The position numbers and the translations under genes were made by a program. Under the pieces are notes generated by a model. That model saw only the letters and a list, made by a program, of their open reading frames with translations. It searched no databases and had not been told where the DNA came from. A DNA stretch of 64,000 nucleotides from a phage. Shown here piece by piece: positions 1 through 64,000 of the stretch (within the stretch, counting starts at the first letter, position 1; each line of letters opens with the position of its first letter). The stretch lies in sequence record NC_135728.1; one strand, given 5' to 3'.

Positions 1-63
1 TGAATTGCAGACTTGTTGAACTTATTACAGTTCTTTGCTACCGGGTTGTTCATTAAGCGCTCC

Positions 64-642
64 TCAGCGTTCATAGTAAATCTTATTTAACATTACCTCA
101 TCTTTTGCAGAAAGAATACCGAAATATGCATCACCGAATCTACCTGCAACAACCTCTGCATGATACATCACTTCGTTAATATCGTCAAGAGTGATAACTG
201 GATGACCGTATCTCTCTGAGTATTGTCTCAGAGTGCGATGTAGAGAGTCATCATCATAGGCAGACTTTTTAATATCGCAAACACGACGAATAGCCTTGAT
301 GTCGAAAAACCCTGTACGATACCAACCAAGAAAAAGGTTTCGTGCAGTGTCAACATCTACATCAATACCATCAAGAACCTTATCTACAAGATAGCTGTCA
401 TCCTTTGGACCTGCTTCCTTAGTGCGAATGTAGTTGCCATCTTTTCCAGGTGACAGCTCCTTCTCATCACCAACCTGCATGCCATCATTTGGCGGTGTTA
501 ACCACTTATCCGGATGCTTACGATCACGAGCGTTAGAATGATTACGCTGGAAACCTGGCTTCCACTTGAAAGTTTTCTCCATCTGTTCTTCATTCTGATA
601 ACGTTTTGCAATCTTTTCACGGTCATCTTTGCGTGGACTCAT
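64..642 (-). CDS. hypothetical protein (192 aa)
   Basis: Track ORF; GAGGAGG Shine-Dalgarno about 6 nt upstream of ATG at 642; no recognisable motif. Confidence 0.5.
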   Translation of the reverse strand: MSPRKDDREKIAKRYQNEEQMEKTFKWKPGFQRNHSNARDRKHPDKWLTPPNDGMQVGDEKELSPGKDGNYIRTKEAGPKDDSYLVDKVLDGIDVDVDTARNLFLGWYRTGFFDIKAIRRVCDIKKSAYDDDSLHRTLRQYSERYGHPVITLDDINEVMYHAEVVAGRFGDAYFGILSAKDEVMLNKIYYER

Positions 643-774
643 AGCTGCCTCCTCTTCAAGTTATAGAAAAACTCACTGTATCGCTTTGTAACGAGCTTTT
701 CTATCAAACTGGTGCGATTGCCTTACTTGGTATAGTTTATATGGCTGTGGAGCGATTTAGGGGCCTCATTGTCC

Positions 775-1010
775 GTTTCCACACATAAACTTTATCCAAA
801 CTCGCGCGGGAATCTCTCAACCGACTCCTTACGGCGCTGGCAAGCTTTCGTCGGTGGTCCACATTAGTGCTCGGCCTTTGGCCTGCGCTATCGCTTCGCT
901 CCCACACATGTTAACAGACCTGCATGTATGCACTTCTGTTATTGTGTGCACTATGGAGGCCCGGCATCTCGCCCCTCGTAGGCGAGTGCCAATGAAGGGC
1001 CGACACTACC
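775..1010. other. GC-rich structured non-coding island (candidate ncRNA or regulatory RNA)
   Basis: About 235 nt with no ORF in any frame, visibly GC-richer than its surroundings; nested complementary segments, e.g. GGCCC..CTCGCC-N7-GGCGAG..GGGCC. Confidence 0.3.
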
Positions 1011-1029
1011 TATAGAAAGTAATAAATTT

Positions 1030-1100
1030 AAAACATGGTACTTAGGATCTAGTATATTCTACATAAGTTAAGTATATGTACTTAGTACCATAAGTACTAG
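1030..1100. repeat. AT-rich dyad-symmetry element
   Basis: GATCTAGTA ... TACTAGATC inverted repeat and GTACTTAG direct repeats in an AT-rich stretch. Confidence 0.4.
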
Positions 1101-1145
1101 ATCTTTTATTTTTTATTATTTAGTTATTTTAGTTATATTCTTTAT

Positions 1146-1228
1146 GTGTCCGTATCACGGACAGTTAGTGTCCGTATCACGGACAGATGTGTCCGCGTGA
1201 CGGACAGTAGTGTCCGTATCACGGACAG
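1146..1228. promoter_or_regulatory. array of four tandem palindromic sites TGTCCG-N5-CGGACA (operator- or centromere-like)
   Basis: Four copies at 21-22 bp spacing; three identical (central TATCA), one with central CGTGA. Confidence 0.6.
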
Positions 1229-1302
1229 TTAATAGTTTCTGTTCCATGGTGAACATAAAACATACAAATCCTTATAGTACAGATATTTAAGTTTTTACTG
1301 GT

Positions 1303-1653
1303 CTAACCAGTTGTTGACATTCGAATAACTTCTTCTGGTGGCAAAACTTTGGAAAATGTGCATCTTTTACCTCTCCCTTGTGTGGATGTTTCAACAACTC
1401 CTGCACATTCTAAAGTTTTAACGCACGCTGCTGCTTTTGTTTTCTTTATCCCAACATCTGCTGCAATTTTCCTTGTGCTTGGTGTGAAGTGTGAATTTCC
1501 TCCAAGCTTATACCAGTTGTGCAGGTAGCAGTATACAATCTTGTCATACAAGTCAAGAACAACAACCTCCCCAGTTGTGTCATTCAAAACTTTTGACATA
1601 GATAGTATTTCAAGGGGGACTTTAAGATATAGCAGCTTATCCCCATCTTTCAT
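1303..1653 (-). CDS. small putative DNA-binding protein (HTH-like segment)
   Basis: 116 aa ORF; segment STRKIAADVGIKKTKAAACVKTLECAGVV resembles a helix-turn-helix; adjacent to the palindrome array. Confidence 0.45.
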   Translation of the reverse strand: MKDGDKLLYLKVPLEILSMSKVLNDTTGEVVVLDLYDKIVYCYLHNWYKLGGNSHFTPSTRKIAADVGIKKTKAAACVKTLECAGVVETSTQGRGKRCTFSKVLPPEEVIRMSTTG

Positions 1654-1700
1654 ATCTCCTGATTCTCCTTGTGTGGCAATTTTCTTTAAAATAGCAGGGA

Positions 1701-2255
1701 TTACTCCCTGCTGTCAATATCAAAACTCATTGCAATACGGTATGCCTCTTCTAATGGTAAGAGTCTCCCCCACACATCCCAACCGACATCAAACTGTCTA
1801 CCAAACAACTGTTGTGTGGTTCCGTGAGCATGACCGAACAGTTGGACTGATCCGTGATGCTTTCTGTTCCACGTTGCAAACTGGTAATGGCTCATACAGA
1901 TCAAATTCTTGTTGTGGCGAAGCTCGTAATAATCTACAACCTCATGACCGAACTCTTTCATAATTCTGACAGTCGTCCTTGTGTCATGGTTGCCACGAAC
2001 AAGAATAATATGTCCGTTCAACATATTTAGAATATCTGGAAGTAAGTTGTTGATATTCTTATCATTAGTGCACGCAATATCTCCCAGGTGGAACACAGTG
2101 TCTGCAGGTGACACAACTGAGTTCCACTCGGTGATGATTCCCGCATTCATACTGTCAAGATTGTGATCATATTGAGATCTGTGTTTTTGACATGAATCAA
2201 ACTCCATGACCCGCTGGTGGAGAAAGTGCGTATCGCTTGTTACAAAGTATTTCAT
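1701..2255 (-). CDS. calcineurin-like metallophosphoesterase
   Basis: Motifs SDTHF (DxH), HLGDIxxxN, GNHD, GHxH; start set at MKYFVTSDTHF with GAGGAA RBS (track ORF runs further upstream into the next gene). Confidence 0.75.
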   Translation of the reverse strand: MKYFVTSDTHFLHQRVMEFDSCQKHRSQYDHNLDSMNAGIITEWNSVVSPADTVFHLGDIACTNDKNINNLLPDILNMLNGHIILVRGNHDTRTTVRIMKEFGHEVVDYYELRHNKNLICMSHYQFATWNRKHHGSVQLFGHAHGTTQQLFGRQFDVGWDVWGRLLPLEEAYRIAMSFDIDSRE

Positions 2256-2262
2256 ACATTCC

Positions 2263-2673
2263 TCATTTAAGTTTAATGCAGTTTTTAAGCTGGCGTTCCA
2301 TACGATCCACAACCTTGTCTGGAACATCATGAATGCTTTTATTACCGTGGCGGTTTTCAACCACGATTACGGTATAACTATACCCATGACTGATTGCCAT
2401 GTCAACATATTCCTGCACATGTTTTTCTTTTGTAAACGTATTACTTACCACGATACGGTCGTATCCCATACACATCATATCTTCTACGTTATCTTTGCAC
2501 CATTTTGCTGCGAGTGTTACTTTACTTGCATCCCAGTTGTAATTGCCGTCATCGTCATACCAAAACATGTCATTCTCAAAATGTGGATACAGACCTTCTA
2601 AAGATAGCGCATTTGCCAGTGTTGATTTGCCAGACCCTGGCAGACCACGCACGATATATAGCATTTTAGACAT
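2263..2673 (-). CDS. P-loop kinase, polynucleotide 5'-kinase-like
   Basis: Walker A GLPGSGKST right after the start, as in T4 Pnk kinase domain; GGAGGA RBS before ATG at 2673. Confidence 0.6.
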   Translation of the reverse strand: MSKMLYIVRGLPGSGKSTLANALSLEGLYPHFENDMFWYDDDGNYNWDASKVTLAAKWCKDNVEDMMCMGYDRIVVSNTFTKEKHVQEYVDMAISHGYSYTVIVVENRHGNKSIHDVPDKVVDRMERQLKNCIKLK

Positions 2674-2701
2674 AGCAATCCTCCGTTTTAATTTTAATGA
2701 T

Positions 2702-2730
2702 AGTATACCTAACTGTTTTGTTAATTTCAA
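2702..2730 (-). promoter_or_regulatory. sigma70-like promoter (TTGAAA-17-TATACT) for the kinase/phosphatase operon
   Basis: Read on minus strand just upstream of the kinase RBS. Confidence 0.45.
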
Positions 2731-2791
2731 GTGTTGACACCAGGTTGTTTGTGTGGCAGGATAGACTGACAAAATGACAAATGAGGAACGT

Positions 2792-3709
2792 ATGATGAAG
2801 TATTTTAATGCAGATGACCTAGTAGACAAAGGTCTTGTAACCAGTCGGTATTATCCAGATCTTGGATTAAAGATCTATAAATATGCCAGAAAAGTATTCT
2901 ACAACAATCTGTGGCATTTGTCTCCGCGTTTACTGGAGTGCCGAGGTATTGTTGTTGGCAATGAGGGGAATGTTGTGGCATGGCCTTTCACAAAAGTATT
3001 CAACTTAGGAGAAAACTCCACCAACCTACCGGACAGTAAACTTGTTACTGCGGTAGAGAAAAAGAACGGATTCCTCGGTGTGGTATCATCTCATAAAGGT
3101 GAACTATTGTTCTCAACAACCGGGTCTCTTGATTCCCCATATTGTAACCTCGCAAAAGAAACCATCAGGGAGCAATGTGGTAATTTAGATCTTATCAAGA
3201 AGGTTATGGGCAATGAAAACATGACATTCATGTTTGAAATTTGCCACCCTTCAGATCCGCATATTGTTCAGGAAGATCATGGCGCATATTTGATAGGTTG
3301 CAGATATAATGATTCTGGAATAATGCTACCAGAAGCAGCTTTAGATGGGATTGCCAAATACCTTGGTGCAAAACGTCCTCACACTGTGCGTGAAATTCCG
3401 TTCAGCTATGCAAAAGAATTAGCTGCAGAAACAAGAGGTGAAGGGTATATGATTCGTAAGCCTTACTACCCTTATGATCTGCAGCTGAAGATCAAGTCTC
3501 CATACTATCTGGCACGGAAGGCAGTAATGAGGGGTAAAGCTTGGAAGATTTGGGATGATGATATCTTTAAACGTGTTGACGAAGAGTTTTACGGTATGGT
3601 AAAATTTATTCGTAGCAACTATACAGAAGATGTGTGGAATTGCTTATTAGAGCAGGAGCGTCGTGAGATACTGGACTACTATTTCCACAACGAGGACTAT
3701 ATGCAATGA
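2792..3709 (+). CDS. ATP-dependent RNA ligase-like nucleotidyltransferase (Rnl1/Trl1-type KxNG motif)
   Basis: Motif I-like EKKNGFLGVV (cf. Trl1 KANG, T4 Rnl1 KEDG); GAGGAA RBS before ATG 2792; divergent from the kinase/phosphatase genes. Confidence 0.55.
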   Translation: MMKYFNADDLVDKGLVTSRYYPDLGLKIYKYARKVFYNNLWHLSPRLLECRGIVVGNEGNVVAWPFTKVFNLGENSTNLPDSKLVTAVEKKNGFLGVVSSHKGELLFSTTGSLDSPYCNLAKETIREQCGNLDLIKKVMGNENMTFMFEICHPSDPHIVQEDHGAYLIGCRYNDSGIMLPEAALDGIAKYLGAKRPHTVREIPFSYAKELAAETRGEGYMIRKPYYPYDLQLKIKSPYYLARKAVMRGKAWKIWDDDIFKRVDEEFYGMVKFIRSNYTEDVWNCLLEQERREILDYYFHNEDYMQ

Positions 3710-4056
3710 AGAAGTGGATTGTGTGGCTTGATGATTTTAGAGATCCGTCAGATTATGGACTCCCAGACGCTCTGTGGCTAAAGAATTCTTCTGAGTTTAT
3801 GGATTTTCTTAATGATAAGAGAAAGCTCTACAGACGCGTATCTGAGTGGTATTTTGACAATGATCTAGGTGAAGTGCTTGAAGGGTACGACTGCTTCTCT
3901 GCGCTAGAGGAGAAATTTGTATTCGGAAAGCCACCACTTATTGACAACGTGATTATTTTCGTGCATACTTCTAATCCATCGGCAGCTCGTAAATTTATGC
4001 TTGCTGCTGACTCATTCAAGAAGTTTGGAATAGAGATCAAACAAAACATCTACTAA
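3706..4056 (+). CDS. hypothetical protein (116 aa)
   Basis: ATGA start/stop overlap with the ligase gene; no recognised motif. Confidence 0.5.
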   Translation: MKKWIVWLDDFRDPSDYGLPDALWLKNSSEFMDFLNDKRKLYRRVSEWYFDNDLGEVLEGYDCFSALEEKFVFGKPPLIDNVIIFVHTSNPSAARKFMLAADSFKKFGIEIKQNIY

Positions 4057-4064
4057 GGACATTT

Positions 4065-4826
4065 ATGCGACGACTGATTATTATCTCCGGTGCTGGTTTG
4101 AGCGCTGAATCTGGTATTCCAACTTTCCGATCTGGTAGCACTGCAATGTGGGAGAATTTCAGCATCGATGAGGTGTGCAACATCCACACCTTTGCCAAGA
4201 ACTACTATAAGGTGCATGACTTTTACAATGCACGTCGTGTAGCTCTGGGCAGTGTTGATCCTAACCTTGCACATCTTCGGATCGCTGAGTGGTATTCCCG
4301 CTGGCCTGGTCGTGTGATCAACCTTACCACCAATGTAGATGATTTGCTGGAGCGTGCTGGTGTAAAACATGAAGATATTTTACATGTCCACGGGTATTTG
4401 CCTGAAATCACCTACGAAGATGCTGAAGGTAACGATGTAATTAAAAATATCGGATACACGGAGGTAGATACAGGCAAGTATACCTGGGTTAAGCCTAATG
4501 TAGTGTTCTTCGGTGAGGTTGCTCCTAAGTATACAGACATGTATGACCTGTTGACATCTCTCACAAGCAATGATATGGTGATCCTGGTAGGTTGTTCTAA
4601 CACAGTTATTAATTTTAACTGGGAATTGTTTCCTGCTACTTGTAAAGGCACAAAACTGCTGATTGTAAACAAGTATGACTCGCAGAGTGCAGATGGAAGT
4701 GGCATTTCACGTAGCGACCTTTATCAATATGAGGATCGCGGGATCCCTGTATGGTTTAACGGTGCTGTTGACGCTTTCTCTGATAAAGCATTTATTGAAA
4801 CTGTAGAAAACTTTATGGAACTTTAA
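4065..4826 (+). CDS. Sir2-family NAD-dependent deacylase / ADP-ribosyltransferase homolog
   Basis: GAGLSAESGIPTFR (sirtuin GAGxSxxxGIPxFR), TTNVDDL, catalytic-His region LHVHGY, VVFFGE; no Zn-ribbon cysteines. Confidence 0.8.
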   Translation: MRRLIIISGAGLSAESGIPTFRSGSTAMWENFSIDEVCNIHTFAKNYYKVHDFYNARRVALGSVDPNLAHLRIAEWYSRWPGRVINLTTNVDDLLERAGVKHEDILHVHGYLPEITYEDAEGNDVIKNIGYTEVDTGKYTWVKPNVVFFGEVAPKYTDMYDLLTSLTSNDMVILVGCSNTVINFNWELFPATCKGTKLLIVNKYDSQSADGSGISRSDLYQYEDRGIPVWFNGAVDAFSDKAFIETVENFMEL

Positions 4827-4839
4827 AAGGAGACCTTTA

Positions 4840-5553
4840 ATGCTGAATACTAAACTGATCGACAACCTGGAAAAACTGTCTCAGCCTGAAAACTACCTTT
4901 GGTCTGCCAACTGGGTGGAAAACTGGAACCGTGTGGCAGCTAAAGTGAAAAAATCATACACACCATTCGAATTACAGCTTAGCTTCATTGAGGAAGAGTT
5001 CAATGAGGTTTTGGAAGAGCTGGAGAAAGGTGATGGTGGAGATCACCTGCTAAAAGAGGCCTGCGATCTTCACGTTGTCACAAGTTATGCCGCTTATCTT
5101 GTTAATGACAATCACGAAAAGTGGTCAAACCTGTTTGATAATCCACGAGGTCTTAAGTTCAAGATCGGTGAGTTCTATGATACACTGATCGCTGCGAAAA
5201 ACACATCCAAGCAAAGAGCGTCAGCTTACCGCTTAGCGGAGTTGTCAACAGCTTTGCTGTTCCAGCTTCGCGGAGATGTGTGTGGGATGATGCGGAAGGT
5301 TCTCAAATCTAATGACAGTAAGTTTGCACGGATCAACCATCTACGGCATTCACACGGTGCCAGTGCAGATATGCCTGCTGAACAACTCATCGAGTTGGAG
5401 ATTAAAGATCTTGAGCGTCGTTTTGGTGGTCGCTACGAAGGTTTCGTTGCTAAAGAGGAGTTCTACAACGGCAATAAAGTTATTATATTCCTTGACAGTA
5501 AAGGTAAGATTATGAAGCCTTCGAGCTTCAAGGATGTAACAGAGTATATTTAA
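4840..5553 (+). CDS. hypothetical protein; weak MazG-like NTP pyrophosphohydrolase resemblance
   Basis: AAGGAG RBS; segment IEEEFNEVLEELEKGDGGDHLLKEACDL resembles the MazG EExxE..D helix; assignment tentative. Confidence 0.5.
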   Translation: MLNTKLIDNLEKLSQPENYLWSANWVENWNRVAAKVKKSYTPFELQLSFIEEEFNEVLEELEKGDGGDHLLKEACDLHVVTSYAAYLVNDNHEKWSNLFDNPRGLKFKIGEFYDTLIAAKNTSKQRASAYRLAELSTALLFQLRGDVCGMMRKVLKSNDSKFARINHLRHSHGASADMPAEQLIELEIKDLERRFGGRYEGFVAKEEFYNGNKVIIFLDSKGKIMKPSSFKDVTEYI

Positions 5554-5559
5554 CAACAT

Positions 5560-5586
5560 AGCCGGGATTACCCGGCTTTACTTATT
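5560..5586 (+). terminator. rho-independent terminator
   Basis: AGCCGGG-ATTA-CCCGGCT hairpin followed by TTTACTTATT. Confidence 0.6.
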
Positions 5587-5615
5587 ATGGAAAGTATGCA
5601 GTGAGGTAGTCAGTT

Positions 5616-5924
5616 ATGTACAAGCATTCCAGAGATCTTGAAAAAGATGCTGTGTTTGGCGACCAGATGAAGGAGCTGATCAAACTTATTGGTAGAATGG
5701 AAGATAAGTTTGACACTAAAATCTACATCGATAGCAAGATCTTCAACCACAAAATATGGACAAATGTGTGTGTTGGGCTACATGGTGATAAAGATATTGT
5801 AAATTTGGTTGTAATAAAGTTCATAGTGTGGCAGAATAGGACTATACGTTATTCCGATCCACACTTACTTGTTTATCCTATAAAAGACCTACTACAGAAG
5901 GAGGACTGCAATGCCGTTATTTAA
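5616..5924 (+). CDS. hypothetical protein
   Basis: Track ORF with GAGGT RBS. Confidence 0.5.
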   Translation: MYKHSRDLEKDAVFGDQMKELIKLIGRMEDKFDTKIYIDSKIFNHKIWTNVCVGLHGDKDIVNLVVIKFIVWQNRTIRYSDPHLLVYPIKDLLQKEDCNAVI

Positions 5925-6180
5925 TCTTGCTAAACCTGTAGAAGCACACCAGTTTGACGGAAGCTCTTCATCAGTATCTGATCTGCAACGGTGGATTGAT
6001 ACTGGTGTGTTTACATCGTCGCCTGTTCGGACCAGAGATATTCGTCGCATGTGTGAGCTTATCGAGCCGTTTGGTAACCTTGTCTTGTACCAGGGAGATT
6101 GGCTAGTTGACTTTATGGGAGACTGGTTGGTAATGAGTAAAGAAGAGATGTTTAAAATTTTTAAGGAAGAGGCCGAGTAA
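5911..6180 (+). CDS. hypothetical protein
   Basis: AGGAGG RBS; stop overlaps the ligase start (TAATG). Confidence 0.5.
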   Translation: MPLFNLAKPVEAHQFDGSSSSVSDLQRWIDTGVFTSSPVRTRDIRRMCELIEPFGNLVLYQGDWLVDFMGDWLVMSKEEMFKIFKEEAE

Positions 6181-7463
6181 TGCATCAAATCAAAACAACA
6201 CTGTACGCACTGAACAAAGATGGCAGCTACCAACAGTGGAAAGTATTCACTGATGGCGAAAAGGTTATCGTAGAGTTTGGCAAGCTTGACGGTAAATTGC
6301 AGTACAAAGAGACGGTATGCACACCTAAGAACGTAGGTCGTGCCAACGAGACTACAGCTGAGCAACAGGCCGAGCTTGAGGCTATCAGCAAGTGGGAAAA
6401 ACAAGTCCGCCTGGGGTATGTTGAAAACATGGAAGATTGCGAGCAGGGTGTTGATCTTTTACCCATGCTGGTGCATGACTACCTGAAGCGTGGCAAGGCA
6501 CTTAAATTACCTTGCTGGATCTTGCGTAAGTTAGATGGTCTTCGTCTGCTTGTTGTTTTCCAAAATGGTGAGCCTAAATTTATTTCCCGTGGTAATAAGT
6601 CCTACCCTATTCAAGGAAAGCTTTTAGAGCAACTTCGTTCTTTCCATTCTACCACTAGGATTAAACAACTTGATGGGGAACTATACATTCATGGTCTTCC
6701 TTTGCAGAAAATAGTGTCTCTTGCTAAACGGTGGCGCACACAGGAAGAGATTCAGGCCGAGATCGATAAAGACTATGAGGCAGATAAAAAACGCCGTCAT
6801 GCAGCAATTAAGGCAGGCTTATCAACATACAAAAACTTCAACAAGGTAGATATTCCTGTCGATGTTGAGCCTGTTCGTGATGATTTGCGTTACGGCGGGT
6901 ACTGTAGCTACGATCTGGAGTATCACATTTTTGATATTCCTAGCGACAAGGTGTGGTGGGATCCAGAAACAGAGTCTGGGCGCTGCAAGGATCTTATGGA
7001 TGCAGAGGATACCGTTACCACTCTGATGCTTGATCATATCAAGGTTGTTGACGCAGAGCTTGCGTACACAGTTGATCATTGCGAAGAATCTGTTGGTATA
7101 TTCATGTCCGAAGGATATGAAGGTACTATCATGCGTAATTTCTGCGGTAAATATGAGTATGGTCAGCGAACATCTGAAGCATTGAAATGGAAAAAGTTCA
7201 ACGACGCAGAGGTGAAAGTTATTGACGTTGAGAAAGATAAGAATGATGAAGGTGTTCTTATCTGTGTTGACAAGGAAGGTGTTGTTGTTAAAATGAAGAT
7301 GAAAGGCACGCACGAGGAGCGTAGCTATGACAGGATGCAGGAAATGATCGGCAAGTTTGTCACCTTCAAATACCAAGCAAGGACAGAAGACAACAACTAC
7401 CAATTCCCTGTCGGTATCTGCGTCCGAAATGTTAACCCAGACACTTGGGAGGTGCTTGAATGA
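6180..7463 (+). CDS. ATP-dependent DNA ligase
   Basis: Motif I RKLDGLR (KxDGxR), motif III-like QLDGELYIHG, EGYEGTIMR. Confidence 0.8.
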   Translation: MHQIKTTLYALNKDGSYQQWKVFTDGEKVIVEFGKLDGKLQYKETVCTPKNVGRANETTAEQQAELEAISKWEKQVRLGYVENMEDCEQGVDLLPMLVHDYLKRGKALKLPCWILRKLDGLRLLVVFQNGEPKFISRGNKSYPIQGKLLEQLRSFHSTTRIKQLDGELYIHGLPLQKIVSLAKRWRTQEEIQAEIDKDYEADKKRRHAAIKAGLSTYKNFNKVDIPVDVEPVRDDLRYGGYCSYDLEYHIFDIPSDKVWWDPETESGRCKDLMDAEDTVTTLMLDHIKVVDAELAYTVDHCEESVGIFMSEGYEGTIMRNFCGKYEYGQRTSEALKWKKFNDAEVKVIDVEKDKNDEGVLICVDKEGVVVKMKMKGTHEERSYDRMQEMIGKFVTFKYQARTEDNNYQFPVGICVRNVNPDTWEVLE

Positions 7464-7586
7464 TGTAGGAAGGTTCAGCAGGTAACGGTAGCCAATTGAA
7501 TGATGGTTTTCAATCGGCACCTACATAACCACACTGTGTAGTGTTGTTGATTGTGTTAGTTATGAGTAAACTGGAGAGTATGAAAA

Positions 7587-8057
7587 ATGAAACTTGATAA
7601 AAATGTTCAACGAAAAGCTTTCTTGGATATGATCGCATATTCGGAAGGCACAGATAATGGTAGGCAACCCACTAAGGATCGGGGATACGATGTCATAGTT
7701 GGTGGCAAGCTGTTTAGCGATTACAGCAAGCATCCAGGTGTGTACGTTAAGCTAAATGCTAAACTTACCTCCTCCGCTGCTGGTCGTTACCAGGTTTTGG
7801 AGAAGTTTGCTAAACACTACATGGAACAGTTAGGATTGCCAGATTTTGGCCCTGCCAGTCAGGACAAGATTGCGTTGCAACTGATCCGTGAGTGCAAGGC
7901 TCTCGCCGACATTGACGAAGGGCGTATCCACGAGGCTATCCATAAATGCCGTTCCCGCTGGGCTTCGTTACCTGGTGCTGGATATGGTCAGCATGAACAG
8001 AAGATCGAGAAGTTGATCGAGGTGTTTAAAAAGGCAGGCGGTGTTGTCCTTGATTGA
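7587..8057 (+). CDS. endolysin, lambda R-type lytic transglycosylase
   Basis: Near-colinear with lambda R: QRKAFLDMIAYSEGTDNGRQ, GYDVIVGG, RYQVL, WASLPGAGYGQ. Confidence 0.9.
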   Translation: MKLDKNVQRKAFLDMIAYSEGTDNGRQPTKDRGYDVIVGGKLFSDYSKHPGVYVKLNAKLTSSAAGRYQVLEKFAKHYMEQLGLPDFGPASQDKIALQLIRECKALADIDEGRIHEAIHKCRSRWASLPGAGYGQHEQKIEKLIEVFKKAGGVVLD

Positions 8058-8060
8058 TCA

Positions 8061-8089
8061 TTGACATAACCACAAGGACGTGGTATTGT
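8061..8089 (+). promoter_or_regulatory. sigma70-like promoter TTGACA-17-TATTGT with palindromic spacer
   Basis: Spacer contains CCACAAGGACGTGG. Confidence 0.45.
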
Positions 8090-8120
8090 TACCTCATAAA
8101 ATGTTTAGGAGGGCTTAACC

Positions 8121-8327
8121 ATGAAAGATTTTCTGTTGGCAATTTTGTTCATGGCAGCATGTCTGGCCTGTGGTGTCGTGTTTGCAGGTGAAACAGCGTA
8201 TCTTGTCGATGTATATCGGGACAATGGTAAACGTATTTGCCTTTATGAGACAAGTCAAGGTGAGCTCTACGAGCTTGTGAAACAAGGCGAGGCTGGATCT
8301 TGTCCTCGCACCCATTTCTTTGAATGA
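8121..8327 (+). CDS. small lipoprotein (possible spanin-like lysis accessory)
   Basis: AGGAGG RBS; N-terminal signal with lipobox-like LACG; directly downstream of the endolysin. Confidence 0.5.
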   Translation: MKDFLLAILFMAACLACGVVFAGETAYLVDVYRDNGKRICLYETSQGELYELVKQGEAGSCPRTHFFE

Positions 8328-8336
8328 GGAGAATAC

Positions 8337-8801
8337 GTGGAAGACGGACGTTTAATGAAGTCTGAACGCAGGCTTATTGTGCAACTGATCCCAGAAACAG
8401 CTTGGTATAATAACCTCCGAAACGCTGTGAAGAAGAGTGAGTGGGATAAGATCCGTAAGAAGTGCTACAGAGAAGCCAACTACACTTGCGAGGTGTGCGG
8501 AGGTAAAGGCAGCAAACATCCAGTGGAGTGTCATGAACTTTACACTTTCGAAGAAGGAGTGATCCGTCTTGTCGGACTGATAGCGTTGTGCCCAGACTGT
8601 CACACATCGGTGCATCCTGGGTTAGCAAATATCCGTGGAAAGTATGCTCAGGCAGTTAATCAGTTGGCTAAGGTGAATAAGATCACCAAGGGTATGGCAG
8701 AGGCGTATTACCGAGACTGCTTTGCAGAGTGGCGTGAGCTTAGTAAAGTTCCAGAATGGAAGACTGACTTTTCGTGGATAGAGGGTTACCTTGATGGCTA
8801 A
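8337..8801 (+). CDS. HNH endonuclease
   Basis: CEVCGG ... HPVECHE ... CPDCH zinc/HNH-type motif; GTG start after GAGGAG. Confidence 0.65.
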   Translation: MEDGRLMKSERRLIVQLIPETAWYNNLRNAVKKSEWDKIRKKCYREANYTCEVCGGKGSKHPVECHELYTFEEGVIRLVGLIALCPDCHTSVHPGLANIRGKYAQAVNQLAKVNKITKGMAEAYYRDCFAEWRELSKVPEWKTDFSWIEGYLDG

Positions 8802-9084
8802 GAAACCTGTAAAAGAGAAATTTGATAAGACAGCTTTTGTATTCGATACACCTTTGGACGATATCATCAGAGGTATGCAAGCCTTGTATCGGAAGTCTGA
8901 ATCTGAGCAGCTGTCGGAATCAGAGCTTTACTGGTTGGGTTGGTGGGAGCTTAATCTACCTAAAGCTGAAAGCTCTGATCTAAAAACCGTTAAAACGTGT
9001 GCCCAAGAAAATGCTGCACTTGGAATTTACCACAAAAGAAAAAGATCAACAAAAAGCTCTCCAAGAAAGACTAAAAAGTCTTGA
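8794..9084 (+). CDS. hypothetical protein, basic C-terminus
   Basis: Track ORF; ATG at 8794 after GAGGG. Confidence 0.45.
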   Translation: MAKKPVKEKFDKTAFVFDTPLDDIIRGMQALYRKSESEQLSESELYWLGWWELNLPKAESSDLKTVKTCAQENAALGIYHKRKRSTKSSPRKTKKS

Positions 9085-9110
9085 CAAATGAGTCTCTGAT
9101 CTGATATTAT
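9081..9110 (+). promoter_or_regulatory. sigma70-like promoter TTGACA-17/18-TATTAT
   Basis: Consensus -35 and near-consensus -10 before gene 9144. Confidence 0.45.
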
Positions 9111-9143
9111 CAGTTAACTATTTATTAACTAGGAGAACTAGGT

Positions 9144-9452
9144 ATGCTTAAAATTTTTATTGTTGAAGATAAAGATATCGTCCAGTTGTATGCAAACGAG
9201 AATCACAAAGGTATGATTCTGAAGAAGGCAAAAAACCTTCATGAAAACACAATTCAACCGGGTGATGTAATTAAGATCTGTGGTTATATGATACCAGACT
9301 CCTTGATGAAAATAACCCACCACTGGGGGTCTAATCCGTTCCTTTTTGAAAAGTATTGGGATGTTGAGTCACTTATTGCAGAGAGTGATGATGCATTTCA
9401 TTACAGCATCCAACCATCTTGCAGAATAACTAACAGGAGGGGCTTTGAGTAG
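9144..9452 (+). CDS. hypothetical protein
   Basis: AGGAGAA RBS. Confidence 0.5.
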   Translation: MLKIFIVEDKDIVQLYANENHKGMILKKAKNLHENTIQPGDVIKICGYMIPDSLMKITHHWGSNPFLFEKYWDVESLIAESDDAFHYSIQPSCRITNRRGFE

Positions 9453-10584
9453 AGAATATCCACTTATTGAATCTGTAGATTGTCTTGCTGATCTTCTCGA
9501 ACCTGACGCTATAGTTTATTATGACTTCGACCAGGTTGCATATCAAGCTGCGGCAAGTTGTGAAAAAAGGACAATTGAGGTAACACACAAAGCCTCCGGA
9601 CGTAAGAAGATGTTTAAAACACGAACAGAGTTCTGGGGGCGGCAGAAAAACACCGTTGGTGGTTGGTTAAAAGCTGAGAATACCAACCGTGAAGCCGCAT
9701 GTAAAAAGGCTGGAAAGGAGTTTATTCCGTGGACACGCGAAGATTTCGATGTCTTGGATATCCAAACCCCTGATCCTGTAGAGAACTGCTTACACACAAT
9801 TAAGTGTAAAGCTAATGCAGTTCTTAACTATCTTGGTATTCCGGAAGAGCGATGTGTCGGGGTGTTGGGAGGCACAGGTAACTTCAGACTAGATCTTCCA
9901 ATGCCGGAAAGATACAAAGCCAACCGTAACAATACTCTTCGACCACTGCTGCTTGGAGATGCAAGACAGTATCTCCAAAAGCAGTATAATGCTCAAGTGA
10001 TCAACGGTATCGAGGCTGACGACTGGTTAGCTATCCAGCAATTTGAAGGTTGGAACCACTACCAAAAAACAGGTAAGTTCAACAAGTTTATTATCTCTAT
10101 TGATAAGGACCAAAGAACACTACCTGGACTTGTGTTCGATCCCATGCGAAACGATAAGGGAGATTTTGTAAGGGAAACCCCTATGCTGATCGATAACGGC
10201 ATGGGAAACATCTTCATGAAGCCTAATGGAGAGGTTGGTGGTTACGGAATGCTGTTCTTCGGATACCAAATGCTGTGTGGTGACTCTGCTGACAACATCA
10301 AGCCGTATCAAGGACTTATCGGTAAGGGTAAGTTCGGGGATGCCTCAGCATTCTACCTGCTGTCTCAGTGCAGCACTCCAAAGGAGATGTGGGTGGCTAT
10401 TATTGATCAGTACAAGAAGTGGTTCCCGAAAGGTGTTGTTAAGTATACTGACTTCAATGGCATTGATCGTAGAATTTCCGTAGGTCAATGGATGAGTATA
10501 ATTTTTGACTGTTTGTATATGAAGCGAACATTCAATGATCAAACAAAACTTGTTAACGTTCTTAGAAATGTTGGAGCAATTTGA
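9445..10584 (+). CDS. 5'-3' exonuclease / flap endonuclease (T5 D15-like)
   Basis: GIEADDWLAI (cf. D15 GVEADD), SIDKDQRTL, MLCGDSADNIKPYQGLIGKGKFGDA helix-3-turn-helix; TTG start after AGGAGGGG. Confidence 0.75.
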   Translation: MSREYPLIESVDCLADLLEPDAIVYYDFDQVAYQAAASCEKRTIEVTHKASGRKKMFKTRTEFWGRQKNTVGGWLKAENTNREAACKKAGKEFIPWTREDFDVLDIQTPDPVENCLHTIKCKANAVLNYLGIPEERCVGVLGGTGNFRLDLPMPERYKANRNNTLRPLLLGDARQYLQKQYNAQVINGIEADDWLAIQQFEGWNHYQKTGKFNKFIISIDKDQRTLPGLVFDPMRNDKGDFVRETPMLIDNGMGNIFMKPNGEVGGYGMLFFGYQMLCGDSADNIKPYQGLIGKGKFGDASAFYLLSQCSTPKEMWVAIIDQYKKWFPKGVVKYTDFNGIDRRISVGQWMSIIFDCLYMKRTFNDQTKLVNVLRNVGAI

Positions 10585-10916
10585 TGACTAAAAATGCTGT
10601 AGATAATGCAATTATGGAAGCTGTTTTTGAGGATGATCATACAACAGGGACACTTAAAACAAAAAACACATTTATTGTTGCCACAGGTATGTGGCGGTTG
10701 TACGAAGATGACACTATTGCATACATCTTGTATACTGATGATTACGCAGATGACCGTGTATGGTCTGCTGTTTTAAAAGAGGATTGTGAGCTGATTGAGG
10801 GCGAGCGGTTATGCATGTTCACCAGTGTGGAAACAGATGTTAAGCTTTGCTCTCTCGTCTTGTTCAAAGATAAGGCTTATGCTCCTGATGAAGGAGAGGA
10901 GGATGAGAGAGCATGA
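10584..10916 (+). CDS. hypothetical acidic protein
   Basis: Track ORF. Confidence 0.5.
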   Translation: MTKNAVDNAIMEAVFEDDHTTGTLKTKNTFIVATGMWRLYEDDTIAYILYTDDYADDRVWSAVLKEDCELIEGERLCMFTSVETDVKLCSLVLFKDKAYAPDEGEEDERA

Positions 10917-11542
10917 GAGAGCGTCTATTATCCATAGACCAGTCGTTGACACACACAGCTTGCGTTGTATGGGACGATGGAAAGCCTGTTCATAAGGTTG
11001 TGTTACGAACTCAAAGCTCATCTGCAAAAGAGAAGAAACCAGGGACGGTTTCTTTTGCAACAGCTGCTGAGCGCATTGACTGGATCTGCAAACAGGTCAG
11101 ATATTATATCCACACGCACGGAGTTGACACCGTGGTTATGGAAGGGCTTTCCTTTGGATCACGCGGTGATGCCACACGTGAGCTGGCTGGGCTGTTTTAC
11201 GGTCTTGAAATTATGCTTTGGGATGCCTTAGCTGATTGTGAAAATGACGGCCTGTTTAAGGTCCACACAGTGACACCAACAACTGCCAAAAAGTTTGCTC
11301 GTAGTCATCTTCCTGAAGAACTTGCTTTTGAGGAGAAGAAAAAGCTTGACAAAAAGACAGGTAAAGAGCATACTGTGAAGAAACCTGTTACAATGGATAA
11401 AAAGTTGATGGTTAAGGCCTGCGAAGTATCTGAACCTGGGTTCCTAGATGGGATCAATTTGGTACAAGGTAAGGCCGATCTCGCAGATGCTTATTGGATA
11501 GGCAGGGCTCATCTGGAGGGATTATCGCAAAGCGTAAAATAA
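10913..11542 (+). CDS. RuvC-like Holliday junction resolvase
   Basis: SIDQSLTHTACVV, VVMEGLSFGSRGD, C-terminal ADLADA; ATGA overlap with upstream gene. Confidence 0.6.
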   Translation: MRERLLSIDQSLTHTACVVWDDGKPVHKVVLRTQSSSAKEKKPGTVSFATAAERIDWICKQVRYYIHTHGVDTVVMEGLSFGSRGDATRELAGLFYGLEIMLWDALADCENDGLFKVHTVTPTTAKKFARSHLPEELAFEEKKKLDKKTGKEHTVKKPVTMDKKLMVKACEVSEPGFLDGINLVQGKADLADAYWIGRAHLEGLSQSVK

Positions 11543-12099
11543 GAAAGAAAGCTGTCAAAGCCCCAGTTCATAACGGGTGGTTAAAAGATTCTAAGGACAT
11601 AGCCAACTTTCGAAAAGAATTGTCAGAGGAGCAGGATGGTCTTGATCCGATCTTGTGCGAGCCACTTCGTAAGCCTTGTTTAGATCATGATCATCTGACT
11701 GGTCGTTGCAGGGGTGTTTTGTCTCAATGCACTAATACCTTTGAGGGATATGTGCTTAAATACTGGATGAAATACTGTAACGAGTATACAGATTGCAGTT
11801 TATCAGAGGCGTTGCGCCGGATGGCTGACTATTTGGAGAAAGACTACAGCGACTTCCCGCTCCACAAAAACTACAGAGATGATATGACAAAGTTCTTGAG
11901 GAGATGCTCTAAAGCTACGATTATTGCACGAGCAGAATCAGATCTAAATCTTGTCATTAATCCGGAGTGCACCAAGCATGAGGCTATTGAGTTCTACATG
12001 CAGGAGTTTATAAAGAAAACTGAGGAGAGAGATTTCTATGGGGATGAAAAAGGTATTCAATCCTTGCGACTCAGTCCTGATCAGGATGAAATACCGTAA
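11494..12099 (+). CDS. endonuclease VII-like HNH nuclease domain protein
   Basis: CLDHDHLTGRCRGVLSQCTN (DHxHxTGxxRGxLxxxCN); only start available in frame is TTG at 11494 with no RBS, 48 nt inside previous gene. Confidence 0.5.
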   Translation: MDRQGSSGGIIAKRKIRKKAVKAPVHNGWLKDSKDIANFRKELSEEQDGLDPILCEPLRKPCLDHDHLTGRCRGVLSQCTNTFEGYVLKYWMKYCNEYTDCSLSEALRRMADYLEKDYSDFPLHKNYRDDMTKFLRRCSKATIIARAESDLNLVINPECTKHEAIEFYMQEFIKKTEERDFYGDEKGIQSLRLSPDQDEIP

Positions 12100-12259
12100 C
12101 TGGAAAGGTGTTGTTGCAGATCGCTGCGTTACTGAGCCTAATTTATGGTTTGGATCTACAGAGTATCATAAAGAAGAGCAGTGGTTGATGCGTGCCTTCG
12201 ATGTAGACAAGGGCGAATATCGTGACTTCGCTTTAAAAGACATTCTTCAGTTTTACTAA
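12038..12259 (+). CDS. hypothetical protein
   Basis: GGAGAGAG RBS; overlaps previous ORF end. Confidence 0.35.
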   Translation: MGMKKVFNPCDSVLIRMKYRNWKGVVADRCVTEPNLWFGSTEYHKEEQWLMRAFDVDKGEYRDFALKDILQFY

Positions 12260-12271
12260 GGAATCTTAACG

Positions 12272-13255
12272 ATGATGACAAAGTTAACTCTTGAGCAAAT
12301 TTTAACACTAAAGCAACAGGGATACACTAATAGACAAATTGCTCGTGAATTTTTAGGCCGTGAGTCACGTGAGAGCTGGATCCGACTACAGCTTAAACGT
12401 GCACAAGAGAATATGTCAGAGATTGTAGGAGAAGCAACGGAGCGCTTCCTTGAAGAACACAAAGGTGCTAAAGTTTGGGTGTATGATACAGAGACATCCC
12501 CAACAAACGGCTGGTTCTTTGGGCACTATAAGACCAACATTCAAACCTGTGGTATTGAAGTTATGCCCTATATGCTAACTTTCGCAGGTAAGTGGTTAGA
12601 CAGCCCTAGTGTGGTTGACTGCGCTCTTCCAGATTACAAAATGTGGGATGAAGATATTCACAATGATCTCGAATTGATTCAGGATTTGTGGTATTATCTG
12701 GATAAATGCGATGTCGCAGTAGCCCACAATTCAGGTTTTGACTGCGGGTGGGCCAACCAACGATTTGCATTTCACGGGTTGCCTCCAACAAGCCCCTACA
12801 AAGAGGTTGACACCCTTAAAATGATCAAGAAGGCATTCCGTTTGAATGCAAACACTTTGGAGTATGCATGCAAATACTTCCAACTGGCCAGACAGAAACT
12901 GATTGATCACACATTTGAAATGTGGATCAAGTGTGTCCATGGCGATCTTGAGGCATTTAAACAGATGCGGGAGTATAATGTTGGTGATATCCTGTCTCTG
13001 GAAGGACTGTATTTGCTGGCTCGCCCGTTTGCTAAGCAGCACCCAAACATGTCATTGTACTACCAGGACGAGGAGCCAAAGGTTCGTTGCCCACGCTGTG
13101 GTGGAGAACACTTTCACGAGGAAGAAGCTTTGGCATATACTCAGCTGAGTGCATTTAAAACATACCGCTGCGAAGGTTGTGGATCTGTTGTTCGTGACCG
13201 TAACAACATCCGTACCAGAGAAGAAATGAAAAACACCCTGATTCAGATAATCTAA
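12272..13255 (+). CDS. DEDDh 3'-5' exonuclease with N-terminal HTH and C-terminal zinc ribbon
   Basis: Exo motifs YDTETS, HNSGFD, YNVGD; CPRCGG...CEGCGS; HTH-like LKQQGYTNRQIAREF. Confidence 0.6.
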   Translation: MMTKLTLEQILTLKQQGYTNRQIAREFLGRESRESWIRLQLKRAQENMSEIVGEATERFLEEHKGAKVWVYDTETSPTNGWFFGHYKTNIQTCGIEVMPYMLTFAGKWLDSPSVVDCALPDYKMWDEDIHNDLELIQDLWYYLDKCDVAVAHNSGFDCGWANQRFAFHGLPPTSPYKEVDTLKMIKKAFRLNANTLEYACKYFQLARQKLIDHTFEMWIKCVHGDLEAFKQMREYNVGDILSLEGLYLLARPFAKQHPNMSLYYQDEEPKVRCPRCGGEHFHEEEALAYTQLSAFKTYRCEGCGSVVRDRNNIRTREEMKNTLIQII

Positions 13256-13263
13256 CAATTATA

Positions 13264-13291
13264 GGGAGGCTTGCGCCTCCCTTTTCCTTTT
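13264..13291 (+). terminator. rho-independent terminator
   Basis: GGGAGGC-TTGC-GCCTCCC followed by TTTTCCTTTT. Confidence 0.6.
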
Positions 13292-13300
13292 GGAGGCACT

Positions 13301-14119
13301 TTGAGCAAGAAAGAGTCCAACGACAAATATTACACAAACCCTGAGTATGCAGAATATCTTGTTGGTAAAGTAAAAGACAAGTATGGGAATTGTGCATACG
13401 TTGAGCCTTCTGCTGGAAGGGGTTCTTTTTCAAAACTATTTTCAAAGATACTGTCGTACGATCTAGTACCAGATCCTGAATTTGAAGGACCAACACAGTG
13501 CATTCAGGCAAACTTCTTGGAGGTGCATCCTAAGGCAGATGTCTTCATAGGTAACCCACCATTTGGCAAGAATTCATCTTTAGCTTGCAAATTCTTTAAC
13601 CATTGTGCATCATTGCTAGAGCTTGGCGGGGCTATAGCCTTCATCTTGCCACGGACATTTGAAAAAATATTTTTTGCAAACAAACTGGACATGTCTATGC
13701 ACCTTGTCTACAGCGAAAGGTGCCCTAAGAACTCGTTTTTACTTAATGGCAAACCTTACGACGTGCCATGTGTTTTCCAAATTTGGGAGAAAAAGGCGTG
13801 CAATAGGGATCCTGTAGAGATTGGAGAGAATAAGTTATTTTCTTTTAGCACTCCGGATGACTACGACTTCTGTGTAAGACGTGTTGGGTATAATGCTGGA
13901 AAAGTATTGGGGGATGATGACCCAAAATCTGAAGAATCGACATATTTCATAAAATCTTTAGTTGACGGTGTTGACAGAGTGTTTGCCGAATGCTATTCTT
14001 CTTTTCAAGAAGAAGCAGGTAAGACTGCTGGAATGAAGAGTATAGGCAAGAAAGAACTACAATACATTTTGGAGACCCGGTATGATCAAAAGCATAGACT
14101 TGACCAAAGAACTTACTGA
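13301..14119 (+). CDS. N6-adenine DNA methyltransferase
   Basis: Motif I-like EPSAGRGSF then motif IV IGNPPFGK; start uncertain (TTG at 13301 after GGAGG; track start lies inside the terminator hairpin). Confidence 0.7.
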   Translation: MSKKESNDKYYTNPEYAEYLVGKVKDKYGNCAYVEPSAGRGSFSKLFSKILSYDLVPDPEFEGPTQCIQANFLEVHPKADVFIGNPPFGKNSSLACKFFNHCASLLELGGAIAFILPRTFEKIFFANKLDMSMHLVYSERCPKNSFLLNGKPYDVPCVFQIWEKKACNRDPVEIGENKLFSFSTPDDYDFCVRRVGYNAGKVLGDDDPKSEESTYFIKSLVDGVDRVFAECYSSFQEEAGKTAGMKSIGKKELQYILETRYDQKHRLDQRTY

Positions 14120-14540
14120 TGCAAAAGCTTTTGGTGAGACAGCGGTACAAAGAGGCCAGGCGATGGGACTGGCACTACCTTTCGTCTTAAAAGAGCACTT
14201 TACAGATTTTCAACTTATCAAAGGTGATAAGGGAATGCTTATCCTGGAGCATAAGTTGAGTAAGAAACGCTACAAAGTTGTTTTTAATTCTAAAGCCCCA
14301 ACAAAACTTGGATTCAGAACTTACAATCTCAACCCATCCTATACTAAGGGTGTTGGAAGGGTAGAACAACAGCATTTCAGTGCTAGAGCTTCTTTAGCCC
14401 CTTTGATGCTAAATTTCTCAGGAGTGGCTTTAGGATACCTTGATAAGAAAAGAGTTCTTCATGTCCGTTTCACAGACTTTGTAACGCTTTTAGCTAACAA
14501 CGAAGTTGATGAAAAGGGACGTGTAAAAACAAACTTCTAA
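14082..14540 (+). CDS. hypothetical protein
   Basis: Track ORF, GGAGAC RBS. Confidence 0.5.
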   Translation: MIKSIDLTKELTDAKAFGETAVQRGQAMGLALPFVLKEHFTDFQLIKGDKGMLILEHKLSKKRYKVVFNSKAPTKLGFRTYNLNPSYTKGVGRVEQQHFSARASLAPLMLNFSGVALGYLDKKRVLHVRFTDFVTLLANNEVDEKGRVKTNF

Positions 14541-14555
14541 TAACGCATAGTATGA

Positions 14556-14759
14556 TTGGAGACCGCAATGACACTAAAGTTAACAATTCCAGACAGCTTT
14601 TCAGAAAACTTTATCCCAGAAATGATGGGTAAGATGCGATCATTGCTTGATCAGATTGAGGAAGCTGTTTGGGAAGACGATGCTGTAGTGGCTAACGAGC
14701 TAGTAGATAAGTGTAAAAGTATTATTGATGCAGTTGAAGAATACTACGGAGGTTTTTGA
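14556..14759 (+). CDS. hypothetical acidic protein
   Basis: Track ORF, GGAGA RBS. Confidence 0.5.
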   Translation: METAMTLKLTIPDSFSENFIPEMMGKMRSLLDQIEEAVWEDDAVVANELVDKCKSIIDAVEEYYGGF

Positions 14760-15373
14760 TGGATATTATTGTTCTTAACGCCCCACCCAGCAGCGGTAAG
14801 GATCACATTGCAGATCTCTTGTTGGAAGCTATTCCTAACTCACACCATCGTGAGGTTAAGGAGATGCTCTTCAGCGTGGCAATTAAGGCAGCTGGTGTAA
14901 CTCCTCAACTCTGGAATGCACTTTATGACCGCCACTACAAAGAAGAGCCTTGCCCTTTCTTAATGATAGACGGCAAGCATGTTTCTCCGCGAGAGTGGAT
15001 GATCCATTGTAGTGAAAATCTGATTAAACCTATCTTTGGTGAAGATGCTTTCGGTAAGGCCGCAGTCACATCCTTGAAGAAAGATTTCCCTAAAGGTAAA
15101 GGGGTTGTTGTTTACTCCGATGGTGGATTTAAAGAGGAGCTGGCGTGCCTTAGTGAGTACGCATACAGCACAGGTGGAGATCTGTTGTTGTTCCGTATTC
15201 ACCGTGTCGGATATGACTGGGGAAATGATTCCAGAACCTATCTAAGTCTGGAAAAGAACGGAATAAAAGGGATTGAGTTCGATGTTGTAAATCCTGAAGG
15301 TGCACCTTGGGAATGTGCATCGGAGATTGTGTGCAAGTATATTGATGCTAAAGAGGCCCAAGAAGAATGTTAA
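14759..15373 (+). CDS. deoxynucleoside monophosphate kinase-like P-loop protein
   Basis: NAPPSSGKDHIADLL (SGKD as in T4 gp1 dNMP kinase). Confidence 0.5.
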   Translation: MDIIVLNAPPSSGKDHIADLLLEAIPNSHHREVKEMLFSVAIKAAGVTPQLWNALYDRHYKEEPCPFLMIDGKHVSPREWMIHCSENLIKPIFGEDAFGKAAVTSLKKDFPKGKGVVVYSDGGFKEELACLSEYAYSTGGDLLLFRIHRVGYDWGNDSRTYLSLEKNGIKGIEFDVVNPEGAPWECASEIVCKYIDAKEAQEEC

Positions 15374-15960
15374 TCGGAATTGATGTAGATTTGACACTGG
15401 TAGATTCAGGAACAGCATGGTGGGAGTGGTTGGAGCGTTTGTATGGTCCAGCCAGTAAGACAGTCGTTAAACCTTCTAATGGGCTGATGTATTACGATCT
15501 GTCAAAGTATTGGCCTGATCGCCCCAAAGAAAACATCATAGGACCTTTTGATTTCTGGAGTGATCCGTTCCTCTACGACTTCCTTAAGCCTGAAGAGGGG
15601 GCTATTGAGGTTATGAAAGATTTGGTGGCTCGCGGTCACAAGCTCGCATTTATCTCGGTATGCAAGAAAGGTCACCTTGCATCTAAATCAAGGTTCTTAA
15701 AGCGTTGGACCAGTGATTTTATGGATCTGGATGATCACACCCAGGGTCACGGCTTCTACGCCACACATTTCAAAGGTAATGTGGCTGTAGATGTTATAAT
15801 TGACGACAGGCATGAATACCTGAACCAATTCGCTTCACGACCTGAAGTTATTAAAATCCTAAAAGACACACCTTATGAGCAATTCGAGGAGTTAAAGGTC
15901 AGTGTTGACTATACCACTAATAGCTGGTATAAAATAGGAAAGTTTTTAGAAGGTATTTGA
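15367..15960 (+). CDS. HAD-superfamily hydrolase, 5'(3')-deoxyribonucleotidase-like
   Basis: N-terminal IGIDVDLTLVD (DxDxT). Confidence 0.55.
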   Translation: MLIGIDVDLTLVDSGTAWWEWLERLYGPASKTVVKPSNGLMYYDLSKYWPDRPKENIIGPFDFWSDPFLYDFLKPEEGAIEVMKDLVARGHKLAFISVCKKGHLASKSRFLKRWTSDFMDLDDHTQGHGFYATHFKGNVAVDVIIDDRHEYLNQFASRPEVIKILKDTPYEQFEELKVSVDYTTNSWYKIGKFLEGI

Positions 15961-15961
15961 A

Positions 15962-16162
15962 ATGGGCAGATGTTCTAAAGGTGGCGATCCTGTAGTCAGA
16001 TACGGTGACTGGCTGGAGGTATATGATCTGGGGGGCAAGCTAGTGTATGCCTCCAGGATCACCCAAGACATGTGCTCTGATATGTTTAACAGATACCTTG
16101 CATTTAAGGCTAACATAAGCCCAGACGAAATTTCCAAAATTAAAACAAGGAGAGCTAAATAA
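15962..16162 (+). CDS. hypothetical protein
   Basis: Track ORF. Confidence 0.45.
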   Translation: MGRCSKGGDPVVRYGDWLEVYDLGGKLVYASRITQDMCSDMFNRYLAFKANISPDEISKIKTRRAK

Positions 16163-17145
16163 TGCTAAAACTGTGCACTGCAAAGATTATTGCTGACAGC
16201 ATTTCCGAGAAAGGTAAGCGTATCACCACTTTTGAGCTAGAGTATCCTCGAATTATTCACTCAGAGCTTATGACGCACCGAGTGTTCAGCCGAAACGCCA
16301 TGTCTTCCCGTGCAGTACCTGTCGGCAAGATGCTGCAACAGATTGTGGAGAACCCTGCAATGCCAGTACGCTTCGGTGTAAATAAGCGGGGGATGGAAGA
16401 TGGTGGAGAACACGATCAAAAGATCCGTGTAGAGTACACTGACATGGAGTTAACTCCTGAAGAGTTTTGGAAAGAAGCTGCAAAAAACGCAGCTTGGCAT
16501 GCAGAGAAGTTCGCCCTTGCTGGTTACCATAAGCAAGTATGTAACCGCTTAGTGGAGCCGTTTCAGCGCATGAAAACAGTTGTAACAAGCACAGAGTGGA
16601 ATAATTTCTTCCATCTCCGTTGCTGGCACGATGCGGACCCTACTATTCAGATGTTGGCTAATTGCATGTGGGAGGCTCTTATGAATAGCACTCCTGAAAT
16701 CCTTAAACCTGGTCAATGGCACACACCATATGTAGAGCACGTTTATTTGGACGGCGAGTTTAACTATGCTGTACGTGACACAGAAGGAAAGCTTTGCATT
16801 CTCGATACTGGAGAAGCTCTGTCTATTAGTGCTAGTTGCTGTGCACAAGTATCTTATCGAAATATTGACAGCACGTTTGAAAAGGCAGACAGTGTGGCTA
16901 AAAAATTGATTGGTGGGGATCGTATTCATGCAAGCCCTTACGAGCACCAAGCAACACCTATGGATCACGATAACGCAATGGAACGTTTAAACTACTATCT
17001 ATCTTCATGTGAAATCACACAAGACAGCTGTGTTTGGCAGGAAGGTGTAACCCATCAAGACCGTGATGGTAAATTCTGGTCTGCCAACTTTTGTGGGTGG
17101 GTTCAGCACAGACAACTGCTTAATAACCACTTCGTGAAAGGTTAA
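16162..17145 (+). CDS. thyX: flavin-dependent thymidylate synthase ThyX
   Basis: ThyX signature region MTHRVFSRNAMSSR (HRxFSxNxxSxR); AAGGAGAG RBS. Confidence 0.8.
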   Translation: MLKLCTAKIIADSISEKGKRITTFELEYPRIIHSELMTHRVFSRNAMSSRAVPVGKMLQQIVENPAMPVRFGVNKRGMEDGGEHDQKIRVEYTDMELTPEEFWKEAAKNAAWHAEKFALAGYHKQVCNRLVEPFQRMKTVVTSTEWNNFFHLRCWHDADPTIQMLANCMWEALMNSTPEILKPGQWHTPYVEHVYLDGEFNYAVRDTEGKLCILDTGEALSISASCCAQVSYRNIDSTFEKADSVAKKLIGGDRIHASPYEHQATPMDHDNAMERLNYYLSSCEITQDSCVWQEGVTHQDRDGKFWSANFCGWVQHRQLLNNHFVKG

Positions 17146-17174
17146 TCCTATCACAGCGATAGGTAACTTTTGTG

Positions 17175-17203
17175 TTGACTAATATTATCAGATAATCTAT
17201 AAT
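17175..17203 (+). promoter_or_regulatory. sigma70-like promoter TTGACT-17-TATAAT
   Basis: Consensus -10 and near-consensus -35. Confidence 0.5.
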
Positions 17204-17243
17204 AATGGCTCACTTTGTTGGTGAGCCAGAAATGGAGACAGAT

Positions 17244-17705
17244 ATGAGTAATGTTATGATTCCTAAAAAGACATTTATTTCAGTTACTTTAGATTTCCTA
17301 TCTACCGTACCTGGGTTTAACGTTCGCACACGAAACGGTCTCCGAGCTGCACTCTTCGCCGTAGGCTTTGATTTAAAAAATATTGATGTTCTCCGTGGAA
17401 AAAACGTTCGATGCAAAAATAAGCCAACCCATTATCGAAAGGCAGATGTGTTTGCTGGTGTCATGCGTGCAGACTTTAGATACCCACAAATGTATAACGG
17501 TGTAGATATTTTAGATGTAGATAAAGCACCTGGTGAGGCAATGCTTGTTCAAGATCTTCCGTATGATATCCCAGTAGAAGATCGTGTTAATGTAAGAAAG
17601 TATACAAAACAATCTGAAAAGGCTGAAGATATTCATATTGTTGATGAACCTTTCAATTTTGAAGATCTGCATCGCCTAGAAAAATTATTCGGTATTGAAA
17701 GCTAA
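17244..17705 (+). CDS. hypothetical protein
   Basis: Start placed at MSNVM after GGAGA (track start 17205 abuts the -10 box). Confidence 0.5.
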   Translation: MSNVMIPKKTFISVTLDFLSTVPGFNVRTRNGLRAALFAVGFDLKNIDVLRGKNVRCKNKPTHYRKADVFAGVMRADFRYPQMYNGVDILDVDKAPGEAMLVQDLPYDIPVEDRVNVRKYTKQSEKAEDIHIVDEPFNFEDLHRLEKLFGIES

Positions 17706-17715
17706 GGTGGTGAAG

Positions 17716-17946
17716 ATGAGTCATAGCTCCAAGTGGAAGGATCTTGGTTTTGCAAGTCGGGCAGAGTATGTTGGTTGGCTTTGGTTCAACGGTCTGACAA
17801 ACGATATTAAAATGTATGATGATGTTTATTATGACGAGTATACAGGTAAAATTATAAATATCTCTGTAGAAGAGGATACCTTTATCCAGCAAGATACTGA
17901 TACCTGCCTTGATAAATACGTTAATGAAGTGGAGGAAGCAAATTGA
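17716..17946 (+). CDS. hypothetical protein
   Basis: ATG after AAGGTGGTGAAG. Confidence 0.45.
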   Translation: MSHSSKWKDLGFASRAEYVGWLWFNGLTNDIKMYDDVYYDEYTGKIINISVEEDTFIQQDTDTCLDKYVNEVEEAN

Positions 17947-20258
17947 TCACCAAGGTAATTAAAAGCAACGGATGTGAAGTGGCATTCGATCCAGAACGTT
18001 TAAATAAGGCAGCTATTTTCGGTGACGACGGTAACGGCAATTGGTCACACATTGCACTGGATGCATACAAACGACTGTATGATGGATGTACGACCAAAGA
18101 AGTTAACCAAGCTATCATAGACTCCTGTGTTAGCCGTAAAGACGAAGCACATTCCCGTATGGCTGGTCGTGTTCTTATTGGTCAGATTTATAAAGAGGCT
18201 TTTGGAGGGTTTACAAAGATCCCTTCATTACCATCATTTTACAATACCATGGTTGAGAAAGGGTATTGGGAGGATATGGGTTATAGCTTTACCGAGCTAA
18301 ATACTTTAGGCGCTGTTATTGACCACAGTAAAGATCTCGGTTACGGCTATGCAGTCCTTAAACAGTTTCGCGACAAATACGGGATCAAGGATACTCTTAA
18401 AGACACCCTGTTTGAATCTCCCCAGATGATGTTTATGGGGATAGCAATGGCTGTCATGAAGAATATGCCGAAAGAACGTCGTATCAACGATGTTGTAAAA
18501 TTATACACTTATCTGTCCGACTTAAAGATCAATGCCCCGACACCGTACTTAAACGGGCTGCGCACAGGTAAGACAGGGTATGCATCTTGTTGTGTAATAA
18601 AAGCTGACGATACAGCAAAATCTATTGGTGTGGCACGTGAAGTTGCGTACACTATGACGGTTAACCAAGCAGGTATCGGCTACTATTTATCATCAAGATC
18701 TGCAGGCGATGGTGTTCGTGGTAACACTATTAAACACATGGGTAAGATTCCATATTATCGAGGTATTGATGCTGGGGTTAAGGAGAACAGACAACAATCA
18801 CGTGGCGGTTCTGCAACAGTATCATTCCTTGCACTGGATCCGCAGATTGATGAGCTAATCCGTTTGAGAAACCCTATGACTGTTGCTTCAAAAAGAATCA
18901 ACACCATGGACTACTCTATAGGTATTAACAGGTCGTTTATCAACCGTGTGGCTAAGAATTTAGATTGGATGCTTGTTTCTTATAAGCACGCGCCTCAACT
19001 GCATGAGGGTATCTTCACCATGTCTATGGAGGAGTTTGATGCAGAGGTTGATCGTATCGCTAAAGATGACAGTATTCCTAAAACATGGATCCGAGCTAGA
19101 GATCTTGCTGTTGAGCTGATCACGCAGCGTACTGAGGTGGGAAGACTGTACGTATACTGGACAGATGAGATGAATAGACATACACCTTTTAAAGATGTGA
19201 TCTATTCAAGTAACCTGTGTGCAGAAATAGCCCTCCCGACAAAAGGCTATTCAGATATGCGTAATATCTTCAAGTACGATGCTGATGATGGCGAGGTTGC
19301 ATTGTGCTTCCTGTCATCTCTTGTAGCTGGAAGGGTTACCCCAGAGGAGTATGAGGATGTTGCATATTACACGGTGCTTATGATTGACAATGTTATGGAA
19401 ATCATGACATATCCGTATGAAAATATGGAGAGCACTGTTAAAAAACGCAGATCCATCGGGGTTGGCCTTACCAACGTTGCACATTTTATTGCCAGCCATA
19501 AGGTTACTTACGGATCTCCTGAAAGTAAACAGCTTGTTCACGATCTTGCAGAACTTCACAGCTACAGCTTGCATAAGGCAAGTTTACGGTTGGCAAAAGA
19601 GCGTGGTGTCTGCGAGTGGATGCATAAAACAAAATATCCAGAAGGTTGGTTACCAATCGACACCTATAACAAAGAGGTCGATAGCGTGGTGAAAGATCCT
19701 TCTCTTAAACAGGATTGGGAAGGGTTACGTAAAGAAATCATTGAAAATGGTGGGCTACGTAATAGCGTTCTTGAAGCATATATGCCTAATGAAAGCTCTT
19801 CGCTGGCAACAAACACCACTAACGGGGTTTATCCTGTCCGTGAGCACATTATCTTTAAAAAATCGCCACAAGGGCAGGTGCTGTTTATCGTTCCTGAATA
19901 CGATGAGCTGAAAGAGTATTACACTTCGGCTTGGGACGTTGATACTAACGACATGATCGATATGTATGCTGTGATTCAAAAATTCACAGGCCAGGCAATC
20001 AGCGCGGATTTATACATAGACTACACCAAGTTGAAAGATGGTAAAATTTCAATGAAGGAGCAGCTAGGGTACCTTATCCGTGCCACTAAATTCGGGATGA
20101 AGACATGGTATTATTTAAACTCCAGGGTTGGTGCTGGTGACTCCTTGGCAGAGGAACTTCATGCCAAGAAACAAGCTGAAGATGAAACCAGAAAGAACTA
20201 TCCTTTGATTGCAGATAGTTCAGTTGAAGATCCGTATTGCGAAAGCTGTGCATTGTAA
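17943..20258 (+). CDS. nrdA: ribonucleotide reductase class I large subunit
   Basis: N-terminus ITKVIKSNGCEVAFDPERL (cf. T4 NrdA), active-site NLCAEIALP, C-terminal CESC; TTG start after GGAGGAAG. Confidence 0.9.
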   Translation: MITKVIKSNGCEVAFDPERLNKAAIFGDDGNGNWSHIALDAYKRLYDGCTTKEVNQAIIDSCVSRKDEAHSRMAGRVLIGQIYKEAFGGFTKIPSLPSFYNTMVEKGYWEDMGYSFTELNTLGAVIDHSKDLGYGYAVLKQFRDKYGIKDTLKDTLFESPQMMFMGIAMAVMKNMPKERRINDVVKLYTYLSDLKINAPTPYLNGLRTGKTGYASCCVIKADDTAKSIGVAREVAYTMTVNQAGIGYYLSSRSAGDGVRGNTIKHMGKIPYYRGIDAGVKENRQQSRGGSATVSFLALDPQIDELIRLRNPMTVASKRINTMDYSIGINRSFINRVAKNLDWMLVSYKHAPQLHEGIFTMSMEEFDAEVDRIAKDDSIPKTWIRARDLAVELITQRTEVGRLYVYWTDEMNRHTPFKDVIYSSNLCAEIALPTKGYSDMRNIFKYDADDGEVALCFLSSLVAGRVTPEEYEDVAYYTVLMIDNVMEIMTYPYENMESTVKKRRSIGVGLTNVAHFIASHKVTYGSPESKQLVHDLAELHSYSLHKASLRLAKERGVCEWMHKTKYPEGWLPIDTYNKEVDSVVKDPSLKQDWEGLRKEIIENGGLRNSVLEAYMPNESSSLATNTTNGVYPVREHIIFKKSPQGQVLFIVPEYDELKEYYTSAWDVDTNDMIDMYAVIQKFTGQAISADLYIDYTKLKDGKISMKEQLGYLIRATKFGMKTWYYLNSRVGAGDSLAEELHAKKQAEDETRKNYPLIADSSVEDPYCESCAL

Positions 20259-20264
20259 TTTTAA

Positions 20265-20281
20265 AGGGGCTTCGGCCCCTG
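20265..20281 (+). terminator. hairpin after nrdA (weak terminator or attenuator)
   Basis: AGGGGC-TTCG-GCCCCT with only a short U tract. Confidence 0.3.
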
Positions 20282-20297
20282 TCTTAGAGGTAGAATA

Positions 20298-21386
20298 ATG
20301 GCTGTATTTAATGCTGAGAACACTGCTCATAAAACTGGTGACTATCCGCTGTTTTTAGGACAGCAAATGGGTATGTACGACTCTATTAACAAAAAATATC
20401 CACAACTGTTCGAACTGTACAAAAAACAAAAAGAACAAGACTGGGCAGAGGATGAAGTGGATTTGTCGCAATCTATTTCAGATTTTGTAACATGCTCCAA
20501 GTCAACTTATGACGTGATGGTGCAGACCTTGATGTGGCAATGGGAGGCTGATAGCGTTGCGGCAAGATCGATCATCTGCCTCTTTTCACCATTCATCACT
20601 AATAGTGAGCTTTTCACTCTATTGATGAAACAGTCAGAGATTGAAGTTCTTCACGCACTAACCTACTCAGAGATTGTTAGACAATGCCTTCCTAATGCTC
20701 GGGAGATTATAGAAGAGATTCAGGAAAACCAGAACGTACTGAGCAGATCTGGAGTTATTGTCAAATACATGCAAGAGCTTGAGGTTATTGGTGCAAAATA
20801 TCGACTGGATCCTTTTAGTGTTGAAGAAGATACTGTGCGGAAATGCATTCTTAGAGCGCTTTTTGCACTTTTAGCTCTAGAAAGTATTGAGTTTATTGCA
20901 AGTTTTGCATGCACTTTCGCAGTAGCTGAACAGGGTATTTTTGTTCAGGTGGCACAGCTTGTTCAAAAAATCATGCTTGACGAAATGCTACATTCGAAAG
21001 GTGATTTTGCCATCATTGATATCCTGCTTAATGATCCAGCATGGGAGAAAAGCTTCCTTGAGATAAAGGGAGAGTTAAAAGAGATTCTTGATGAAGTACG
21101 GACCAAGGAGTACGGTTGGAGTGACTATATTTTCAGCGAAGGAAGAGCGATTATAGGTCTTAACTCACCGTTGCTTAAAGAATGGGTTGACTATAACTGC
21201 TCACCGATTTATGATTACTACGACATCGACAAAGACTTTGTGCCGCCAACAAAGGACCCGCTACCGTTTATGCAGGTGTGGATGAAACCTTCATTGCAAC
21301 AGACGGCTAACCAGGAAATGTCGAACACCGACTACCGAGTCAACACAACTGTTAACGACGCTGAAGAAGAAATTTGGGAGTTTTAA
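20298..21386 (+). CDS. nrdB: ribonucleotide reductase class I small subunit
   Basis: Ferritin-like segment LLALESIEFIASFACTFA; position after nrdA. Confidence 0.85.
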   Translation: MAVFNAENTAHKTGDYPLFLGQQMGMYDSINKKYPQLFELYKKQKEQDWAEDEVDLSQSISDFVTCSKSTYDVMVQTLMWQWEADSVAARSIICLFSPFITNSELFTLLMKQSEIEVLHALTYSEIVRQCLPNAREIIEEIQENQNVLSRSGVIVKYMQELEVIGAKYRLDPFSVEEDTVRKCILRALFALLALESIEFIASFACTFAVAEQGIFVQVAQLVQKIMLDEMLHSKGDFAIIDILLNDPAWEKSFLEIKGELKEILDEVRTKEYGWSDYIFSEGRAIIGLNSPLLKEWVDYNCSPIYDYYDIDKDFVPPTKDPLPFMQVWMKPSLQQTANQEMSNTDYRVNTTVNDAEEEIWEF

Positions 21387-21389
21387 TAT

Positions 21390-21668
21390 ATGAGCTGTGA
21401 AAAATCTTTTTTCTTTATTATTTACGGTAAAGATAACTGCCCACATTGTGTAAGAGCAAAAGAATTTGCAGTCAGTAAAGGTCTGCCTTTTGTATATAAG
21501 ACACTTGGAGAGGGATACACAAAAGAAGAGCTTATTGAGAAGTGTAGTCCAATCGTCCCAAGAACGTTACCGCAGATCTTCTTAGAAAGCGATCTTGATA
21601 GTGTCCATGTAGGTGGTGCCGACGATTTCATCTCTTTTGTTAAGAATGATTTTGGAGAGAAAAAGTGA
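21390..21668 (+). CDS. glutaredoxin-like redoxin (NrdH/NrdC-type)
   Basis: CPHC active site near N-terminus. Confidence 0.7.
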   Translation: MSCEKSFFFIIYGKDNCPHCVRAKEFAVSKGLPFVYKTLGEGYTKEELIEKCSPIVPRTLPQIFLESDLDSVHVGGADDFISFVKNDFGEKK

Positions 21669-23788
21669 AAGTTGTAAAACGGGACGGTAGAGAAGAGGTC
21701 TATAACGGAATTAAGGTGATCAAGGCGGCAGAGTCCGCCTTACTTGAGTCTGGACATACTGAAGAAGAAGCTTACCGGATCGCCTGCGCGGTTAATGAAG
21801 TTGTTGCTAACAATCTACCAACCGACCAGTGCACGATCTCTGTAAAAAATATCCATATCCTTGTTGAAGACGCTCTTATGGATATGGGTTTAAAATGTGC
21901 AGCCAGAGAATACATCCAGTATAGGCAGACAAGAGATAATAACAGAGAGGCAGGTGGAAAACTGCTTGCAGATATTAGTGGCTTCTTGGATCGCACTTGT
22001 GATGAATTTACAAAAGAAAACGCAAATAAGCCTACCAACCATGTACACACTCATCGTGACCTGCTTGCAGGCATCCTTAGCAAACACCTTGCATCAACAC
22101 AGATCCTGCCAGACCGTGTCTCCGAAGAGCACAATAAAGGCTTCATCCATGTGCATGATCTTGATTATTTGATCAGTCCGTTAACAAACTGTTGTTTGGT
22201 AAATTATCCAGATATGCTGGAAAACGGATTCAACATTGGTAACGCCCATGTCAGTAAGCCGAAGTCAATAGGGGTTGCAACAACAATCCTTAGCCAAATC
22301 TCTAGTGCGGTAGCTAGTGCTCAATATGGCGGTCAGACTATGAGCCATATTGATCATTATCTGGCACAGTATGCTGAAGCAACCTATGAGAAGAACCTTA
22401 AATTTTGCCAGGAACATTGGTTGCCAGATGCTGAGACTGTTGCAATGCAAATGACAGATAAAGACGTATTTGACAGCATGCAGACTTTGCTCTATCAAAT
22501 CAATACGTTAACTTCTGTCAACGGGCAAACTCCATTCATTACATTAAGTTTGGGTCTGGACACCTCAGTATTTGGTAGAATGATTACCAAAAACTACTTG
22601 AAAGTCCACAAAATGGGTCTTGGTGAAGAACGTATCACACCTGTGTTCCCTAAAGTGCTGTTCTTCCTAGAAGAGGGTGTCAACATGAACCCTGGAGATC
22701 CTAACTATGATTTGAAACGATTAGCTCTGGAATGCTCTGCAGAGCGGATTTATCCTGACTTTGTTTCTGTTCCACTAAATCGTAAAGTGACAGGCTCGAC
22801 AGATGGCAAAGTAACGAGCATGGGTTGCCGGAGTTTTCTTAGCAAATACAATGACTTGGAAACAGGTGAGGAGAAATACCTCGGCAGATTCAATTTGGGT
22901 GTTGTTAGTCTTAACCTACCAATGATTGCGGCAAAAGCTAAGACGGAAGGTGTTGATTTCTTTGCCGTTCTTGACGAATACCTGGATCTTGCATACGAGG
23001 CTCACCTTGTAAGGGTTAACCGTCTAAAAGGAACAAAGGCAGGGCAGAACCCTATCATGTGGTGTGAAGGTGCTCTTGCTCGCCTGGATCCTGAAGAGAG
23101 TATTGATAAACTCTTCTATGACGGGTACGCTTCCATCAGTATTGGGTATATTGGTGTGTATGAAACCTGTCAGATTTTGGGCAGGGAGGGTGACAAGGCT
23201 TTAGCTCTTGGAATACTTCAGCACATGAGAGATGCTTGCGAGCGATACAAGAAGGAAAGTAGACTAGCGTTTAGCTTGTACGGCACCCCTTCTGAGAGTC
23301 TATGCTATAAAGCTGCAACCTGTCTGGATCGTGAATATCCTGAAGTGTTGAAGCACGAGCATGAATATCTCACCAACAGTTTCCATCAGCCAGTGTGGAT
23401 CAATAGCTCTCCTTTTGATAAGTGGGAATATGAGGAAGGTTTTGCTATGATCTCCTCTGGTGGCAACATCGGGTACGTAGAGACACCAAATCTGAAAAAC
23501 AACTTAGATGCTTTAGAGGCTCTTGTTGACTTCGGGTATAAACACATTATGTATTTTGGTATTAACCAACCTGTGGATAAATGTCTCAAGTGTGGTTTCT
23601 CTGGTGAGTTCAGTGCAACAGCTAAAGGCTTTGTATGCCCAGAGTGTGGAAACCATGAAGAGGGAACGATCAGTGTGATCAGACGTGTATCCGGGTACCT
23701 GTCTAGTCCAAACTCCCGTCCTTACAATAAAGGTAAGCAAGCGGAAGTTATCGAGCGGGTTAAGCACTATGGAAGTTGTAGTTGCTGA
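21665..23788 (+). CDS. nrdD: anaerobic ribonucleoside-triphosphate reductase
   Basis: ATP-cone-like N-terminus, C-terminal zinc ribbon CLKCGF...CPECG and glycyl-radical motif RRVSGYL; GTG start overlapping upstream stop. Confidence 0.9.
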   Translation: MKVVKRDGREEVYNGIKVIKAAESALLESGHTEEEAYRIACAVNEVVANNLPTDQCTISVKNIHILVEDALMDMGLKCAAREYIQYRQTRDNNREAGGKLLADISGFLDRTCDEFTKENANKPTNHVHTHRDLLAGILSKHLASTQILPDRVSEEHNKGFIHVHDLDYLISPLTNCCLVNYPDMLENGFNIGNAHVSKPKSIGVATTILSQISSAVASAQYGGQTMSHIDHYLAQYAEATYEKNLKFCQEHWLPDAETVAMQMTDKDVFDSMQTLLYQINTLTSVNGQTPFITLSLGLDTSVFGRMITKNYLKVHKMGLGEERITPVFPKVLFFLEEGVNMNPGDPNYDLKRLALECSAERIYPDFVSVPLNRKVTGSTDGKVTSMGCRSFLSKYNDLETGEEKYLGRFNLGVVSLNLPMIAAKAKTEGVDFFAVLDEYLDLAYEAHLVRVNRLKGTKAGQNPIMWCEGALARLDPEESIDKLFYDGYASISIGYIGVYETCQILGREGDKALALGILQHMRDACERYKKESRLAFSLYGTPSESLCYKAATCLDREYPEVLKHEHEYLTNSFHQPVWINSSPFDKWEYEEGFAMISSGGNIGYVETPNLKNNLDALEALVDFGYKHIMYFGINQPVDKCLKCGFSGEFSATAKGFVCPECGNHEEGTISVIRRVSGYLSSPNSRPYNKGKQAEVIERVKHYGSCSC

Positions 23789-23791
23789 TAC

Positions 23792-23821
23792 TTGACAAAA
23801 GCCACAAGGATGTGGCATATT
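23792..23821 (+). promoter_or_regulatory. sigma70-like promoter with palindromic spacer
   Basis: TTGACA then CCACAAGGATGTGG in the spacer; weak -10 (CATATT). Confidence 0.35.
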
Positions 23822-23851
23822 ATTGACACACAGTGAGCTAGGAGGTACAGT

Positions 23852-23968
23852 ATGTCTAAAGGTATTTATAAAATTTGCAAGTGTGGTTGTCGTTGCAATC
23901 TTCGTTGGTGCAAGGCACTTGATGATTTTATTTGGCATTGCCCTGAATGCGATGCGGAGTACTTATAA
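23852..23968 (+). CDS. small cysteine-rich (zinc-ribbon-like) protein, 38 aa
   Basis: AGGAGGT RBS; MSKGIYKICKCGCRCNLRWCKALDDFIWHCPECDAEYL; shorter than track threshold. Confidence 0.4.
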   Translation: MSKGIYKICKCGCRCNLRWCKALDDFIWHCPECDAEYL

Positions 23969-24119
23969 GCATAAGGGGTCGAAATGCGGAAATCTATCAA
24001 GAAAATCAAGATAAGATTGTTGGTACTGAAGCGTAAGTATAAAAAGTTATACGGCTTCATTAAATGGACTTTTATAGGTTTATCTTGAATAGAAGCACAC
24101 CACAGAAGAGAGGTTCCTT

Positions 24120-24356
24120 ATGATAGGTGTCTGTGTAAAAGCTAACAGATGGTTTACATTCGGTAAGGATTACGAAATTATCTTTCATTCGGACAGAGCC
24201 ACAACAGTAGAAAGCGATGATGGGTGCTACTGGTTCGTTAGTTACCATGGTGATGGGTATTATAGATCTACTGATTCCAGAGGGGAAGAAGCTGTTTTCT
24301 TAGATAGAGCTTATTGTGGGCCTGAATATCCCTACCTCAAAGAGGATAAGGAATGA
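24120..24356 (+). CDS. hypothetical protein
   Basis: GAGAGG RBS. Confidence 0.5.
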   Translation: MIGVCVKANRWFTFGKDYEIIFHSDRATTVESDDGCYWFVSYHGDGYYRSTDSRGEEAVFLDRAYCGPEYPYLKEDKE

Positions 24357-24826
24357 ATGTTGTTAATATTATAGAGTGTAGCATGGTTGACGGCCCAGGC
24401 ATTAGGACAACGGTGTTCTGTTCTGGTTGCCCACATCACTGTGTCGGTTGCCAAAACAAAAGTGTTTGGTCACCAGCTAAAGGTGAACCGTTAACAAATG
24501 ACACTATTGAGAGTATACTTCACTCTATAGAGCCGAAACATATTACTGGCGTTACATTATGCGGTGGCGAACCTTTAGCGCCTTACAATATCGATGGTAT
24601 GTACTCGATCATTCGCGCTATCCGTGAACGCTTCGGCAACACAAAAACTATCTGGGTGTACACAGGGTATTTGTTTGAAGAGGTTCCCGATCACATTAAA
24701 GATAGTGTCGATTACATTATGGATGGTAAGTACGAAAAAGATAACCCTACCAAAAAAACCTTCAGAGGTAGTGATAACCAAAGAATGTTTAAAAAGGTAG
24801 CAGGCGGTTGGGTTCAGGTTGACTAA
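24353..24826 (+). CDS. nrdG: anaerobic ribonucleotide reductase activating protein (radical SAM)
   Basis: CPHHCVGC (CxxxCxxC) near N-terminus; ATGA overlap with upstream gene. Confidence 0.85.
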   Translation: MNVVNIIECSMVDGPGIRTTVFCSGCPHHCVGCQNKSVWSPAKGEPLTNDTIESILHSIEPKHITGVTLCGGEPLAPYNIDGMYSIIRAIRERFGNTKTIWVYTGYLFEEVPDHIKDSVDYIMDGKYEKDNPTKKTFRGSDNQRMFKKVAGGWVQVD

Positions 24827-24829
24827 TTG

Positions 24830-24859
24830 TTGACAAAGCTTTGTTAAGTTGGTTATAAT
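24830..24859 (+). promoter_or_regulatory. sigma70-like promoter TTGACA-18-TATAAT
   Basis: Consensus hexamers, followed by a GGAGGTG RBS. Confidence 0.6.
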
Positions 24860-24882
24860 TAGGAAAGCAGAGGAGGTGCCAA

Positions 24883-24996
24883 ATGGCTAAAAAAGCCTTG
24901 AAGAAGGCGTACAAAAAAGAAATTGCGCTTGAGCTTAAGAAAAAACACAAGCGTGAAAAGAAACATCATGAGGATGAAGAGGGGGTGCAACAGTGA
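24883..24996 (+). CDS. small lysine-rich protein, 37 aa
   Basis: GGAGGTG RBS; stop overlaps GTG start of next gene (GTGA). Confidence 0.35.
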   Translation: MAKKALKKAYKKEIALELKKKHKREKKHHEDEEGVQQ

Positions 24997-25343
24997 CACA
25001 AGAACGTATCGATTTGGCTAATAAGTTTGTAGATCTCATTTTGCCACGGTTAGTTACTCAACATGCAGACGCTATTTCTACTAATCTTGATGGCTTACGC
25101 CTAATGCTGAATCGCACAGATGACCCTCGTATTCGGGCTGATTTAGAAGCCTCTGCCAACAAACTGGAAAAGTTCTTGCAAGTAGACACGCAAGAAGCCT
25201 TACACAAGATTATGGTGGAAGGTTTCTCTAAAGAATTTACCATTAAAGAGCTTAAGGAGCTGATCCACCAAGAAGAGATGAATATCCGAGTTCAGGCTGT
25301 TGCAAGCAGCATGGAAGCGGCTATTGAAAAACTGTTGCAGTAA
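24993..25343 (+). CDS. hypothetical protein
   Basis: Track ORF, GTG start after GAGGGGG. Confidence 0.5.
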   Translation: MTQERIDLANKFVDLILPRLVTQHADAISTNLDGLRLMLNRTDDPRIRADLEASANKLEKFLQVDTQEALHKIMVEGFSKEFTIKELKELIHQEEMNIRVQAVASSMEAAIEKLLQ

Positions 25344-25381
25344 AAGTACTTGACACATCTCAATCTGAAAGGAGTCCCAAC

Positions 25382-26170
25382 ATGGGTCGAGCTAAAGAAA
25401 CAAAACGCATGCGTGATGAAGCTAGAGAGGCTCGCAAATCTGATCGCCTGCGTAAGGCTGCTGAGAAATTTGCTGACGAACGAGAGCACACAGCTCCAGC
25501 TCTCCGACCAATGAATAAAAAGCAGCAAAAGTATCTTGATTATCTAGGGTCACGTAAGATTATTATTGTAAACGGTGTGTTTGGATCCGGTAAGACATTC
25601 ATGGCATCTGCATATGCAGGTGATCTTCTGCGTAAGAACGAGATTGATAAGATCATTGTTGCACGTCCTTACGTTCAGACAGGAAAGACTTCAGGATTTA
25701 AACCTGGAAATGCAATGCAGAAACTGTGGCCCTATCTTAGAAGCATGATGGACACGATTTGTCGTCGTGTTGGCAAAGGTGCTTTTGCCGCAATGCTGGG
25801 AGACGGTCAGAACAGCCGTATCGAGATTTGTGAGGTTGAAAGCATTCGTGGTCGTAGTTTCGATGAGCGATGCTTTGTCCTGATTGACGAGGCACAGCAA
25901 ACTAACCCTGAAGAAATGTTGTCAATTATCACAAGGATCTCTGATCAGGCCACTCTTGTAATTATGGGAGATAATAGTCAACGTGACATCCCTGGTAAAT
26001 CTGGCCTTGCATGGGTGACAGATTTCTTTACTCGTCATCCAGATCCTGAGGTTGGAATGATCAGCTTTGATAGTCCAGACGATGTCGTTCGTTCCGGGTT
26101 GGGTCGTCAGATTGCACTCAATCTTATTGAGGATCGTGCAAATCATATTTGGACCCCTGTTTCCGAGTAA
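25382..26170 (+). CDS. phoH: PhoH-like ATPase
   Basis: Walker A GVFGSGKTFMA, Walker B LIDEAQQ; AAGGAG RBS. Confidence 0.85.
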   Translation: MGRAKETKRMRDEAREARKSDRLRKAAEKFADEREHTAPALRPMNKKQQKYLDYLGSRKIIIVNGVFGSGKTFMASAYAGDLLRKNEIDKIIVARPYVQTGKTSGFKPGNAMQKLWPYLRSMMDTICRRVGKGAFAAMLGDGQNSRIEICEVESIRGRSFDERCFVLIDEAQQTNPEEMLSIITRISDQATLVIMGDNSQRDIPGKSGLAWVTDFFTRHPDPEVGMISFDSPDDVVRSGLGRQIALNLIEDRANHIWTPVSE

Positions 26171-26214
26171 CACAGAAGGGTGGTTATTCCACCCTTAGAT
26201 ATCTAAAACAGTTG

Positions 26215-26243
26215 TTGACAAATAGGTAAGCTTTAGATATTAT
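26215..26243 (+). promoter_or_regulatory. sigma70-like promoter TTGACA-17-TATTAT
   Basis: Preceded by GGGTGG-TTATT-CCACCC hairpin after phoH. Confidence 0.45.
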
Positions 26244-26268
26244 TATCGGACAAGGAGAAGGAGATAGT

Positions 26269-26580
26269 ATGGCTACAGTACAAGAGAAACTGAATAAAAT
26301 ATACTGCCTGTTTGTCTATAACGGCGAGACAATTCTGGCATATAAAGGATCCAAGAATGTATGGATCAAGGACAGTGGTGGTAATATAATCAACTTAGCG
26401 TTGCTACGTGAGCGCCGACACAGATTCTTTATCGAGTCTCGGATTATTGAAAGCAGCACCTGCTACAGAACAGGCGATAAAGTAATTGTTGACAATGATA
26501 CGTGGTATGTGGTAGACTGGCAATCATTGAGCTGTGATGCTTCTGACAATCGTAAGTATTCTATAGTGATTGCTAAATAA
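26269..26580 (+). CDS. hypothetical protein
   Basis: AAGGAGA RBS. Confidence 0.5.
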   Translation: MATVQEKLNKIYCLFVYNGETILAYKGSKNVWIKDSGGNIINLALLRERRHRFFIESRIIESSTCYRTGDKVIVDNDTWYVVDWQSLSCDASDNRKYSIVIAK

Positions 26581-26639
26581 AGGTAAATGTGAATCAGGTT
26601 TAATAAATAGCTTTCAACTTCCAATATTAAGGATTTCTC

Positions 26640-27689
26640 ATGAATTTAACACCTCGCAGCACCATGGTACACGGCATGAAAGAAAAACAGAACGGTTTCG
26701 AACCTATGAGTAATAAAATGTTTGGTATGCCAGGTGGTATTATGGAAACATACAGCTACCCAACACCAGTTGTTGACCACGTTCTTTATATCGACGATTT
26801 GGAAGACTTACAAGATCATATGTCTCGTCTACAGACGATCCGTATGGCTCAGCCGGAAGAAAGCATTCGGGTGATCATCAATAGCCCTGGGGGTTGCGTG
26901 CACATTGCAATGGCTTATCTGCAGGCATTCCGTGAGTCTCAGGCAAGCGTTGTTGCACATGCTGAAGGGATGTGCTGCTCTGCGGGAACAATCTTATGGC
27001 TGGGTTGCAAAGAGCGCACTGTTGCTCCGGACACAGAGTTTATGTTCCACTACTACCAAGGTGGCACCTATGGTAACGGTGTGAACATGAATACCCAGAT
27101 CAACTACTGGAAGAAACGTTTTGAACGCCTGATCGAAAAATACTACGGTGGGGTGTTAACAGAAGATGAGATCGCATCCATCACAGCTGGCGGTGAAGTG
27201 TGGTTAGATGGAGAAGAGCTGGCATCTAGAACTGGTGCTATCATTCTGGACGATGAAAACATTCAGCGCATTCAGAATGGACAGAAACCGAAAAAGCTTT
27301 TGGCAAAAAGTGATGAAGAAGGTGTGCTAGGCGAAGCAGGCCTGCCAGAGATTCACCAATGCACATCTCTGGACGAGCTGGTTCATGCTGTTGAGTCTGC
27401 AAAAGCAAATGGTATGAAAGATGATGTTCACACTGTGTTCCTGAATCTGCAGATGGAAAGTGGCGAGACAGTCAGGATCGCCCTGGGTGAAATTACTTCA
27501 GAAGATCTGCAGCGATTCTCTGTCGTCGAACTTCAGGATATTCTGTCTCAATTGAAGACTACTCTGAACGGCGGTGAAGAGGTTAAGGTGAAAGACAAGA
27601 CCCGCAAGCGTCTGATGGACAATATCATTAAAACAGCAAAAGAGCTCAATGAAAAAATCCTGGGTTCAGGAATTGTCGAAGAAGCTTAA
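26640..27689 (+). CDS. ClpP-like (S14-type) serine peptidase domain protein with C-terminal extension
   Basis: INSPGGCVHIAMAYLQAF and GMCCSAGTIL resemble the ClpP core and nucleophile region. Confidence 0.5.
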   Translation: MNLTPRSTMVHGMKEKQNGFEPMSNKMFGMPGGIMETYSYPTPVVDHVLYIDDLEDLQDHMSRLQTIRMAQPEESIRVIINSPGGCVHIAMAYLQAFRESQASVVAHAEGMCCSAGTILWLGCKERTVAPDTEFMFHYYQGGTYGNGVNMNTQINYWKKRFERLIEKYYGGVLTEDEIASITAGGEVWLDGEELASRTGAIILDDENIQRIQNGQKPKKLLAKSDEEGVLGEAGLPEIHQCTSLDELVHAVESAKANGMKDDVHTVFLNLQMESGETVRIALGEITSEDLQRFSVVELQDILSQLKTTLNGGEEVKVKDKTRKRLMDNIIKTAKELNEKILGSGIVEEA

Positions 27690-27702
27690 ACATTAATTCT
27701 AA

Positions 27703-27725
27703 AGCCCTCTTCGGAGGGCTTTTAT
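27703..27725 (+). terminator. rho-independent terminator
   Basis: AGCCCTC-TTCG-GAGGGCT followed by TTTT. Confidence 0.7.
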
Positions 27726-27740
27726 GATCTGGAGATTTGC

Positions 27741-28274
27741 ATGACTTGTGCTAGAAAACCTGATGAACAACGTAACGCATACGATGAGTATGTGACACCG
27801 GAGTGGTGTGCAGAAGGGCTGTATGACCTTATTCCGTTCCCAGAGGACTGGACCTACTTAGAGCCTTGCAGGAATAGTGCCTCAGGTGTGTTCTACTCCC
27901 GTATGCCGTTAGGATCTGCATGGGGAGAAATCCAAGAAGGTGTTGACTATCTGAATACAGAATACAACCATGTTGACTGTATTATCACCAACCCACCATA
28001 CAGTCTGGCCCGTGAGTTTGTAGACAAGGCGTTGAAAGATGCTGACGTAGTTATTATGCTTTTGCGTCTTAATTTTCTGGAAAGCAAAGCCAGATTTGAA
28101 TGGTGGCTTGATAATGCACCTACCACTGTGATCACAATATCTAAGCGTCCATCATTTCAATCAAATGGTAGAACTGACGGGCAAGCATATGCATATTTTG
28201 TGTGGGATAAGAAAAACCGTTTAGACTTGCCGCCATTTATGTGGTTGGCACCCCCAGAGGTAGACCTGAAATGA
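27741..28274 (+). CDS. small Dam-like N6-adenine DNA methyltransferase
   Basis: CIITNPPYS (NPPY motif IV) in a 177 aa protein. Confidence 0.65.
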   Translation: MTCARKPDEQRNAYDEYVTPEWCAEGLYDLIPFPEDWTYLEPCRNSASGVFYSRMPLGSAWGEIQEGVDYLNTEYNHVDCIITNPPYSLAREFVDKALKDADVVIMLLRLNFLESKARFEWWLDNAPTTVITISKRPSFQSNGRTDGQAYAYFVWDKKNRLDLPPFMWLAPPEVDLK

Positions 28275-28555
28275 AAATGAGTGCTAAGGACAAATTACAC
28301 CAACTGGCGCTAAAACGTCCTGTAACGCTTCCTGACGAGCTTAACTCTATTTATGATGCGATTGTAGGGGAGATACAAAATAAAGCGTTAGCAGGCTTTC
28401 TGGGATGCGGATTTTCGATAAATCTACCCTCGCATCTCTCAGATTACTTCCCGCATATTGTTGGGGATTTGAGGGCAGGAGGTCTGCAGGTAGATGTTGT
28501 TGGCATCTCTCCAGAGAAAAATAACACGGTTGCCTACTTGACAGTAACTTGGTAG
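28271..28555 (+). CDS. hypothetical protein
   Basis: ATGA overlap with MTase stop; GAGGTAG RBS. Confidence 0.45.
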   Translation: MKMSAKDKLHQLALKRPVTLPDELNSIYDAIVGEIQNKALAGFLGCGFSINLPSHLSDYFPHIVGDLRAGGLQVDVVGISPEKNNTVAYLTVTW

Positions 28556-28589
28556 TTGTGTATTGTTGTTATCAACAAGGGGGTCATTT

Positions 28590-28829
28590 ATGTACAAGTC
28601 ATTTTCAATTTACTCAAGACAGGCGAAACATTACACAGAGATTCTAATCACTCAGAAAAAATCTGTAGAAGGTGAGTGGGAATATCATCATAAAATGTTG
28701 CGTCCAGACTGGGTTTTTGATAGGCTTATTGCTATGATCCCTCTTGGAGAAGTATACCCTCTGACAGGTCATAGGGATGCTTGGGATTTAATTGATTACA
28801 TAGATTCATTTAAGGAGCCTAGTGTATGA
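28590..28829 (+). CDS. hypothetical protein
   Basis: ATG after CAAGGGGG. Confidence 0.45.
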   Translation: MYKSFSIYSRQAKHYTEILITQKKSVEGEWEYHHKMLRPDWVFDRLIAMIPLGEVYPLTGHRDAWDLIDYIDSFKEPSV

Positions 28830-29224
28830 AGATTGAGATCACTAAAGAAGGTAAGAAAGTGTCTGGCGATTATGCAACAGTAATTCGGGATGTAATGTTC
28901 GAAGTAACCCAGACTGGTACGTCTAAGGTTGGTCAAACGGTAAGTGTGCAAGGTAATATTGCCGCAGGTGAAAAGATAATCATCGTGATCAAAGGACAAG
29001 ACCCTGTGGAAGGAACAGTGGGCCGAGGAGGCTACCTGTGTATTTCTGAAGAACCTCGTATGCTGGTTGCTGATAACTCCACAGGTAAAAAGCGGGTATG
29101 TAACACGGACGAGGTGATGATTATCTATCCAGTCAACCCAGATGATCCGGCAACATGGATTGTGGGAAATGAAATCTTCTCTTTAGAAGAGTTATCCTTC
29201 CCAGCTCCGCGCTCTGTTCAGTAA
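28826..29224 (+). CDS. hypothetical protein
   Basis: ATGA overlap; AAGGAG RBS. Confidence 0.5.
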   Translation: MKIEITKEGKKVSGDYATVIRDVMFEVTQTGTSKVGQTVSVQGNIAAGEKIIIVIKGQDPVEGTVGRGGYLCISEEPRMLVADNSTGKKRVCNTDEVMIIYPVNPDDPATWIVGNEIFSLEELSFPAPRSVQ

Positions 29225-29263
29225 TAATTTATCTTACCAGGGACGGTAGAAGTAGGAGGTAGC

Positions 29264-29497
29264 ATGAAAGTTAAATTTCTTACAGATTTAGGGTACCCTT
29301 CCTTGGTTGACTGTGTTGGTAAAATTGTGGAAGCAAAACGGCTATCTGCAAACGAGAATGTTGTCATGGTTAAGGGAAAAGATTTATTAGCTGCAGGTGC
29401 AGAGTCTGGCAGGGTCTCTCCTGACTATACGTATTACCTGTCTTTAAGTAATCTACCAGAACGAGGCGGCAAAGGCCTTGAAGTTGTGGAGGAGTGA
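29264..29497 (+). CDS. small acidic protein, paralog family A
   Basis: MKVKFL... start, acidic VVEE C-terminus; GTAGGAGG RBS. Confidence 0.5.
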   Translation: MKVKFLTDLGYPSLVDCVGKIVEAKRLSANENVVMVKGKDLLAAGAESGRVSPDYTYYLSLSNLPERGGKGLEVVEE

Positions 29498-29502
29498 CAG
29501 GT

Positions 29503-30027
29503 ATGCTTCTGATTAACTGGGAAGACCTCTATGGGGACAAAGACCCTGTTGCGTTTGTTGATCGTAGATGGAGATATACTGAAGAACAACTGGCTGCAAA
29601 AAATTTAACTGCAAAACGCAGAAAGATCATCCAGTGCAAGTATAAATACGCACAGTTTGCTGCAAAAGTGTCTCCCCAAATCGAGAGCTTTGTGCTTAAA
29701 TTGTATGACGAGTACCTCAAATTCAAACTGGATTTTGTACAGGTATACCGTGCACAGATACGCCCAGATACCAGCATTTGTAGATGGAAGGTTGTTTGTG
29801 ACGGTAAAGATTTGCCACTCAGCTTGACAATTGAGCAGCGTTGGGGGTATCATGAGTGCGGTCTGTATGAGACTTGGGATGTCATTGTAGATCCTGCTAA
29901 GTACCTGAACACAGAGGAGCTGGAATATATCAATAAGGTTATTCTCGATATGTTTTTCAGATACACCTGTGAAAACTCTGAGAAAGAACGGGATAATTTT
30001 CTTGACACCATCAGCAACCATCTGTAG
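29503..30027 (+). CDS. hypothetical protein
   Basis: ATG after GGAG (track start is GTG at 29494). Confidence 0.5.
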   Translation: MLLINWEDLYGDKDPVAFVDRRWRYTEEQLAAKNLTAKRRKIIQCKYKYAQFAAKVSPQIESFVLKLYDEYLKFKLDFVQVYRAQIRPDTSICRWKVVCDGKDLPLSLTIEQRWGYHECGLYETWDVIVDPAKYLNTEELEYINKVILDMFFRYTCENSEKERDNFLDTISNHL

Positions 30028-30057
30028 TATACAATTTAACCTACAAAGGGAGGGCTA

Positions 30058-30294
30058 ATGAGTATAAATGTTGTGCTAATAGGTTACCTGGTAATAGCAG
30101 TTATAACAGCGGTATTCTTGACAGGTATATGCATCGTGTCTAGACGAAGGGTGAAGTTTGATGATTTTATCACCATCATCACTGCTGCACCTTTTTGGCC
30201 TATTGTTATCTTCATCGTAATAATGTGCCTAGTTGATTACTACAAGAATATCCGTAAGGAGAAAAAGGAGAGTAGGGATGGAGACCGCGCCTAA
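30058..30294 (+). CDS. small membrane protein (two predicted TM helices)
   Basis: Hydrophobic stretches VVLIGYLVIAVITAVFL and FWPIVIFIVIMCLV; GGGAGGG RBS. Confidence 0.5.
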   Translation: MSINVVLIGYLVIAVITAVFLTGICIVSRRRVKFDDFITIITAAPFWPIVIFIVIMCLVDYYKNIRKEKKESRDGDRA

Positions 30295-30495
30295 AACTGT
30301 TTATACTGTTCTTAAAGAGATTGCGTTCTACGCAGATCTTAGCCAGGCACCTTTATGGGAAAAGAGCATGTATTTAAAATGGTGCGTTAATTTATGGAGA
30401 CCTTCCAGTGTTTCAAGCCATGTTTATTGAGATGCTATCTGGGGTATTGTTACTGGTAGCCATCTTAGGTGGTGCAGTTCTGATGTATAACTATC

Positions 30496-30699
30496 TTGAA
30501 AAAGGAGACAGCAATGGCAAAAAATAAATCTTTAGAGCAGGCTGAAAACCTTCTCCACGAGCTAGTAAAGGAGTGGAAAGTTGAATACTCAGATTTTAAT
30601 GCACGAGAGGGTGAAGATTATTGGCCTACGGAGCGCTCAGAGGGCGAATGGTATCAAGATTTTATAGAGTGGTTATATCAGACGTGTGATGAGGGGTGA
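30496..30699 (+). CDS. hypothetical protein
   Basis: AAGGAGA RBS. Confidence 0.5.
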   Translation: MKKETAMAKNKSLEQAENLLHELVKEWKVEYSDFNAREGEDYWPTERSEGEWYQDFIEWLYQTCDEG

Positions 30700-30701
30700 C
30701 G

Positions 30702-31157
30702 ATGTTTGTTAAATATGTAAAAACGTGCCTCAACAGTCTTGGCAGAGAGCATTGGTACACCTTACTTGAAAAAGGAGAAATTTTAACAAAATCTGGAAAG
30801 ATAACTTTGATACCCTTGGACGATAAAGACCCGTCACTCCTTGTCATAGATGATTACGTTACAGGTGTGTCGTACGAGGTCTCTGTGGAGAGGTTAATAC
30901 GCAGATCTGGAGGTCCTTATGACCGAAGAGAGTATGTTTTCGATTCTGTTACAGAGAAGGAAGATCCGTCTCTAATGTTCAGGATGGTAATCAGAGATAT
31001 GAGGTCATCTATAGACAGGATCGTAAAGGACATTAAGGAGCCTTTTAGGGTAAAAGTTAAGAAGTTTTTTGATTCTAAGATTAACATACTTGCCGTTGTG
31101 CTAGGCGTAATTCAACTTCTGTTAATTTTGCACTATCTTGAACTGTTGTTTAAGTAG
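30702..31157 (+). CDS. hypothetical protein with C-terminal TM helix
   Basis: C-terminal ILAVVLGVIQLLLILHYL. Confidence 0.5.
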   Translation: MFVKYVKTCLNSLGREHWYTLLEKGEILTKSGKITLIPLDDKDPSLLVIDDYVTGVSYEVSVERLIRRSGGPYDRREYVFDSVTEKEDPSLMFRMVIRDMRSSIDRIVKDIKEPFRVKVKKFFDSKINILAVVLGVIQLLLILHYLELLFK

Positions 31158-31217
31158 TGTGCAATAAGGCACAAAGGATGTGCCATAACTAAATAAACTA
31201 AGAAAGAGGTAGAGAGA

Positions 31218-31565
31218 ATGCCAAAGATTAAATCGATATTAATGTGGGTAGCTGTTGTGGCTTTTGTAGGATACTGGACTTGGGAAACTGAATTAAAAGA
31301 TATCGGATATACCAGTCTTGAGAACAAGGCGTGCATTGGCATAACCGATGCATTCAGGCAAAATGCTATGGATCACGAATGTGTCGATGCAGACATAGAT
31401 GAGAAACTGTCTAAGGACAAAGACTTCTACCACGGGTATGCTTTGCTTGATAGTGGAGACACTGTAGAGTTCTGGTCGTGGTTCCGTAAAGATGGAACAA
31501 TAAAAACAGCAGTAAAGATCTCTAACAAAGAGTTAATGCTGTTGCAGCAGAAGGAGGCTCAATGA
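31218..31565 (+). CDS. hypothetical protein with N-terminal TM/signal segment
   Basis: AGAGGTAGAGAGA RBS; N-terminal ILMWVAVVAFVGYW. Confidence 0.5.
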   Translation: MPKIKSILMWVAVVAFVGYWTWETELKDIGYTSLENKACIGITDAFRQNAMDHECVDADIDEKLSKDKDFYHGYALLDSGDTVEFWSWFRKDGTIKTAVKISNKELMLLQQKEAQ

Positions 31566-31849
31566 TCTGGATATCCTATGCTGATGGCACCATGCTGTAT
31601 ACTGCAGGTACCAGATATGAGGTTCAGGAGAACGATAAAAAATTTATCGTAAGAACATTTGACAAGGACGACAACCTTTTGCTAGAATTAACTTACAAGG
31701 TTGGGGATGTATCTAGCATCCAGTTGGATTGCGGTCATAAAGATAACCCACTCAAGAAACCTGGGGTAGGTAAAGCTTCAGAAAAACGCCTGTCTCGTAT
31801 TGCAGAAAGCGTTTCTGCACAAAAATCTAAGAAGGGGACTAGAAAATGA
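31562..31849 (+). CDS. hypothetical protein
   Basis: ATGA overlap; AGGAGG RBS. Confidence 0.5.
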   Translation: MIWISYADGTMLYTAGTRYEVQENDKKFIVRTFDKDDNLLLELTYKVGDVSSIQLDCGHKDNPLKKPGVGKASEKRLSRIAESVSAQKSKKGTRK

Positions 31850-32040
31850 AAAACTTACGTTTTAACACTTATTACTACAACACATTGAATGATTTGTATT
31901 ATATTGTTCGAAGTAAAAGTCCTGAAACAGTCCTATTCTGCCGCGAACCTTTCAAAGGGGAGGAAGTAGAGTCTGAGATGAATGTTAGCCATATTACCTC
32001 TTTGTTGCTCTCAGGTGCAATGGAAGAAGCAATATTCTAA
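31846..32040 (+). CDS. hypothetical protein
   Basis: ATGA overlap. Confidence 0.45.
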   Translation: MKNLRFNTYYYNTLNDLYYIVRSKSPETVLFCREPFKGEEVESEMNVSHITSLLLSGAMEEAIF

Positions 32041-32059
32041 ACCAGGCGGGAGGGTTTTT

Positions 32060-32245
32060 ATGAAGCACTATTGTCTGTCTGGTAGAATGGGTGCAGATTG
32101 TGATTGGGTTTTCTTAAAACTTGTCAGTATTCGAGAGTTCATCCCAGAGGAAGAGCAAGAAAGTGAGCTGATGTCATGGATCAACCATTACGGTAACACT
32201 TTTCGGCATGTTAAGGTGGAAGAGTTGCCAAGCGAGGCTGATTGA
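32060..32245 (+). CDS. hypothetical protein
   Basis: ATG after GGGAGGG. Confidence 0.4.
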   Translation: MKHYCLSGRMGADCDWVFLKLVSIREFIPEEEQESELMSWINHYGNTFRHVKVEELPSEAD

Positions 32246-32247
32246 CT

Positions 32248-32337
32248 ATGATTGCATCAATATTAACGTTTATGGGCGGCGTGGCATTCGGATTCATTGT
32301 TTGCCTGTTTATAGTGATTATGTCTATGCGAGGCTGA
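32248..32337 (+). CDS. hydrophobic micro-protein, 29 aa
   Basis: MIASILTFMGGVAFGFIVCLFIVIMSMRG; packed between two genes. Confidence 0.35.
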   Translation: MIASILTFMGGVAFGFIVCLFIVIMSMRG

Positions 32338-32340
32338 ATT

Positions 32341-32637
32341 ATGAAACTTTTTGAGTGGTTTAAAAAGTTTAAATATAAAGCTGTAGCCATCGTGCCATGG
32401 TCCATTCAATGGGTGGACGATGAGGGATTACCAATTCCAGGTGATAAAGACACGGGATACTGGATCATGCTTGAAAACGGGTTTGGAAAGCGAAAATATA
32501 CGTGCACAAACTCTACTCGATCTGCACTTAATAGAGTGCCTGGTTACAAACTTATGGTTGTGTGGAAAATGTCAGGGGTGCCTCCAGCTAATGCTCAATT
32601 TCTTACTGACAATCCAACCACGGTGGAGGGAGATTGA
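32341..32637 (+). CDS. hypothetical protein
   Basis: Track ORF. Confidence 0.5.
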   Translation: MKLFEWFKKFKYKAVAIVPWSIQWVDDEGLPIPGDKDTGYWIMLENGFGKRKYTCTNSTRSALNRVPGYKLMVVWKMSGVPPANAQFLTDNPTTVEGD

Positions 32638-32639
32638 TA

Positions 32640-32921
32640 ATGAAAAAGATTAACAGTGGTGAAGTTGAGTTTAAACTTGTCGGGAAAGGCACTTACTGGG
32701 AAGTTCGTCAAAAGGTATATTTGTTCGGTCTTATTCCCTATTGGTCTAAATTCTACTGGGGAGCTAACGAGTTGGGAAGATACGCCACCAAATCAATGGC
32801 ACTTATTGGTATAGCAGAGTACATTGCAGCCAGAGATAGGGTTGGAGACACTTATTACTATACTGCGGACGATATTCGTAACAGTGTTTACGTCCCACAA
32901 CCACCTGATGGGGACCGTTGA
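32640..32921 (+). CDS. hypothetical protein
   Basis: ATG after GGAGGGAG. Confidence 0.5.
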   Translation: MKKINSGEVEFKLVGKGTYWEVRQKVYLFGLIPYWSKFYWGANELGRYATKSMALIGIAEYIAARDRVGDTYYYTADDIRNSVYVPQPPDGDR

Positions 32922-33145
32922 TGAAAGTTAAAGTTTTAGATTCAAGCTTCTATATTGGTCAGGAGCCTTTAGTAGGGAAAGTGTTTACTGCTGTCCCTAA
33001 CGAAGATTATCCTGACCTTTTAAAAATAAAAGGTGCAGATCTTATTGCCGCTGGTGCATCTCAGGACTGCTTTGACAGTCAGTGGACCTACAACTTTGCC
33101 CTAGGTGAGGATGTAGAGGTAGTGGAGGACGATCATGAAGGTTAA
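32921..33145 (+). CDS. small acidic protein, paralog family A (cassette 1)
   Basis: MKVKVLDSSFYIGQ...LIAAGA...VEVVED. Confidence 0.55.
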   Translation: MKVKVLDSSFYIGQEPLVGKVFTAVPNEDYPDLLKIKGADLIAAGASQDCFDSQWTYNFALGEDVEVVEDDHEG

Positions 33146-33389
33146 AATTCTTGATTCTAACGTCTACTTGGGACAATCCTTCCTGAAGGGAAAGGTCGTT
33201 CCTGCGGTATACTTTGAAGGGTTGCCGTGGGATGATCCTGTGCGGCAACATCACAGTTATGTAGGCCACAACGTGGTGTTTATCTTGGGATCAGACCTGA
33301 TCACCGCTGGTGCACCTGAATATTATTTCGGGGAAGAGTCCTATTATGCCTTTGGGGTAGGGTCAGATGCGGATATTGTAGAGCTGTGA
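33135..33389 (+). CDS. small acidic protein, paralog family A (cassette 1)
   Basis: MKVKILDSNVYLGQ...LITAGA... Confidence 0.55.
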   Translation: MKVKILDSNVYLGQSFLKGKVVPAVYFEGLPWDDPVRQHHSYVGHNVVFILGSDLITAGAPEYYFGEESYYAFGVGSDADIVEL

Positions 33390-33401
33390 TGGGTAACCGT
33401 T

Positions 33402-33800
33402 GTGAAAAATAAACTGTTTAAAGTTACAATGAAAATTCGCGGAGCTTGGAGCGTAAAGCAAGGGCGTATTCCGGAATTTGAGAAAGACTTCTACGTAGTC
33501 TCCACCTCGGAGGAGGCTGCATGCTGGCAGGCTGGCTATGCCTATGCAAGAACCTGGTACGAAGGATACCAGACCGGGGGATATGACGGAGAAATTATCA
33601 GCAGAGGTGTGGAAGAAATTAATGTGTTGACAAGTGAAAAAGTTTTTGTTATAGTGCATCCAGATTCCAGAGTGAAGCATTACTGGAACGCCAGAACAAA
33701 AACTTGGACACCGTTTGCAGATTCTGCTACGCCACTTTTAAACCAGAAAGCTCTTGACTCTGCCCCAAGTTATGGGATTGTTGAAGAAAAGCTAAACTGA
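33402..33800 (+). CDS. hypothetical protein, paralog family B (cassette 1)
   Basis: Shares LFKV..., HPDS..YW..TWTP.. with 35607-36002; GTG start. Confidence 0.55.
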   Translation: MKNKLFKVTMKIRGAWSVKQGRIPEFEKDFYVVSTSEEAACWQAGYAYARTWYEGYQTGGYDGEIISRGVEEINVLTSEKVFVIVHPDSRVKHYWNARTKTWTPFADSATPLLNQKALDSAPSYGIVEEKLN

Positions 33801-33817
33801 AACAGTGAGGTACTAAC

Positions 33818-34108
33818 ATGATGGATTTAGTTCTGGACACGGATAACACCGGAGAGTTTAAAAAGGATGGTGTAACAAGCGTTGACCAATCCTTCCCTGC
33901 CAAGATTGACTCAAAATGGACCTACAAGTTCGATGGAGAGATCTTCGCAAATGATGAGAAGGTTGTAGATGCTGCAGCCATTTTGAACGCTCTAGGGTAC
34001 GACCCTGTGAATTCTTTGATCAAGGATCCTGTTGAGTTTGCAGAGTATGTTCGAAAAATGGCAGATCTTGCTGTGGATATTTTAAAAACTATCGACGACA
34101 AGCTGTAA
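33818..34108 (+). CDS. hypothetical protein
   Basis: GTGAGGT RBS. Confidence 0.5.
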   Translation: MMDLVLDTDNTGEFKKDGVTSVDQSFPAKIDSKWTYKFDGEIFANDEKVVDAAAILNALGYDPVNSLIKDPVEFAEYVRKMADLAVDILKTIDDKL

Positions 34109-34114
34109 AAACTG

Positions 34115-34143
34115 TTGACACAACGCTTCAGATTTAGTATCAT
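34115..34143 (+). promoter_or_regulatory. sigma70-like promoter TTGACA-17-TATCAT
   Basis: Directly upstream of the HPF homolog. Confidence 0.5.
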
Positions 34144-34190
34144 TGTTTTCAAAGAGGGTTTGGTTCCCTCTTCTTTAAAAGGAACACGTT

Positions 34191-34508
34191 ATGCAAATTG
34201 AAATCACTGGCAACGTAGAAATCACTGAAGGTATGGTGTCTTTCATTTCCCACAAAATGTCTAAGCTGGAGCGTTTGCACCCATCTGCCAACTATGCACG
34301 TGTGAGTGTAAAAGTTGAAAATGATCACCAGGAAGTTATGGCGTTCATTTTTGACAATTCTGGAAAAGAAGTTATTGCCAAGGCTAAAGGCAGTGATGCT
34401 TACGAGGCAACTGACCGTATGGTAGATGTTGCAGCACGTCAGCTGGCTAAATGCGGTGGAAAGAAAGGTAAGGGGAAAGGCAAAGTAAAGATTGACTTTG
34501 GAGAATGA
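34191..34508 (+). CDS. hpf: ribosome hibernation promoting factor / RaiA-family homolog
   Basis: Colinear with E. coli HPF: MQIEITGNVEITEGM...KLE...VKVE...GSDAYEATD...ARQLAK, plus a basic KGKGKGK tail. Confidence 0.85.
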   Translation: MQIEITGNVEITEGMVSFISHKMSKLERLHPSANYARVSVKVENDHQEVMAFIFDNSGKEVIAKAKGSDAYEATDRMVDVAARQLAKCGGKKGKGKGKVKIDFGE

Positions 34509-34517
34509 GGTGCTACA

Positions 34518-34619
34518 ATGGGTGTGATTAAGAAATTAGTCCCAAATGTAGAGATTGCATGCTTTGAAATTATGTTTGCAATCGCAGTTGTAGTTAATGT
34601 GTTAGGTTACGGCTATTAA
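34518..34619 (+). CDS. hydrophobic micro-protein, 33 aa
   Basis: GAGGTG RBS; MGVIKKLVPNVEIACFEIMFAIAVVVNVLGYGY. Confidence 0.35.
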   Translation: MGVIKKLVPNVEIACFEIMFAIAVVVNVLGYGY

Positions 34620-34645
34620 TATCAAATAATTGAGGAGACCTCTAA

Positions 34646-34915
34646 ATGAAAATTAAATTATTCAAAACCGAGCTGGCAGACAAAAACTGTGGACTGGTTG
34701 AAGGCATGATTGTCGAAGCACAACCAGTTGACTATATGAAGGTGGTTCGTGATGCCCTGGGTGAAGGTTTTGATCTGATGGAGCCAGCTCTGCGAGAAGA
34801 TGTTATCGAGATGGCTAAAAAGCACACACCTGAAGGCATGGTGGTGTTTGTTGCACCGGGTAACGGAGAAGAGTTGATTGTAACTCCTGATGTGTATGAG
34901 ATTGTAGAGGAATAA
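34646..34915 (+). CDS. small acidic protein, paralog family A
   Basis: MKIKLFK... start, EIVEE end; GAGGAGA RBS. Confidence 0.5.
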   Translation: MKIKLFKTELADKNCGLVEGMIVEAQPVDYMKVVRDALGEGFDLMEPALREDVIEMAKKHTPEGMVVFVAPGNGEELIVTPDVYEIVEE

Positions 34916-35006
34916 TCCTGCTTGGATTAGCAGGCTTCCTCGATAAGGAAGGTTTGTAATTATTTGTGGGAAAGGAATCCCAATCTCTTACCAGAGGTGA
35001 TACTAT

Positions 35007-35270
35007 ATGATTGTTTATTTTAAAACTTCAGGTGGATACCCTGATTCTCAAAGCTTGATCGGAAAAACGTGCACAGCATACTCACCTCTTGATGAGGAGG
35101 TAGGCGATATTCTACGAAATATGTATCGGATTGATCCTCAAGAAGCTTTTGATCAAAATCTTGTATTTGTCAAGGGCTCAGACATGAAGTCTTTGGGAGC
35201 ATTCCCTGAAGCAGATGATGATGCCGTTTATTCGTTCATGACTCCTTTTGAAGCTATGGTTATTGGGTGA
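35007..35270 (+). CDS. small acidic protein, paralog family A (cassette 2)
   Basis: GAGGTGA RBS. Confidence 0.5.
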   Translation: MIVYFKTSGGYPDSQSLIGKTCTAYSPLDEEVGDILRNMYRIDPQEAFDQNLVFVKGSDMKSLGAFPEADDDAVYSFMTPFEAMVIG

Positions 35271-35275
35271 TAATA

Positions 35276-35607
35276 TGAAAGTACGCTTTATTGGTGAAAC
35301 AATTCCTGTGCATCTCCGGTCGCCTGAGGATTCTGCAGATCTTGCATCTCAAAAGGCGAGAGGCTATGATAAGAAAGTAATCTCAACCGATGTAGTGCTT
35401 GAGGCTACTAGTCTACCTGACCCCGCTGCATTCTTTAATCATTATGGATACTATTTCAGCAATCTGATGAATATCGGTGAGCTTGTGTTTATTAGTGGTG
35501 GAGAAATTGTTAGCAAGCTTGGCGGCGATCCGGATGTCTTTCATGAAACCTGTCCTTTTGCATTTGTGGTGGGTTCAGATGTGGAAGTTATTGAGGAGGT
35601 GCGGTAA
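35276..35607 (+). CDS. small acidic protein, paralog family A (cassette 2)
   Basis: MKVRFIG... start, VEVIEE end. Confidence 0.5.
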
Positions 35608-36002
35608 TGGTAAGCCTATACCGTGTTGAGTATAGCTCAGATACTGTATACAACGTAAGAAGCAAAGATCGCAGCGACAGAGTGCAAGAAATGTATGTTC
35701 TTGCCGACAGTCCGTTATCTGCAGCGTTCAAGGCAGGGGCTCTTGCATCTCGTTGGAAATTTGAAGGCGGATCTTTCTATGAAGAAACCCTTGAAGATTC
35801 TGTTGTTATTTCTTCTGTAGAGGTTTCAGATGACTACGAAGGGAAAAAGTTCGTAATGCGGCACCCACACAGTAACATTGCGTACTACTGGGATGTTCTG
35901 AACAACGAGTGGACCCCAGATCTTCAGAAGGCTACTGTGCTAACACCGTTTTTGGCAGATAAGTTCCCACCAGAAGGTAATTTATCCGCACTGTTTCAGT
36001 AA
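35607..36002 (+). CDS. hypothetical protein, paralog family B (cassette 2)
   Basis: LYRV..., HPHS..YW..EWTP.. shared with 33402-33800. Confidence 0.55.
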   Translation: MVSLYRVEYSSDTVYNVRSKDRSDRVQEMYVLADSPLSAAFKAGALASRWKFEGGSFYEETLEDSVVISSVEVSDDYEGKKFVMRHPHSNIAYYWDVLNNEWTPDLQKATVLTPFLADKFPPEGNLSALFQ

Positions 36003-36020
36003 TTTTCTTGCACACAGGTG

Positions 36021-36050
36021 TTGACAACACCAACCCTGTGTGAAATAATA
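36021..36050 (+). promoter_or_regulatory. sigma70-like promoter TTGACA-17-AATAAT
   Basis: Consensus -35, moderate -10. Confidence 0.35.
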
Positions 36051-36081
36051 CCTTCATCTTAACAAGACAGGAGACTGATTG

Positions 36082-36339
36082 ATGAAGATTAAATTGAAAA
36101 ACCTTGAAACGGCAGAGATTCAGGACGGTGTAGATTTCCGTTCTAAAGATGGTGACATCTTAGAGGTAAATCTTCCAACCTACGAGCTGATTAAAGGTTT
36201 TGGCAACGTTCAGGAAGAGGATATTCCAGAAATTCTTATGATGTTGATTCTTGACGGAACTGTGTTTGTAGGTGAAGGTGAGAACGCTATTGCAATCCCA
36301 GGCCATTTTTATGAAGTAGTTGACGAAGAGGTGCTGTAA
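36082..36339 (+). CDS. small acidic protein, paralog family A
   Basis: MKIKLKN... start, VVDEEVL end. Confidence 0.5.
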   Translation: MKIKLKNLETAEIQDGVDFRSKDGDILEVNLPTYELIKGFGNVQEEDIPEILMMLILDGTVFVGEGENAIAIPGHFYEVVDEEVL

Positions 36340-36690
36340 ATGAAAGTAGAAATTACTGGTTTTGATGTTAGTGTGGTTCCGGAAGATATTTTAGCTAACT
36401 TACCGGAAGGTTTTGGTAACGGTGTTGTGGTGGATGCTGTTCCTCCTACCAAAGACATTCTGCTGCAGTATGGTGTAGCAGAGGAAGATGTCGATAAAGT
36501 TCTTACAATGATGGCAATCGATCGTGTTGTCGTTGTTAAAGGTCTCGATAATTTTGAGAGTGATCCTCTGATTATTCGCGGAGATGACTACAAAATCATC
36601 GATAATGAAGGCCAAGAGTTCTATGAGCCTTGTGCAGAAGATATTCTTAACTTATTACTGGAAGCAGGCACCGAAGAGGAGGACGAATAA
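36340..36690 (+). CDS. small acidic protein
   Basis: MKVEITG... start, EEEDE end. Confidence 0.5.
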   Translation: MKVEITGFDVSVVPEDILANLPEGFGNGVVVDAVPPTKDILLQYGVAEEDVDKVLTMMAIDRVVVVKGLDNFESDPLIIRGDDYKIIDNEGQEFYEPCAEDILNLLLEAGTEEEDE

Positions 36691-37019
36691 TGAAGATTGA
36701 CCCGTTACTGAAGGCTCGTGCAGAAAAAGCGTACACCATTAAGTTGACCAACTTGGTTCCTACTTGTCATCCGGATGTAGGTTGGCCAGAAGGTTTGGTG
36801 GAGGGAACTGTAACAGCTGCATACCTTCCTAACATCAAATACCTCATGGAAATCTTGGAGCTGGATGAGGAAACGGCAGAAGAGTTCCAGTTGGACATGA
36901 AACAAAGTGGGACTCTGGTTATTCACGGGTGGTACAATACTAAAGATGCAGAAGATCCTCTGGTAACTTCTAATCTGGCATATGAAATCTTAGGACCTTT
37001 GAACCTGGAGGAAGACTAA
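36690..37019 (+). CDS. small acidic protein
   Basis: TAATG overlap with the upstream gene. Confidence 0.5.
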   Translation: MKIDPLLKARAEKAYTIKLTNLVPTCHPDVGWPEGLVEGTVTAAYLPNIKYLMEILELDEETAEEFQLDMKQSGTLVIHGWYNTKDAEDPLVTSNLAYEILGPLNLEED

Positions 37020-37306
37020 TGAAAGATCTGGTTAAGATTAAGATTAAAGATACCAATGGAGAACTCAGCCATTTTGGAATTAATGATGGTGACGAGCTGA
37101 TCGCACACCTGCCTACCAAGGAGGTTGTAAGCAAAGCAGTTGCCGGAGAAGAAGCTGCAATGCAGGCTGCAGGTGTGGATGAAAACTATGTAGCTATGTG
37201 CATGTGCCGAGATCAGGTTGTTCTGTATAAAGCGTATCGACCAAACGGAGCCACGGAGTGGCTTGTATTCCGACCCGAAGGATATGAAATCTTAGAGGCA
37301 CTGTGA
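37019..37306 (+). CDS. small acidic protein
   Basis: TAATG overlap; MKDLVKIKIKD... Confidence 0.5.
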   Translation: MKDLVKIKIKDTNGELSHFGINDGDELIAHLPTKEVVSKAVAGEEAAMQAAGVDENYVAMCMCRDQVVLYKAYRPNGATEWLVFRPEGYEILEAL

Positions 37307-37395
37307 TAAATCTTGCCAAGGTTGCAACGGCACTGTTAATTATTTGCTGGTCAGTAACCTTAACACTGTGTCTTGTATTTCAGTGAGGTGCTTGT

Positions 37396-37659
37396 ATGAA
37401 CATCCTGATGTGGGTTATAGCAGTGGCGTTTGTTGCATGTTTTTGCTGCTGGGTTGCGGTGAGGATTTCTGTAGCTACCCTTCGGAAGTTGGGGTTCTCA
37501 GAATGGGATATTAATATCCTTTCTTTTCGCAATGAAACAATCTCAGCCGCCCTGCTTTGTAAGAAATTCAAGTGGGAACCTTGTGAGGTCATGAACTATC
37601 TAAGAACAGGTGATATTCCTGAAAGATTTAAAAAAGTTCTTGACGGCAAGGATAAATGA
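37396..37659 (+). CDS. small membrane protein (N-terminal TM helix)
   Basis: MNILMWVIAVAFVACFCCWVAV; GAGGTG RBS. Confidence 0.5.
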   Translation: MNILMWVIAVAFVACFCCWVAVRISVATLRKLGFSEWDINILSFRNETISAALLCKKFKWEPCEVMNYLRTGDIPERFKKVLDGKDK

Positions 37660-37687
37660 CAGTATAGTGACTAACAAGAGGTGAGGA

Positions 37688-37828
37688 GTGACTGATTTTA
37701 CTGAAGCTTTAATGATGGCCTTGTCTGTTTTAGCGCTATCGGTGTGTTTTGGGGCGTTATTCACATCTCTGGTTAAAGTTTTACATACAGTATTATTACC
37801 CAAGGAGCGCAGTAATGACGAAGATTGA
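37688..37828 (+). CDS. small membrane protein, 46 aa
   Basis: GTG after AAGAGGTGAGGA; TM-like ALSVLALSVCFGALFTSLV; overlaps next gene start. Confidence 0.4.
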   Translation: MTDFTEALMMALSVLALSVCFGALFTSLVKVLHTVLLPKERSNDED

Positions 37829-38066
37829 CTTGAATGCTGGCGACCATGTTGTTGTCAAATGCATCGGAGATTATCTTGGATTCACAATCGGCAATACTTA
37901 TGAGGCGGTAGTGGCGAAGGTTTATCATGATAAAGTCCTCAGTCTTGTATTTGACTGCGATGATGATGGGGATGACCGATACGTCTGTGAGGTGCTGGCA
38001 CGAGACGATAGTGAAGACCAGAAATTCCTGGTTATTGAACTGAACGGTATTTTTGTAGAACGTTAA
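37815..38066 (+). CDS. hypothetical acidic protein
   Basis: ATG after AAGGAG (track start is further upstream). Confidence 0.5.
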   Translation: MTKIDLNAGDHVVVKCIGDYLGFTIGNTYEAVVAKVYHDKVLSLVFDCDDDGDDRYVCEVLARDDSEDQKFLVIELNGIFVER

Positions 38067-38094
38067 TTTAAAACAACATAAGGAGACTCTTACT

Positions 38095-38400
38095 ATGGCT
38101 AAATCTAAAGTTGAACTGTTCACCTCTCTTCCTTCTGACACTGCAGAACGTGATCGCCTTCGCAAAACAATCGAAGAACTGGTGGAACTCCAGCTTCAGA
38201 TTAAAGATCTGAAAGATGCCATCAAGGATATCATTCTTGTTGAGAAGCAGGATCATCTGTATTCTCCTAAATTCATCAAATCTTTGGTGGCTACAGAGTT
38301 TGATATCCGCTACGAAGCTGAAAAACGTCGCGCTAAGATTGAAGAAGAGGTTGAGCACATGTCTGAGGCAGACATTCTGTTCAAACGCTCTGTAGAATAA
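38095..38400 (+). CDS. hypothetical protein (coiled-coil-like)
   Basis: AAGGAGA RBS. Confidence 0.5.
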   Translation: MAKSKVELFTSLPSDTAERDRLRKTIEELVELQLQIKDLKDAIKDIILVEKQDHLYSPKFIKSLVATEFDIRYEAEKRRAKIEEEVEHMSEADILFKRSVE

Positions 38401-38406
38401 TATGGC

Positions 38407-38436
38407 AGAGGGGCTACGGCCCCTCTTTCACTATTT
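38407..38436 (+). terminator. rho-independent terminator
   Basis: AGAGGGGC-TACG-GCCCCTCT followed by TTCACTATTT. Confidence 0.65.
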
Positions 38437-38452
38437 GCAAAAGGAACCAGCT

Positions 38453-38779
38453 ATGAGAATGCCAATCACTGTGAAAGAGCTAAATGAACGTGATGCAGGT
38501 GGTCTATGGCCTGCACGAAAAATCCGCTGCGTCTATATGAAAGAGAATCTTGAACATCTTGATCAACAGATCAAGGTCGGTGATATTTTCGAGGTCTTCT
38601 ACTCCAATCGTCGCAACTGGGAAACCATTCAGCCTTCTGGTTTTGTTCTTGCCAAACTTGACACTGGAGAAGTGATTATCCCTGGGTTGGATATTGTCTT
38701 CGAAATTATCCAGGAGTGGGATCCAGATAAGATTAGATACGAAGAATTATTCGGTAAAGGTATTATCAAACCTGTGTGA
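38453..38779 (+). CDS. hypothetical protein
   Basis: Start placed after the terminator hairpin (MRMPITV...). Confidence 0.45.
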   Translation: MRMPITVKELNERDAGGLWPARKIRCVYMKENLEHLDQQIKVGDIFEVFYSNRRNWETIQPSGFVLAKLDTGEVIIPGLDIVFEIIQEWDPDKIRYEELFGKGIIKPV

Positions 38780-38787
38780 GGTGGATT

Positions 38788-39087
38788 ATGTCTACAAAGG
38801 CGGCTAAATACTCCTATATGCCATCAACCTCTGCAGAGGTAGACTTTAGTTTCGATGTATTTCCACTGTTTGAGGTGGTTCTGGCATACCCTACAATACT
38901 ATCTACTCCTGAATCACTTGTGCCTGTTAAGTTGCAGAACGCTATGCATTCCATGCACTACAACAATAAATGTAGGCACAGATGGTGTCAGGACGAGGAA
39001 AAAGATTTGGATAGTTTGAGGGATTTTGACAGTCACCTTTTGACACCTTTCAGCTACTCCAACCTTGATAAGCCCTCATGGGTATAG
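38788..39087 (+). CDS. hypothetical protein
   Basis: ATG after GAGGTGGA. Confidence 0.45.
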   Translation: MSTKAAKYSYMPSTSAEVDFSFDVFPLFEVVLAYPTILSTPESLVPVKLQNAMHSMHYNNKCRHRWCQDEEKDLDSLRDFDSHLLTPFSYSNLDKPSWV

Positions 39088-39111
39088 CAAAATATCAAAT
39101 TTAAGACACCT

Positions 39112-39141
39112 AGGACGCTCTGTGGCGTCCTTTTCTTTATC
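39112..39141 (+). terminator. rho-independent terminator
   Basis: AGGACGC-TCTGTG-GCGTCCT followed by TTTTCTTTATC. Confidence 0.6.
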
Positions 39142-39300
39142 TGGTGCACGATTGCATACCTTGGGTAGTTAATCTCATTACAGAGCGTTTAAGAGCTTCC
39201 TACAAACAACTCCATATTTCGAGCGTAGCGAGAACGCACGTCCGTTTTGACCCAAATCACCATACGCTCGGATTTTAACCAAACCCTCGCGGCGTTTCTG

Positions 39301-39329
39301 TTGACACATTGCCGCTCCAGTGATAGTAT
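39301..39329 (+). promoter_or_regulatory. sigma70-like promoter TTGACA-17-TAGTAT
   Basis: Consensus -35, good -10. Confidence 0.5.
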
Positions 39330-39354
39330 CCACACATAGTCTGGAGAATATGGA

Positions 39355-39660
39355 GTGCACAATGAAAACATTGTCCGAAGTTTTGGTGGTGATCCTGATG
39401 ATCATTACGTCCATAGCGGCTGTTGCCGGAATACTCACGGGTGGAACATGATAAACACACATGCATCTGAAGAGACATCCAAAGGAGTGACTATATGTCC
39501 CTTGACTGAGCCAGTGCAAGAGGAAAACTTCGATTCTGAAGATTCTCCATCTTTGCTCCAGGTAGATCCTGAGGCTGATGACCTAACGTGGGAAGACATC
39601 GTAGATATCTGGTTCTCTATTATGCCTGAGCACGAAGAGTTCAGGGGTGGTAGACTATGA
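39355..39660 (+). CDS. hypothetical acidic protein (start uncertain: GTG 39355 or ATG 39448)
   Basis: GGAGAA RBS before GTG; alternative ATG 39448 overlaps the stop of the micro-ORF below. Confidence 0.4.
   Translation: MHNENIVRSFGGDPDDHYVHSGCCRNTHGWNMINTHASEETSKGVTICPLTEPVQEENFDSEDSPSLLQVDPEADDLTWEDIVDIWFSIMPEHEEFRGGRL
39362..39451 (+). CDS. alternative hydrophobic micro-ORF, 29 aa
   Basis: GGAGTG RBS; MKTLSEVLVVILMIITSIAAVAGILTGGT; mutually exclusive with the GTG-39355 reading. Confidence 0.3.
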   Translation: MKTLSEVLVVILMIITSIAAVAGILTGGT

Positions 39661-39781
39661 AGCACCGAGCCCACACAGGTTCCTCATGCTAAAGCATGGC
39701 CTGAAGAGGCAAACGTGTATAATTCCAGCGTATTGGGACGTATAAAACCCAGTTCACACTCTCATTTCCAGAGGAGATTTC

Positions 39782-39997
39782 ATGAAGATAGAAATATTTG
39801 GTGGGGCTGACAACACTCGTGGCCTGATTTACCTTGAATTCGATGAATCATACCTGCCAGAGGTGTTAAATATGGACTCTGTTGCTGAGGCTTTGGGAGT
39901 AAGTCCTAAAGATCTCCACTCTGGTGCTGAGATTGATGGTTGGGAGGAGACCATGAACATCGATTTCAGTGAAGTAGGGGATGAACCACTGGACTGA
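39782..39997 (+). CDS. small acidic protein
   Basis: GAGGAG RBS; last rightward gene before the non-coding hub. Confidence 0.5.
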   Translation: MKIEIFGGADNTRGLIYLEFDESYLPEVLNMDSVAEALGVSPKDLHSGAEIDGWEETMNIDFSEVGDEPLD

Positions 39998-40346
39998 CAC
40001 ACAATTAGTTGCCCGGCTAAAGTGCTGGGAGCACCCATAACACATCTTTCAACTAAATTTCCTACCACCACAATCACTTACCTCCCACACATGACTGTTT
40101 GCTTGTTTAGTGAGCAGTCATGCCTTGACATTCTTGCCTATCCTGATAAAATTAAGTTCTTCTCTTTTCTTTTACCGAGTAATTCGGGTTTTCTGTTCTC
40201 TTCGGTTTGAAGGGGTATGGAGATACACCTGAGTGAACAGGGTGAACAACCGAACCATTGGCTATGGCATTAGCATGGCGAAGCGGACGGGTGACGAAAG
40301 AGGGGCCGGAGGACACCAGTCACTGCCATATGATATATGGGTGATA

Positions 40347-40865
40347 ACCTGAAGAGTCTGAATAAGTGTTTAAGTACCAGTCAGAGGAAAAGGTGAATGG
40401 TAGCCGAAGGGGGAGGGGGGTTACCTGCTTCTGTAAACATGCATCTGAAATACTACTTTAGATAACCTGAACCTGCCTTTCTGACAAATATTCCCTATTA
40501 AACTTGAATTATTTATAGAAAATACCACAACACCACTTAAGTCTTTGATTTTACACACAAATCTTACAGATATTAAACCTCTCTATTTAACATACCTGTA
40601 ACATATACTATACTCCACCTGTCTGATCAATTTCCCCAACTACATCCCCATATTTTCCCTGTCTGTACTACCCCTGCCCCGCCGGGAGTCCCGTCATATC
40701 TGGCTTTCCAGCAAATATCACACCCACAAATATCATCACCTGAAGAGGGTTTCATCCCATAATACATGCCTTACCTGAAGAGCGCTTCATATACCCCGTA
40801 AATTTTTTAATTGACCCCCTCCCCGCCGCCGGAGGGGTTGGCTTTTCCCACACAAACCTGAAGAG
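40347..40865. repeat. dispersed direct repeats of ACCTGAAGAG (4 copies)
   Basis: Copies at about 40347, 40738, 40773, 40856; ACCTGAAC variant at about 40463. Confidence 0.5.
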
Positions 40866-41425
40866 TCAGCCAGAAATATCTGAACAGCCAGTTATACCAC
40901 GATTTTGTGCTTGTCCTACAGGAGTGCTTCCCTGTCAGGAGCCGGTAGCGACTGGAGTGCTGCCAGGCGGACGAAATGGGAATACTTCTCATTCTTATAA
41001 CAATTCTCAAATATCGAGGCAGTGAGGCAAATTAATAGGTGAGGCCGTTCACACAGTGGCACAACATTTGCAACCTATCTTGTGGGATTGAATGAGAATA
41101 CCTATCATTGTGAGAACTGTTATCATTACGGGCAATTTAACATAATACCCATTATGCGCACCACTGGCGATACATACAGGGATTTATAACATGAGTTACT
41201 GTTTACGTATATAACAATTATATTTCTTACTATTTGTGTGGGATATAGTTAGCAGCCGATAGATTAGATATTGACCTGCAGACTTCCAACCGTCTAGACG
41301 TCTAAACGCCCACACAACAAGGTTTATACATACATTACTGAATGTAAACAGGGCCGCAAAAATGCTACCATACAAGATTGTAAATTTTTCATGCAGCACT
41401 TGACAAAGAGGAGAAAAACTTGTCT

Positions 41426-41505
41426 GACACTTTAGACACAATAGTGACATAATATGACACCTTTGACACACTGGACACATTAAACATAATTGACATGCCT
41501 GACTG
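41426..41505. repeat. iteron-like array of GACA(C/T) repeats phased every 9-11 bp
   Basis: Eight copies: GACAC, GACACA, GACAT, GACAC, GACACA, GACACA, GACAT, GACT. Confidence 0.6.
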
Positions 41506-41540
41506 TTTACATAGCTAACTATTTACTAAAAAATGATAAG

Positions 41541-41852
41541 CCATGCCATTCGTTTGCATGATAAAGATTAGCAAGTTAATAATCTTTCGCTGGCTATGCC
41601 AGGTGACCTTTGGTCACCCCTTCGGGTGTTTCTATGACATAATATAAAAGCAGGGCAACTATTAGCAGATCATAGTTGCCTTGCTTGTTAACACCCTTGA
41701 GACGAAGGCTTTGCCTGAGTTTATGTCATGATTAACTAAATACAAGGCAACTATGATCTGATTAATAGTTTGCAGACAAACTATCACGGGGGTGATGGTT
41801 ACTGCTTTTATATTATGTCGCGACTCCGTCGCGCCATGCCATTCGTTTGCAT
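41541..41852. repeat. nested repeat complex: 19-bp direct repeat, 18-bp inverted repeat and internal palindromes
   Basis: CCATGCCATTCGTTTGCAT at 41541 and 41834; GACATAATATAAAAGCAG (41636) inverted at 41802; GGTGACC-TTT-GGTCACC; GGCAACTAT-N9-ATAGTTGCC. Confidence 0.6.
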
Positions 41853-42477
41853 AGTTGCCTTATTGTTACGAATAAAACAATTGCATTGTTAATGATTTCT
41901 TATCTTTCTCTTAGTCATCTAATGATTCCAGTCAGTCTAGTAATGTACAGTAAACATTAGACGACTAAAGATTTCCCTGTTTATGATAACTCACCGTGAT
42001 AATTTCAGGCTGTTTACTAAAAATGTTGACACCTAAGCTGATTTATGTTATGCAGTTTACACGAATAATTATTTTATGCAGGTATTGACTATTCCGTTAT
42101 TCTATGGTTGGAATAAATACTTAGCAGACTATAGAATGGTGAGCGTACGTAAATTCTGAGATCTGGCGGCTATAGTTATACTCGATTTTTCACGTAGAAC
42201 ACGCTTTTGTGAGTGTGTAAGTGTATGACTTATAAAGATTTTTAGTTGTTGACAAGATATTGAAGATGTGCATCAGGTTAAATTTTGTGCAATAGCGGCA
42301 TTACGTGCAATTCTGAGAGAGAAAACGGGTAAAAATGGCCCTGCTACCACAAGATGAAAGATTATGCAATAGTTATTTTTATATGTATATTTGTACAGTA
42401 GGGTTAATTGCTGGCTTGTTGATTATTCCACTTGCCAGGTGGGGCCGTTTGTGGTAGGAGAAATACAGACAAAAAGA

Positions 42478-42508
42478 AAGGGGCCTTTTAAAGCCCCTGA
42501 TAGTTTAG
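42478..42508 (-). terminator. rho-independent terminator of the leftward block
   Basis: On minus strand GGGGC-loop-GCCCC followed by TTTCTTTTT, just past gene 42517-42936. Confidence 0.6.
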
Positions 42509-42516
42509 TTAAGAAA

Positions 42517-42936
42517 TTATAATGATTCGTATATTTCAAAAATCCGATTTGCCAGGTCGTTACGGTAGCGGAATTTTTCCTCACGTTTGATCATCAGATC
42601 TTTAAAGCCATATTCTTTAAGCACTTCATTAACTTTATGGCGGCATACCTTCATATTATCTTGTGCGTCACCAATAAACTTGTTGCTATGGTGCATGGCT
42701 TTAATTTCTTCTTCCAGGACCAGGGCAACTATGCGGACCGGATCAAGCTGATAGGCGGTAACATCAATGCGGCATTGTAAACGGCTTTTTACGTCTGCCA
42801 CCGGATATACTGCAACCTCTTCCCCGTCAACATTGACAATAATTAGTTTACCATCGATTTCGAATCCTTTCGCCGCCGGACCGTGACAAAAAGCGTTATC
42901 AAAGCTATATGCCGGATTATTAGATTTAATGTTCAT
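42517..42936 (-). CDS. hypothetical protein
   Basis: Track ORF; AGAGGT RBS. Confidence 0.5.
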   Translation of the reverse strand: MNIKSNNPAYSFDNAFCHGPAAKGFEIDGKLIIVNVDGEEVAVYPVADVKSRLQCRIDVTAYQLDPVRIVALVLEEEIKAMHHSNKFIGDAQDNMKVCRHKVNEVLKEYGFKDLMIKREEKFRYRNDLANRIFEIYESL

Positions 42937-43081
42937 GGTGTTTTTACCTCTTAGTTAATTTTCTTACAACTTCCCTTCAAAAAAGAATATAGCAAAACTG
43001 CCGATCCTTGTCAACCAAGGATAGCATAATTTTTATGTGATCAAGGGGCTTTATTGCCCCCTGATCGTGCAACTTGTTGTA

Positions 43082-43345
43082 TTATTTGTTACTCATCCAG
43101 TTTTCCCAGGCTGCCTGATAATCTGCCTCACTGCGGCGGATCTCTTCTTGCTCTTCAAGTCGGATCTCTTCTTCCAGGTACCCCAAGATATCGGCTTTCT
43201 TGGTCTGGCGTAACATCCAATCATCTTTTTTACGGGTAAAGATCTTATATGCTTTCTCGCAAACCTCTTTTTTGCTACCTTTTTGGACTTCAAGAACTTT
43301 GTAGGCCATGTACTGAACTAGTTTAAGCTGATCAAGACGTTTCAT
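43082..43345 (-). CDS. hypothetical protein
   Basis: Leader CCACACAAAGAGGTAAAC before ATG. Confidence 0.5.
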   Translation of the reverse strand: MKRLDQLKLVQYMAYKVLEVQKGSKKEVCEKAYKIFTRKKDDWMLRQTKKADILGYLEEEIRLEEQEEIRRSEADYQAAWENWMSNK

Positions 43346-43405
43346 GATGTTTACCTCTTTGTGTGGTTCTGATTAGTGGGCCTCCCGGCCCGTGTCATTA
43401 TCTTA

Positions 43406-43678
43406 TTACTTACGGCGGCAGAATTCAAGCGTTTTTAATTGATAATCTTCCTCAGCCTGGAGTACAACCGCCTCGATCATTTCGTTGGCATTGTTGAAGC
43501 CATACCCTTTAGCGAACTCGTCCGCACCACCTTCGTGATCATGTTCTGCGTTCATCGCTTCCACAAAATGGAATTCCAAATTGTTGAGGTAGGGGCTTGA
43601 TGTGCCGTCTTCTTTTTCGATGAGATCCCAAATAGCATTAAAACGTGATTCGACTTCTTGATTAATCCAGCTTGACAT
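43406..43678 (-). CDS. hypothetical acidic protein
   Basis: AGAGGAAAACAC before ATG. Confidence 0.5.
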   Translation of the reverse strand: MSSWINQEVESRFNAIWDLIEKEDGTSSPYLNNLEFHFVEAMNAEHDHEGGADEFAKGYGFNNANEMIEAVVLQAEEDYQLKTLEFCRRK

Positions 43679-43896
43679 AGTGTTTTCCTCTCTTCTGGTT
43701 GTTGTGTGGGCACCTTTGCCCCTTCAAGATAAATGTTACCCCACCCCCTGGCAGATGTCAACGGTTTTTATAGTTCTTATATGACAGGCAGGCCTGGTGA
43801 TTGTCTCCCCCTGTTCCCAAGTGCCGCCCGTTTAATAAGAATAGCAAAAGGGGCCGAACAAGTCAACCCCAAAATCAGTACCAAAACACTTTTTAT

Positions 43897-44208
43897 TTAT
43901 ACGGTCCGGTCATTGGCCTTTGTCCAGGACCTGGCGATCCGTTTCCCAGTCACCTGGAACGGAGACTGCATTGTGTGTAGTGAATCCAGCGTAAGGGAGG
44001 ACCGTTTACGGCGTATCTTCAGGATCGCCAATGTATTGTCCATCTCACGGCCAGGTCCTGGGCGGTATGGTGTGCCTCCAGCGTTAAGGTTGATGATCTC
44101 ATGTATTGAGATCCGGCGTTGTTTTGCTTCCGCATCTTTGAAGATAGCCAGTGGAGGCGCTATGCGTTGCCGATACCAATCTAAAACGGTTGGCGTAATA
44201 GCGATCAT
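43897..44208 (-). CDS. hypothetical protein
   Basis: AGGGGGTAAAAT before ATG. Confidence 0.5.
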   Translation of the reverse strand: MIAITPTVLDWYRQRIAPPLAIFKDAEAKQRRISIHEIINLNAGGTPYRPGPGREMDNTLAILKIRRKRSSLTLDSLHTMQSPFQVTGKRIARSWTKANDRTV

Positions 44209-44396
44209 ATTTTACCCCCTATGTAGTCCGGTCGGTTTTTCTCTGTCATGCGTTTAAGCAATTCTTGCATATGGCCTATAGCTTGTAGCGTGTCTTCTTC
44301 CAGGCTTGAATCTACATAATCAGGATCGTCTATCACCTTTTTATGATTATGATAACGCAGTACCGCCAATACCTTTCTAACTTGTTCAGTATTCAT
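44205..44396 (-). CDS. hypothetical protein
   Basis: ATGA-coupled to downstream gene. Confidence 0.45.
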   Translation of the reverse strand: MNTEQVRKVLAVLRYHNHKKVIDDPDYVDSSLEEDTLQAIGHMQELLKRMTEKNRPDYIGGKI

Positions 44397-44412
44397 TTTA
44401 CATCGCCCTTAC

Positions 44413-44703
44413 TTATTGTTGGCGGTTTACGTAAGCTTTACCGTTTACCGTCATCGGCAAATCTTCCAGGCCTGGATCTTCCTTAAGGTCGCGAGCAAGT
44501 TCACCGCACCGGATACCCTCGAATCCGTAGTACTCTGTTGTACCGTCATTAAAAGTTTTAGTGGCAAGGCATAAGCGATAAGTAACCCCGATTCGATTGA
44601 CGGCATGAATATCCGTTAGATTAACCTCTTTTGCCAGCTCATTAGCCATTGCAGGCGCACTAAGTCCAACAACCAGGGCAACCACTGCGATCATCTTTTT
44701 CAT
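44413..44703 (-). CDS. secreted / periplasmic small protein
   Basis: Signal-peptide-like MKKMIAVVALVVGLSAPAMA; AGAGGA RBS. Confidence 0.55.
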   Translation of the reverse strand: MKKMIAVVALVVGLSAPAMANELAKEVNLTDIHAVNRIGVTYRLCLATKTFNDGTTEYYGFEGIRCGELARDLKEDPGLEDLPMTVNGKAYVNRQQ

Positions 44704-44794
44704 TGTGTCTATCCTCTTTCTGCTACGTTTAAGGCGGCGGTAACCGCCTGTTTATGATTTGTTGGTTAATTTTCGGGTATCGGTATAAATTAAA

Positions 44795-45010
44795 CTATGC
44801 TGTACGCTCAACTATAACAACGGTTTGGGGGATCTCCCCTTCCACCACTAGTAAGGCCTTTTTCTGCGTGATAGATATCTTTACCCGTTGCAGCGTGGCG
44901 GTGAAGTCTTTCATTTCGTCACGCGGTGTTTTAGTGCAGTACCAGATCTCAGGCTTGCCGATCTGTAAGTTGCGTAAAAATTCTGTTTTGCCCGTTTTGT
45001 TAGTGATCAT
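44795..45010 (-). CDS. hypothetical protein
   Basis: GGTGAGG RBS. Confidence 0.45.
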   Translation of the reverse strand: MITNKTGKTEFLRNLQIGKPEIWYCTKTPRDEMKDFTATLQRVKISITQKKALLVVEGEIPQTVVIVERTA

Positions 45011-45019
45011 TTGCCAACC

Positions 45020-45124
45020 TCACCCGATACCGTTGGAAGACAAGATCATATTAGACATGGTTGCAATCAGGCCAATACCCAGGGCAATAATCAAGATCAC
45101 TGCATCGATTAATTTCTGTTTCAT
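45020..45124 (-). CDS. hydrophobic micro-protein, 34 aa
   Basis: MKQKLIDAVILIIALGIGLIATMSNMILSSNGIG; fits between flanking genes. Confidence 0.35.
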   Translation of the reverse strand: MKQKLIDAVILIIALGIGLIATMSNMILSSNGIG

Positions 45125-45201
45125 GGTGTTTATTCTCTTCTGTTAGTAACCTTATTCATGGGGCCGCTACCACAGCCCCAGGGTAAGGCGGCTATGTGCT
45201 T

Positions 45202-45447
45202 TTAGTGTTTCATTCCAACCATCGCGGCACGGATCGCCGTAGTGCTGTACTTGAAGCCGTCCGGGGTCTTATCTTGTCCGGTTAGCTCCAGAAAAAGCAT
45301 CATATCCCGCGCCGCATCATTACGATTAGCATTAGCGTTAATAAAGCCTTGGGCCAACCGGTACAATGACTCATCGTTATTAATCCAAAGGCTTACATTC
45401 CAATGAGTTTTGTTTTTGTAACCGTTATAACCTTTATTGCTTTTCAT
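45202..45447 (-). CDS. hypothetical protein
   Basis: AAGAAGAGGTAAAC leader. Confidence 0.5.
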   Translation of the reverse strand: MKSNKGYNGYKNKTHWNVSLWINNDESLYRLAQGFINANANRNDAARDMMLFLELTGQDKTPDGFKYSTTAIRAAMVGMKH

Positions 45448-45539
45448 GGTGTTTACCTCTTCTTTGTTCCGGGGTGGCGGATCATTCTACCACCTTATGT
45501 ATTATGCTTTGTTAGATGGTTGTTTGTTGTCAAACTATT

Positions 45540-45719
45540 TTAACGATAATCATCGTACGCTTTATTAACCTGGCGAATATAACATTCAAAAGCTAGATCA
45601 ATAGATTCATATTCACGGATATACTCACCATAGGAAACCACATACATTTCTATAGCTTCCTCATATGCGAGGAGAATAGAATCTAAGCCTACGATCTCGG
45701 TCTTTGCAATAATAGCCAT
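45540..45719 (-). CDS. hypothetical protein, 59 aa
   Basis: AAAGAGGATAAAAATC before ATG; just under track threshold. Confidence 0.4.
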   Translation of the reverse strand: MAIIAKTEIVGLDSILLAYEEAIEMYVVSYGEYIREYESIDLAFECYIRQVNKAYDDYR

Positions 45720-45794
45720 GATTTTTATCCTCTTTGTGGTTGGTGGGGCTTGTTGCTCCCTTTGATTTATATATTACAGTTTTATATGGTCATG

Positions 45795-46028
45795 TCAACT
45801 ATTTTCAAAAAATTTTTCTGCTGTGATATTCTTCCCGGTAGGGTTCGCTACTTTCAAAATTCTATCATGCACCGGACGCCCGAAAGAATAAGATCCGTAT
45901 ACAGTAAACCAATAATCACCGTCAGGCTGTACTATTACCGCCGCATATGGTACGCCTTTTTCGTTTTTGCTGACAAAATAGATCACATTGCCATTAATAG
46001 CCTCAGCGCGTTTAATTTGTTCCATCAT
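45795..46028 (-). CDS. hypothetical protein
   Basis: AGAGAGGTAAAT leader. Confidence 0.5.
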   Translation of the reverse strand: MMEQIKRAEAINGNVIYFVSKNEKGVPYAAVIVQPDGDYWFTVYGSYSFGRPVHDRILKVANPTGKNITAEKFFENS

Positions 46029-46082
46029 GATGATTTACCTCTCTTTATTTTCATAATTGGGGCCTTTTCGGCCCCGCCAGGT

Positions 46083-46367
46083 TTATTTATTGATAGCGTG
46101 CAGCGGGAAAGCTACGCCAGGTTGATAAATAACCTTTACAACCTCATCAGGACAAAAGAAGTTGCAGAACTCACCGCAGTAGGCCTCATCCTCTTTCAAC
46201 TCTTCATTAACATACTCAAAAAAGTAGTCGATGCTTGGATAATCCTGGCCGGGATTATAGTCAACCATCGTTAATAATAACTCTTGATCATTCCGTAGGA
46301 TATGCATACCCGCTTTTAAGTATTTTGCTTCCATTTCTACTACATCGCCAGCGGTAACAATAGCCAT
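46083..46367 (-). CDS. hypothetical acidic protein
   Basis: TAGGAG RBS. Confidence 0.5.
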   Translation of the reverse strand: MAIVTAGDVVEMEAKYLKAGMHILRNDQELLLTMVDYNPGQDYPSIDYFFEYVNEELKEDEAYCGEFCNFFCPDEVVKVIYQPGVAFPLHAINK

Positions 46368-46500
46368 GATTTTAACTCCTATCTATCTGGTCAATGATTG
46401 GGGGCCTCCCCCCTCGACAACTCTTATTATCCATATTGTCGGGAATGATGCAAGTACTTCTTTAAAAATTTTTTAAGCGCCTTAGGGCCGTTGTAACGTC

Positions 46501-46531
46501 AAAACAATAAAGGCTATGCGATTGCATAGCC
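46501..46531 (-). terminator. rho-independent terminator
   Basis: On minus strand GGCTATGC-AATC-GCATAGCC followed by TTTATTGTTTT. Confidence 0.5.
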
Positions 46532-46569
46532 TGCTAGTGTTTAGGTCGCTGTAGGCCCTGCCTGGGGCC

Positions 46570-46920
46570 TTATTTTGCATTCTTGCCTGTATTGCCGCCA
46601 CGGTACCAGCGTTTGCGGTGAAAATGGTAATAATCCCCCTCGGCATTAAACATCAGATGATTTTCAATAACCAGCTTACGAAGGTGGGCCGGATCTTGTT
46701 CCATTCTTGCCAGATTCCGGCGGCTGTTACGTAAACGGATAAATTCCATATTCAGGCCGTTGATTGCAGCATGGATGTTAAAGTAACCACCTTTGAGACG
46801 TTCACGCATGGCGTTAAGCTCAACACAATATACAGATTTCTCACAAATCAAGGTATTAGCTAGGGCGCGGACCTGGGCAAGGGGGTTAAGCTCATTAAGG
46901 TAATATAATTTAACTTTCAT
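46570..46920 (-). CDS. hypothetical protein
   Basis: AGGTGA RBS. Confidence 0.5.
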   Translation of the reverse strand: MKVKLYYLNELNPLAQVRALANTLICEKSVYCVELNAMRERLKGGYFNIHAAINGLNMEFIRLRNSRRNLARMEQDPAHLRKLVIENHLMFNAEGDYYHFHRKRWYRGGNTGKNAK

Positions 46921-46937
46921 AAAATCACCTGTTGAAA

Positions 46938-47246
46938 TTAGTTTGAGAAAACATCGTTCACAATAGCGATCACAATGCCGCTCACCTTGTCACGGTCAAC
47001 AATGCACAAATCACCATAGATCATGTGGTAGTCTGGATGATCTTTCACAGAATAGTCAATAAGTGTTTTCTTGTCATCCAGCTTCGTAACTTCCATTCTC
47101 ATAACGATATGAGAATCATCAAAGGCATTATTCCGAAAAGTCATAGCCTGACCGCCAGGGCACCCAGTGATCTCCACTTCCACACCATCTACGATCTGAC
47201 CATCAAAGAAATAAAGATTATTAGCCTGGATAAACATGTCTATCAC
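46938..47246 (-). CDS. hypothetical protein
   Basis: AAGGAG RBS. Confidence 0.5.
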   Translation of the reverse strand: MIDMFIQANNLYFFDGQIVDGVEVEITGCPGGQAMTFRNNAFDDSHIVMRMEVTKLDDKKTLIDYSVKDHPDYHMIYGDLCIVDRDKVSGIVIAIVNDVFSN

Positions 47247-47281
47247 TCCTTGTTAACTGCGTGGTATTTTAACAGGGTTTA

Positions 47282-47311
47282 AATTTACTTTATTGATGGC
47301 CCTGGAGTCAA
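47282..47311 (-). promoter_or_regulatory. conserved promoter-hairpin element, copy 1 (TTGACT-18-TAAATT)
   Basis: One of three near-identical 48-bp elements; hairpin GATGGCC/GGCCATC spans the -35 and spacer. Confidence 0.5.
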
Positions 47312-47330
47312 GGCCATCTAAAAATAAATT

Positions 47331-47531
47331 TTACAGGCCTACAATCTCTTTGATTCGTTTAACCGCTGCCTCAGCGCCTTGGGGGTAAAAATTATGGTAA
47401 CCAATCACGCGAGTGATACTAATCGCCGTTTGATGATCTTCATAGTCGCCCTTGAAGATTTCTTGACCGTCAATCAGCACGGCAATTTTTTCTTCTTTTT
47501 TGAAGTTAATAACGCGGATATTGTTGCTCAT
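47331..47531 (-). CDS. hypothetical protein
   Basis: AAGGAGA RBS. Confidence 0.5.
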   Translation of the reverse strand: MSNNIRVINFKKEEKIAVLIDGQEIFKGDYEDHQTAISITRVIGYHNFYPQGAEAAVKRIKEIVGL

Positions 47532-47632
47532 TTTGTTTCTCCTTTCTGGTTTTTGTGGTGGTGGGGATTAGCTCCCCCCGTTGATTGTTATTATCCACAT
47601 TCCGGACCGGATTGCAACACCCCGGAAGAAAA

Positions 47633-47647
47633 TTTTTTTTTTTTTTT
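47633..47647. repeat. T15 homopolymer tract (A15 on the coding strand)
   Basis: Fifteen consecutive T; flanked by DnaA-box-like TTATCCACA at about 47589 and hairpin GGCCCCC-ATGATC-GGGGGCC. Confidence 0.8.
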
Positions 47648-47678
47648 AAAGATAGGCCCCCATGATCGGGGGCCGTTA

Positions 47679-47798
47679 TCAGTTACTTACAGCGATAAAA
47701 TACATCCCTACGCCTAACAATATTTCAAGGGCGATGATCTCAAGCCATACCATAGCACGGCGCGCCTTATCGGTGCGGGGCTTATCCTTGGTTGTCAT
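47679..47798 (-). CDS. small membrane protein, 39 aa
   Basis: GGAGGGAAGGGGGAG RBS; MTTKDKPRTDKARRAMVWLEIIALEILLGVGMYFIAVSN. Confidence 0.35.
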   Translation of the reverse strand: MTTKDKPRTDKARRAMVWLEIIALEILLGVGMYFIAVSN

Positions 47799-47818
47799 CG
47801 TCTCCCCCTTCCCTCCTG

Positions 47819-48040
47819 TTAGCAGTTACGTGGTTTGCAATGGCCCCCAGGAGTATTATCACCACGCACATTGCAAGAAAAATTATCTCTGTCGTTGTTC
47901 GATCCATTGTTATAAAATTCCTCAAGATCAGGCCTGAAAATAAAGCGTTCGTTATTGAATCCGTCACGCCAGGCGGCTGGCTTCAAATCTTCACTAAAGG
48001 GATTAATTAACGTGGCATTATTTAAACGGTTGGCCCACAT
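47819..48040 (-). CDS. hypothetical protein (alternative to track ORF 47782-47967)
   Basis: ATG after AGAGGAA (MWANRL...); overlaps a competing frame. Confidence 0.35.
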   Translation of the reverse strand: MWANRLNNATLINPFSEDLKPAAWRDGFNNERFIFRPDLEEFYNNGSNNDRDNFSCNVRGDNTPGGHCKPRNC

Positions 48041-48389
48041 ATTTTCTATTCCTCTCAAATAGGCGATCCGCCTCAGTTAAACATATCTCATGGGCTTGAT
48101 CTCTGGTTTTAGCCTCATCAAAAACCTGTTGTGCCAGGCTGCAGCGTAGGGAGACTGGAAGATCGCTATAATAGGCGTTGACAAACGTTTGAGCGTCGTA
48201 CAGGTCTGAAAATACTTTACCCTTTCTATTATTCCCCTTGTCAACAATTGCAAGGATAACCAATACAATAGTTGCGACTACCCCCAGGAAAATAGATATA
48301 ATAAACCATAAAAAGGCGGATCTTCCCATCTTGCCAGCGATCCAGGCGTTAAACAAGGCAACCAATACAGCCAAAATAATAAATTCCAT
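48018..48389 (-). CDS. membrane protein (two TM helices)
   Basis: Start MEFIILAVLVALF after AGAGGT; second TM FLWFIISIFLGVVATIVLVILAIV. Confidence 0.5.
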   Translation of the reverse strand: MEFIILAVLVALFNAWIAGKMGRSAFLWFIISIFLGVVATIVLVILAIVDKGNNRKGKVFSDLYDAQTFVNAYYSDLPVSLRCSLAQQVFDEAKTRDQAHEICLTEADRLFERNRKYVGQPFK

Positions 48390-48453
48390 TCTATGTACCT
48401 CTTTTACAGTTCTGATTAACAATAAGGCGGCAAATATGCCGCCTGTTACCTGA

Positions 48454-48834
48454 TTAAAAATTATCGCCGTAAATCTTTCCGCTTTCTACCCATACCACCA
48501 CGCGAGGCATACTATCCCACACGTCTTGTTTTAGATTGAGCGCGTGCAATTCTTCGGTGGTGCTCATACCGGGCACGGGCTGATTGTATACTGCAAAACG
48601 ACCGCCTGCATAATCATAGGCCAGGGTTAAATCACACTGGATCATCTTTTTGATCATGGCATTAAGCATGGCGTTAGCCGCATATTGATCACGTTTTAAA
48701 GGCAACTCTTTGATTAGTTTGCGATAGTTTTCGATATGGTCGCACACTGTTTCACGTGGAAGATCTTTCATATCCTCGCGAAAGGTAACCAGGTTAAACA
48801 TAACGGTGTCAATGGCTTTAGTGGTGCTTTTCAT
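48454..48834 (-). CDS. hypothetical protein
   Basis: Leader CCACACAAAACAAAGAGGAAAAC. Confidence 0.5.
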   Translation of the reverse strand: MKSTTKAIDTVMFNLVTFREDMKDLPRETVCDHIENYRKLIKELPLKRDQYAANAMLNAMIKKMIQCDLTLAYDYAGGRFAVYNQPVPGMSTTEELHALNLKQDVWDSMPRVVVWVESGKIYGDNF

Positions 48835-48922
48835 GATGTTTTCCTCTTTGTTTTGTGTGGGGCAAACGTCTTGCCCCTTGAGTTTTAATATAGCAGGTTT
48901 TTAGGTTATTGCAACACTTTAT

Positions 48923-49546
48923 TTATGAAAAAGTCATCTCGCCATATTCATCCACATCAAACCGCCAATCATTGGCCTCGATAAGGCCGATCAGGTTTTC
49001 GGTAGTAAATTGTTCAAGATAAGCTTGCTCCAGGTCTACGTAAACCTTGCGGGATAGCTCCCGTACCGTCTCGGTGATCAGCTCTTCCAGCTCTTCAACT
49101 TTGTCCTCTTGCTTGGTGGTCAGGTCTAGCCAATTAGTATCGATGCACCCTCCTATTGTGTTTTCGTGGTGATAATGGCTAAACGGGATACGTTCAACAC
49201 TGGCTGATAGTTCGCCATCGTGCATTGTGCCGAACAAGTGACGAATTGATCGGAACTTGGTCAGGGCCTTTACTTTACGCAAGAATTTTTCTAAATCCAC
49301 GTTTTCCGCACTGATTGACGCGCCGTCACCCTGGCACCAAAAGCCTGACCAATGTACTTCGGTATCTTCAAGGCCATACTCTGGAAAAACATATTCTTTA
49401 TAGTATTCAATTACACTTTCTGCAAAAAAGTTATCCCCGCTGTGTTCTTCTCTTTCGCGTACCATTTCAATGGCTTTTTCTTTTTGTTCGTCGGTCAGCA
49501 CGTCGAAAGATAAATTGTAACCTGTGGTAATGTTAACGGTGGTCAT
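48923..49546 (-). CDS. hypothetical acidic protein (207 aa)
   Basis: CAGGAGAAAATAT leader; no confident motif. Confidence 0.5.
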   Translation of the reverse strand: MTTVNITTGYNLSFDVLTDEQKEKAIEMVREREEHSGDNFFAESVIEYYKEYVFPEYGLEDTEVHWSGFWCQGDGASISAENVDLEKFLRKVKALTKFRSIRHLFGTMHDGELSASVERIPFSHYHHENTIGGCIDTNWLDLTTKQEDKVEELEELITETVRELSRKVYVDLEQAYLEQFTTENLIGLIEANDWRFDVDEYGEMTFS

Positions 49547-49621
49547 GATATTTTCTCCTGTTTTCTTTGTTAGTGGCGGGAAGTTTTCCCGCCTATGTTT
49601 TTTAATTATACTTATTGAGAT

Positions 49622-49882
49622 TTACTTGTCAACACTATTTTTTAAATTATTGTGGCGCAAAATGTTTAAAATCTTCTCAACGTCATCAACACGGCGGCAA
49701 TTTTTAAACGCTACCAATTGCCCCATGATTTTAATCACTGGGCGGCCTTGCCAGTGCCCCTGAAGAAAGCGCGCCTTGACTTTATCGGTGGAACTATCAC
49801 GCCACCAAATAGCCTTGTTGTTGCAGTAGTAAAAATTATTCAGGATAACATCAACTTTATCAAAATTTTTTAATTTACGCAT
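49622..49882 (-). CDS. hypothetical protein
   Basis: AAAGGAGTAAACGCC leader. Confidence 0.5.
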   Translation of the reverse strand: MRKLKNFDKVDVILNNFYYCNNKAIWWRDSSTDKVKARFLQGHWQGRPVIKIMGQLVAFKNCRRVDDVEKILNILRHNNLKNSVDK

Positions 49883-49914
49883 GGCGTTTACTCCTTTCTC
49901 TCTTTGATGTGGTT

Positions 49915-49942
49915 AGTATAGCTAACCTGTTGACGATGTCAA
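49915..49942 (-). promoter_or_regulatory. sigma70-like promoter TTGACA-16-TATACT
   Basis: Read on minus strand upstream of gene 49622-49882. Confidence 0.5.
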
Positions 49943-50063
49943 TGATATTTTTAACGCCACAAAACGGCCCTGGGCGATGTTTTCAGGTTAAAGGGGGCGA
50001 TTGCATAGGTGGGGGGCCTTTTTGGCACTTATAGGGCCAACCAGGGGCGCTATTCGTAGGGTA

Positions 50064-50093
50064 GAAATAAAAAGCCCCGCACGATGGCGGGGC
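50064..50093 (-). terminator. rho-independent terminator
   Basis: On minus strand GCCCCGC-CATCGT-GCGGGGC followed by TTTTTATTTC. Confidence 0.65.
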
Positions 50094-50101
50094 GTTGGTT
50101 G

Positions 50102-50299
50102 TTAGTTGCCTTTGTGGCGGTATCGTTCCGCCTGCCGTTCACGTTCCAAAAGGAGGCCCGGCAATTTACGATCATAATGATTTCGCCAGATCTTCCCAAA
50201 TCTTTTTGGCTTATTCAGTTTATTGTTACGCTGGCGGCGTTCCGGCAGCTCTTCGGAATCATGAGATCGCTTTACAATTTTCTCAAAATTAATCTTCAT
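50102..50299 (-). CDS. small basic (Arg/Lys-rich) protein
   Basis: Start MKINFEK after GGGGGGAATAT; overlaps upstream gene end. Confidence 0.4.
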   Translation of the reverse strand: MKINFEKIVKRSHDSEELPERRQRNNKLNKPKRFGKIWRNHYDRKLPGLLLERERQAERYRHKGN

Positions 50300-50642
50300 A
50301 TATTCCCCCCTTGCTAACTTCAATATTGGCCTGAATAGCCCGGATACGGCGCTTTATAACTTCCTGATCTGTGTGATCGTATCCCCAAAAGTCCACAATT
50401 TTTGCGCCCCCTGCCTCCAAGCGGTATAGTGTTTCCTGCATCTTGTAAGCCGGGATCGGTCGCGGTGTTACTTGGTCACCTTCTTTATTTTTATACTTTA
50501 TAATATAATCTTCGTTATCGTTGAATGTCCAAAATGGATATTCTGCAAGGGCGGTACTTCCTCTTTCCTTTTTATCCTGGATCTTGTTTACAATTAAAGC
50601 CGTAGCAATAGCGCCAATAATAAAACTAGCCCCGCTGATCAT
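50289..50642 (-). CDS. membrane-anchored protein (N-terminal TM helix)
   Basis: MISGASFIIGAIATALIV; AAAGGAGAAAGTA leader. Confidence 0.5.
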   Translation of the reverse strand: MISGASFIIGAIATALIVNKIQDKKERGSTALAEYPFWTFNDNEDYIIKYKNKEGDQVTPRPIPAYKMQETLYRLEAGGAKIVDFWGYDHTDQEVIKRRIRAIQANIEVSKGGIYED

Positions 50643-50716
50643 GTACTTTCTCCTTTCAAGGTGTTAATAAATTATCTTTATAGATGGCCCTGCAGCCAGG
50701 ACCACCGAAAAAATAA

Positions 50717-50962
50717 CTATTTCACAATGCCTACAAAACAGATCCCGCCTTCACCTATATAAGCAATATCGGTCACTTTGTAGTTGGTCAAGATCTGTTT
50801 ATTTAGATCATTAATAAAATCGGTCATTGCGTTGGTGTAGTTGTCTTCCGTATCTAAGGCATAATCCCAGGTGTAAACCTTTTTACGTCCGAAGCCTTTT
50901 ACCATGATACGGGCGCTTTTGGTGTTGGTAGGGGCATAATATTTGGTGATTAGTGCTGCCAT
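50717..50962 (-). CDS. hypothetical protein
   Basis: ATAGGAG RBS. Confidence 0.5.
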   Translation of the reverse strand: MAALITKYYAPTNTKSARIMVKGFGRKKVYTWDYALDTEDNYTNAMTDFINDLNKQILTNYKVTDIAYIGEGGICFVGIVK

Positions 50963-51004
50963 GGTTTTAACTCCTATGCATTAGTTCAGTGTTAACAGTA
51001 TAAA

Positions 51005-51034
51005 GTTTACTTTATTGATGGCCCTGGTGTCAAG
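51005..51034 (-). promoter_or_regulatory. conserved promoter-hairpin element, copy 2 (TTGACA-18-TAAACT)
   Basis: Near-identical to copies 1 and 3. Confidence 0.5.
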
Positions 51035-51051
51035 GCCATCTAAAAATAAAC

Positions 51052-51393
51052 TTACTCGTTTTCTTCCAGCTCCGCAAGCTCTTCTTTTGCTTCTTCCAAC
51101 TCTGTCTGCAATTCCTGATATTCTTCATCGTCCTCAATATCCAGGCTGTCGATGTAGTCGCTAAATCCGCAGCGGTAAGCGATAGGATCTAGCTCCTTGA
51201 GGATACGCGACGGAAGAAAAGAAATGTTTCCGATCATAATTTCGCCGTAGATCTCGTCCAACCATTCATCATAGTTTTCGTCGTACTTGTCCTCGTCGAT
51301 TTCAAAGTTATCGATCTTATTCTCAAGGTCTGCGATCTGTTTTTTCAGGGCAGCGATCTGAATAGCTTTTTCTGCGGCGGTCATAGTAGTCAT
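51052..51393 (-). CDS. acidic coiled-coil protein
   Basis: AAAGGAGAAAAACACC leader. Confidence 0.5.
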   Translation of the reverse strand: MTTMTAAEKAIQIAALKKQIADLENKIDNFEIDEDKYDENYDEWLDEIYGEIMIGNISFLPSRILKELDPIAYRCGFSDYIDSLDIEDDEEYQELQTELEEAKEELAELEENE

Positions 51394-51472
51394 GGTGTTT
51401 TTCTCCTTTTGTGTGTTCTGGGAAGTTTTCCCGTTTATGTGTTTAGTATACTGATCTAAGTTAGCTTGTCAA

Positions 51473-51592
51473 TTAAAAGTTTAAGAAAAATTTTGCGACA
51501 CTGTTGGCGCTACCCATCAACATTTGCGCCAGGATGTAACCAATGATGCAAACGATAATAGTTACCTTTGTGTGCTGGCGTGTAGTACTCAT
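51473..51592 (-). CDS. small membrane protein, 39 aa
   Basis: AGGGGG RBS; MSTTRQHTKVTIIVCIIGYILAQMLMGSANSVAKFFLNF. Confidence 0.35.
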   Translation of the reverse strand: MSTTRQHTKVTIIVCIIGYILAQMLMGSANSVAKFFLNF

Positions 51593-51624
51593 CTTCAAGC
51601 CCCCTTTTTAGCTTAACTGGGATT

Positions 51625-51654
51625 AGTTTACTTTATTGATGGCCCTGGTGTCAA
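51625..51654 (-). promoter_or_regulatory. conserved promoter-hairpin element, copy 3 (TTGACA-18-TAAACT)
   Basis: Near-identical to copies 1 and 2. Confidence 0.5.
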
Positions 51655-51672
51655 GGCCATCTAAAAATAAAC

Positions 51673-52068
51673 TTAGTAAGTTTTCAGTACTTTCCCGTCC
51701 AGTCTGTCAAGCTGGATCTCGATAGCTGCAGAAAACCTATTATAAACCACATCGCCCATGGAGTCCAGCCAATCTATGACGTTATACACCTGCTCTTTAT
51801 TCTTGCAAGTCCGGATCCGTTTCATTACGTAAGACGGATCAATATTAGTGCTCTCGTTGTTGTGGTCATGCGCCTGGCCTGCTGCATTAGTTATAGATTT
51901 TACAACCACCTGAAAGGGCTTTAAGGTGCCTTTTGCGTTCATCTCACGCGCTTTTGCGGCGCGGTTGTTATATGTTACACAACGGCGGCAAATGTTGACC
52001 AAATGCATATCAATAATTTTTTCATCGTTTGCCAGTTCGTTCATGATGCGGCGTACGTTCTTATTCAT
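51673..52068 (-). CDS. hypothetical protein
   Basis: AACACAAAGGAAAAAGATC leader preceded by GGCGGGAA-ACAT-TCCCGCC hairpin. Confidence 0.5.
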   Translation of the reverse strand: MNKNVRRIMNELANDEKIIDMHLVNICRRCVTYNNRAAKAREMNAKGTLKPFQVVVKSITNAAGQAHDHNNESTNIDPSYVMKRIRTCKNKEQVYNVIDWLDSMGDVVYNRFSAAIEIQLDRLDGKVLKTY

Positions 52069-52150
52069 GATCTTTTTCCTTTGTGTTGGCGGGAAACATT
52101 CCCGCCTTTTGTGCCTAGTTTACTTGAATTTTGCAGCGTGTCAATGATTT

Positions 52151-52549
52151 TTATTCGTGGGCGCATGTTACAATGTGCTTTTTATAGCCTAGATGATCAG
52201 CAAGTGCCGACAAAAACTCTTCTTCATAGATCCAGCCGTTGGCAGTGATCCCCATAGCATTTAATGCGCTCTCAAGTGCTGCGTTAGCTTTATCATAACC
52301 GTATCCGCTGGCCTTGCCGCCAGTATAACCGTACTTATTGTTCTTGCTGTCGTGCATCCAAAAGACGCAATAATGAGTATTACCGCTGGAGGCGGCATAA
52401 TACCGGATCTCAGCTACTTCGTGCAAATTATTGTCATCGTCCAGGCCCACCAGATTATAAGCCTTATAAAATCCACGATCACGGCGGCAGTTCTTGACAT
52501 CAGAAAAAGAAAAGTCCGCATTATCAAAATTAAAGGTGGTGGTTTTCAT
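52151..52549 (-). CDS. hypothetical protein
   Basis: AAGAGGATAAAATC leader. Confidence 0.5.
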   Translation of the reverse strand: MKTTTFNFDNADFSFSDVKNCRRDRGFYKAYNLVGLDDDNNLHEVAEIRYYAASSGNTHYCVFWMHDSKNNKYGYTGGKASGYGYDKANAALESALNAMGITANGWIYEEEFLSALADHLGYKKHIVTCAHE

Positions 52550-52613
52550 GATTTTATCCTCTTAGTGTCTTTTGTGCTTTTAGTGTATTTGGTGTCGTAC
52601 TATATGTCAATAC

Positions 52614-52811
52614 TTATTTTTTATTAAACCAGTGGTTGATCTGGCCTTTTGTCAGGGCGCAACGATTAAGCTGTTGCCGGGTATAGCTCTGACCACGACG
52701 GAATTTATAAAGGCCTTGCCCGTTGTTGATGGTTACATCCACCCGGCAAATCACTTGATCCGTGACCACCTGGCGAGTGTTGCGACGTACTTTGATTCCG
52801 TAGGCGTTCAT
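52614..52811 (-). CDS. hypothetical protein
   Basis: AAAGAGGATAAAAAATC leader. Confidence 0.5.
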   Translation of the reverse strand: MNAYGIKVRRNTRQVVTDQVICRVDVTINNGQGLYKFRRGQSYTRQQLNRCALTKGQINHWFNKK

Positions 52812-52899
52812 GATTTTTTATCCTCTTTGTTAATTAGTGCGGTGTTGTTCACCTTGCGATAATAAGAATAACAAGAACTGCCCGAGCTGTCAACCATTA

Positions 52900-53860
52900 T
52901 GTAAAATTATTTTTTGGGTAGAATTCTCCAGCCGCCACCCCTGCCAGGTTTGCAAGCTTTCACTCTCCCACCTGGTCAGTTAGGTCCTGCTAGGGCTGGC
53001 CCCGCCAGGTTGCAGCAGTTGACGCACTATGTTAGAAAAATTTTTTGAAAAGTGTTGACAACGGCCCCACCAGGTGGCACAATATACATATCGAAAGGAC
53101 GGCAGGCACCGGTGACGGGGGAGACAACCACCGGGGATGGGCGCTGCATAAAATGAGAACGGTTATCATTATCATTTAAAAATTTATGCAAAAAGTCCTT
53201 GCTTTCTTTGTCCTGTGTGATACTATAATAACAAGCCGGGGCAGCAGGGGCCGGGAGACAATCACCGGGCCTGCCCGTTATTCTGCAAACGAGAATGATT
53301 ATCATTCAAAATTCTAAATGAGAACTCCTCGCATTTAATAAATTTAATTAGCATGCTAATTACCATCCGTAACAATTTCCTATAAAACAGTATCCACTAA
53401 AATATTCCCATATAGAAATTTTAAAAATCCATTTCTGAAAACGAAAAATCGATTTCGTCCCCAAAAATTTCAGGTCGAGAGCCGGAACGATTTCCAGAAA
53501 ATCCGATTCAGAAAACGAAAAACAGATCGAGTACTGAGAAATTTATCGAGAAAAATTTTCAGAAAATTCAATCTTTGAAATGAAAAACAGATCGAGTACC
53601 TGGAAAGCTGCACCGCAACTTCAAGATAGTGGTTAGATTGTTACCATAGAAGGTCAAGGGTAAGTGGAGGGAGTTATAGTAGAAGGATGTGAGTATGTGC
53701 AGGAAATCTGTAATGGTGGTCTGGAATATGGTGCAAACGATAGGATGGGTGATTCAGCTTGTCGCGCCCACTCTGAAAAAATCCATTTTAGTTTTCGATC
53801 CATTTTCTGATTTTCTAAGGATTTTAAAATATCCAGCCCGGTGAAATATCAAAAGGAGGA
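52900..53860. repeat. about 1 kb ORF-poor region with several direct-repeat families
   Basis: CC..CCAGGT-type motifs; two related 80-nt units containing GGGAGACAA(C/T)CACCGGG and GAGAA(C/T)G(G/A)TTATCATT; three GAAAACGAAAAACAGATCGAGTAC-type repeats about 70 bp apart; AAATCCATTTTAG repeats. Confidence 0.55.
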
Positions 53861-53882
53861 AATCCATTTTAGAAATCCTCCT
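53846..53882 (-). terminator. probable rho-independent terminator
   Basis: On minus strand GGAGGA-loop-TCCTCC followed by TTTTGATATTTC, just past gene 53913-54242. Confidence 0.45.
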
Positions 53883-53912
53883 TACACTTGATATGCCAGG
53901 AATTTTCAAGTA

Positions 53913-54242
53913 TCAGCTGTCTTTGTTTTTAGGTTTGTACATGCGCAGAGGTATGGTCTTTGTAACATTCCATTTCCTCAACCCTTCCCAGCTCCAGTTG
54001 TGGGCGTGATACCCGGTTATGCATGCACTGCTGGCGTGATCATAGGCATAAGAGAACGCTATGCGTAACAGGTGGGGCCAGTCTCTCCACGGCTGTGGTC
54101 CGTAAGCCTTTCTCCAACACCGACATAAACTAAATGTCTCAAGAATAGGCAGGATAACAAATCCATACACCACCACCAAGATGATCAGCGCAATGATTGT
54201 CAGGAATACATACCCTGCAGTTGAAATGATGATCTCTGTCAT
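53913..54242 (-). CDS. membrane protein
   Basis: N-terminal TM IISTAGYVFLTIIALIILVVVYGFVILPIL; ATGA-coupled. Confidence 0.5.
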   Translation of the reverse strand: MTEIIISTAGYVFLTIIALIILVVVYGFVILPILETFSLCRCWRKAYGPQPWRDWPHLLRIAFSYAYDHASSACITGYHAHNWSWEGLRKWNVTKTIPLRMYKPKNKDS

Positions 54243-54433
54243 TTGTCATCCCCTTTACGAATATAGATGTGTGAGCCTGCCTGTATATAAATTTCTCGAC
54301 CATCTTCTGCAAAGATGTGGAATACACGGTCACCTTCGTATTCAACACGAGATATCTTCATAACGGTCTTCCCACCAGGAATGCGGATCTCATCCCCCAC
54401 AGCAATGTTCCATGCAGATTTAAGCTTAAACAT
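54239..54433 (-). CDS. hypothetical protein
   Basis: ATG after AGGAGGG (track start is a GTG 6 nt upstream). Confidence 0.45.
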   Translation of the reverse strand: MFKLKSAWNIAVGDEIRIPGGKTVMKISRVEYEGDRVFHIFAEDGREIYIQAGSHIYIRKGDDK

Positions 54434-54671
54434 CGACACCCTCCTTTGGGAACTTGAACTCTGGCATAGCCATATACGCTACAACAGGGTTGTGATCAAA
54501 GTAGAACTGACCATTAATTATCCCAGTTTTTTGCACATAGTCACCAGATCCTGCAAGAACAACCTCGCAAGCTCCGAAATCTACATTGCCATCCTCATCA
54601 GCCATGGCTACGATATACTTTCCAAGAGGCATGTTTTTAACGCCGTCTACAAATGTCCACTCTGTGTTCAT
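54426..54671 (-). CDS. hypothetical protein
   Basis: Track ORF. Confidence 0.5.
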   Translation of the reverse strand: MNTEWTFVDGVKNMPLGKYIVAMADEDGNVDFGACEVVLAGSGDYVQKTGIINGQFYFDHNPVVAYMAMPEFKFPKEGVDV

Positions 54672-54680
54672 ACTTTACCC

Positions 54681-55013
54681 TTAAGGTAGCCAGTAAACAA
54701 TCTCGCCTTTCAGCTTCATGTCGTTTCCAACATAAATTTGCCAGCCATCCATTTTAGCAACTGTAGGCCCAAAGTCATCCGCACCCCTTACCTCTTTCCA
54801 GGCTCCGTAGTCAGGTTGCCAGATATAGAATCCACCTTCTTTGTCCCATGCTCCGTACACTACGTTCAACAGGTTTCCCATTGCAACAATGGTGGGCCGT
54901 GGGAATAATACATCTACAGATGCGCCACAATTTCGAGTATCTTTTAAGTTGCAATCCCAAAAGATGTCTGCCAGTGTGGCGGCGATAGCTTTACGTCTTT
55001 CTAGTGTTACCAT
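54681..55013 (-). CDS. hypothetical protein
   Basis: Track ORF. Confidence 0.5.
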   Translation of the reverse strand: MVTLERRKAIAATLADIFWDCNLKDTRNCGASVDVLFPRPTIVAMGNLLNVVYGAWDKEGGFYIWQPDYGAWKEVRGADDFGPTVAKMDGWQIYVGNDMKLKGEIVYWLP

Positions 55014-55022
55014 ATATCATAC

Positions 55023-55214
55023 TCACTTGTTGTTAATAAGTTCTAAAACTTTCTGTCTTACTTTGTCAAGGTCTGTTGATTCAAAAACTGTGCGATATCC
55101 CCAACTTTGCCCATAGGAGTGACTGCAATCACCGTAGCACCATTGCTCAATTTGATAGTATTCAAGGAACGGGTGCTGTCTAACTATGATACCATCCCGG
55201 TTAAAAATTACCAT
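55023..55214 (-). CDS. hypothetical protein
   Basis: AAAGAGAGCG leader. Confidence 0.5.
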   Translation of the reverse strand: MVIFNRDGIIVRQHPFLEYYQIEQWCYGDCSHSYGQSWGYRTVFESTDLDKVRQKVLELINNK

Positions 55215-55277
55215 AATACATCGCTCTCTTTTAGTTTATGCGTATACTATACACTGCAGTTTTCAGATGTCAACCTC

Positions 55278-55472
55278 TTATAGATTGCTCCAGTACAATC
55301 GGCATTTACATTTTGGGCAATGAGGTTCTTTTATGTAATAACCATCAGTCTTTGGAACACTTTTTGGTGCAGTTTTAAGATTGTACCGAGTAAAACACCG
55401 GAAGCAGGTTACCTCTCCGACTTGTTGATCGTTGATCCACTCACCAGAGTAAAGCTCTTTCTTGTTTCTCAT
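55278..55472 (-). CDS. small zinc-ribbon-like protein
   Basis: CFRCF...CPKCKC; ATG after GGGAGAGAA; ATGA-coupled to upstream ORF. Confidence 0.45.
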   Translation of the reverse strand: MRNKKELYSGEWINDQQVGEVTCFRCFTRYNLKTAPKSVPKTDGYYIKEPHCPKCKCRLYWSNL

Positions 55473-55669
55473 AATTCTCTCCCTAATCCTCTGCAATCTT
55501 CTACCAGAATCTCCAGCCAGAAAGCACAAGGGAACACTTTAAGGATTGAATCTTTACTCGGTTCGGAAGTTCTTTTTCCGTAGGGCAGGTAGAAATACCC
55601 TCCTGCAGATTCGAACACGGCCCCTTCGGTCGTATCTATCACAGCCAGAATTAAGATTTTAGTCTCCAT
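55469..55669 (-). CDS. hypothetical protein
   Basis: GAGAGGGAG RBS. Confidence 0.45.
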   Translation of the reverse strand: METKILILAVIDTTEGAVFESAGGYFYLPYGKRTSEPSKDSILKVFPCAFWLEILVEDCRGLGREL

Positions 55670-55722
55670 AGTGCTCCCTCTCTCAATCGTTGTGGTGACT
55701 ATACCATCTCAAAAGTCAGCTG

Positions 55723-56181
55723 TCAACACTCTTTGTATTCCACCACGATAATATCTATATCAAAAGTGGCAAGGTTAATAACGTCCTCTACATGCTCCCA
55801 CTTCAAACCGCCTATGCCGCACCCGATTTTGGGGATGTAGAATGGTAAAGTCGATCCACTGAATACCTCATTGACCAGCTCAAAGCCTTTCAGGATTGAG
55901 AAATATTCAGCATTAGGCCCTGGGTAGAACTGAGTATACAGATTGATTCCGTAGACAATACCTCTCGGAGATGAGTGCTCCCATCGGGAGAACGCACCCA
56001 GTTTACTTAGGCAACCGTGTCTGGTCTCTTTGTCGGCTGACAATGCTTGAGGAAACTCACGGGCAATCTGTTTTGCTATGCCCTTACCCATCGTGTGGAA
56101 GCAGTTACAACCGTGGATCAGGTGACCAGCACCGCTCTTAAAAAGGGAGATTAAATCTCCCTCTACAGTATCAATAATCAC
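55723..56181 (-). CDS. macro-domain (ADP-ribose binding / processing) protein
   Basis: GDLISLFKSGAGHLIHGCNCFHTMGKGIAKQIAREFP and later IGCGIGGL match macro-domain landmarks; start uncertain (GTG 56181 or ATG 56220). Confidence 0.7.
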   Translation of the reverse strand: MIIDTVEGDLISLFKSGAGHLIHGCNCFHTMGKGIAKQIAREFPQALSADKETRHGCLSKLGAFSRWEHSSPRGIVYGINLYTQFYPGPNAEYFSILKGFELVNEVFSGSTLPFYIPKIGCGIGGLKWEHVEDVINLATFDIDIIVVEYKEC

Positions 56182-56596
56182 GGTATGCCAGCTCCTCTTC
56201 CGCAATTTCAAAAAACTCATCCCAACCTTGTGGCATATTTGAGTTGCCGAAGTGGCTTTCATAGTAAAGGTTCTCACCACTTGGAAGATAGAAATCTGTT
56301 ACCTCGTAGAATCCACAATCGTCGCACTCGCCTTCTTCAAACTTGGCCTCAACCTTAATACCGAGGAAGGTGAAAAGTTTATGTATATCTTCAGTTTCGA
56401 ACTCCCAGTGAATGTTGTTTTCCGCATCGGTGTAGAACTGGATCAGCAGACCATTGTCCAGTTTACCAAAATACTCTGTGAAGTAACTCCCTTCCCAGAA
56501 ATCTTTATGACAAATAATATCCATGCGCTTACCCATAATAATGGTGTGAGCGTTTTGGGCATCGTCATGAATCAGTTTTGGCATTTCATAGATCAT
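56171..56596 (-). CDS. hypothetical protein
   Basis: GGAGAA RBS. Confidence 0.5.
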   Translation of the reverse strand: MIYEMPKLIHDDAQNAHTIIMGKRMDIICHKDFWEGSYFTEYFGKLDNGLLIQFYTDAENNIHWEFETEDIHKLFTFLGIKVEAKFEEGECDDCGFYEVTDFYLPSGENLYYESHFGNSNMPQGWDEFFEIAEEELAYRDY

Positions 56597-56664
56597 CTTA
56601 GTTCTCCGGGTTCAACAGGTGGTGGTGCTACAGGAAGATCATAAAACATAGCTATCACAGTCTC

Positions 56665-56862
56665 TTACACAGGAATTGCTTCAAACAGGCCGTTATCTAT
56701 ACCGTCCTTCAGATAGAGATTATATTCTATGTCGGTATCTGTATAAAAGGCAGCATCCAGCATTCTATCTGTGAGTCCATCCATTGGGTGGAGAAACCAC
56801 CACCCACGCCAGTCAAAGTAACAGCCTGGTGCATCTTCTCTTACACGGATTCGATAAATCAT
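56665..56862 (-). CDS. hypothetical protein
   Basis: AGGAGG RBS. Confidence 0.45.
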   Translation of the reverse strand: MIYRIRVREDAPGCYFDWRGWWFLHPMDGLTDRMLDAAFYTDTDIEYNLYLKDGIDNGLFEAIPV

Positions 56863-56957
56863 GGGCAGTGGCCTCCTGTTAGTTATACATCCCAGTTTTC
56901 TTCGTTCATCACGTCCTCCAGTCTATGAAGTTATAATTGCACACCTTTCAACCTGTG

Positions 56958-57374
56958 TCAACAGAAAACTTCAACAAACTCTTCCACAGTTTTAATGTCG
57001 TGGGAAAAAGGTTTACGGCTATAACGGGCAATAGCACTATCAACCACCGCCCGGTACTCCAAATCTTCAGAATATTTCATGAAGCATTGCAGTGTTTCTG
57101 GACAGATAGCTAGATAGCTCCACCACCCTTCATCAGATTGATAGTCAAAGCCCATGCTCTCCAACCATGAAGCATATACTCCAGCACCCTCAAGCCAGTG
57201 GGTATTTTCATCCAGAAACTTGTTAACAGACATGTGAGCTTCTAAGCACTTGTCCAGCTCTTTTCCGTTAACCAGCCACGCACTGACTGTGGCACATCCA
57301 AGGTCTACAGATTGAGTTGACAGGTTGTATTGGTCATAGTTCTCAGGTTTAACAATGATATCTTCTAATGTCAT
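56958..57374 (-). CDS. hypothetical acidic protein
   Basis: AAGGAGA RBS. Confidence 0.5.
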   Translation of the reverse strand: MTLEDIIVKPENYDQYNLSTQSVDLGCATVSAWLVNGKELDKCLEAHMSVNKFLDENTHWLEGAGVYASWLESMGFDYQSDEGWWSYLAICPETLQCFMKYSEDLEYRAVVDSAIARYSRKPFSHDIKTVEEFVEVFC

Positions 57375-57436
57375 TTTTCAGATCTCCTTATACAAAAATG
57401 CCCCACCCTTTCGGGCAGGGCTATGTTAACTAGATG

Positions 57437-58663
57437 TTAGAAGGGGATGTCATCATCAAAGGCGTACTGTGCTGGATTCTGATCCATCGGGTCGTCTTCC
57501 CCATCATTTACAGGAGGAGCGTCTACAGTGTTTTGCTGTGGAGCTGCTTCCTGTTTGGCAGCCTGAGGTTCTTGATGGTCAGTTGACCCAGCACCGTTCT
57601 TGATCCAATCGTACAACGGCTCAGCCAGATTAGTCAACACATCTTTTGCTTCTGCAGTAATTGCCGCTGCAAAATCATCAACTTTCGTTTTCTTGTCAAT
57701 ACGGCGACAAGCGTTCAACACCGCATTACCGACACTGGCACCTACTTCATCTTCAGTTCGGTTGGTGGCTTGAGCATACTCTTTCTTAAGCTCAATGGTG
57801 ACTACGTGCAGTGCTTTAGCCACACCTAGTGGGTCGTCTACCTTAAACCCGCGATCCAGGATGATTTGCAACGCATTGATGCTATGCCCAGTCTCCACAC
57901 CAATAGGGTCGTAAGAGGATTTACGCTTGCCACCAGAGCCTTGAGTGCCGTTCTCTGCCTTAGGTGGGTAGGCTTTGAAACCACTGATAATGTTTCCGGT
58001 GTCTTTGTCAACAATGGCTGCAACACGACCACCTACCACCAGGTCTTTAAGCTGCTCATCAGTGACAACCATAGCACCTTCGCCAATCTTGTGGTCATTA
58101 ACAGTAACCACGTTGCCAACAATCTGAGCCACATCGCCATAGATGCGTAAAACGTCCTGATTGGCATTCTGCTGAGGTTTCTGCTTCTGACCTTGTGATT
58201 GTGCACCTTGTTGCTGTTTTTGCTGCTGAGTCGCTGCTGGAGCCTCTCCTGCACCCAGCTTAACCATCTTAGCCAGTGAGCCTTTGTAGTAGGTCTTACC
58301 GTTATGCTCGTTTGCCTTCAAAGGAATATTTACGATCCATCCTGTCGTTACGGTTTCCCACTTGTCATCAATCTTAACAGAGACAGAGTCTTGATGACCC
58401 GGTTTAAGCAGCTTATCACCCATGCTGATCCAGACTTCTTCACCACCTTGAAGCAGGTTATCAGAGGAATCCAGTTCAGAAATCAGTAAAGAGATGGTGT
58501 GGCTGGACTCAATTTTCTTACCTTGCCACACGGTGGTTTTAATACCTGTTGCAGGATCAGCCCCTTTAATAGGTTTGATGCTAACACGTTTGATCATACC
58601 GTGAGCCAGTAAAACAGTTTCACGCGGATTCATCGGGTTAGCAAATTGTTGAATAACGCTCAT
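57437..58663 (-). CDS. multi-domain protein with SSB-type acidic C-terminal tip (putative ssDNA-binding protein)
   Basis: C-terminus ...AFDDDIPF is the same hexapeptide as the E. coli SSB tip; Gln-rich low-complexity linker QQQKQQQGAQSQGQKQKPQQ; AAGGAGA RBS. Confidence 0.55.
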   Translation of the reverse strand: MSVIQQFANPMNPRETVLLAHGMIKRVSIKPIKGADPATGIKTTVWQGKKIESSHTISLLISELDSSDNLLQGGEEVWISMGDKLLKPGHQDSVSVKIDDKWETVTTGWIVNIPLKANEHNGKTYYKGSLAKMVKLGAGEAPAATQQQKQQQGAQSQGQKQKPQQNANQDVLRIYGDVAQIVGNVVTVNDHKIGEGAMVVTDEQLKDLVVGGRVAAIVDKDTGNIISGFKAYPPKAENGTQGSGGKRKSSYDPIGVETGHSINALQIILDRGFKVDDPLGVAKALHVVTIELKKEYAQATNRTEDEVGASVGNAVLNACRRIDKKTKVDDFAAAITAEAKDVLTNLAEPLYDWIKNGAGSTDHQEPQAAKQEAAPQQNTVDAPPVNDGEDDPMDQNPAQYAFDDDIPF

Positions 58664-59028
58664 TATTTATCTCCTTGTTCTTCGTTAGTGTTTGCCGTGT
58701 GTGCAAACCCTGCTTGAATTAATTTGTCCTGAACTTGAGCCAATAGGCCCATTGCAAAACTTGTGGTCCCAGAGAGGGCCATTAGCATATCTCGTTGTTG
58801 AGCTACCCAACCTAAGGCATAGTCCAAACGACGATATTTTTCTTCTTCGCGCAGAGCCTGAAATAATTGTTCAGCCTCCGGTTGTTGTGTGAGCTCCTGA
58901 AGTCTTCCCATGAAAGAAGAAAGCACTAGCAAAAGAGACACTTGATCTTTACTTAACCCTAAGAAAAATTCTTGAGGTTGTTCTTGCTCGTTCATCGCAA
59001 CCGACTCTTGATCGTTCATTTGTTCCAT
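58663..59028 (-). CDS. hypothetical protein
   Basis: GGAGA RBS; overlaps downstream start by 1 nt. Confidence 0.5.
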   Translation of the reverse strand: MEQMNDQESVAMNEQEQPQEFFLGLSKDQVSLLLVLSSFMGRLQELTQQPEAEQLFQALREEEKYRRLDYALGWVAQQRDMLMALSGTTSFAMGLLAQVQDKLIQAGFAHTANTNEEQGDK

Positions 59029-59111
59029 TATGGAATCTCCGATTTTATTTGAACAACATAGAAGGAGACACTATTTTAGCATCCCCTTCTGTAAATTACA
59101 ATATGTATTTG

Positions 59112-59357
59112 TTAGCCAATCACTTCAAAAGTTCCCCAATTCCCGTCCAGCAGGCAGGTGATCGGATCCCCATCGTCGTCAAAGATTTCAAAGTTCTCAG
59201 CATCCAGGATGTGGCCCTCGAACACAATACTTTCGTCGCCACCACCAGAAATAACAGCGTATTCCTTACCTTGAGTCAAGTTTTGACATCCTTTGCCACC
59301 AAAACCTACTTCAACACAACGTACTTTCTGTCCTGCGCGAGCAACTGCTTCAGTCAT
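59112..59357 (-). CDS. hypothetical protein
   Basis: AGGAGA RBS. Confidence 0.5.
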   Translation of the reverse strand: MTEAVARAGQKVRCVEVGFGGKGCQNLTQGKEYAVISGGGDESIVFEGHILDAENFEIFDDDGDPITCLLDGNWGTFEVIG

Positions 59358-59374
59358 CTTAAGGTCTCCTGATA

Positions 59375-59677
59375 TTAATCGTCAAGTTCAAAATAGATTT
59401 TAACAGCTTCATCAAAGATTGGAATCTCGATGTTGTTGATAAGCTGCCAAACTACCATATCTTTACCTGGGTCTGGGAGAATGTCAACCTTTCTCCATGC
59501 GCTGTATACCCAGTTCGGACCGCCTTCTGCACTAACTGGCAGATTTTCACCAGCTTCTTGTAGATACTTATACAGCAAAAGATATTCTGGATACTCTAGA
59601 ACACTGTCCTCTGTGGTATATAGCAGTTCACGGTATACTTTTAAGAACCCTGCTGGGGTGATGTTTTCAGTCTTCAT
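59375..59677 (-). CDS. hypothetical protein
   Basis: Start MKTENIT after AGGAGAAG (track start 59695 has a weak RBS). Confidence 0.45.
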   Translation of the reverse strand: MKTENITPAGFLKVYRELLYTTEDSVLEYPEYLLLYKYLQEAGENLPVSAEGGPNWVYSAWRKVDILPDPGKDMVVWQLINNIEIPIFDEAVKIYFELDD

Positions 59678-60056
59678 TTGCTGCTTCTCCTGCATTCATC
59701 AGATCTGCCATAGCGTCGCCCACGAAGAGAACAACCCCATCGTTCACCGCGTCAGCATCATCTTTGTTGACGTTGCTGAATTTAGGACACACAGCAATAA
59801 TCATATAGACACCGTTACCCATCTGAACTGTCCGTGTGGTGCACATCATGGCTGTATTTGTACCTTCTTTGAAGGCGAAGCCTTGAAGACGCTCCTCTAG
59901 AGTGTTACCGGTAGATTTCAGAAGCGCCAGCTCGTCCAAGGCATAGATGATATCTCCGGAAGTTAGTGTTGCCTTGCCATCAGATACCATAATCACTCCA
60001 TCAGCACCATCAAGCTTAGAGGCTTCAAAGATATTGATATCCCAAATATTTTTCAT
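59667..60056 (-). CDS. hypothetical protein
   Basis: ATG after GAGGAAG. Confidence 0.5.
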   Translation of the reverse strand: MKNIWDINIFEASKLDGADGVIMVSDGKATLTSGDIIYALDELALLKSTGNTLEERLQGFAFKEGTNTAMMCTTRTVQMGNGVYMIIAVCPKFSNVNKDDADAVNDGVVLFVGDAMADLMNAGEAANED

Positions 60057-60328
60057 CACGCTTCCTCATCATCTAAGTAATCATCAAGAGAGGTGAAGAT
60101 TTCACCGAAGTATTCTAAGATTTCTAGCTCACGTGTGGTGCAGCAAACATAATCGCCTTGGTCGTCCTTAATAGTGGCCTCTTTACCCAGAATATCTACT
60201 TCAAGTTCATCGTTCAACAGGACGGCCCCTGTGTAAACTTTGTCGGCTGTGCAGTCCCGAAAAGCAGAGTCTTTCTCCAGATAGTCTGGCTTAACCTTGG
60301 CTTTAATTCGTTGATATTGTTTGGTCAT
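60056..60328 (-). CDS. small acidic protein, paralog of 60392-60646
   Basis: Start MTKQYQ after AAAGGGGA; shares KP.Y...D.AF.DCT with the neighbour. Confidence 0.5.
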   Translation of the reverse strand: MTKQYQRIKAKVKPDYLEKDSAFRDCTADKVYTGAVLLNDELEVDILGKEATIKDDQGDYVCCTTRELEILEYFGEIFTSLDDYLDDEEA

Positions 60329-60359
60329 TGCTGTGGTCCCCTTTCGTTTTGATAGGGCC

Positions 60360-60388
60360 ATTATATTAGGCCCTATCACTGTTGTCAA
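60360..60388 (-). promoter_or_regulatory. sigma70-like promoter TTGACA-17-TATAAT with hairpin in spacer
   Basis: Read on minus strand; ATAGGGCC/GGCCCTAT palindrome overlaps the spacer. Confidence 0.4.
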
Positions 60389-60391
60389 GTA

Positions 60392-60646
60392 TTAATGTTC
60401 AGGTTTTACAAAAACTACCTCATTAACAGTGCACCAGACAGAGTCTCCTTCATCATCTTTAAAGGTAAGGCACTGTGCTGAGTTTTCCAGCTCATCAATC
60501 TCTTCTTGTGATAAAGGGGCCCCTTCTTCCAGAAGGGCTTTTACCAGAGGGTTCTCACAAAACTCTGCTTCATAGATTGCACCGATTGTGCAATCTTTAA
60601 AAGCTCGGTCATTTGCAACGCATTCTGGCTTCAAAGTAATTTTCAT
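60392..60646 (-). CDS. small acidic protein, paralog of 60056-60328
   Basis: AAGGAGA RBS. Confidence 0.5.
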   Translation of the reverse strand: MKITLKPECVANDRAFKDCTIGAIYEAEFCENPLVKALLEEGAPLSQEEIDELENSAQCLTFKDDEGDSVWCTVNEVVFVKPEH

Positions 60647-60722
60647 CTTGGCAGTCTCCTTAGTTATTTAAAAATCAACGCTTTGTTTGTGTGAAGCATC
60701 TTATATCTAATCTTACTTCTTG

Positions 60723-61094
60723 TCAATGGCTATTTTCAATCAGCCACACAGGGTCTAGGTAAATTTGTTGGCGTGTTGCCCAATGACAAACTTCATTGTA
60801 CATCTGAATCTCTTTGTCCGTCAGTTCACGAATAGGCTCATCTATGCCCTCATTTTTGTGGTAATCCCAGTCGGCATCGATTTCCCACAACCATGACTTG
60901 TTGTCACCACGCTTACGCACACAAAAGTCACCTGGACGGCCTGCCAATGCATTTAAGAACTCGTTCTCCGCTCGCTCCTGAAGAATACTAAGGAGCAAAA
61001 CGTTGGAGCATGACCGTAAAATATGCTTCAGCTCACAATCATCAATCTCAACTTCAATACGTTGTTTGACTGTGTGGGTACCTTTTACTAACAT
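60723..61094 (-). CDS. hypothetical protein
   Basis: Start MLVKGTH after AGAGGAGGTAGG. Confidence 0.5.
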   Translation of the reverse strand: MLVKGTHTVKQRIEVEIDDCELKHILRSCSNVLLLSILQERAENEFLNALAGRPGDFCVRKRGDNKSWLWEIDADWDYHKNEGIDEPIRELTDKEIQMYNEVCHWATRQQIYLDPVWLIENSH

Positions 61095-61104
61095 CCTACC
61101 TCCT

Positions 61105-61299
61105 CTAAACGAACTCTGCAAGAGTTGTGTTGTTCACTGCACCGCAGTAAATGGAGTATCCCAGCCCATTAGAGTGCAGAAACCACGGCGTGCCGAAATT
61201 ATCTTTCACGTAGACATCGCCGTTGTTTGTAAAGGGCCAATATTCTTCACCAAGGGTAAAATACCTATTCATACCTTCAGCAAGATACTTTACTTTCAT
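61105..61299 (-). CDS. hypothetical protein
   Basis: ATGA-coupled; GAAGAGGACC leader. Confidence 0.45.
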   Translation of the reverse strand: MKVKYLAEGMNRYFTLGEEYWPFTNNGDVYVKDNFGTPWFLHSNGLGYSIYCGAVNNTTLAEFV

Positions 61300-61523
61300 A
61301 GGTCCTCTTCAACAACTACAAACTTGGCAAGCAAAGTGGTTCCGTAGATATGATACTCACCGTTTGCGAGGTGAGAGATATACCAGGCAACCCCTTCCTC
61401 GTCTTTAATCATTTTGTTTGCACGAGCTTTATCGTAATAAACCTCGTAGGTCTTTCCTTCTTTAAAGAATGACAGGTCTGTCATCTTTTCTTCTACAAAG
61501 GTAGCTTTAACCAAAGTCGTCAT
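61296..61523 (-). CDS. hypothetical protein
   Basis: AAGGAGA RBS. Confidence 0.45.
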   Translation of the reverse strand: MTTLVKATFVEEKMTDLSFFKEGKTYEVYYDKARANKMIKDEEGVAWYISHLANGEYHIYGTTLLAKFVVVEEDL

Positions 61524-61804
61524 TGATCGGTCTCCTTCTTGTTAAGTCTGAATACTGCAATAATAGTATTCCCAAGGTGCAGTGTCAAGTCATTTCCAAG
61601 GTACCACAGCATCCCACGGTCATCTTTAATGAAAGGGTAACAATCTGGTGCCTTCCAGACATTGTACACTTTCCCAACCTGAAAGAAATCAGGCCCTGTT
61701 GGTATTTTGGTGCCAGGCCACACTTGAGATACCTGAACACACTCCACCTGCATAATAACAGGAATGGTCATGGATGTAAATGTTTTTGTTGGCTCTACTA
61801 CCAT
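61520..61804 (-). CDS. hypothetical protein
   Basis: Start MVVEPTK after AAGAGGAGA (track start 61894 would overlap the polymerase exon). Confidence 0.45.
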   Translation of the reverse strand: MVVEPTKTFTSMTIPVIMQVECVQVSQVWPGTKIPTGPDFFQVGKVYNVWKAPDCYPFIKDDRGMLWYLGNDLTLHLGNTIIAVFRLNKKETDQ

Positions 61805-61853
61805 AAAAGTCTCCTCTTTGCTCAACAGCACCTCCCTGTGCTGATAGTTTACA

Positions 61854-62207
61854 TTAGTGACAATCCCCCCAGTTACGACCACACAAGTATTCACCTGTGA
61901 TCTGGAACGGGACTCCCATCATTTTAGAAGCTTGCCAGAAGCAATGCACCACCATTTCACCCACAGGGCTCCAGATAAGTTCAAGCTTTCCGTCATCGTT
62001 CAGGATAGGATCGTACACCGTGTTTCCGTCTCTGTCAACCACTTCGTTTCCGTCCTCATCCTTGCGTGCCTTTTTGTACTTATGACCGTCGAACACATGA
62101 AGTTTGGCTTCCTGCTCTGCCTTAAATGCCTCCAGTTGCTCAATTGTGTCGAAGGTGTACACAGTCTTATACTTAGGCGTGTCAGGCACTTGAAGTTGGT
62201 ACTCATC
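61854..62207 (-). CDS. DNA polymerase family A, C-terminal exon (exon 2)
   Basis: Begins DEYQLQV, completing motif C (H|DE) with exon 1; ends GRNWGDCH like the Pol I C-terminus (GENWDQAH); same frame as exon 1. Confidence 0.7.
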   Translation of the reverse strand, partial: DEYQLQVPDTPKYKTVYTFDTIEQLEAFKAEQEAKLHVFDGHKYKKARKDEDGNEVVDRDGNTVYDPILNDDGKLELIWSPVGEMVVHCFWQASKMMGVPFQITGEYLCGRNWGDCH

Positions 62208-62483
62208 CAATAGTTCAGGTAGGTCGTTAAGCTACCCCGCACCATTACGTGCATAGCCATACGTTTTCACGTAGGATCGGACCATCTCATATTCCTATGA
62301 TAAGCAACCACAGGAATCCTCCCATTTCGACCGCACTTGCTGGTCTACTTCCTTTCGGAATGGCCTCTGAGCGTTCGCTCTTTTGAGCGCTTCGTTGCGG
62401 ATTACCTTGCCATAAGGTTTAGGCTTCCCGCAGTTAAAGAGGTTATTCGACATAGATTACTCTATGAAGCCACAATGTTATTT
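62208..62483 (-). ncRNA. putative group I self-splicing intron (276 nt) in the DNA polymerase gene
   Basis: Interrupts the ORF between the H and D codons of motif C; exon ends in U, intron ends in G; GUGG guide 11 nt into intron can pair with exon CCAU; P-like CUGCGGGAAG, Q-like AAUCCGCAAC, P7 strands GACCA / UGGUC. Confidence 0.65.
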
Positions 62484-64000
62484 ATGGTAATAAATAATAC
62501 GACGAACACCTTCATCGTACCACCCACGCTTCACCATTTGGTGGTGCATGAGTATCCCAACTAAGTCACACAGCGATGCACCACCATTTTGTTGGTATGC
62601 ATTAAGTAAAGAGTGTTTAGATCTGGTCCAGATAGCATGACCATCGAAAGAGTAGATAAACTTCTTACCTGTTGCTTCCCAGAATTTCTCCAGATCCTCT
62701 TTGCGCCCCTTAAGACCGGGGTTGGCATCCCAAAGTGCATCTATTACCCTTTGCCCCAACTCTGGAGAGATGTCCAACATATCTGCAACTTTATCTTTTT
62801 GTGCCCCGTACATAACACCATACGTGATAGGTTTACCGTCGTTACGGGACACCTCTCTGCCTGCTACTTTTGTATATGCCTCGGCATTGTTTTGGTGTGC
62901 GTCTCCGTTACTTACAACATCATAATACAGGCCGTTGTCGAACTCAAAGGCACCCCAAGCCCCGATAAGCTGCTCTAAGTTGGACCCGTCAATACCGATC
63001 TGAAAGTATCCGGGAGGAACACCCCATAGACTACGCATCTCTTTACCCATAACCACTTTAGGAGATGGTTTAGGCATGTTTGCACAAATACTGTGTTTCT
63101 GTCTGGAAGTGTTTGTTAGCCCAGAACTTTTAGCAGGAAGCTTATGGTCAATCTTCAAACGTGGGTGATTAAGAAGACCAGTATCAACCTTATCCTCCTT
63201 GATTGGGTCAAGGACCGATCTGCGGTTTCGCAATGATAACCACAAGACGATATCTTTAGCCATCTCTCCGTTCAATTTTTCAAGATTCGGACACAGGTGT
63301 CCAAACGTATCTTTCAGTTGCGGAGAAGTAATAAGTGCCCTGGCTTTTCTACGTATTTTCCCGAACACTTCCTTTTTAATCCTTTCGGAGTTAGGAAAGC
63401 TTCGGAACTTGTGCACGGTTGTCTGGAACTTAGCATCAGTTTTGTTCCAGAAGTTGATAATTAGGTCACAATACTCTGACTCTAAAAGCTCGTCCATATA
63501 AGCATATACTCGTGCATCAACATCTGCATCAGGTAGAGCTTTCTTCTTGCTGTCTTTAGTTACATCCTTAGTTCTCCACATTGTCGGGAGCCAGCCAGCG
63601 CTGATCAGATACCGCTTAATGTCGTCCTGATTGCTGATTTTCATAGGTATCTTGCAGTCCGGCATTCGCTTCTGCTGTAGATCACTTATTGCCTGATCCA
63701 TCAGCTCTTTAGGCAAAGGGTGTGGTGTGGAAGTTCCCTTAATATAGCCTCTCAAGAAATCAGCCATCTTATCGGGGTCTTTGCAGCCCATCTCTTCACA
63801 CCATTTTATCCCCATCTTGCTGACATCCCCTGTAGAGGTAAATGCTCTCTTAGGCGGGGCTTTGAACTCTAAAGCGCTCATGTCTACAGGATAGCCAAGC
63901 TTATCTTTTAACCATTTCCAACCATTATTAGAGATTGTCCCGTCTTGGTTAAACGGCTTTTCAGGGAACTTGGGCCGCTGAGACATTGACAGCTCTTTTA
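62484..64000 (-). CDS. DNA polymerase family A, exon 1 (partial; N-terminus may lie beyond the window)
   Basis: Motif B-like KPITYGVMYGAQ; ends ...VRRIIYYH (cf. Pol I RMIMQVH-DE); reading frame stays open upstream of the track start at 63986. Confidence 0.8.

Follow-up and report, generated by a model that had tools for sequence, protein, structure and literature searches.

What is the GC-rich island that lies between two - strand genes of an rV5-like phage, and what might it do? The rV5-like phages (genus Vequintavirus) are widely isolated and are used as candidates for therapy and biocontrol. In searches of the literature on rV5-like phages, we found neither a replication origin nor any non-coding RNA. 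In the 64,000-nucleotide stretch of phage DNA that we analysed (NC_135728.1; hereafter, the window), positions 775-1010 drew attention in an initial inspection of the letters, hereafter the sequence-only reading, which proposed a structured small RNA or a remnant of a mobile, intron-like element. We find that the feature is real, conserved, folded into hairpins, and non-coding. Our preferred reading, to which we assign a probability of about 45%, is that the island is the GC-rich hairpin arm of the Vequintavirus replication-origin module, and that it acts as a folded single strand, most probably as RNA.

The island is set apart by its base composition. Positions 775-1010 are 55.1% GC and positions 803-1006 are 58.3% GC, versus 42.7% for the whole window, 42.9% for the left flank, and 31.4% for the right flank, as the sequence-only reading had noticed by eye. 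Only 0.05% of 236-nt segments of the window are as GC-rich as 775-1010, and the sole other place where they occur is 52909-53167. The complementary segments picked out in the sequence-only reading are also real, and together form one nested hairpin at 958-1001, in which GGCCC (958-962) pairs with GGGCC (997-1001), GGCA (963-966) with TGCC (987-990), and CTCGCC (968-973) with GGCGAG (981-986). This hairpin, the heart of a module that we call T1, folds with an energy of -28.1 kcal/mol (z = -3.7), which was equalled by none of 200 shuffled sequences, and the wider region 740-1020 is more stable than its shuffles on both strands (z of about -2.8 to -3.0). Based upon homology to the plasmids described below, the element spans from about 710 to about 1006, so that the boundaries first drawn at 775 and 1010 have to be adjusted.

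The same region was first described as having no ORF in any frame, which is incorrect, as ORFs of 31-56 aa that start with GTG or TTG are present. One of these (737-907, - strand, 56 aa, GTG start) is annotated as the hypothetical protein rv5_gp074 in the rV5 record, and as a hypothetical protein in some other records. Among the records that we inspected, at least three, including rV5, label part of the island as a hypothetical protein, and none annotates a structured element. Yet the short ORFs of the island, including the one annotated in rV5, are absent from divergent phages, including Alma, and from every plasmid homologue, and thus none of them is a credible gene. Conservation tracks the helices and loops of the element and not a reading frame, and a composition in the top 0.05% of segments argues against chance GC-richness. 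We therefore consider it very improbable that the island is a small protein gene or a chance fluctuation in composition.

Nor does the island correspond to a catalogued RNA. A scan of 775-1010 with the 4227 covariance models of Rfam 15 returned nothing at the gathering threshold, and at E <= 10 gave only a partial match to rli43 (27 bits, for a gathering threshold of 100), mostly on the AT-rich region and the iterons discussed below, plus noise. Plasmid versions of the element gave no Rfam match. The sequence-only reading could not place the island in a known family; the RNA family of the island is new to Rfam. The suggestion of an intron-like remnant is not supported, as no group I or group II intron model matches within the island even at E <= 10; the same scan detects a genuine group I intron of the window at 62258-62493 (64.7 bits). 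The absence of tRNA features agrees with ARAGORN, which finds 0 tRNA or tmRNA genes in the whole window. A blastn search yielded no chromosomal E. coli match to the island, and thus does not support a host-derived sequence or similarity to a host RNA, and all 59 matches from an 18-mer scan of genome contigs were due to chance, with flanks at random identity. Literature searches on non-coding RNAs of rV5 and Vequintavirus, satellites, transcriptomes, and the recurring motif found nothing on this locus. A Y-RNA-like reading of TGGTCCACATTAGTG was dropped for want of Rfam support.

Among phages, the element is a constant feature of one genus. A blastn search with 650-1300 retrieved 118 phage records with 90-99% identity over the full length, all of them rV5-like; every Vequintavirus record (118 of 118) has the element, and no other phage in the collection searched does. 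Eighteen of the 118 records were deposited under Campylobacter phage names. Scans of viral contigs recovered only one rV5-like contig. The island sits between two genes on the - strand. On the right, a 116-aa HTH protein (1303-1653, - strand) matches HTH_36/DUF6945 in Pfam and a 'replication initiation protein' in PHROG, and is labelled either as a transcriptional regulator or as a replication initiation protein in the records. It occurs in exactly the same 118 phages as the island, and because it is confined to these records, a distant orthologous locus in other Vequintavirinae genera was not obtainable. On the left, downstream of the island on the - strand, a 192-aa protein (64-642, - strand) has no assigned function and no Pfam match. 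In related records, a cluster of tRNA genes lies further along the - strand, beyond the left end of the window, and genes for a phosphoesterase, a polynucleotide kinase/phosphatase, RNA ligase 1, and Sir2 lie on the other side.

The DNA between the island and the HTH gene has the appearance of a replication origin. Four tandem 21-bp iterons (1146-1229), each with the 17-bp palindrome TGTCCGT-ATC-ACGGACA, adjoin the initiator-like gene; Tandem Repeats Finder reports them with a period of 21 and 4.0 copies, and several phage records list them as a repeat_region. An AT-rich region separates the iterons from the GC-rich segment: GC content is 31% over 1011-1300, and 1035-1136 contains T-runs and palindromes. 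Within it, the palindromic stretch at 1035-1122 (+ strand; arms 1035-1045/1081-1091 and 1046-1054/1095-1103, T-run 1104-1122) is a candidate DNA-unwinding region, and possibly also a + strand terminator. The order of iterons, AT-rich stretch, and GC-rich or hairpin DNA is that of the origins of RK2, pPS10, and RSF1010/IncQ. DnaA boxes (TTWTNCACA), in contrast to these features of an iteron origin, are absent within 9 kb of the island and are not enriched in the window. The sole hint that replication may indeed start in this region is the cumulative GC skew, which reaches its minimum at ~2.7 kb, 1.7 kb from the island, where the orientation of the genes also switches.

The element also occurs outside phages. 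A blastn search of E. coli genomes and plasmids identified non-mobilizable E. coli plasmids of ~13 kb whose unannotated DNA contains partial homologues. The records are NZ_CP020521.1, NZ_CP035869.1, CP148565.1, and NZ_CP043822.1 (a 39.6-kb record with three copies), with a more distant homologue in CP134895.1. A 26-mer scan of metagenome contigs added two plasmid-type contigs of 13.9-15.5 kb and four phage contigs. The genes of NZ_CP020521.1 code for a major capsid protein and a tape measure protein, for a baseplate or tail-fibre-like and a tail-completion protein, for several HTH proteins, and for a 303-aa protein that weakly matches replication-initiator families; this record annotates neither a portal nor a terminase. 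Judging from the capsid, tape measure, baseplate, tail-completion, and Rep-like genes, the ~13-kb plasmids may be regarded as satellite-like elements, on which our literature searches found nothing. The capsid is ~22-25% identical to capsids of 140-150-kb phages and has no match in any rV5-like record, so protein similarity does not establish a helper relationship with rV5-like phages.

In the plasmids, too, iterons (GGAAATATTTACCGGGGT-like) come after the array of hairpins on the same strand, with AT-rich or C/G-run DNA in between, which is the order seen in the phage. The iterons and Rep proteins of the plasmids are unrelated to those of the phage, and the genes downstream of the element differ as well. 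Thus, two replicons with different initiators and different iterons carry the same core at the same place, which is our main ground for linking the element to the origin module.

What phages and plasmids have in common is chiefly a conserved core at 803-865; T1 is shared with NZ_CP020521.1 only. The core (+ strand) consists of a leader, CGCGCGGGAGACTC, a 6-bp helix, S2 (820-825 with 850-855), which closes a 24-nt loop, TCCTTMCGGCGCTGGCAAGCTTTC (826-849), and a closing segment, GGTCCACATT, giving the layout CGCGCGGGAGACTC..CTCCTTMCGGCGCTGGCAAGCTTTCG..GGTCCACATT in phages and plasmids alike. Mean column identity in the core is 91% across phages and plasmids, and the loop is near-invariant, varying at a single position (831, A or C). 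The core ends with TCCACATT (858-865, + strand), a degenerate copy of a punctuation motif described below, which is kept in all phage and plasmid versions. A covariance model finds exactly one copy of the core per genome (94-97 bits). Further upstream, a block at 712-775 (+ strand) is also present in the plasmid versions; it consists of GCRATTGC, 33 nt, and then ATTTAGGGGSC, with the 33-nt spacing (counted by eye) equal in phage and plasmids, and may either belong to the element as its 5' portion or serve as a control region. A sigma-54-like reading of this block fitted the plasmids by eye, but failed on the phage spacing and was dropped.

The pairing in S2 and T1 has been kept while the sequence changed. 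Phages have ACCGAC/GTCGGT as S2 and plasmids have GCTGCC/GGCAGC, so that both sides have changed in 3 of its 6 pairs (A:T to G:C, C:G to T:A, and A:T to C:G). Its paired cells amount to 98%, versus 38-74% in controls with the partner shifted by 1-3 columns, where no both-side changes are seen at all, and its covariation score was reached by none of 500 shuffles; these statistics rest on essentially one split between phages and plasmids plus one comparison among plasmids. In T1, two pairs changed from G:C to T:A between phage and plasmid (964:989 and 971:983, with the register adjusted by eye). In total, five base pairs in two helices changed on both sides with pairing maintained, which upholds the structured character proposed for the island and is stronger evidence for it than the energy of folding. 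By our own count, the compensatory pairs of S2 and T1 make up 10 of the ~19 differences that separate the phage and plasmid versions of the two shared blocks. Covariation within phages alone is not significant, because the phage sequences are too similar to each other. Under a nested-only energy model, the core by itself folds no better than shuffles. The leader (804-811, GCGC GGGA) could in addition pair with the loop (826-837, TCCT..GCGC) to form an H-type pseudoknot, which we put forward only as a proposal, since the bases concerned never vary. In CP134895.1, the leader and the closing CTCCACATT are kept around a different hairpin (GTCCGGAT..ATCCGGAC), whose loop, AGTCTC, is likewise the complement of the leader, GAGACT. 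As this plasmid carries a different core, the common core is not indispensable.

Downstream of the core, the element is an array of variable hairpin cassettes separated by the CA-rich 8-nt motif CCCACACA. In the phage, the first cassette, P1 (866-900, + strand), places GGCC-TTT-GGCC inside AGTGC/GCGCT and is phage-specific; no covariation is seen in it within phages, and plasmids hold a different cassette, M1, at the same position. The punctuation motif follows at 901-908 (+ strand), and then P2 (909-954, + strand), in which AACAGA..TCTGTT surrounds TGCAT-GT-ATGCA. P2 is also phage-specific, and it is variable: it is partly deleted in phage Pr121LW, rewritten in a divergent phage contig, and shows one compensatory change (A:T to C:G at 918:935). 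The array ends with the terminal module T1 (955-1006, + strand), the nested hairpin found in all phages and in NZ_CP020521.1. Five of the seven plasmid versions end instead with T2, a 10-11-bp hairpin followed by TTTCATTT, which a terminator scan called as a + strand intrinsic terminator.

Window-type phages therefore have the order core, P1, P2, T1, and plasmid arrays differ from each other by entire cassettes bounded by CCCACACA. NZ_CP020521.1 has core, M1, M2, M3, T1; CP148565.1 has core, M1, M3, T2; NZ_CP035869.1 has core, M1, M2, T2; and NZ_CP043822.1 has core, M1, T2. L070 has core, M1, M2, M4, M5, T2; L072 has core, M1, M2, M4, T2; and the distant CP134895.1 has variant core, M6, M5', M4', T2', plus a further triple hairpin. 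The cassettes are unlike each other in sequence and in length (29-90 nt). M2 and M5 are each a row of three mini-hairpins that abut one another, with stems of 3-7 bp and loops of 3-4 nt, and four compensatory pairs, read from the sequences, distinguish M5 of L070 from M5' of CP134895.1. The mini-hairpins are near-perfect palindromes, with several loops of the C-GNA-G type, and fold with z = -3 to -5.5 on both strands with DNA parameters, slightly better than with RNA parameters. Similar triplets of mini-hairpins occur outside the putative transcript, adjoining other repeat arrays. We found no description of an equivalent architecture, in which distinct hairpins are split by one 8-nt motif, in the literature searched.

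The punctuation motif is itself over-represented. The window contains 13 copies of CCCACACA for 2.4 expected, a number reached in none of 100 shuffles, and 8 of the 13 fall outside ORFs on a crude ORF map. Two copies, at 43703 and 48854, belong to the 5' untranslated regions of two phage genes and point in the sense direction; each closely follows a promoter-like site and a GC-rich 5' hairpin, the 3' arm of which supplies the CCC.

How does an element of this kind work? The main rival to our preferred reading, which we rate as possible but somewhat unlikely, is that it is an origin element acting as single-stranded DNA or as a cruciform, and not as RNA. The hairpins would be extruded when the iteron-bound initiator melts the AT-rich region, and would serve as signals for priming or helicase loading, like ssiA/ssiB or a G4-type complementary-strand origin; alternatively, they would be the plain G+C-rich flank of an iteron origin, as in RK2 oriV and pPS10. 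The plasmids would then retain the core because it recruits the primase or helicase that also serves the phage. Iterons at 1146-1229, AT-rich DNA at 1010-1140, and GC-rich hairpins at 803-1006 make up the canonical origin order, which recurs in the plasmids, and the near-perfect palindromes with 3-4-nt loops that fold on both strands as DNA, the similar triplets beside other repeat arrays, and the lack of a detectable promoter all fit this alternative. On the other hand, T2, with its 10-11-bp stem and T-run, is a textbook intrinsic terminator, which in five plasmid versions separates the array from the iterons; the sense-oriented CCCACACA copies in 5' untranslated regions point to a role at the RNA level; a near-invariant 24-nt loop with the potential for a pseudoknot is more typical of RNA; and DnaA boxes are absent nearby.

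The nearest analogues of the island are found at replication origins. The island resembles the IncQ (RSF1010) oriV with ssiA/ssiB, the RK2 oriV, and pPS10 in the order of iterons, AT-rich DNA, and GC-rich hairpins, and in the adjoining gene for a small winged-helix or HTH initiator, and the four dyad-symmetric iterons followed by AT-rich DNA recall ori lambda. Unlike the ssi sites and the flanks of iteron origins, to which it is likened by layout, the island is far longer (200-300 nt) and modular, has a near-invariant 24-nt loop, and in plasmids mostly ends with a terminator. If transcribed, it would be a structured non-coding RNA adjoining and pointing to the origin, as are the ColE1 pre-primer RNA II and lambda oop, but it differs from these in having no Rfam match, antisense partner, or identified promoter. 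As the plasmids place a terminator between such an RNA and the iterons, priming by read-through is unlikely. The island is also reminiscent of BIME/REP elements, which are mosaics of GC-rich palindromes with short conserved linkers in non-coding DNA and with related units elsewhere in the genome. However, those are highly repeated and located mostly at the 3' ends of genes, whereas the array is single-copy, has a unique core, and shows no REP similarity. We file the island as a new form of origin-associated structured element.

Evidence for transcription bears on both the RNA and DNA readings, and on the acting strand. In the phage, positions 643-1250 contain no sigma-70-like site on either strand, and in the plasmids we found only weak or extended -10-like promoter candidates, read by eye. 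Of the 'structured small RNA' first proposed, the structure thus stands, while the small RNA is plausible only, as no adjacent sigma-70 promoter was found on either strand. At the 3' end, a hairpin plus T-run on the + strand is present in three lineages: T2 in plasmids, a CCTTC..GAAGG hairpin and T-run after T1 in the divergent phage contig, and, in the phage, a long AT-rich hairpin and T-run at 1046-1122, which was not called by the terminator scan. On the + strand, the CA-rich linkers are unable to pair, and P1 (868:887) and M1 contain U.G pairs; like the hairpins with T-runs, both points speak for an RNA of the + strand.

Alternatively, the acting strand could be the - strand, where the island would form a structured leader or intercistronic spacer of an early operon composed of a promoter (1717-1688), the 116-aa gene, the island, and the 192-aa gene. 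It would then keep Rho or RNases away from an untranslated gap of ~660 nt, or regulate the expression of the genes downstream. No promoter was found on the - strand between 1466 and 643, and since the gene at 64-642 thus has none of its own, transcripts from 1717-1688 must cross the island on the - strand; the mRNA of the 192-aa gene probably reads through it. This need for read-through speaks for the alternative, as do three variable positions (820:855, 810:827, and 865:890) that are G.U pairs on the - strand versus A.C on the + strand, and the G/U-rich, more stable - strand folds of the plasmids, which are lower by 8-19 kcal/mol in 5 of 6 plasmid versions. The lower energy of the - strand comes only from its G/U-rich linkers, and the mini-hairpins are strand-symmetric, so that folding energy proved uninformative for choosing a strand and was abandoned as a criterion. 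Against this alternative, the strong promoter of the - strand operon in plasmids is located downstream of the island, NZ_CP020521.1 has a - strand terminator between iterons and island, T2 terminates + strand transcripts only, the U.G pairs of P1 and M1 would become C.A mismatches, and the downstream genes differ between phage and plasmids. We consider the - strand alternative improbable, and for an RNA, the + strand is somewhat favoured over the - strand.

A further alternative is that the cassettes act in trans, as an anti-defence or decoy RNA array whose position next to the origin is incidental. Small structured RNAs would be released, or displayed, between CCCACACA sites and act as mimics or sponges of a host factor such as a toxin, a nuclease, or an RNA-binding protein, and phage and satellites would both need them. 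There is precedent in the rV5-like phage PhiTE, which has a functional non-coding pseudo-ToxI locus, a pseudoknot antitoxin mimic processed from repeats (PMC3475682). Like ToxI and pseudo-ToxI, the island is built of small structured units with a short recurring punctuation, a terminator at the end, and gain and loss of units, and plasmids that are nearly identical but for the presence or absence of whole cassettes show the pattern of an arms race. The neighbours are also of an RNA-repair or counter-defence type (polynucleotide kinase/phosphatase, RNA ligase 1, Sir2, and tRNAs). In contrast, the phage version hardly varies among the 118 genomes, unlike what an arms race would produce. ToxI consists of identical 36-nt tandem repeats cut by its cognate toxin; the cassettes of the island are all different and are not tandem copies of one unit, they have no sequence similarity to ToxI, and Tandem Repeats Finder reports no tandem repeats in 700-1010, only the iterons and T-rich runs. 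No adjacent gene for a toxin endoribonuclease and no processing enzyme was identified. A role of the cassettes as antisense guides is not apparent either, as no complementarity of 14 nt or longer was found in the window or the plasmids on either strand, and the lack of similarity to E. coli chromosomal RNAs also weighs against this alternative. We judge a decoy array improbable. Taken together, the preferred reading, the decoy array, and the - strand spacer make it quite probable that the element works as RNA in one form or another.

Returning to the preferred reading, the pairing kept by compensatory change, the conservation, the modular cassettes, and the position next to iterons in both replicons all support it, and the non-coding pseudoknot RNA of PhiTE provides a precedent in an rV5-like phage. 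The origin module would comprise the Rep-like HTH protein, the four palindromic iterons, and the AT-rich stretch, followed by the island, whose active form would be a folded single strand (most likely RNA, ~210-320 nt long) composed of the core, exchangeable hairpin cassettes each closed by CCCACACA, and a terminal hairpin. The near-invariant core could be a handle for a factor common to phage and satellite-like plasmids, such as a phage or host replication protein or RNA-binding protein, and the cassettes would be accessory and exchangeable. Transcription and action as RNA, the acting strand, and the role in replication or in satellite-helper interplay are what we infer from this arrangement. 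The element would then mark the likely origin module of rV5-like phages, and it is a conserved structure that is mis-annotated or unannotated in public records. If the link between phage and plasmids is real, they would constitute a new helper-satellite pair of E. coli, with a defined sequence for probing the interaction.

A bolder and rather doubtful extension is that the island is the first member of a new modular class of RNA, in which a pseudoknotted handle is joined to an array of mini-hairpins punctuated by CCCACACA. Common to the lytic genus Vequintavirus and to a family of plasmid-borne satellites new to the literature, with capsid, tape measure, and baseplate proteins of their own, such an RNA would be a cis or trans element for plugging into, or competing for, the replication or RNA machinery of the helper. 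Phage and plasmids also have in common further short structured motifs, at 41583-41633, 41688-41723, and 40992-41015 of the window, which under this extension would belong to the same communication system.

A 51-nt motif is common to the phage and to the satellite-like plasmids, with 82-88% identity, and consists of three abutting mini-hairpins (CTGGC-TAT-GCCAG, GTGAC-CTTTG-GTCAC and CCC-TTC-GGG). The phage copies lie at window 41583-41633 (plus strand) and 39457-39522 (minus strand), and plasmid copies are found in plasmid NZ_CP020521.1 (L067, 10884-10934) and in the metagenome contigs L070 (573-623) and L072 (3312-3363 and 10116-10166). Read by eye, the copies differ by compensatory changes: CTGGC/GCCAG, for instance, is replaced by CTGCC/GGCAG, and CCC/GGG by TCC/GGA. 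The motif has the same architecture as M2 and M5, two of the island-type hairpin cassettes of the plasmids. Phage and plasmids also have further short non-coding segments in common, TAAACTCGTGCAAG..GTTAA, GATATTTGAGAATTGTTA and AGATATCTATCAC, located on the minus strand at window 41688-41723, 40992-41015 and 44858-44882, and in the plasmids at L070 1608-1645, L067 519-542 and L083 1540-1590. In the related plasmid CP134895, which has a variant core, the TAAACTCGTGCAAG..GTTAA segment is directly upstream of that core.

The E. coli 'plasmid' family is circular, about 13-14 kb in size and non-mobilizable (the whole L067 record; also L068, L069, L006, L083, L070 and L072). Its members encode a major capsid protein, a tape measure, a baseplate or tail-fibre-like protein, a tail-completion protein and HTH proteins, as well as a Rep-like protein with iterons; neither a portal nor a terminase is among their annotated genes. 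These plasmids thus look like extrachromosomal phage satellites. We found no paper on this family.

Window 40000-42520 is a large, mostly non-coding region, with no match in Rfam. Within it, a strong promoter (TTGACA-N17-TAAAAT, about 40125-40153) precedes a GC-rich stretch at 40200-40440. The region also holds ACCTGAAGAG in four or five copies, four of the window's CCCACACA motifs, a duplicated GCCATGCCATTCGTTTGCAT, and a run of about eight GACAY repeats spaced roughly 10 bp apart (41420-41500). The 5' untranslated regions of two early-type genes (43680-43760 and 48835-48920, both minus strand) are built alike: a sigma-70-like promoter is followed by a GC-rich 5' hairpin (GGGGCA..TGCCCC), ACACAA-rich unstructured RNA and a Shine-Dalgarno sequence. 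The hairpin-plus-CCCACACA unit of these regions is the same unit as in the island.

Besides the island, GC content reaches at least 55% only at window 52900-53310, which holds two paralogous GC-rich units, each driven by a promoter: TTGACA-N17-CAATAT, then ..CACCGGTGACGGGGGAGACAACCACCGGGG.., at about 53055, and TACTATAAT, then ..GGCCGGGAGACAATCACCGGGCC.., at about 53220. Both units end in GAGAAYGRTTATCATT. A hairpin at 52945-52978 carries in its loop the 10-mer GCAAGCTTTC, which the island has in its own near-invariant loop. These elements are possibly small RNA genes.

Elsewhere in the window, a group I catalytic intron was matched over its full length at 62258-62493 on the minus strand (RF00028, 64.7 bits, E = 4e-14). 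An RNA-repair or counter-defence-type gene cluster (2263-4826; a polynucleotide kinase/3'-phosphatase-like ATPase, an RNA ligase 1-like protein and a Sir2-family protein) adjoins the origin-like module of Rep-like gene, iterons and island. The cumulative GC-skew minimum and a gene-orientation switch both fall at about 2.7 kb. Finally, 18 phage-collection records named 'Campylobacter phage' (MG0656xx) match this E. coli rV5-like locus at 93-99% identity, and these deposits look like contamination or mislabelling.

Follow-up and report, generated by a model that had tools for sequence, protein, structure and literature searches.

A phased palindromic array beside a winged-helix gene: a candidate iteron-type replication origin in rV5-like phages

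At iteron-containing plasmid origins, such as RSF1010 oriV, P1 oriR and that of pPS10, phased repeats that bind the initiator protein adjoin an A+T-rich tract. The plasmid repeats are usually direct and non-palindromic and are bound by monomers of Rep proteins with two winged helices; in RSF1010, the iterons and A+T tract are followed by hairpin-forming single-strand initiation sites. The origin of bacteriophage lambda, ori-lambda, contains four 19-bp iterons, each an imperfect inverted repeat, that lie in the middle of gene O, are bound by O dimers and have an A+T-rich flank (PMC7466680). Unwinding in lambda needs only two of the iterons together with the A+T tract (PMC7466680). For the phage rV5, the genome paper describes a search for an origin by skew analysis that found none, only transcription switches, and reports that the phage encodes a T7-gp4-like primase-helicase.

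The locus described here lies near the start of a 64,000-nucleotide stretch of phage DNA (sequence record NC_135728.1), referred to throughout as the window. This is Vequintavirus DNA, from an rV5-like E. coli myophage: positions 600–1800 are matched over their full length, at 80–99% identity, by 118 phage records, all of them Vequintavirus, with phiWec193/196 as the top match (99.3%). The window starts at about position 73,066 of phiWec193 and corresponds to approximately 64,000–128,000 of rV5. From the window and phiWec193, a 99%-identical relative, we rebuilt an approximate whole genome of ~137 kb. The array locus falls within the leftward transcription unit assigned to genes 27–81 in the rV5 genome paper and is 1.5 kb from the point at which leftward and rightward transcription diverge; neighbouring genes encode a metallophosphatase, an AAA_33 kinase-like protein and an RNA ligase. 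Its features are as follows.

64–642, minus strand: next leftward gene (open reading frame list), 192 amino acids, PHROG 12226 (unknown function), with the entire non-coding module upstream of it.
720–1010, unstranded: conserved structured G+C-rich element (52–61%), with hairpins at 820–855 and about 958–1001 and CCACACA motifs at 779 and 902 between.
1034–1102, unstranded: A+T-rich segment, conserved in relatives, that contains two GATC sequences and two inverted repeats, ATGGTACTTAG/CTTAGTACCAT and GATCTAGTA/TACTAGATC, which are interleaved.
1103–1145, unstranded: almost pure A+T tract, the proposed DNA-unwinding element, adjoining site 1 and containing two TTAGTTAT repeats.
1146–1231, unstranded: array of four 21–22-bp units, the proposed iterons, each with one TGTCCG-N5-CGGACA palindrome.
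1232–1302, unstranded: 71-bp spacer between gene and array; in alignments, the part nearest the array varies more than any other stretch of the region.
1303–1653, minus strand: winged-helix gene (open reading frame list, Pfam, PHROG), 116 amino acids, orthologue of rV5 gp075 and proposed origin-binding protein.
1688–1717, minus strand: sigma-70-like promoter of the winged-helix gene (promoter scan), TTGACA-18-TATTTT with TG before the second hexamer.

The original prediction for this stretch was of four TGTCCG-N5-CGGACA sites spaced by 21–22 bp and situated 75 bp downstream of the gene for the 116-residue protein, and this description is accurate. All four 17-bp sites are exact (1147–1163, 1169–1185, 1190–1206 and 1211–1227), their start-to-start spacings are 22, 21 and 21 bp, and 75 bp separate the stop codon of the gene from the nearest site, so that the array lies outside the gene, on its 3' side. 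The repeat unit, of 19–22 bp, reads GTGTCCG-N5-CGGACAG, with the symmetry confined to the 6-bp arms. Dinucleotide-preserving shuffles of the 64-kb window (n = 100) averaged 0.06 matches when one mismatch was allowed, and none of the 100 reached four; at three mismatches, the number of sites in the window is no higher than expected by chance. No further site with one mismatch or fewer was found in the approximate ~137-kb genome. On its other side, the array is 504 bp from the 192-residue gene, for which a Pfam search gave no match; the A+T-rich tract and G+C-rich block that occupy this interval had gone unmentioned in the original prediction.

Absence of the array from relatives with the same gene order had been named as grounds for refutation, but on inspection the array region is present in all 118 Vequintavirus records. 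Across these genomes and metagenomic relatives whose protein is 86–91% identical, the arms are almost invariant. A detailed comparison of seven genomes and eight metagenomic contigs (protein 86–91% identical to that of the window) shows the CGGACA arm to be invariant and the TGTCCG arm to read TGCCCG in some relatives, with nearly all other substitutions falling in the central 5 bp (TGATA, TAATA, CAATA, TGAGA, TCACG, CCACG and CTACG). The 25 bp separating the array from the gene are scrambled among relatives. Site number varies from two to four, changing by whole units, and is four in most genomes: YN3 has two sites, and FFH2 and EdH4 have three each, having lost different ones. Three short-read contigs stop within or just past the array, which we attribute to assembly problems at repeats. 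That the arm sequence itself is conserved, and not merely its ability to pair, points to recognition by a protein rather than to a hairpin, and it is reasonable to propose that a dimeric winged-helix protein binds the array, putatively in a cooperative manner, along one face of the helix.

What is known of the 116-residue protein comes from comparisons at several levels of sensitivity. In Pfam, it matches DUF6945 (PF22182) over residues 19–91 with 29.2 bits (gathering cut-off 28) and HTH_36 (PF13730) with 24.9 bits, 0.1 under the gathering cut-off of 25; HTH_36 is also listed for its close relatives in precomputed tables. Below threshold are CodY, LexA, TrmB, MarR, GntR and other winged-helix or helix-turn-helix families. 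Neither Phage_rep_O nor a Rep_3-type domain is among its Pfam matches, and no terminase family appears among its Pfam, PHROG and NCBIfam matches. The protein belongs to PHROG 12838, 'replication initiation protein', with weaker matches to three further initiator PHROGs, the PHROG and RefSeq labels of 'replication initiation' being themselves inferred; most GenBank records label it 'putative transcriptional regulator'. The closest solved structure is PDB 4ro3, a 'hypothetical protein' (E 1.7e-5), and staphylococcal RepA_N structures are matched only at E of about 0.2. An AlphaFold2 model built from a shallow alignment is poor (pLDDT 47); its secondary structure, in which three helices precede two strands, is consistent with a winged helix. 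The winged helix covers most of the protein, with no further domain and no C-terminal part that could recruit a helicase loader, and the adjacent genes include neither a P-like gene nor a ParA-like partner gene.

The protein family is a narrow one. A search of 5.8 billion proteins returned four full-length clusters at 86–98% identity plus a fragment, tblastn against phage genomes gave matches in Vequintavirus only, and a scan of IMG/VR for relatives found none. An exhaustive HMMER search covering 1.8 billion representatives gave only weak matches outside the family (E about 1e-4); save for one spurious immunoglobulin-repeat protein, these were to HTH_36/DUF6945 proteins, which in turn match 'replication initiation', 'O-like' and 'DnaD-like' PHROGs via their N-terminal domains. 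At the syntenic positions of the two other Vequintavirinae genera examined, Mydovirus and Seunavirus, the gene and the module as a whole are absent, which implies that the conserved replisome has no universal need of the 116-residue protein.

Adjoining site 1 is the 100-bp window of lowest G+C content in the ~137-kb genome (1046–1145, 19% G+C). The cumulative GC skew has its global minimum at window position 2684, 1.46 kb from the array. Since this minimum coincides with the divergence of transcription, the two are confounded and the skew is weak evidence taken alone, the same point having been made by the rV5 authors when they left the origin undefined. A second repeat-rich non-coding region, at about 40.0–42.5 kb, could equally hold an origin. 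Scans of 600–1700 for DnaA boxes and the IHF consensus and of the window for tRNAs were negative. Rfam searches assigned neither the array nor the A+T tract nor the G+C-rich block to a family, either at gathering thresholds over the whole window or at E up to 10 over 600–1320, where the sole match is to rli43, sub-threshold at 27 bits against a cut-off of 100. We found no paper on rV5 satellites, DUF6945 or Vequintavirus transcriptomes that bears on the array locus.

As regards transcription, the promoter at 1688–1717 is the annotated promoter P76 of rV5. Inspection by eye of the promoter region revealed no array half-site. There are no terminator-like sites in 1–3000, so transcription from this promoter should cross the gene, the array and the A+T tract. 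The promoter scan also identified a plus-strand promoter-like site at 1250–1278, within the spacer and antisense to the winged-helix gene.

The same motif is found in phages unrelated to rV5. We scanned public collections for two adjacent exact TGTCCG-N5-CGGACA sites (24 specified bases) and recovered eight unrelated viral contigs from IMG/VR (L027–L034) and twelve genome contigs. The viral contigs are of the 36–64 kb class, with 49–70% G+C, and their arrays comprise 2–7 sites (3–7 in seven of the eight) spaced 20–25 bp apart. At five loci, an initiator-like ORF of 309–430 residues encloses the array; four of these loci are viral (L028, L031, L033 and L034) and the fifth, L038, is a genome contig from a Treponema MAG. 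The array-bearing ORFs match PHROGs 270, 16167 and 678 'O-like', and that of L038 reaches 38 bits for HTH_36. Where its position in the ORF was measured (L029, L031–L034 and L038), the array starts 105–175 residues in, right after the winged helix. The gene-distal 80 nt are 11–22 G+C points under the locus mean at six of eight loci profiled, the proximal side being average. When the 116-residue protein was compared with the ORFs beside the other arrays using phmmer, no significant match was obtained; comparison of profiles, the window family against the N-terminal domains of those ORFs, gave 76% probability (E 2.3e-5) over the winged-helix core.

These loci resemble that of the window in having the same 6-bp arms and 5-bp centre, in most cases an A+T-richer gene-distal tract, and the same polarity, from winged-helix coding region through iterons to the A+T-richer tract. 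They differ in that the embedded arrays are inside the ORF, whereas the window ORF ends before the iterons, and similarity between their proteins and the 116-residue protein is at profile level only. Recurrence of the TGTCCG-N5-CGGACA iteron in unrelated phages would point to a wider, unstudied class of initiators and iterons.

Three readings of the array had been offered at the outset: an autoregulated repressor/operator, a centromere-like site and an initiator-binding site. Of these, it is the last that we favour. Judged from sequence comparisons, and by a modest balance of probability, rV5-like phages have a lambda-like replication origin of the iteron type, in which the array is the part bound by the initiator, a minimal one consisting of a DNA-binding domain only. 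Support for an origin comes from the PHROG and remote relatives of the 116-residue protein, which are replication-initiator families, from the lowest-G+C 100-bp window adjoining the array and from the presence of the same arrays in or next to initiator-like ORFs of unrelated phages. Several observations count against it: the protein lacks the part that recruits a helicase loader, the defining feature of initiators of the lambda O type; its gene does not contain the iterons; the protein is only weakly homologous to bona fide initiators (E about 1e-4 to 1e-5; hhalign 76% and 48%); the gene is absent from the syntenic loci of Mydovirus and Seunavirus, and a Mydovirus homologue resembles an autoregulator (see below); there is the repeat-rich region at about 40.0–42.5 kb; and neither a DnaA box nor an IHF consensus is nearby.

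For the array and its protein, we infer binding, oligomerisation, unwinding and origin activity along the following lines. The 116-residue protein would be made early from its sigma-70-like promoter, and its dimers would occupy the four palindromic sites. As the sites are two helical turns apart, the dimers would line up along one face of the DNA and assemble, as in the lambda O-some, into a complex that is bent or wrapped, and this would destabilise the adjoining A+T tract, where the genome has its most A+T-rich 100 bp. Transcription that starts at the gene's promoter and reads through may assist, in the manner of transcriptional activation at ori-lambda. After opening, the T7-gp4-like primase-helicase of the phage and its polymerase would enter.

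The main alternative, albeit an unlikely one, is that the array is a transcriptional operator through whose four sites a small winged-helix phage regulator represses, activates or blocks transcription. It would act either where the early leftward genes give way to a downstream block (structured element, 192-residue gene, tRNAs and late genes) or by controlling the plus-strand promoter-like site at 1250–1278. Winged-helix proteins of ~100 residues that do nothing but bind DNA are typical transcription factors, and the weak Pfam matches to the LexA, MarR, GntR and CodY families, like the prevailing GenBank label, are in keeping with this. The array also sits within the long leftward unit proposed for rV5 genes 27–81, with no terminator nearby, and the promoter-like site, 23 bp from site 4, approaches the consensus more closely in relatives that are divergent. 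Klebsiella phage Seu621 (Mydovirus) adds to the case with a distant DUF6945 homologue: this homologue lies beside its own promoter in a very A+T-rich divergent region, has a single palindrome, TGCTCA-N3-TGAGCA, at the 5' end of its gene and looks like an autoregulator.

Set against this, the ~137-kb genome has a single cluster of sites, which fits an origin better than a regulon, and the cluster does not overlap the gene's own promoter; nor did the promoter scan find a sigma-70-like promoter reading leftward out of the array. An operator is implausible where other phages carry the same arrays, midway through long initiator-like ORFs, and a promoter does not require an adjoining A+T tract that is the extreme of its genome. 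Operator and origin roles are not mutually exclusive, as iteron-binding initiators often regulate too.

A neighbouring feature is the G+C-rich element at 720–1010, which is possibly part of the same module as the array. Partial homologues, at 82–85% identity, were found only in Vequintaviruses, in a handful of circular E. coli plasmids of 13.2–13.7 kb (such as NZ_CP020521.1) and in two further records: a relative of 39.6 kb, and a record of 137.6 kb that is labelled a 'plasmid' but that we suspect to be a phage genome. In the helix formed by 820–825 and 850–855, three of six pairs show compensatory differences between phage and plasmid (ACCGAC/GTCGGT versus GCTGCC/GGCAGC), this helix having been specified by hand and its pairs counted explicitly, as RNAalifold did not pick it unaided; the terminal hairpin of the element shows one compensatory change. 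The element is modular, built of hairpin units with CCCACACA motifs between them, and the number of units differs among the plasmids. Two indels in multiples of three had prompted a coding reading of the block (ORF78 of rV5). We set this reading aside, since a ribosome-binding site is lacking, only the hairpin modules resemble the plasmids and the stem changes are compensatory.

In the plasmids, the element, an A+T-rich repeat region and palindromic iterons of 23-bp period are arranged in the same order as in the phage, the sequence of the iterons varying from plasmid to plasmid. Downstream of the element is an operon for a protein of 288–306 residues, one example of which reaches HTH_36 with 28.5 bits; the N-terminal ~116 residues of these proteins match the whole phage protein weakly (48%, E 1.8e-4, 25% identity over 89 columns). 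That these autonomous plasmids have palindromic iterons of their own, in the same order with respect to the shared structured element, and HTH_36 proteins supports the origin reading of the array.

The plasmids are also annotated as encoding major capsid, baseplate and tape-measure proteins, whose identities to the phage's own are 50% over 209 residues, 45% over 141, 24% over 802 and 25% over 364. We found no literature on these 13-kb capsid-encoding plasmids, which may be satellites of rV5-like phages. A more speculative and rather doubtful extension is that iterons, A+T tract and structured element make up a portable origin cassette common to rV5-like phages and plasmid-borne satellites; the structured element would be a cis-site for helper machinery, acting in single-strand priming or helicase entry or as a packaging signal, and the winged-helix protein and iterons would be private to each. 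The sharing of this element with capsid-encoding plasmids may point to an unrecognised relationship between satellite and helper.

The plasmids bear too on a second alternative, that the array serves DNA packaging. The 116-residue protein would then be a specificity factor akin to a small terminase, and the array, possibly with the structured element, the pac site for headful packaging. Small terminases and lambda gpNu1 bind repeated sites by means of a winged helix, and the circularly permuted genome implies headful packaging from a pac site. The adjoining structured element is the sole nucleotide-level similarity found with the 13-kb plasmids, which encode Vequintavirus-like capsid and tail proteins and no terminase among their 15 annotated genes. 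We nevertheless consider a packaging role highly improbable. The matches of the 116-residue protein are to initiator-type and not to small-terminase families, and its gene is ~6 kb and a tRNA cluster away from the presumed position of the terminase (placed by gene order), with the tRNA cluster and several ORFs between it and the head and packaging genes. The plasmids have different iterons and their own HTH_36 proteins, which means that the array is not the shared cis-site; as no other replication protein is annotated on them and they have no PLSDB replicon type, their iterons are more simply explained as origins.

More improbable still is a third alternative, in which the array acts as RNA, its four tandem hairpins (6-bp stem, 5-nt loop) in the read-through transcript serving, for example, to shield the 3' end of the winged-helix mRNA or as sites of processing. 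Each site can fold as a G+C-rich hairpin whose loop varies freely while the stem is kept, and transcription from 1688–1717 should traverse the array. Against this, there is no compensatory variation in the stems, in which the arm sequence itself is retained; on the sense (minus) strand, the T-to-C change common in one arm leaves a mismatched C-A pair; the strict 21–22-bp phasing has no obvious rationale in RNA; and the arrays of other phages lie inside coding sequence.

Three other candidates can be dismissed briefly. An intrinsic terminator at the array is ruled out, there being no run of T after it. The autoregulated repressor/operator of the original prediction is unlikely, as the array is 3' of the gene and the gene's own promoter at 1688–1717 is free of sites. 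Equally unlikely is its centromere-like site (of parS/parC type), for no ParA or ParM gene is adjacent and the rV5-like phages are a virulent family, not low-copy replicons.

Phages of the rV5 type are widely isolated and are used in typing of E. coli O157 and in phage-therapy cocktails. For Vequintavirus, the present analysis provides a concrete 300-bp candidate origin together with its candidate cognate protein, and such an origin would offer a handle for engineering, for example in phage-dependent amplification of plasmids.

How, then, does the locus compare with known systems? The pairing of a small winged-helix protein with palindromes that have 6-bp arms is shared with the repressor/operator pairs of the MarR, GntR and LexA families. 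Their operators, however, overlap the promoter that is regulated and comprise one or two sites, whereas the window has four phased sites, which lie past the 3' end of the gene and adjoin an extreme A+T tract; the Pfam matches of the 116-residue protein to those families are all below cut-off. With the iteron plasmid origins, the locus has in common phased repeats beside an A+T-rich tract; it differs in that its sites are palindromic and no Rep_3-type domain was detected in its protein. By analogy with the single-strand initiation sites of RSF1010, the G+C-rich element might have a role in priming, which is pure conjecture.

The comparison with ori-lambda is the most extensive. In several respects the two differ: the array is 75 bp past the stop codon, not within the initiator gene; the 116-residue protein has no counterpart of the C-terminal domain with which lambda O engages a P-type helicase loader, and no P-like gene follows; the arms are unrelated to the TCCCTC/GAGGGA of the lambda iterons; and the phage is a large virulent myovirus with a primase-helicase and polymerase of its own. 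Alike are the four phased inverted-repeat sites (17–19 bp) with an A+T-rich tract on one side, the order of N-terminal winged-helix coding region, iterons and A+T tract, and the passage of transcription through the origin or candidate origin. The natural Vequintavirus variants with two or three sites fit the sufficiency of two iterons in lambda. If the origin reading is correct, an iteron origin of the lambda style can work with an initiator cut down to its DNA-binding domain, the phage itself supplying the primase-helicase.

The G+C-rich block that lies between the A+T-rich tract and the next leftward gene is, judging from its sequence, a structured element, either of RNA or of single-stranded DNA:

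720-1010, conserved G+C-rich block, composed of hairpin modules with CCACACA motifs between them

Compensatory changes in the stems distinguish the phage copies of the block from the plasmid copies. Searching Rfam with the block returned no match, and in the corresponding region the annotation of rV5 places a doubtful ORF of 56 amino acids (ORF78). The 10-bp sequence CCTTGTGTGG, complementary to the CCACACA motif, is repeated exactly at 1376-1385, within the winged-helix gene, and at 1667-1676, just upstream of the start of that gene. Both copies are oriented opposite to the two in the block.

Partial homologues of the block were found solely on E. coli plasmids of about 13 kb, which belong to the following set:

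Circular E. coli plasmids, 13.2-13.7 kb (L022/L024, NZ_CP020521.1; L023; L025; L026), with one 39.6-kb relative

In addition to the shared structured element, these plasmids carry an HTH_36-like protein and plasmid-specific palindromic iterons with a 23-bp period, and they encode homologues (24-50% identity) of the Vequintavirus major capsid, baseplate and tape-measure proteins. No known replicon type was assigned to them and we found no literature about them. A satellite relationship to rV5-like phages is possible. The structured element is also present on a 137.6-kb PLSDB 'plasmid' (CP057073.1), and 18 'Campylobacter phage' records (MG0656xx) are ~97% identical to E. coli Vequintaviruses over the array locus; all of these look like mislabelled Vequintavirus genomes.

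On the other side of the palindromic array, towards the winged-helix gene, is a further candidate signal:

1250-1278, plus strand, TGAACA-17-TATAGT, resembling a promoter and 23 bp away from array site 4

Transcription from this site would enter the winged-helix gene at its 3' end in the antisense direction; in divergent relatives the site is nearer consensus (TGGACA and TATAAT). Three of the eight short-read contigs bearing the winged-helix gene (Logan contigs L018, L019 and L020) stop in the array or at most 12 bp from it, probably reflecting assembly breakage at the repeats.

Three features lie far from the array:

about 40000-42500, 2.5-kb stretch, its rV5 match labelled 'non-coding' in the rV5 paper
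41424-41496, eight direct (T)GACAC/T repeats, spaced 9-11 bp
62258-62493, minus strand, group I intron match (Rfam RF00028, 64.7 bits, E 4e-14)

The 2.5-kb stretch has no convincing ORF and is situated where transcription converges and where the GC skew is at its maximum. Several CCTGAAGAG repeats are present in it, along with CCCACACA motifs, copies of CATGCCATTCGTTTGCAT in inverted orientation and several TTGACA sites that resemble promoters. Non-coding RNAs or a further origin could be located there. The rV5 counterpart of the direct repeats has only five, whole 9-bp units having been lost. Their GACAC core looks like CGGACAC, the array's outer half-site, a likeness that may or may not be meaningful.

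A more distant relative of the winged-helix protein is encoded by a Mydovirus, Klebsiella phage Seu621:

L008 (Seu621), 1670-2264, locus with the gene for a 105-aa DUF6945 protein (28.7 bits)

The two proteins share 33% identity across 54 amino acids. The Seu621 gene adjoins a divergent, very A+T-rich intergenic region upstream of NAD-salvage genes; within this region are the palindrome TGCTCA-N3-TGAGCA and two copies of AGATCT.

Follow-up and report, generated by a model that had tools for sequence, protein, structure and literature searches.

The locus and its transcription units

The window, a 64,000-nt stretch of a Vequintavirus (rV5-like) genome from an E. coli phage, is ~98% identical to several sequenced phages. 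A first-pass annotation had placed three adjacent genes, for a metallophosphoesterase, a kinase and an RNA ligase, at 1701–3709. All three ORFs fall inside this interval, and the HMM searches that it had proposed bear out the enzyme classes: each protein scored above the curated Pfam cutoff (PF00149, PF13671 and PF09511, respectively) and had strong PHROG matches. The cluster is thus genuine, and it is conserved. The annotation was right about these three genes but overlooked three others transcribed with the ligase, those for cREC, a sirtuin and a MazG-like protein. The features of the locus are as follows.

1701–2255, minus strand: binuclear metallophosphoesterase, 184 aa (Pfam Metallophos, phrog_547); predicted 2',3'-cyclic phosphate / 3'-end healing enzyme
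2263–2673, minus strand: stand-alone P-loop polynucleotide 5'-kinase-like protein, 136 aa (Pfam AAA_33, phrog_2071, phrog_505)
2674–2794, no strand assigned: divergent intergenic region, 121 bp, with back-to-back promoter-like sites (consensus matches)
2795–3709, plus strand: predicted Rnl1/Trl1-fold ATP-dependent RNA ligase, 304 aa (PF09511, phrog_562, AF2/Foldseek)
3706–4056, plus strand: cREC (cyclic-phosphate-processing receiver-like) protein, 116 aa (PF20274 cREC_REC, 2e-13; phrog_1479)
4065–4826, plus strand: Sir2-family (sirtuin) protein, 253 aa (PF02146, 1e-27; phrog_2162, 9e-109)
4840–5553, plus strand: MazG-like nucleotide pyrophosphohydrolase, 237 aa (phrog_671, 1.5e-21)
5560–5577, no strand assigned: GC-rich hairpin, terminator-like on both strands (consensus match only), closing the plus-strand unit

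On the minus strand, both starts are internal to the longest ORF: the kinase begins at ATG 2673, with a GGAGG/GAGGA-type Shine-Dalgarno sequence, and the phosphoesterase at ATG 2255, with a GAGGA Shine-Dalgarno sequence, 7 nt past the kinase stop. For the ligase, the most likely start codon is ATG 2795, or possibly the one at 2792, rather than 2774; position 2795 is favoured because a GAGGA Shine-Dalgarno sequence lies at 2783–2787 and because it is the sole start conserved in relatives. The ligase, cREC, Sir2 and MazG-like genes are one tightly packed unit: the cREC ATG overlaps the ligase TGA as ATGA, the sirtuin starts 8 nt past the cREC stop, and at the far end lies the hairpin AGCCGGGATTACCCGGCT, with a 7-bp stem of which 6 pairs are G-C, followed by a T-rich tail. 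Iyer et al. 2021 (PMC7824862) defined the cREC domain and connected it with RNA ligases. The MazG-like protein had no Pfam or NCBIfam match, Pfam returned nothing for two small ORFs, and NCBIfam gave no informative name for either the cREC protein or the kinase.

In the intergenic region, two sigma-70-like -35 hexamers stand back to back. The minus-strand site consists of TTGAAA (2730–2725), a 17-nt spacer and TATACT (2707–2702), with 10 of 12 consensus matches; the plus-strand site, read from the sequence, consists of TTGACA (2735–2740), a 17-nt spacer ending in TGG, and CAGGAT (2758–2763). The hexamers lie inside a block conserved in a relative, locus L002, whose ligase is 90% identical and which keeps the blocks TCAAGTGTTGAC and TGTGTGGCA. 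Promoter-like sites over the whole region numbered 22 against 14.6 +/- 4.3 expected, which is no significant excess, so the promoters are assigned from their position and from conservation in a single relative. Of the shared divergent promoter region proposed at first pass, the divergent arrangement and the conserved hexamers stand, and the promoters themselves are consensus matches.

The cluster had already been annotated, and its computational description dates from 2022. Iyer, Burroughs, Anantharaman and Aravind (Viruses 14:1977, PMC9503650) described, by computational means, a sirtuin-centred neighbourhood "prototyped by Escherichia phage V5 and Proteus phage Mydo" and predicted that it repairs RNA; its members are a T4-like tRNA ligase, cREC, a nucleotide kinase, a sirtuin predicted to act like KptA/Tpt1, a MazG-like enzyme and a calcineurin-like phosphoesterase. 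All six were found by Pfam and PHROG scans between 1701 and 5553. The observation as stated in the first-pass annotation therefore adds nothing to the existing annotation or to this comparative-genomics description. A literature search found no experimental work on vequintavirus RNA repair and no biochemical characterisation of these phosphoesterase, kinase and ligase subfamilies.

Folds and active sites of the three proteins

The ligase matched PF09511 (RNA_lig_T4_1) with 55.5 bits (cutoff 28.3, E = 9e-15) and phrog_562 (RNA ligase) at 1e-65. It is 100% identical to ORF75 of phage FFH2, and homologues occur in 767 cultured phage genomes. Single-sequence PDB searches with the ligase and with the kinase gave nothing useful, so family profiles were required for both. 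The ligase profile aligned to the nucleotidyltransferase domain of T4 Rnl1 (E = 2.5e-12) with the catalytic residues in register: R51, K68, F70, K90, G93, E149, E217/G218 and K233/K235 correspond to T4 R54, K75, F77, K99, G102, E159, E227/G228 and K240/K242, and these counterparts are invariant in 40 homologues. The essential residues of T4 Rnl1, from R54 to K242, are those defined by mutagenesis in the Shuman laboratory. Motif I, with the nucleophile Lys90, reads KKNG (KxNG) where T4 has KEDG, and T4 K119 is replaced by Thr110.

An AF2 model of the ligase (pLDDT 91.6) has the adenylyltransferase and helical C-terminal-domain fold of the Trl1 type. Its top Foldseek matches were fungal Trl1-LIG and T4 Rnl1 (E about 1e-12). 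The Trl1 structures 9qw7, 6n0t, 8rbj and 6n67 gave E = 1e-12 to 7e-10 and TM 0.63–0.67, slightly above the TM for T4 Rnl1, and there was no Pnkp-type ligase among the best 50 fold matches. Profile and fold matches alike thus uphold the Rnl1/Trl1 assignment made at first pass. The profile alignment to 2c5u stops at T4 residue 249; past motif V the phage protein has ~65 helical residues, in which R290 is invariant and R291 near-invariant among the 40 homologues. The T4-type C-terminal domain (residues about 255–374), which gives T4 Rnl1 its tRNA specificity (PMC12440814), is missing. As the score against NCBIfam TIGR02308 is far under the cutoff (37.6 bits against 242), the protein represents a distant subfamily and not an RnlA equivalog.

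The kinase matched PF13671 (AAA_33) with 38.5 bits (cutoff 27), phrog_2071 at 4e-57 and phrog_505 (polynucleotide kinase) at 5e-10. Its P-loop (GxxGxGKS/T) reads GLPGSGKST, with G10, G13, G15, K16 and T18 invariant or nearly so. The family profile matched Pnkp1, T4 Pnk, PSTK and CthPnk, and hhalign gave 96.9% probability against the T4 Pnk kinase domain. On the AF2 model (pLDDT 89.8), the top Foldseek matches were 4jt2/4gp6 (CthPnk) and 1ly1/2ia5 (T4 Pnk) at TM 0.72–0.78, led by CthPnk and T4 Pnk at 0.77–0.78, and then PSTK and Pnkp1. The modelled protein thus sits in the T4 Pnk/CthPnk polynucleotide-kinase fold, and RNA 5'-OH activity is predicted. In hmmsearch and hhalign alike, the invariant D35 pairs with the general base of T4, also D35 (D38 in Cth), and SNT pairs with T4 SDT. 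The acceptor-binding R38 of T4 has no counterpart, as it lies inside an insertion missing from this family. The T4 lid arginine, R126, aligns with the non-conserved position 112; since the near-invariant R108 of an ENRHG motif aligns with T4 R122, the family may still have a lid arginine, with its register shifted.

The phosphoesterase matched PF00149 (Metallophos) with 25.0 bits (cutoff 21.5) and phrog_547 (phosphoesterase) at 1e-51. Its two-metal-binding motifs (DxH, GD, GNH, H and GHxH) are all intact: D8, H10, G58-D59, G88-N89-H90, H123 and G141-H142-x-H144 are individually conserved in 95% or more of 64 aligned sequences, namely that of the window and those of 63 viral homologues. The motifs cited at first pass were recovered as DxH (TSDTHF) and GNHD (RGNHD) here, GLPGSGKST in the kinase and KxNG in the ligase, but the cited GDxxN is absent, the protein reading GDIACTN. 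In the PDB the family profile matched aq_1665, the closest solved structure (1xm7, E = 2e-22), and GpdQ, and had no match to lambda-phosphatase or the CthPnkp phosphatase at E <= 0.1; on this comparison we assign the protein to the aq_1665 branch. aq_1665 itself carries no assigned function. H90 is conserved and is equivalent to the phosphate-contacting H264 of CthPnkp, while the arginine of GDxxDR (Arg237-type) is missing from the corresponding GDIACT. Since CthPnkp needs that arginine for monoesterase activity, the phage enzyme may open the cyclic phosphate only. In NCBIfam, a weak similarity to the DNA-repair nuclease PdeM was also seen (E = 3e-4, far under the cutoff).

Linkage of the genes in viruses and bacteria

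To follow the gene neighbourhood we used 80 diverse IMG/VR contigs chosen by ligase homology alone, with ligase identities of 33–49% except for L002. The phosphoesterase was present in 75 and the kinase in 67 of these 80 loci (73 when a kinase profile was used), nearly all within about 4 kb of the ligase. The three genes occur in at least six orders, and in two loci (L043 and L044) kinase and ligase are a single ORF, kinase first. Sir2 and cREC lie beside the triad in only 11–14 of 81 loci, and an ATP-dependent DNA ligase within 10 kb in 32 of 81. In other phages the kinase-phosphoesterase pair adjoins an Rnl2-type ligase, and elsewhere in phages the kinase lies ~2 kb from a stand-alone HAD_PNKP phosphatase.

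The same association extends to chromosomes of Neisseria, Moraxella, Cardiobacterium and Kingella, which encode kinase and ligase as one polypeptide of about 500 aa. Most of the 57 bacterial loci have this fusion; the phosphoesterase lies downstream of it in 50, and Ro60/TROVE upstream in 33. YrlA Y-RNAs were found in two of the five bacterial loci scanned. A 2016 study by Burroughs and Aravind probably covers related systems, Ro60-linked ones among them.

This conserved context is the strongest evidence that the three genes may function together. It also qualifies the first-pass statement that the activities had been "unbundled": the polypeptides are indeed separate, but this is the normal state of the family, and only the divergent orientation is particular to the E. 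coli vequintaviruses.

Predicted function and comparison with known systems

We consider it likely that the phosphoesterase, kinase and ligase are an RNA end-healing and sealing module that mends cut RNA such as tRNA. This predicted role, also the one proposed at first pass, is strongly backed by the conserved linkage, the gene fusions and the bacterial Ro60/Y-RNA context. The small P-loop kinase would place a phosphate onto the 5'-OH; the Rnl1-like ligase would adenylate itself on Lys90, transfer AMP to the 5'-phosphate and seal the break. Kinase and phosphoesterase would come from one leftward transcript, with the ligase first on a rightward transcript shared with cREC, the sirtuin and the MazG-like enzyme, which probably supplement or vary 3'-end clean-up. 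RNA is the presumed substrate of the enzymes, and the order of the chemical steps is likewise presumed. A use against host tRNA-cutting defences (anticodon nucleases) is plausible. The healing-and-sealing reading is weakened by features of all three proteins: the kinase without a counterpart of T4 Arg38 and with an uncertain one of Arg126, the phosphoesterase without the Arg237-type arginine and with its weak PdeM-like match, and the ligase without the T4 tRNA-specificity domain and with Thr in place of Lys119.

Some of these same features would fit a fungal-type (Trl1/Tpt1-like), NAD+-dependent pathway, essentially the hypothesis of Iyer et al. 2022 and thus a prediction already published (PMC9503650), which we nevertheless consider unlikely. 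The phosphoesterase and/or cREC would here only open the cyclic phosphate to give 3'-OH and 2'-phosphate, the ligase would need or tolerate the 2'-phosphate, and the sirtuin would strip it from the junction with NAD+, like KptA/Tpt1. The position of Trl1-LIG among the best fold matches, with TM slightly above T4 Rnl1, is consistent with such a ligase, as is its motif I, KxNG being common to Trl1. Trl1 owes its specificity for the 2'-phosphate to two arginines in the C-terminal domain (PMC12440814), and the invariant R290 and near-invariant R291 are candidates for such a pair; however, R290 is invariant with or without Sir2. Also in favour are the absence from the phosphoesterase of the arginine linked to monoesterase activity, and an H189D mutant of CthPnkp that yields only 2'-NMP. 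The genes for the ligase, cREC and Sir2 are packed into a single transcription unit with overlapping or abutting ends, but because Sir2 and cREC accompany so few of the loci in which the triad is near-universal, the triad core must work without them. We know of no sirtuin with RNA 2'-phosphotransferase activity. A phage Trl1/Tpt1 pathway built from unrelated parts, with a 2'-phosphate-dependent ligase, a phosphoesterase and/or cREC acting only as cyclic phosphodiesterase, and a sirtuin as a new NAD+-dependent RNA 2'-phosphotransferase, is a shade less likely again.

A role of the module in RNA metabolism of the phage itself (for example maturation or upkeep of the phage-encoded tRNAs, RNA circularisation or processing), instead of in counter-defence, seems to us quite improbable. 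Close relatives do have a six-tRNA cluster on the same strand, ~3.5 kb beyond the phosphoesterase, but tRNA genes sought in the window gave none, there was no sign of split or intron-containing tRNAs, and the triad is found in phages of many lineages as well as in bacteria, its context (Ro60/Y-RNA) being one of repair. The position of the six-tRNA cluster is just past the left edge of the window.

It is very improbable that the module acts jointly with the ATP-dependent DNA ligase nearby to heal and seal DNA or mixed nucleic-acid ends, such as 3'-phosphate/5'-OH nicks in the phage genome. Such a role could be read from the DNA ligase gene 2.5 kb downstream in the window and its presence within 10 kb in 32 of 81 loci, from the weak resemblance of the phosphoesterase to PdeM, and from the activity of T4 Pnkp on DNA as well. 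The sealing enzyme of the triad, however, has an Rnl1/Trl1 RNA-ligase fold, with DNA ligases only far down the list of fold matches; the bacterial homologues have Ro60/TROVE and Y-RNA, both parts of RNA quality control, as neighbours, and the kinase-phosphoesterase pair also occurs with an Rnl2-type RNA ligase. Finally, it is hardly credible that the genes are functionally unrelated neighbours, the ligase acting mainly in tail-fibre attachment ("gp63"): phrog_562 and many GenBank records do read "RNA ligase and tail fiber protein attachment catalyst", but the label was transferred from T4 gp63, the linkage in several gene orders and the kinase fusion favour a joint enzymatic function, and the catalytic residues of the ligase are all invariant.

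Among known systems, the rV5/Mydo neighbourhood is the identical locus in the identical phage group. The 2022 account (PMC9503650) puts the sirtuin at the centre and terms the phosphoesterase "occasional", whereas in our sample the triad is the widely conserved core, and sirtuin, cREC and MazG are lineage-restricted additions, seen in 11–14 of 81 loci.

Bacterial Pnkp (Clostridium thermocellum Pnkp/Hen1; Capnocytophaga Pnkp1-Rnl-Hen1) combines kinase, metallophosphoesterase and ligase, as in the phage, and CthPnk is the best PDB fold match of the phage kinase. Bacterial Pnkp is, however, a single polypeptide with a Hen1 methyltransferase partner, whereas the phage has three genes on two strands; the annotations of EmilHeitz and FFH2 list no methyltransferase, Hen1-like or other, within about 5 kb, and domain scans of the neighbouring genes revealed none either. 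The CthPnkp phosphatase is lambda-phosphatase-like, with an Arg237/His264 pair, whereas the phage enzyme is aq_1665-like and lacks the arginine. The first-pass description of the locus as a "split Pnkp" does not hold as an evolutionary statement: by ligase fold matches and the phosphoesterase profile, these two proteins come from other branches than those of bacterial Pnkp, and we keep the term as an analogy only.

The bacterial triad homologues often share with the Salmonella rsr-yrlBA-rtcBA (Ro60/Y-RNA/RtcB) operon a Ro60/TROVE neighbour and, in two of five loci scanned, YrlA, with the kinase-ligase fusion and phosphoesterase standing where that operon has RtcB/RtcA; neither Ro60 nor a Y-RNA is present in the phage window. 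Trl1 (LIG-KIN-CPD), the fungal and plant enzyme that works with Tpt1, equals or slightly exceeds T4 Rnl1 as a fold match of the phage ligase. It joins its ligase to a P-loop kinase, as do the fusions of L043, L044 and bacteria, but in the order ligase then kinase, where the fusions have kinase then ligase. Trl1 has a 2H cyclic phosphodiesterase and a strict need for the 2'-phosphate, read by R334/R337 of the C-terminal domain (CtTrl1; PMC12440814). The phage ligase is a separate polypeptide, and Pfam and PHROG scans of the locus showed no 2H domain.

Many bacterial defences that cleave tRNA are now coming to light (PrrC, RloC, PARIS, retron effectors and Cas13 among them), and to our knowledge phage counter-measures are known in detail for T4 only. 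Biochemistry of the module enzymes would describe three new enzyme subfamilies and point to the defences that these phages escape. T4 Pnkp and Rnl1 follow the same heal-then-seal logic as is predicted here. The phage kinase has the P-loop polynucleotide-kinase fold of T4 Pnk with the catalytic Asp aligned, and the ligase belongs to the Pfam family of T4 Rnl1 and keeps nearly all of its essential residues, although its C-terminal domain has ~65 aa against the 120 aa of the T4 tRNA-specificity domain. In T4 the kinase is fused to a HAD (DxDxT) phosphatase, whereas here it is a protein of its own, and a binuclear metallophosphoesterase is the predicted 3'-end enzyme. Altogether, the comparison suggests that the module, in its predicted role, would be a second, widespread solution to the problem that T4 solves, with a metallophosphoesterase in place of the HAD phosphatase and a short Rnl1-like ligase.

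Gene layout and genomic setting

The first-pass annotation had described three adjacent genes as a split, Pnkp-like RNA repair module. The three open reading frames lie where it had put them, and in HMM searches each protein passed its curated Pfam threshold (Metallophos, AAA_33 and RNA_lig_T4_1, respectively) and gave strong PHROG matches. All of the motifs it had quoted are present except "GDxxN", for which the actual sequence is GDIACTN. It had overlooked three further genes, encoding cREC, Sir2 and MazG-like proteins, which follow the ligase on the plus strand.

Features of the locus
1303-1653, minus strand: DUF6945/HTH_36 protein, directly downstream of the phosphoesterase gene and in the same orientation
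1701-2255, minus strand: phosphoesterase (PE)
2263-2673, minus strand: kinase (KIN)
2795-3709, plus strand: ligase (LIG)
3706-4056, plus strand: cREC protein (PF20274)
4065-4826, plus strand: Sir2-family protein (SIR2)
4840-5553, plus strand: MazG-like pyrophosphohydrolase (phrog_671)
5560-5577: GC-rich hairpin closing the plus-strand ligase-cREC-Sir2-MazG unit
6180-7463, plus strand: ATP-dependent DNA ligase (PF01068 plus OB domain), 2.5 kb downstream of the RNA ligase
Intergenic region, minus strand: promoter-like site TTGAAA, 17 nt, TATACT (consensus match)
Intergenic region, plus strand: promoter-like site TTGACA, 17 nt ending in TGG, CAGGAT (read from sequence)

In the DNA, the kinase gene starts at ATG 2673 with GGAGG upstream, and the phosphoesterase gene at ATG 2255, 7 nt beyond the kinase stop and also preceded by a ribosome-binding motif (GAGGA). 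The two genes are predicted to be co-transcribed, and they are probably translationally coupled. For the ligase the most likely start is ATG 2795, which is preceded by GAGGA at 2783-2787. The position of 2792 reads ATA in phage EmilHeitz, and a viral relative with a 90% identical ligase (L002) has the 2795 start only; the start proposed earlier, 2774, therefore probably lies 21 nt too far upstream. In GenBank, the RNA ligase CDS of EmilHeitz (MZ501062.1) itself begins with this ATA codon (L001 5259-5261), 3 nt upstream of the real ATG that corresponds to 2795. Two -35 hexamers pointing in opposite directions lie 4 bp apart in the 121-bp intergenic region, and this block is kept in L002. The back-to-back hexamers and their conservation agree with the shared divergent promoter that had been proposed, as far as consensus matches alone can indicate one.

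On the plus strand, the cREC start overlaps the ligase stop as ATGA, the Sir2-family gene starts 8 nt past cREC and the MazG-like gene 13 nt past Sir2. Iyer et al. 2021 (PMC7824862) defined the cREC domain and its association with RNA ligases. These accessory genes accompany the triad in 11–14 of 81 loci, all of them vequintavirus-like contigs of ~145 kb, usually in the order PE-LIG-cREC-KIN-SIR2-DNA ligase and in one direction, which implies that in the window the kinase-phosphoesterase pair has been inverted locally to give the divergent layout. A DNA ligase homologue lies less than 10 kb from the RNA ligase in 32 of the 81 loci. The DUF6945/HTH_36 gene, named "replication initiation protein" in phrog_12838 and "putative transcriptional regulator" in GenBank, occurs beside the module in EmilHeitz, the closest relative, and otherwise only as a marginal match in one locus (L007, E = 4e-4); the L002 contig ends before this position.

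Over its first 8 kb, the window matched 128 phage records. It shares ~98% identity with the Escherichia phages MiataMamis, Pr121LW and EmilHeitz, all Vequintavirus (rV5-like myoviruses), and ORF75 of phage FFH2 is 100% identical to the ligase protein. GenBank labels the EmilHeitz triad "putative phosphoresterase", "polynucleotide kinase" and "RNA ligase". Eighteen unannotated "Campylobacter phage" records (e.g. MG065654 C15 and MG065666 A12a) match the full 8 kb (1-8000) at ~97.6% identity, and their host labels look doubtful. No tRNA genes were found inside the window. In relatives, six tRNA genes lie just left of the position of the window start, ~3.5 kb past the phosphoesterase gene and on its strand: Pro, Met, Thr, Ser, Tyr and Arg in FFH2 (KJ190158.1 61919-62731; L139 2420-3232), and Pro, Ile, Thr, Lys, Tyr and Arg in EmilHeitz (L001 422-1233). 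Elsewhere in the window, between 38000 and 42000, a strongly positive GC skew turns negative near 39–40 kb, which suggests a switch of the main coding strand, i.e. a boundary between transcription modules.

Families and active sites of the three enzymes

A ligase profile built from 40 homologues matched the T4 Rnl1 structures 2c5u, 5tt6 and 9do4 (E = 2.5e-12) across the nucleotidyltransferase domain. Its family-invariant columns align with T4 R54, K75, F77, K99, G102, E159, E227, G228, K240 and K242, so that the counterpart of K99, the lysine adenylated in T4 Rnl1, is invariant. The two enzymes differ at motif I (KEDG in T4, KKNG here, with the Asn invariant) and at T4 K119, which is Thr in the phage ligase. 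The alignment ends at motif V, after which the phage protein has ~65 helical residues compared with 120 in the T4 tRNA-specificity domain. A confident AlphaFold model (pLDDT 91.6) was closest in the PDB to fungal Trl1 ligase domains and T4 Rnl1 (E ~1e-12), followed by Rnl3, Rnl5 and Rnl2, with DNA ligases far behind. The ligase is thus a member of the Rnl1/Trl1 clade. Identity as an RnlA equivalog was rejected (37.6 bits against the NCBIfam cutoff of 242).

The 136-aa kinase is a member of a very large stand-alone kinase family of ~130-aa proteins (at least 7,990 matches), whose profile matches Pnkp1, T4 Pnk, the tRNA kinase PSTK and CthPnk. Aligned with the T4 kinase domain by hhalign (96.9% probability; residues 1-109 of the T4 sequence used agree with the T4 Pnk PDB chain), the invariant D35 falls on the T4 general base D35 and SNT on T4 SDT. 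That alignment contains no counterpart of T4 R38, and R108, in the conserved ENRHG motif, lines up with T4 R122, not R126; the assignment of a lid arginine is uncertain. The structural model (pLDDT 89.8) superposed best on CthPnk and T4 Pnk, with TM scores of 0.77–0.78.

For the phosphoesterase we compared 64 sequences, the window protein and 63 viral homologues. The binuclear-metal ligands D8, H10, D59, N89, H123, H142 and H144 are all kept in at least 95% of them, as is H90, which corresponds to H264 of CthPnkp, a residue that contacts the phosphate. The nearest solved structure was that of the uncharacterised Aquifex protein aq_1665 (1xm7, E = 2e-22), then the diesterase GpdQ; neither lambda phosphatase nor the CthPnkp phosphatase gave a profile match at E <= 0.1. 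The arginine of GDxxDR (CthPnkp R237) is absent. This type of arginine is important for monoesterase activity, and metallophosphoesterases that lack it, among them MJ0936, Rv0805 and Mre11, are diesterases (Keppetipola and Shuman, PMC2190708). The phage enzyme is probably able to open a 2',3'-cyclic phosphate and may also take off the monophosphate that this leaves; the invariant R26, elsewhere in the sequence, might stand in for the missing arginine.

Linkage of the triad in viruses and bacteria

We gathered 80 IMG/VR loci by ligase homology alone (33–49% identity, except for one close relative) and inspected flanks of up to 10 kb in both directions from the ligase. A phosphoesterase homologue was present in 75 and a kinase homologue in 67, nearly all within ~4 kb of the ligase; a profile search raised the kinase count to 73 of 80, and several of the loci still lacking a kinase end at contig edges. 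At least six gene orders occur (38 PE-LIG-KIN, 11 KIN-LIG-PE, 7 LIG-PE-KIN and 3 LIG-KIN-PE, plus pairs). The genes are co-directional in every arrangement with the sole exception of the E. coli vequintaviruses, in which PE and KIN run leftward and LIG rightward. Two viral contigs carry kinase and ligase as a single ORF of ~431 aa with the kinase N-terminal (L043 2179-3471 and L044 574-1872). Linkage that persists through repeated rearrangement, combined with the fusions, is strong evidence that the three predicted activities act jointly.

We followed kinase homologues from three other phage lineages back to the contigs that carry them (L146-L148, 4001-7977; L143-L145, 4001-5094; L140-L142, 1709-4390 in L140). 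In one lineage the kinase is directly followed by a 217-aa phosphoesterase of the same family (E ~1e-48), with an Rnl2-type ligase (PF09414) 2 kb off; in another it is again followed by a phosphoesterase of this family; in the third a stand-alone HAD_PNKP phosphatase lies ~2 kb away. The kinase thus recurs alongside 3'-end phosphatases and RNA ligases of differing families, and the healing enzymes appear to be exchangeable modules.

A scan of one bacterial genome per species yielded 57 loci from Neisseria, Moraxella, Kingella, Eikenella, Cardiobacterium and relatives (L082-L138; e.g. L114 1862-8836 in Neisseria and L130 515-7592 in Cardiobacterium). Here kinase and ligase make up one fusion protein of ~500 aa, with the kinase at its N terminus. 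In the Neisseria fusion AAA_33 and RNA_lig_T4_1 both score over threshold; in that of Cardiobacterium AAA_33 reaches 24.4 bits, just under the cutoff of 27. The phosphoesterase lies 1.4–3.6 kb downstream of the fusion in 50 of the 57 loci, and a Ro60/TROVE gene upstream on the same strand in 33. Rfam models placed YrlA Y-RNAs upstream of Ro60/TROVE in two of five loci scanned (L114 and L130). Ro60 with Y-RNA is a recognised setting for RNA quality control and repair, as in the Salmonella rsr-yrlBA-rtcBA operon. This setting links the family to RNA, not DNA; judged by gene content, the bacterial loci look like a Ro60/Y-RNA repair locus in which an ATP-dependent ligase would replace RtcB. Such kinase-ligase/Ro60 loci may have been covered already by Burroughs and Aravind in 2016.

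Proposed mechanism and relation to known systems

The likeliest mechanism, and one we hold with reasonable confidence, is T4-like healing and sealing of RNA: the phosphoesterase would remove the 2',3'-cyclic phosphate, the kinase would phosphorylate the 5'-OH and the ligase would seal the break. The main rival is an NAD+-dependent variant resembling Trl1/Tpt1, in which cREC and the sirtuin are used. The Trl1-like ligase fold, the lack of the monoesterase arginine, the tight operon and two conserved C-terminal-domain arginines in the ligase (R290 and R291) speak for it; in Trl1 the 2'-phosphate is recognised by two arginines of this kind, R334 and R337 (PMC12440814). However, the triad is often found without any sirtuin, and we regard this variant as rather unlikely. 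Minor alternatives are a role at DNA ends, against which the Ro60/Y-RNA setting speaks; maintenance of the phage's own tRNAs; and, against the persistent linkage, unlinked functions, including the "tail fibre attachment" label that the ligase has inherited. Counter-defence against anticodon nucleases is a reasonable inference, given the T4 precedent, and in relatives the six-tRNA cluster lies ~3.5 kb away.

The literature searched contained no experimental studies of these proteins. The locus was already annotated in GenBank and described computationally, as predicted RNA repair centred on the sirtuin (Iyer et al. 2022, PMC9503650), so novelty is low. Altogether, the observation behind the first-pass annotation stands with small corrections and its interpretation is supported in part. 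What our analysis adds is that the conserved core is the phosphoesterase-kinase-ligase triad, not the sirtuin; that this triad recurs in at least six gene orders, in fusions and in bacterial Ro60/Y-RNA loci; and that it is analogous to bacterial Pnkp and not derived from it.
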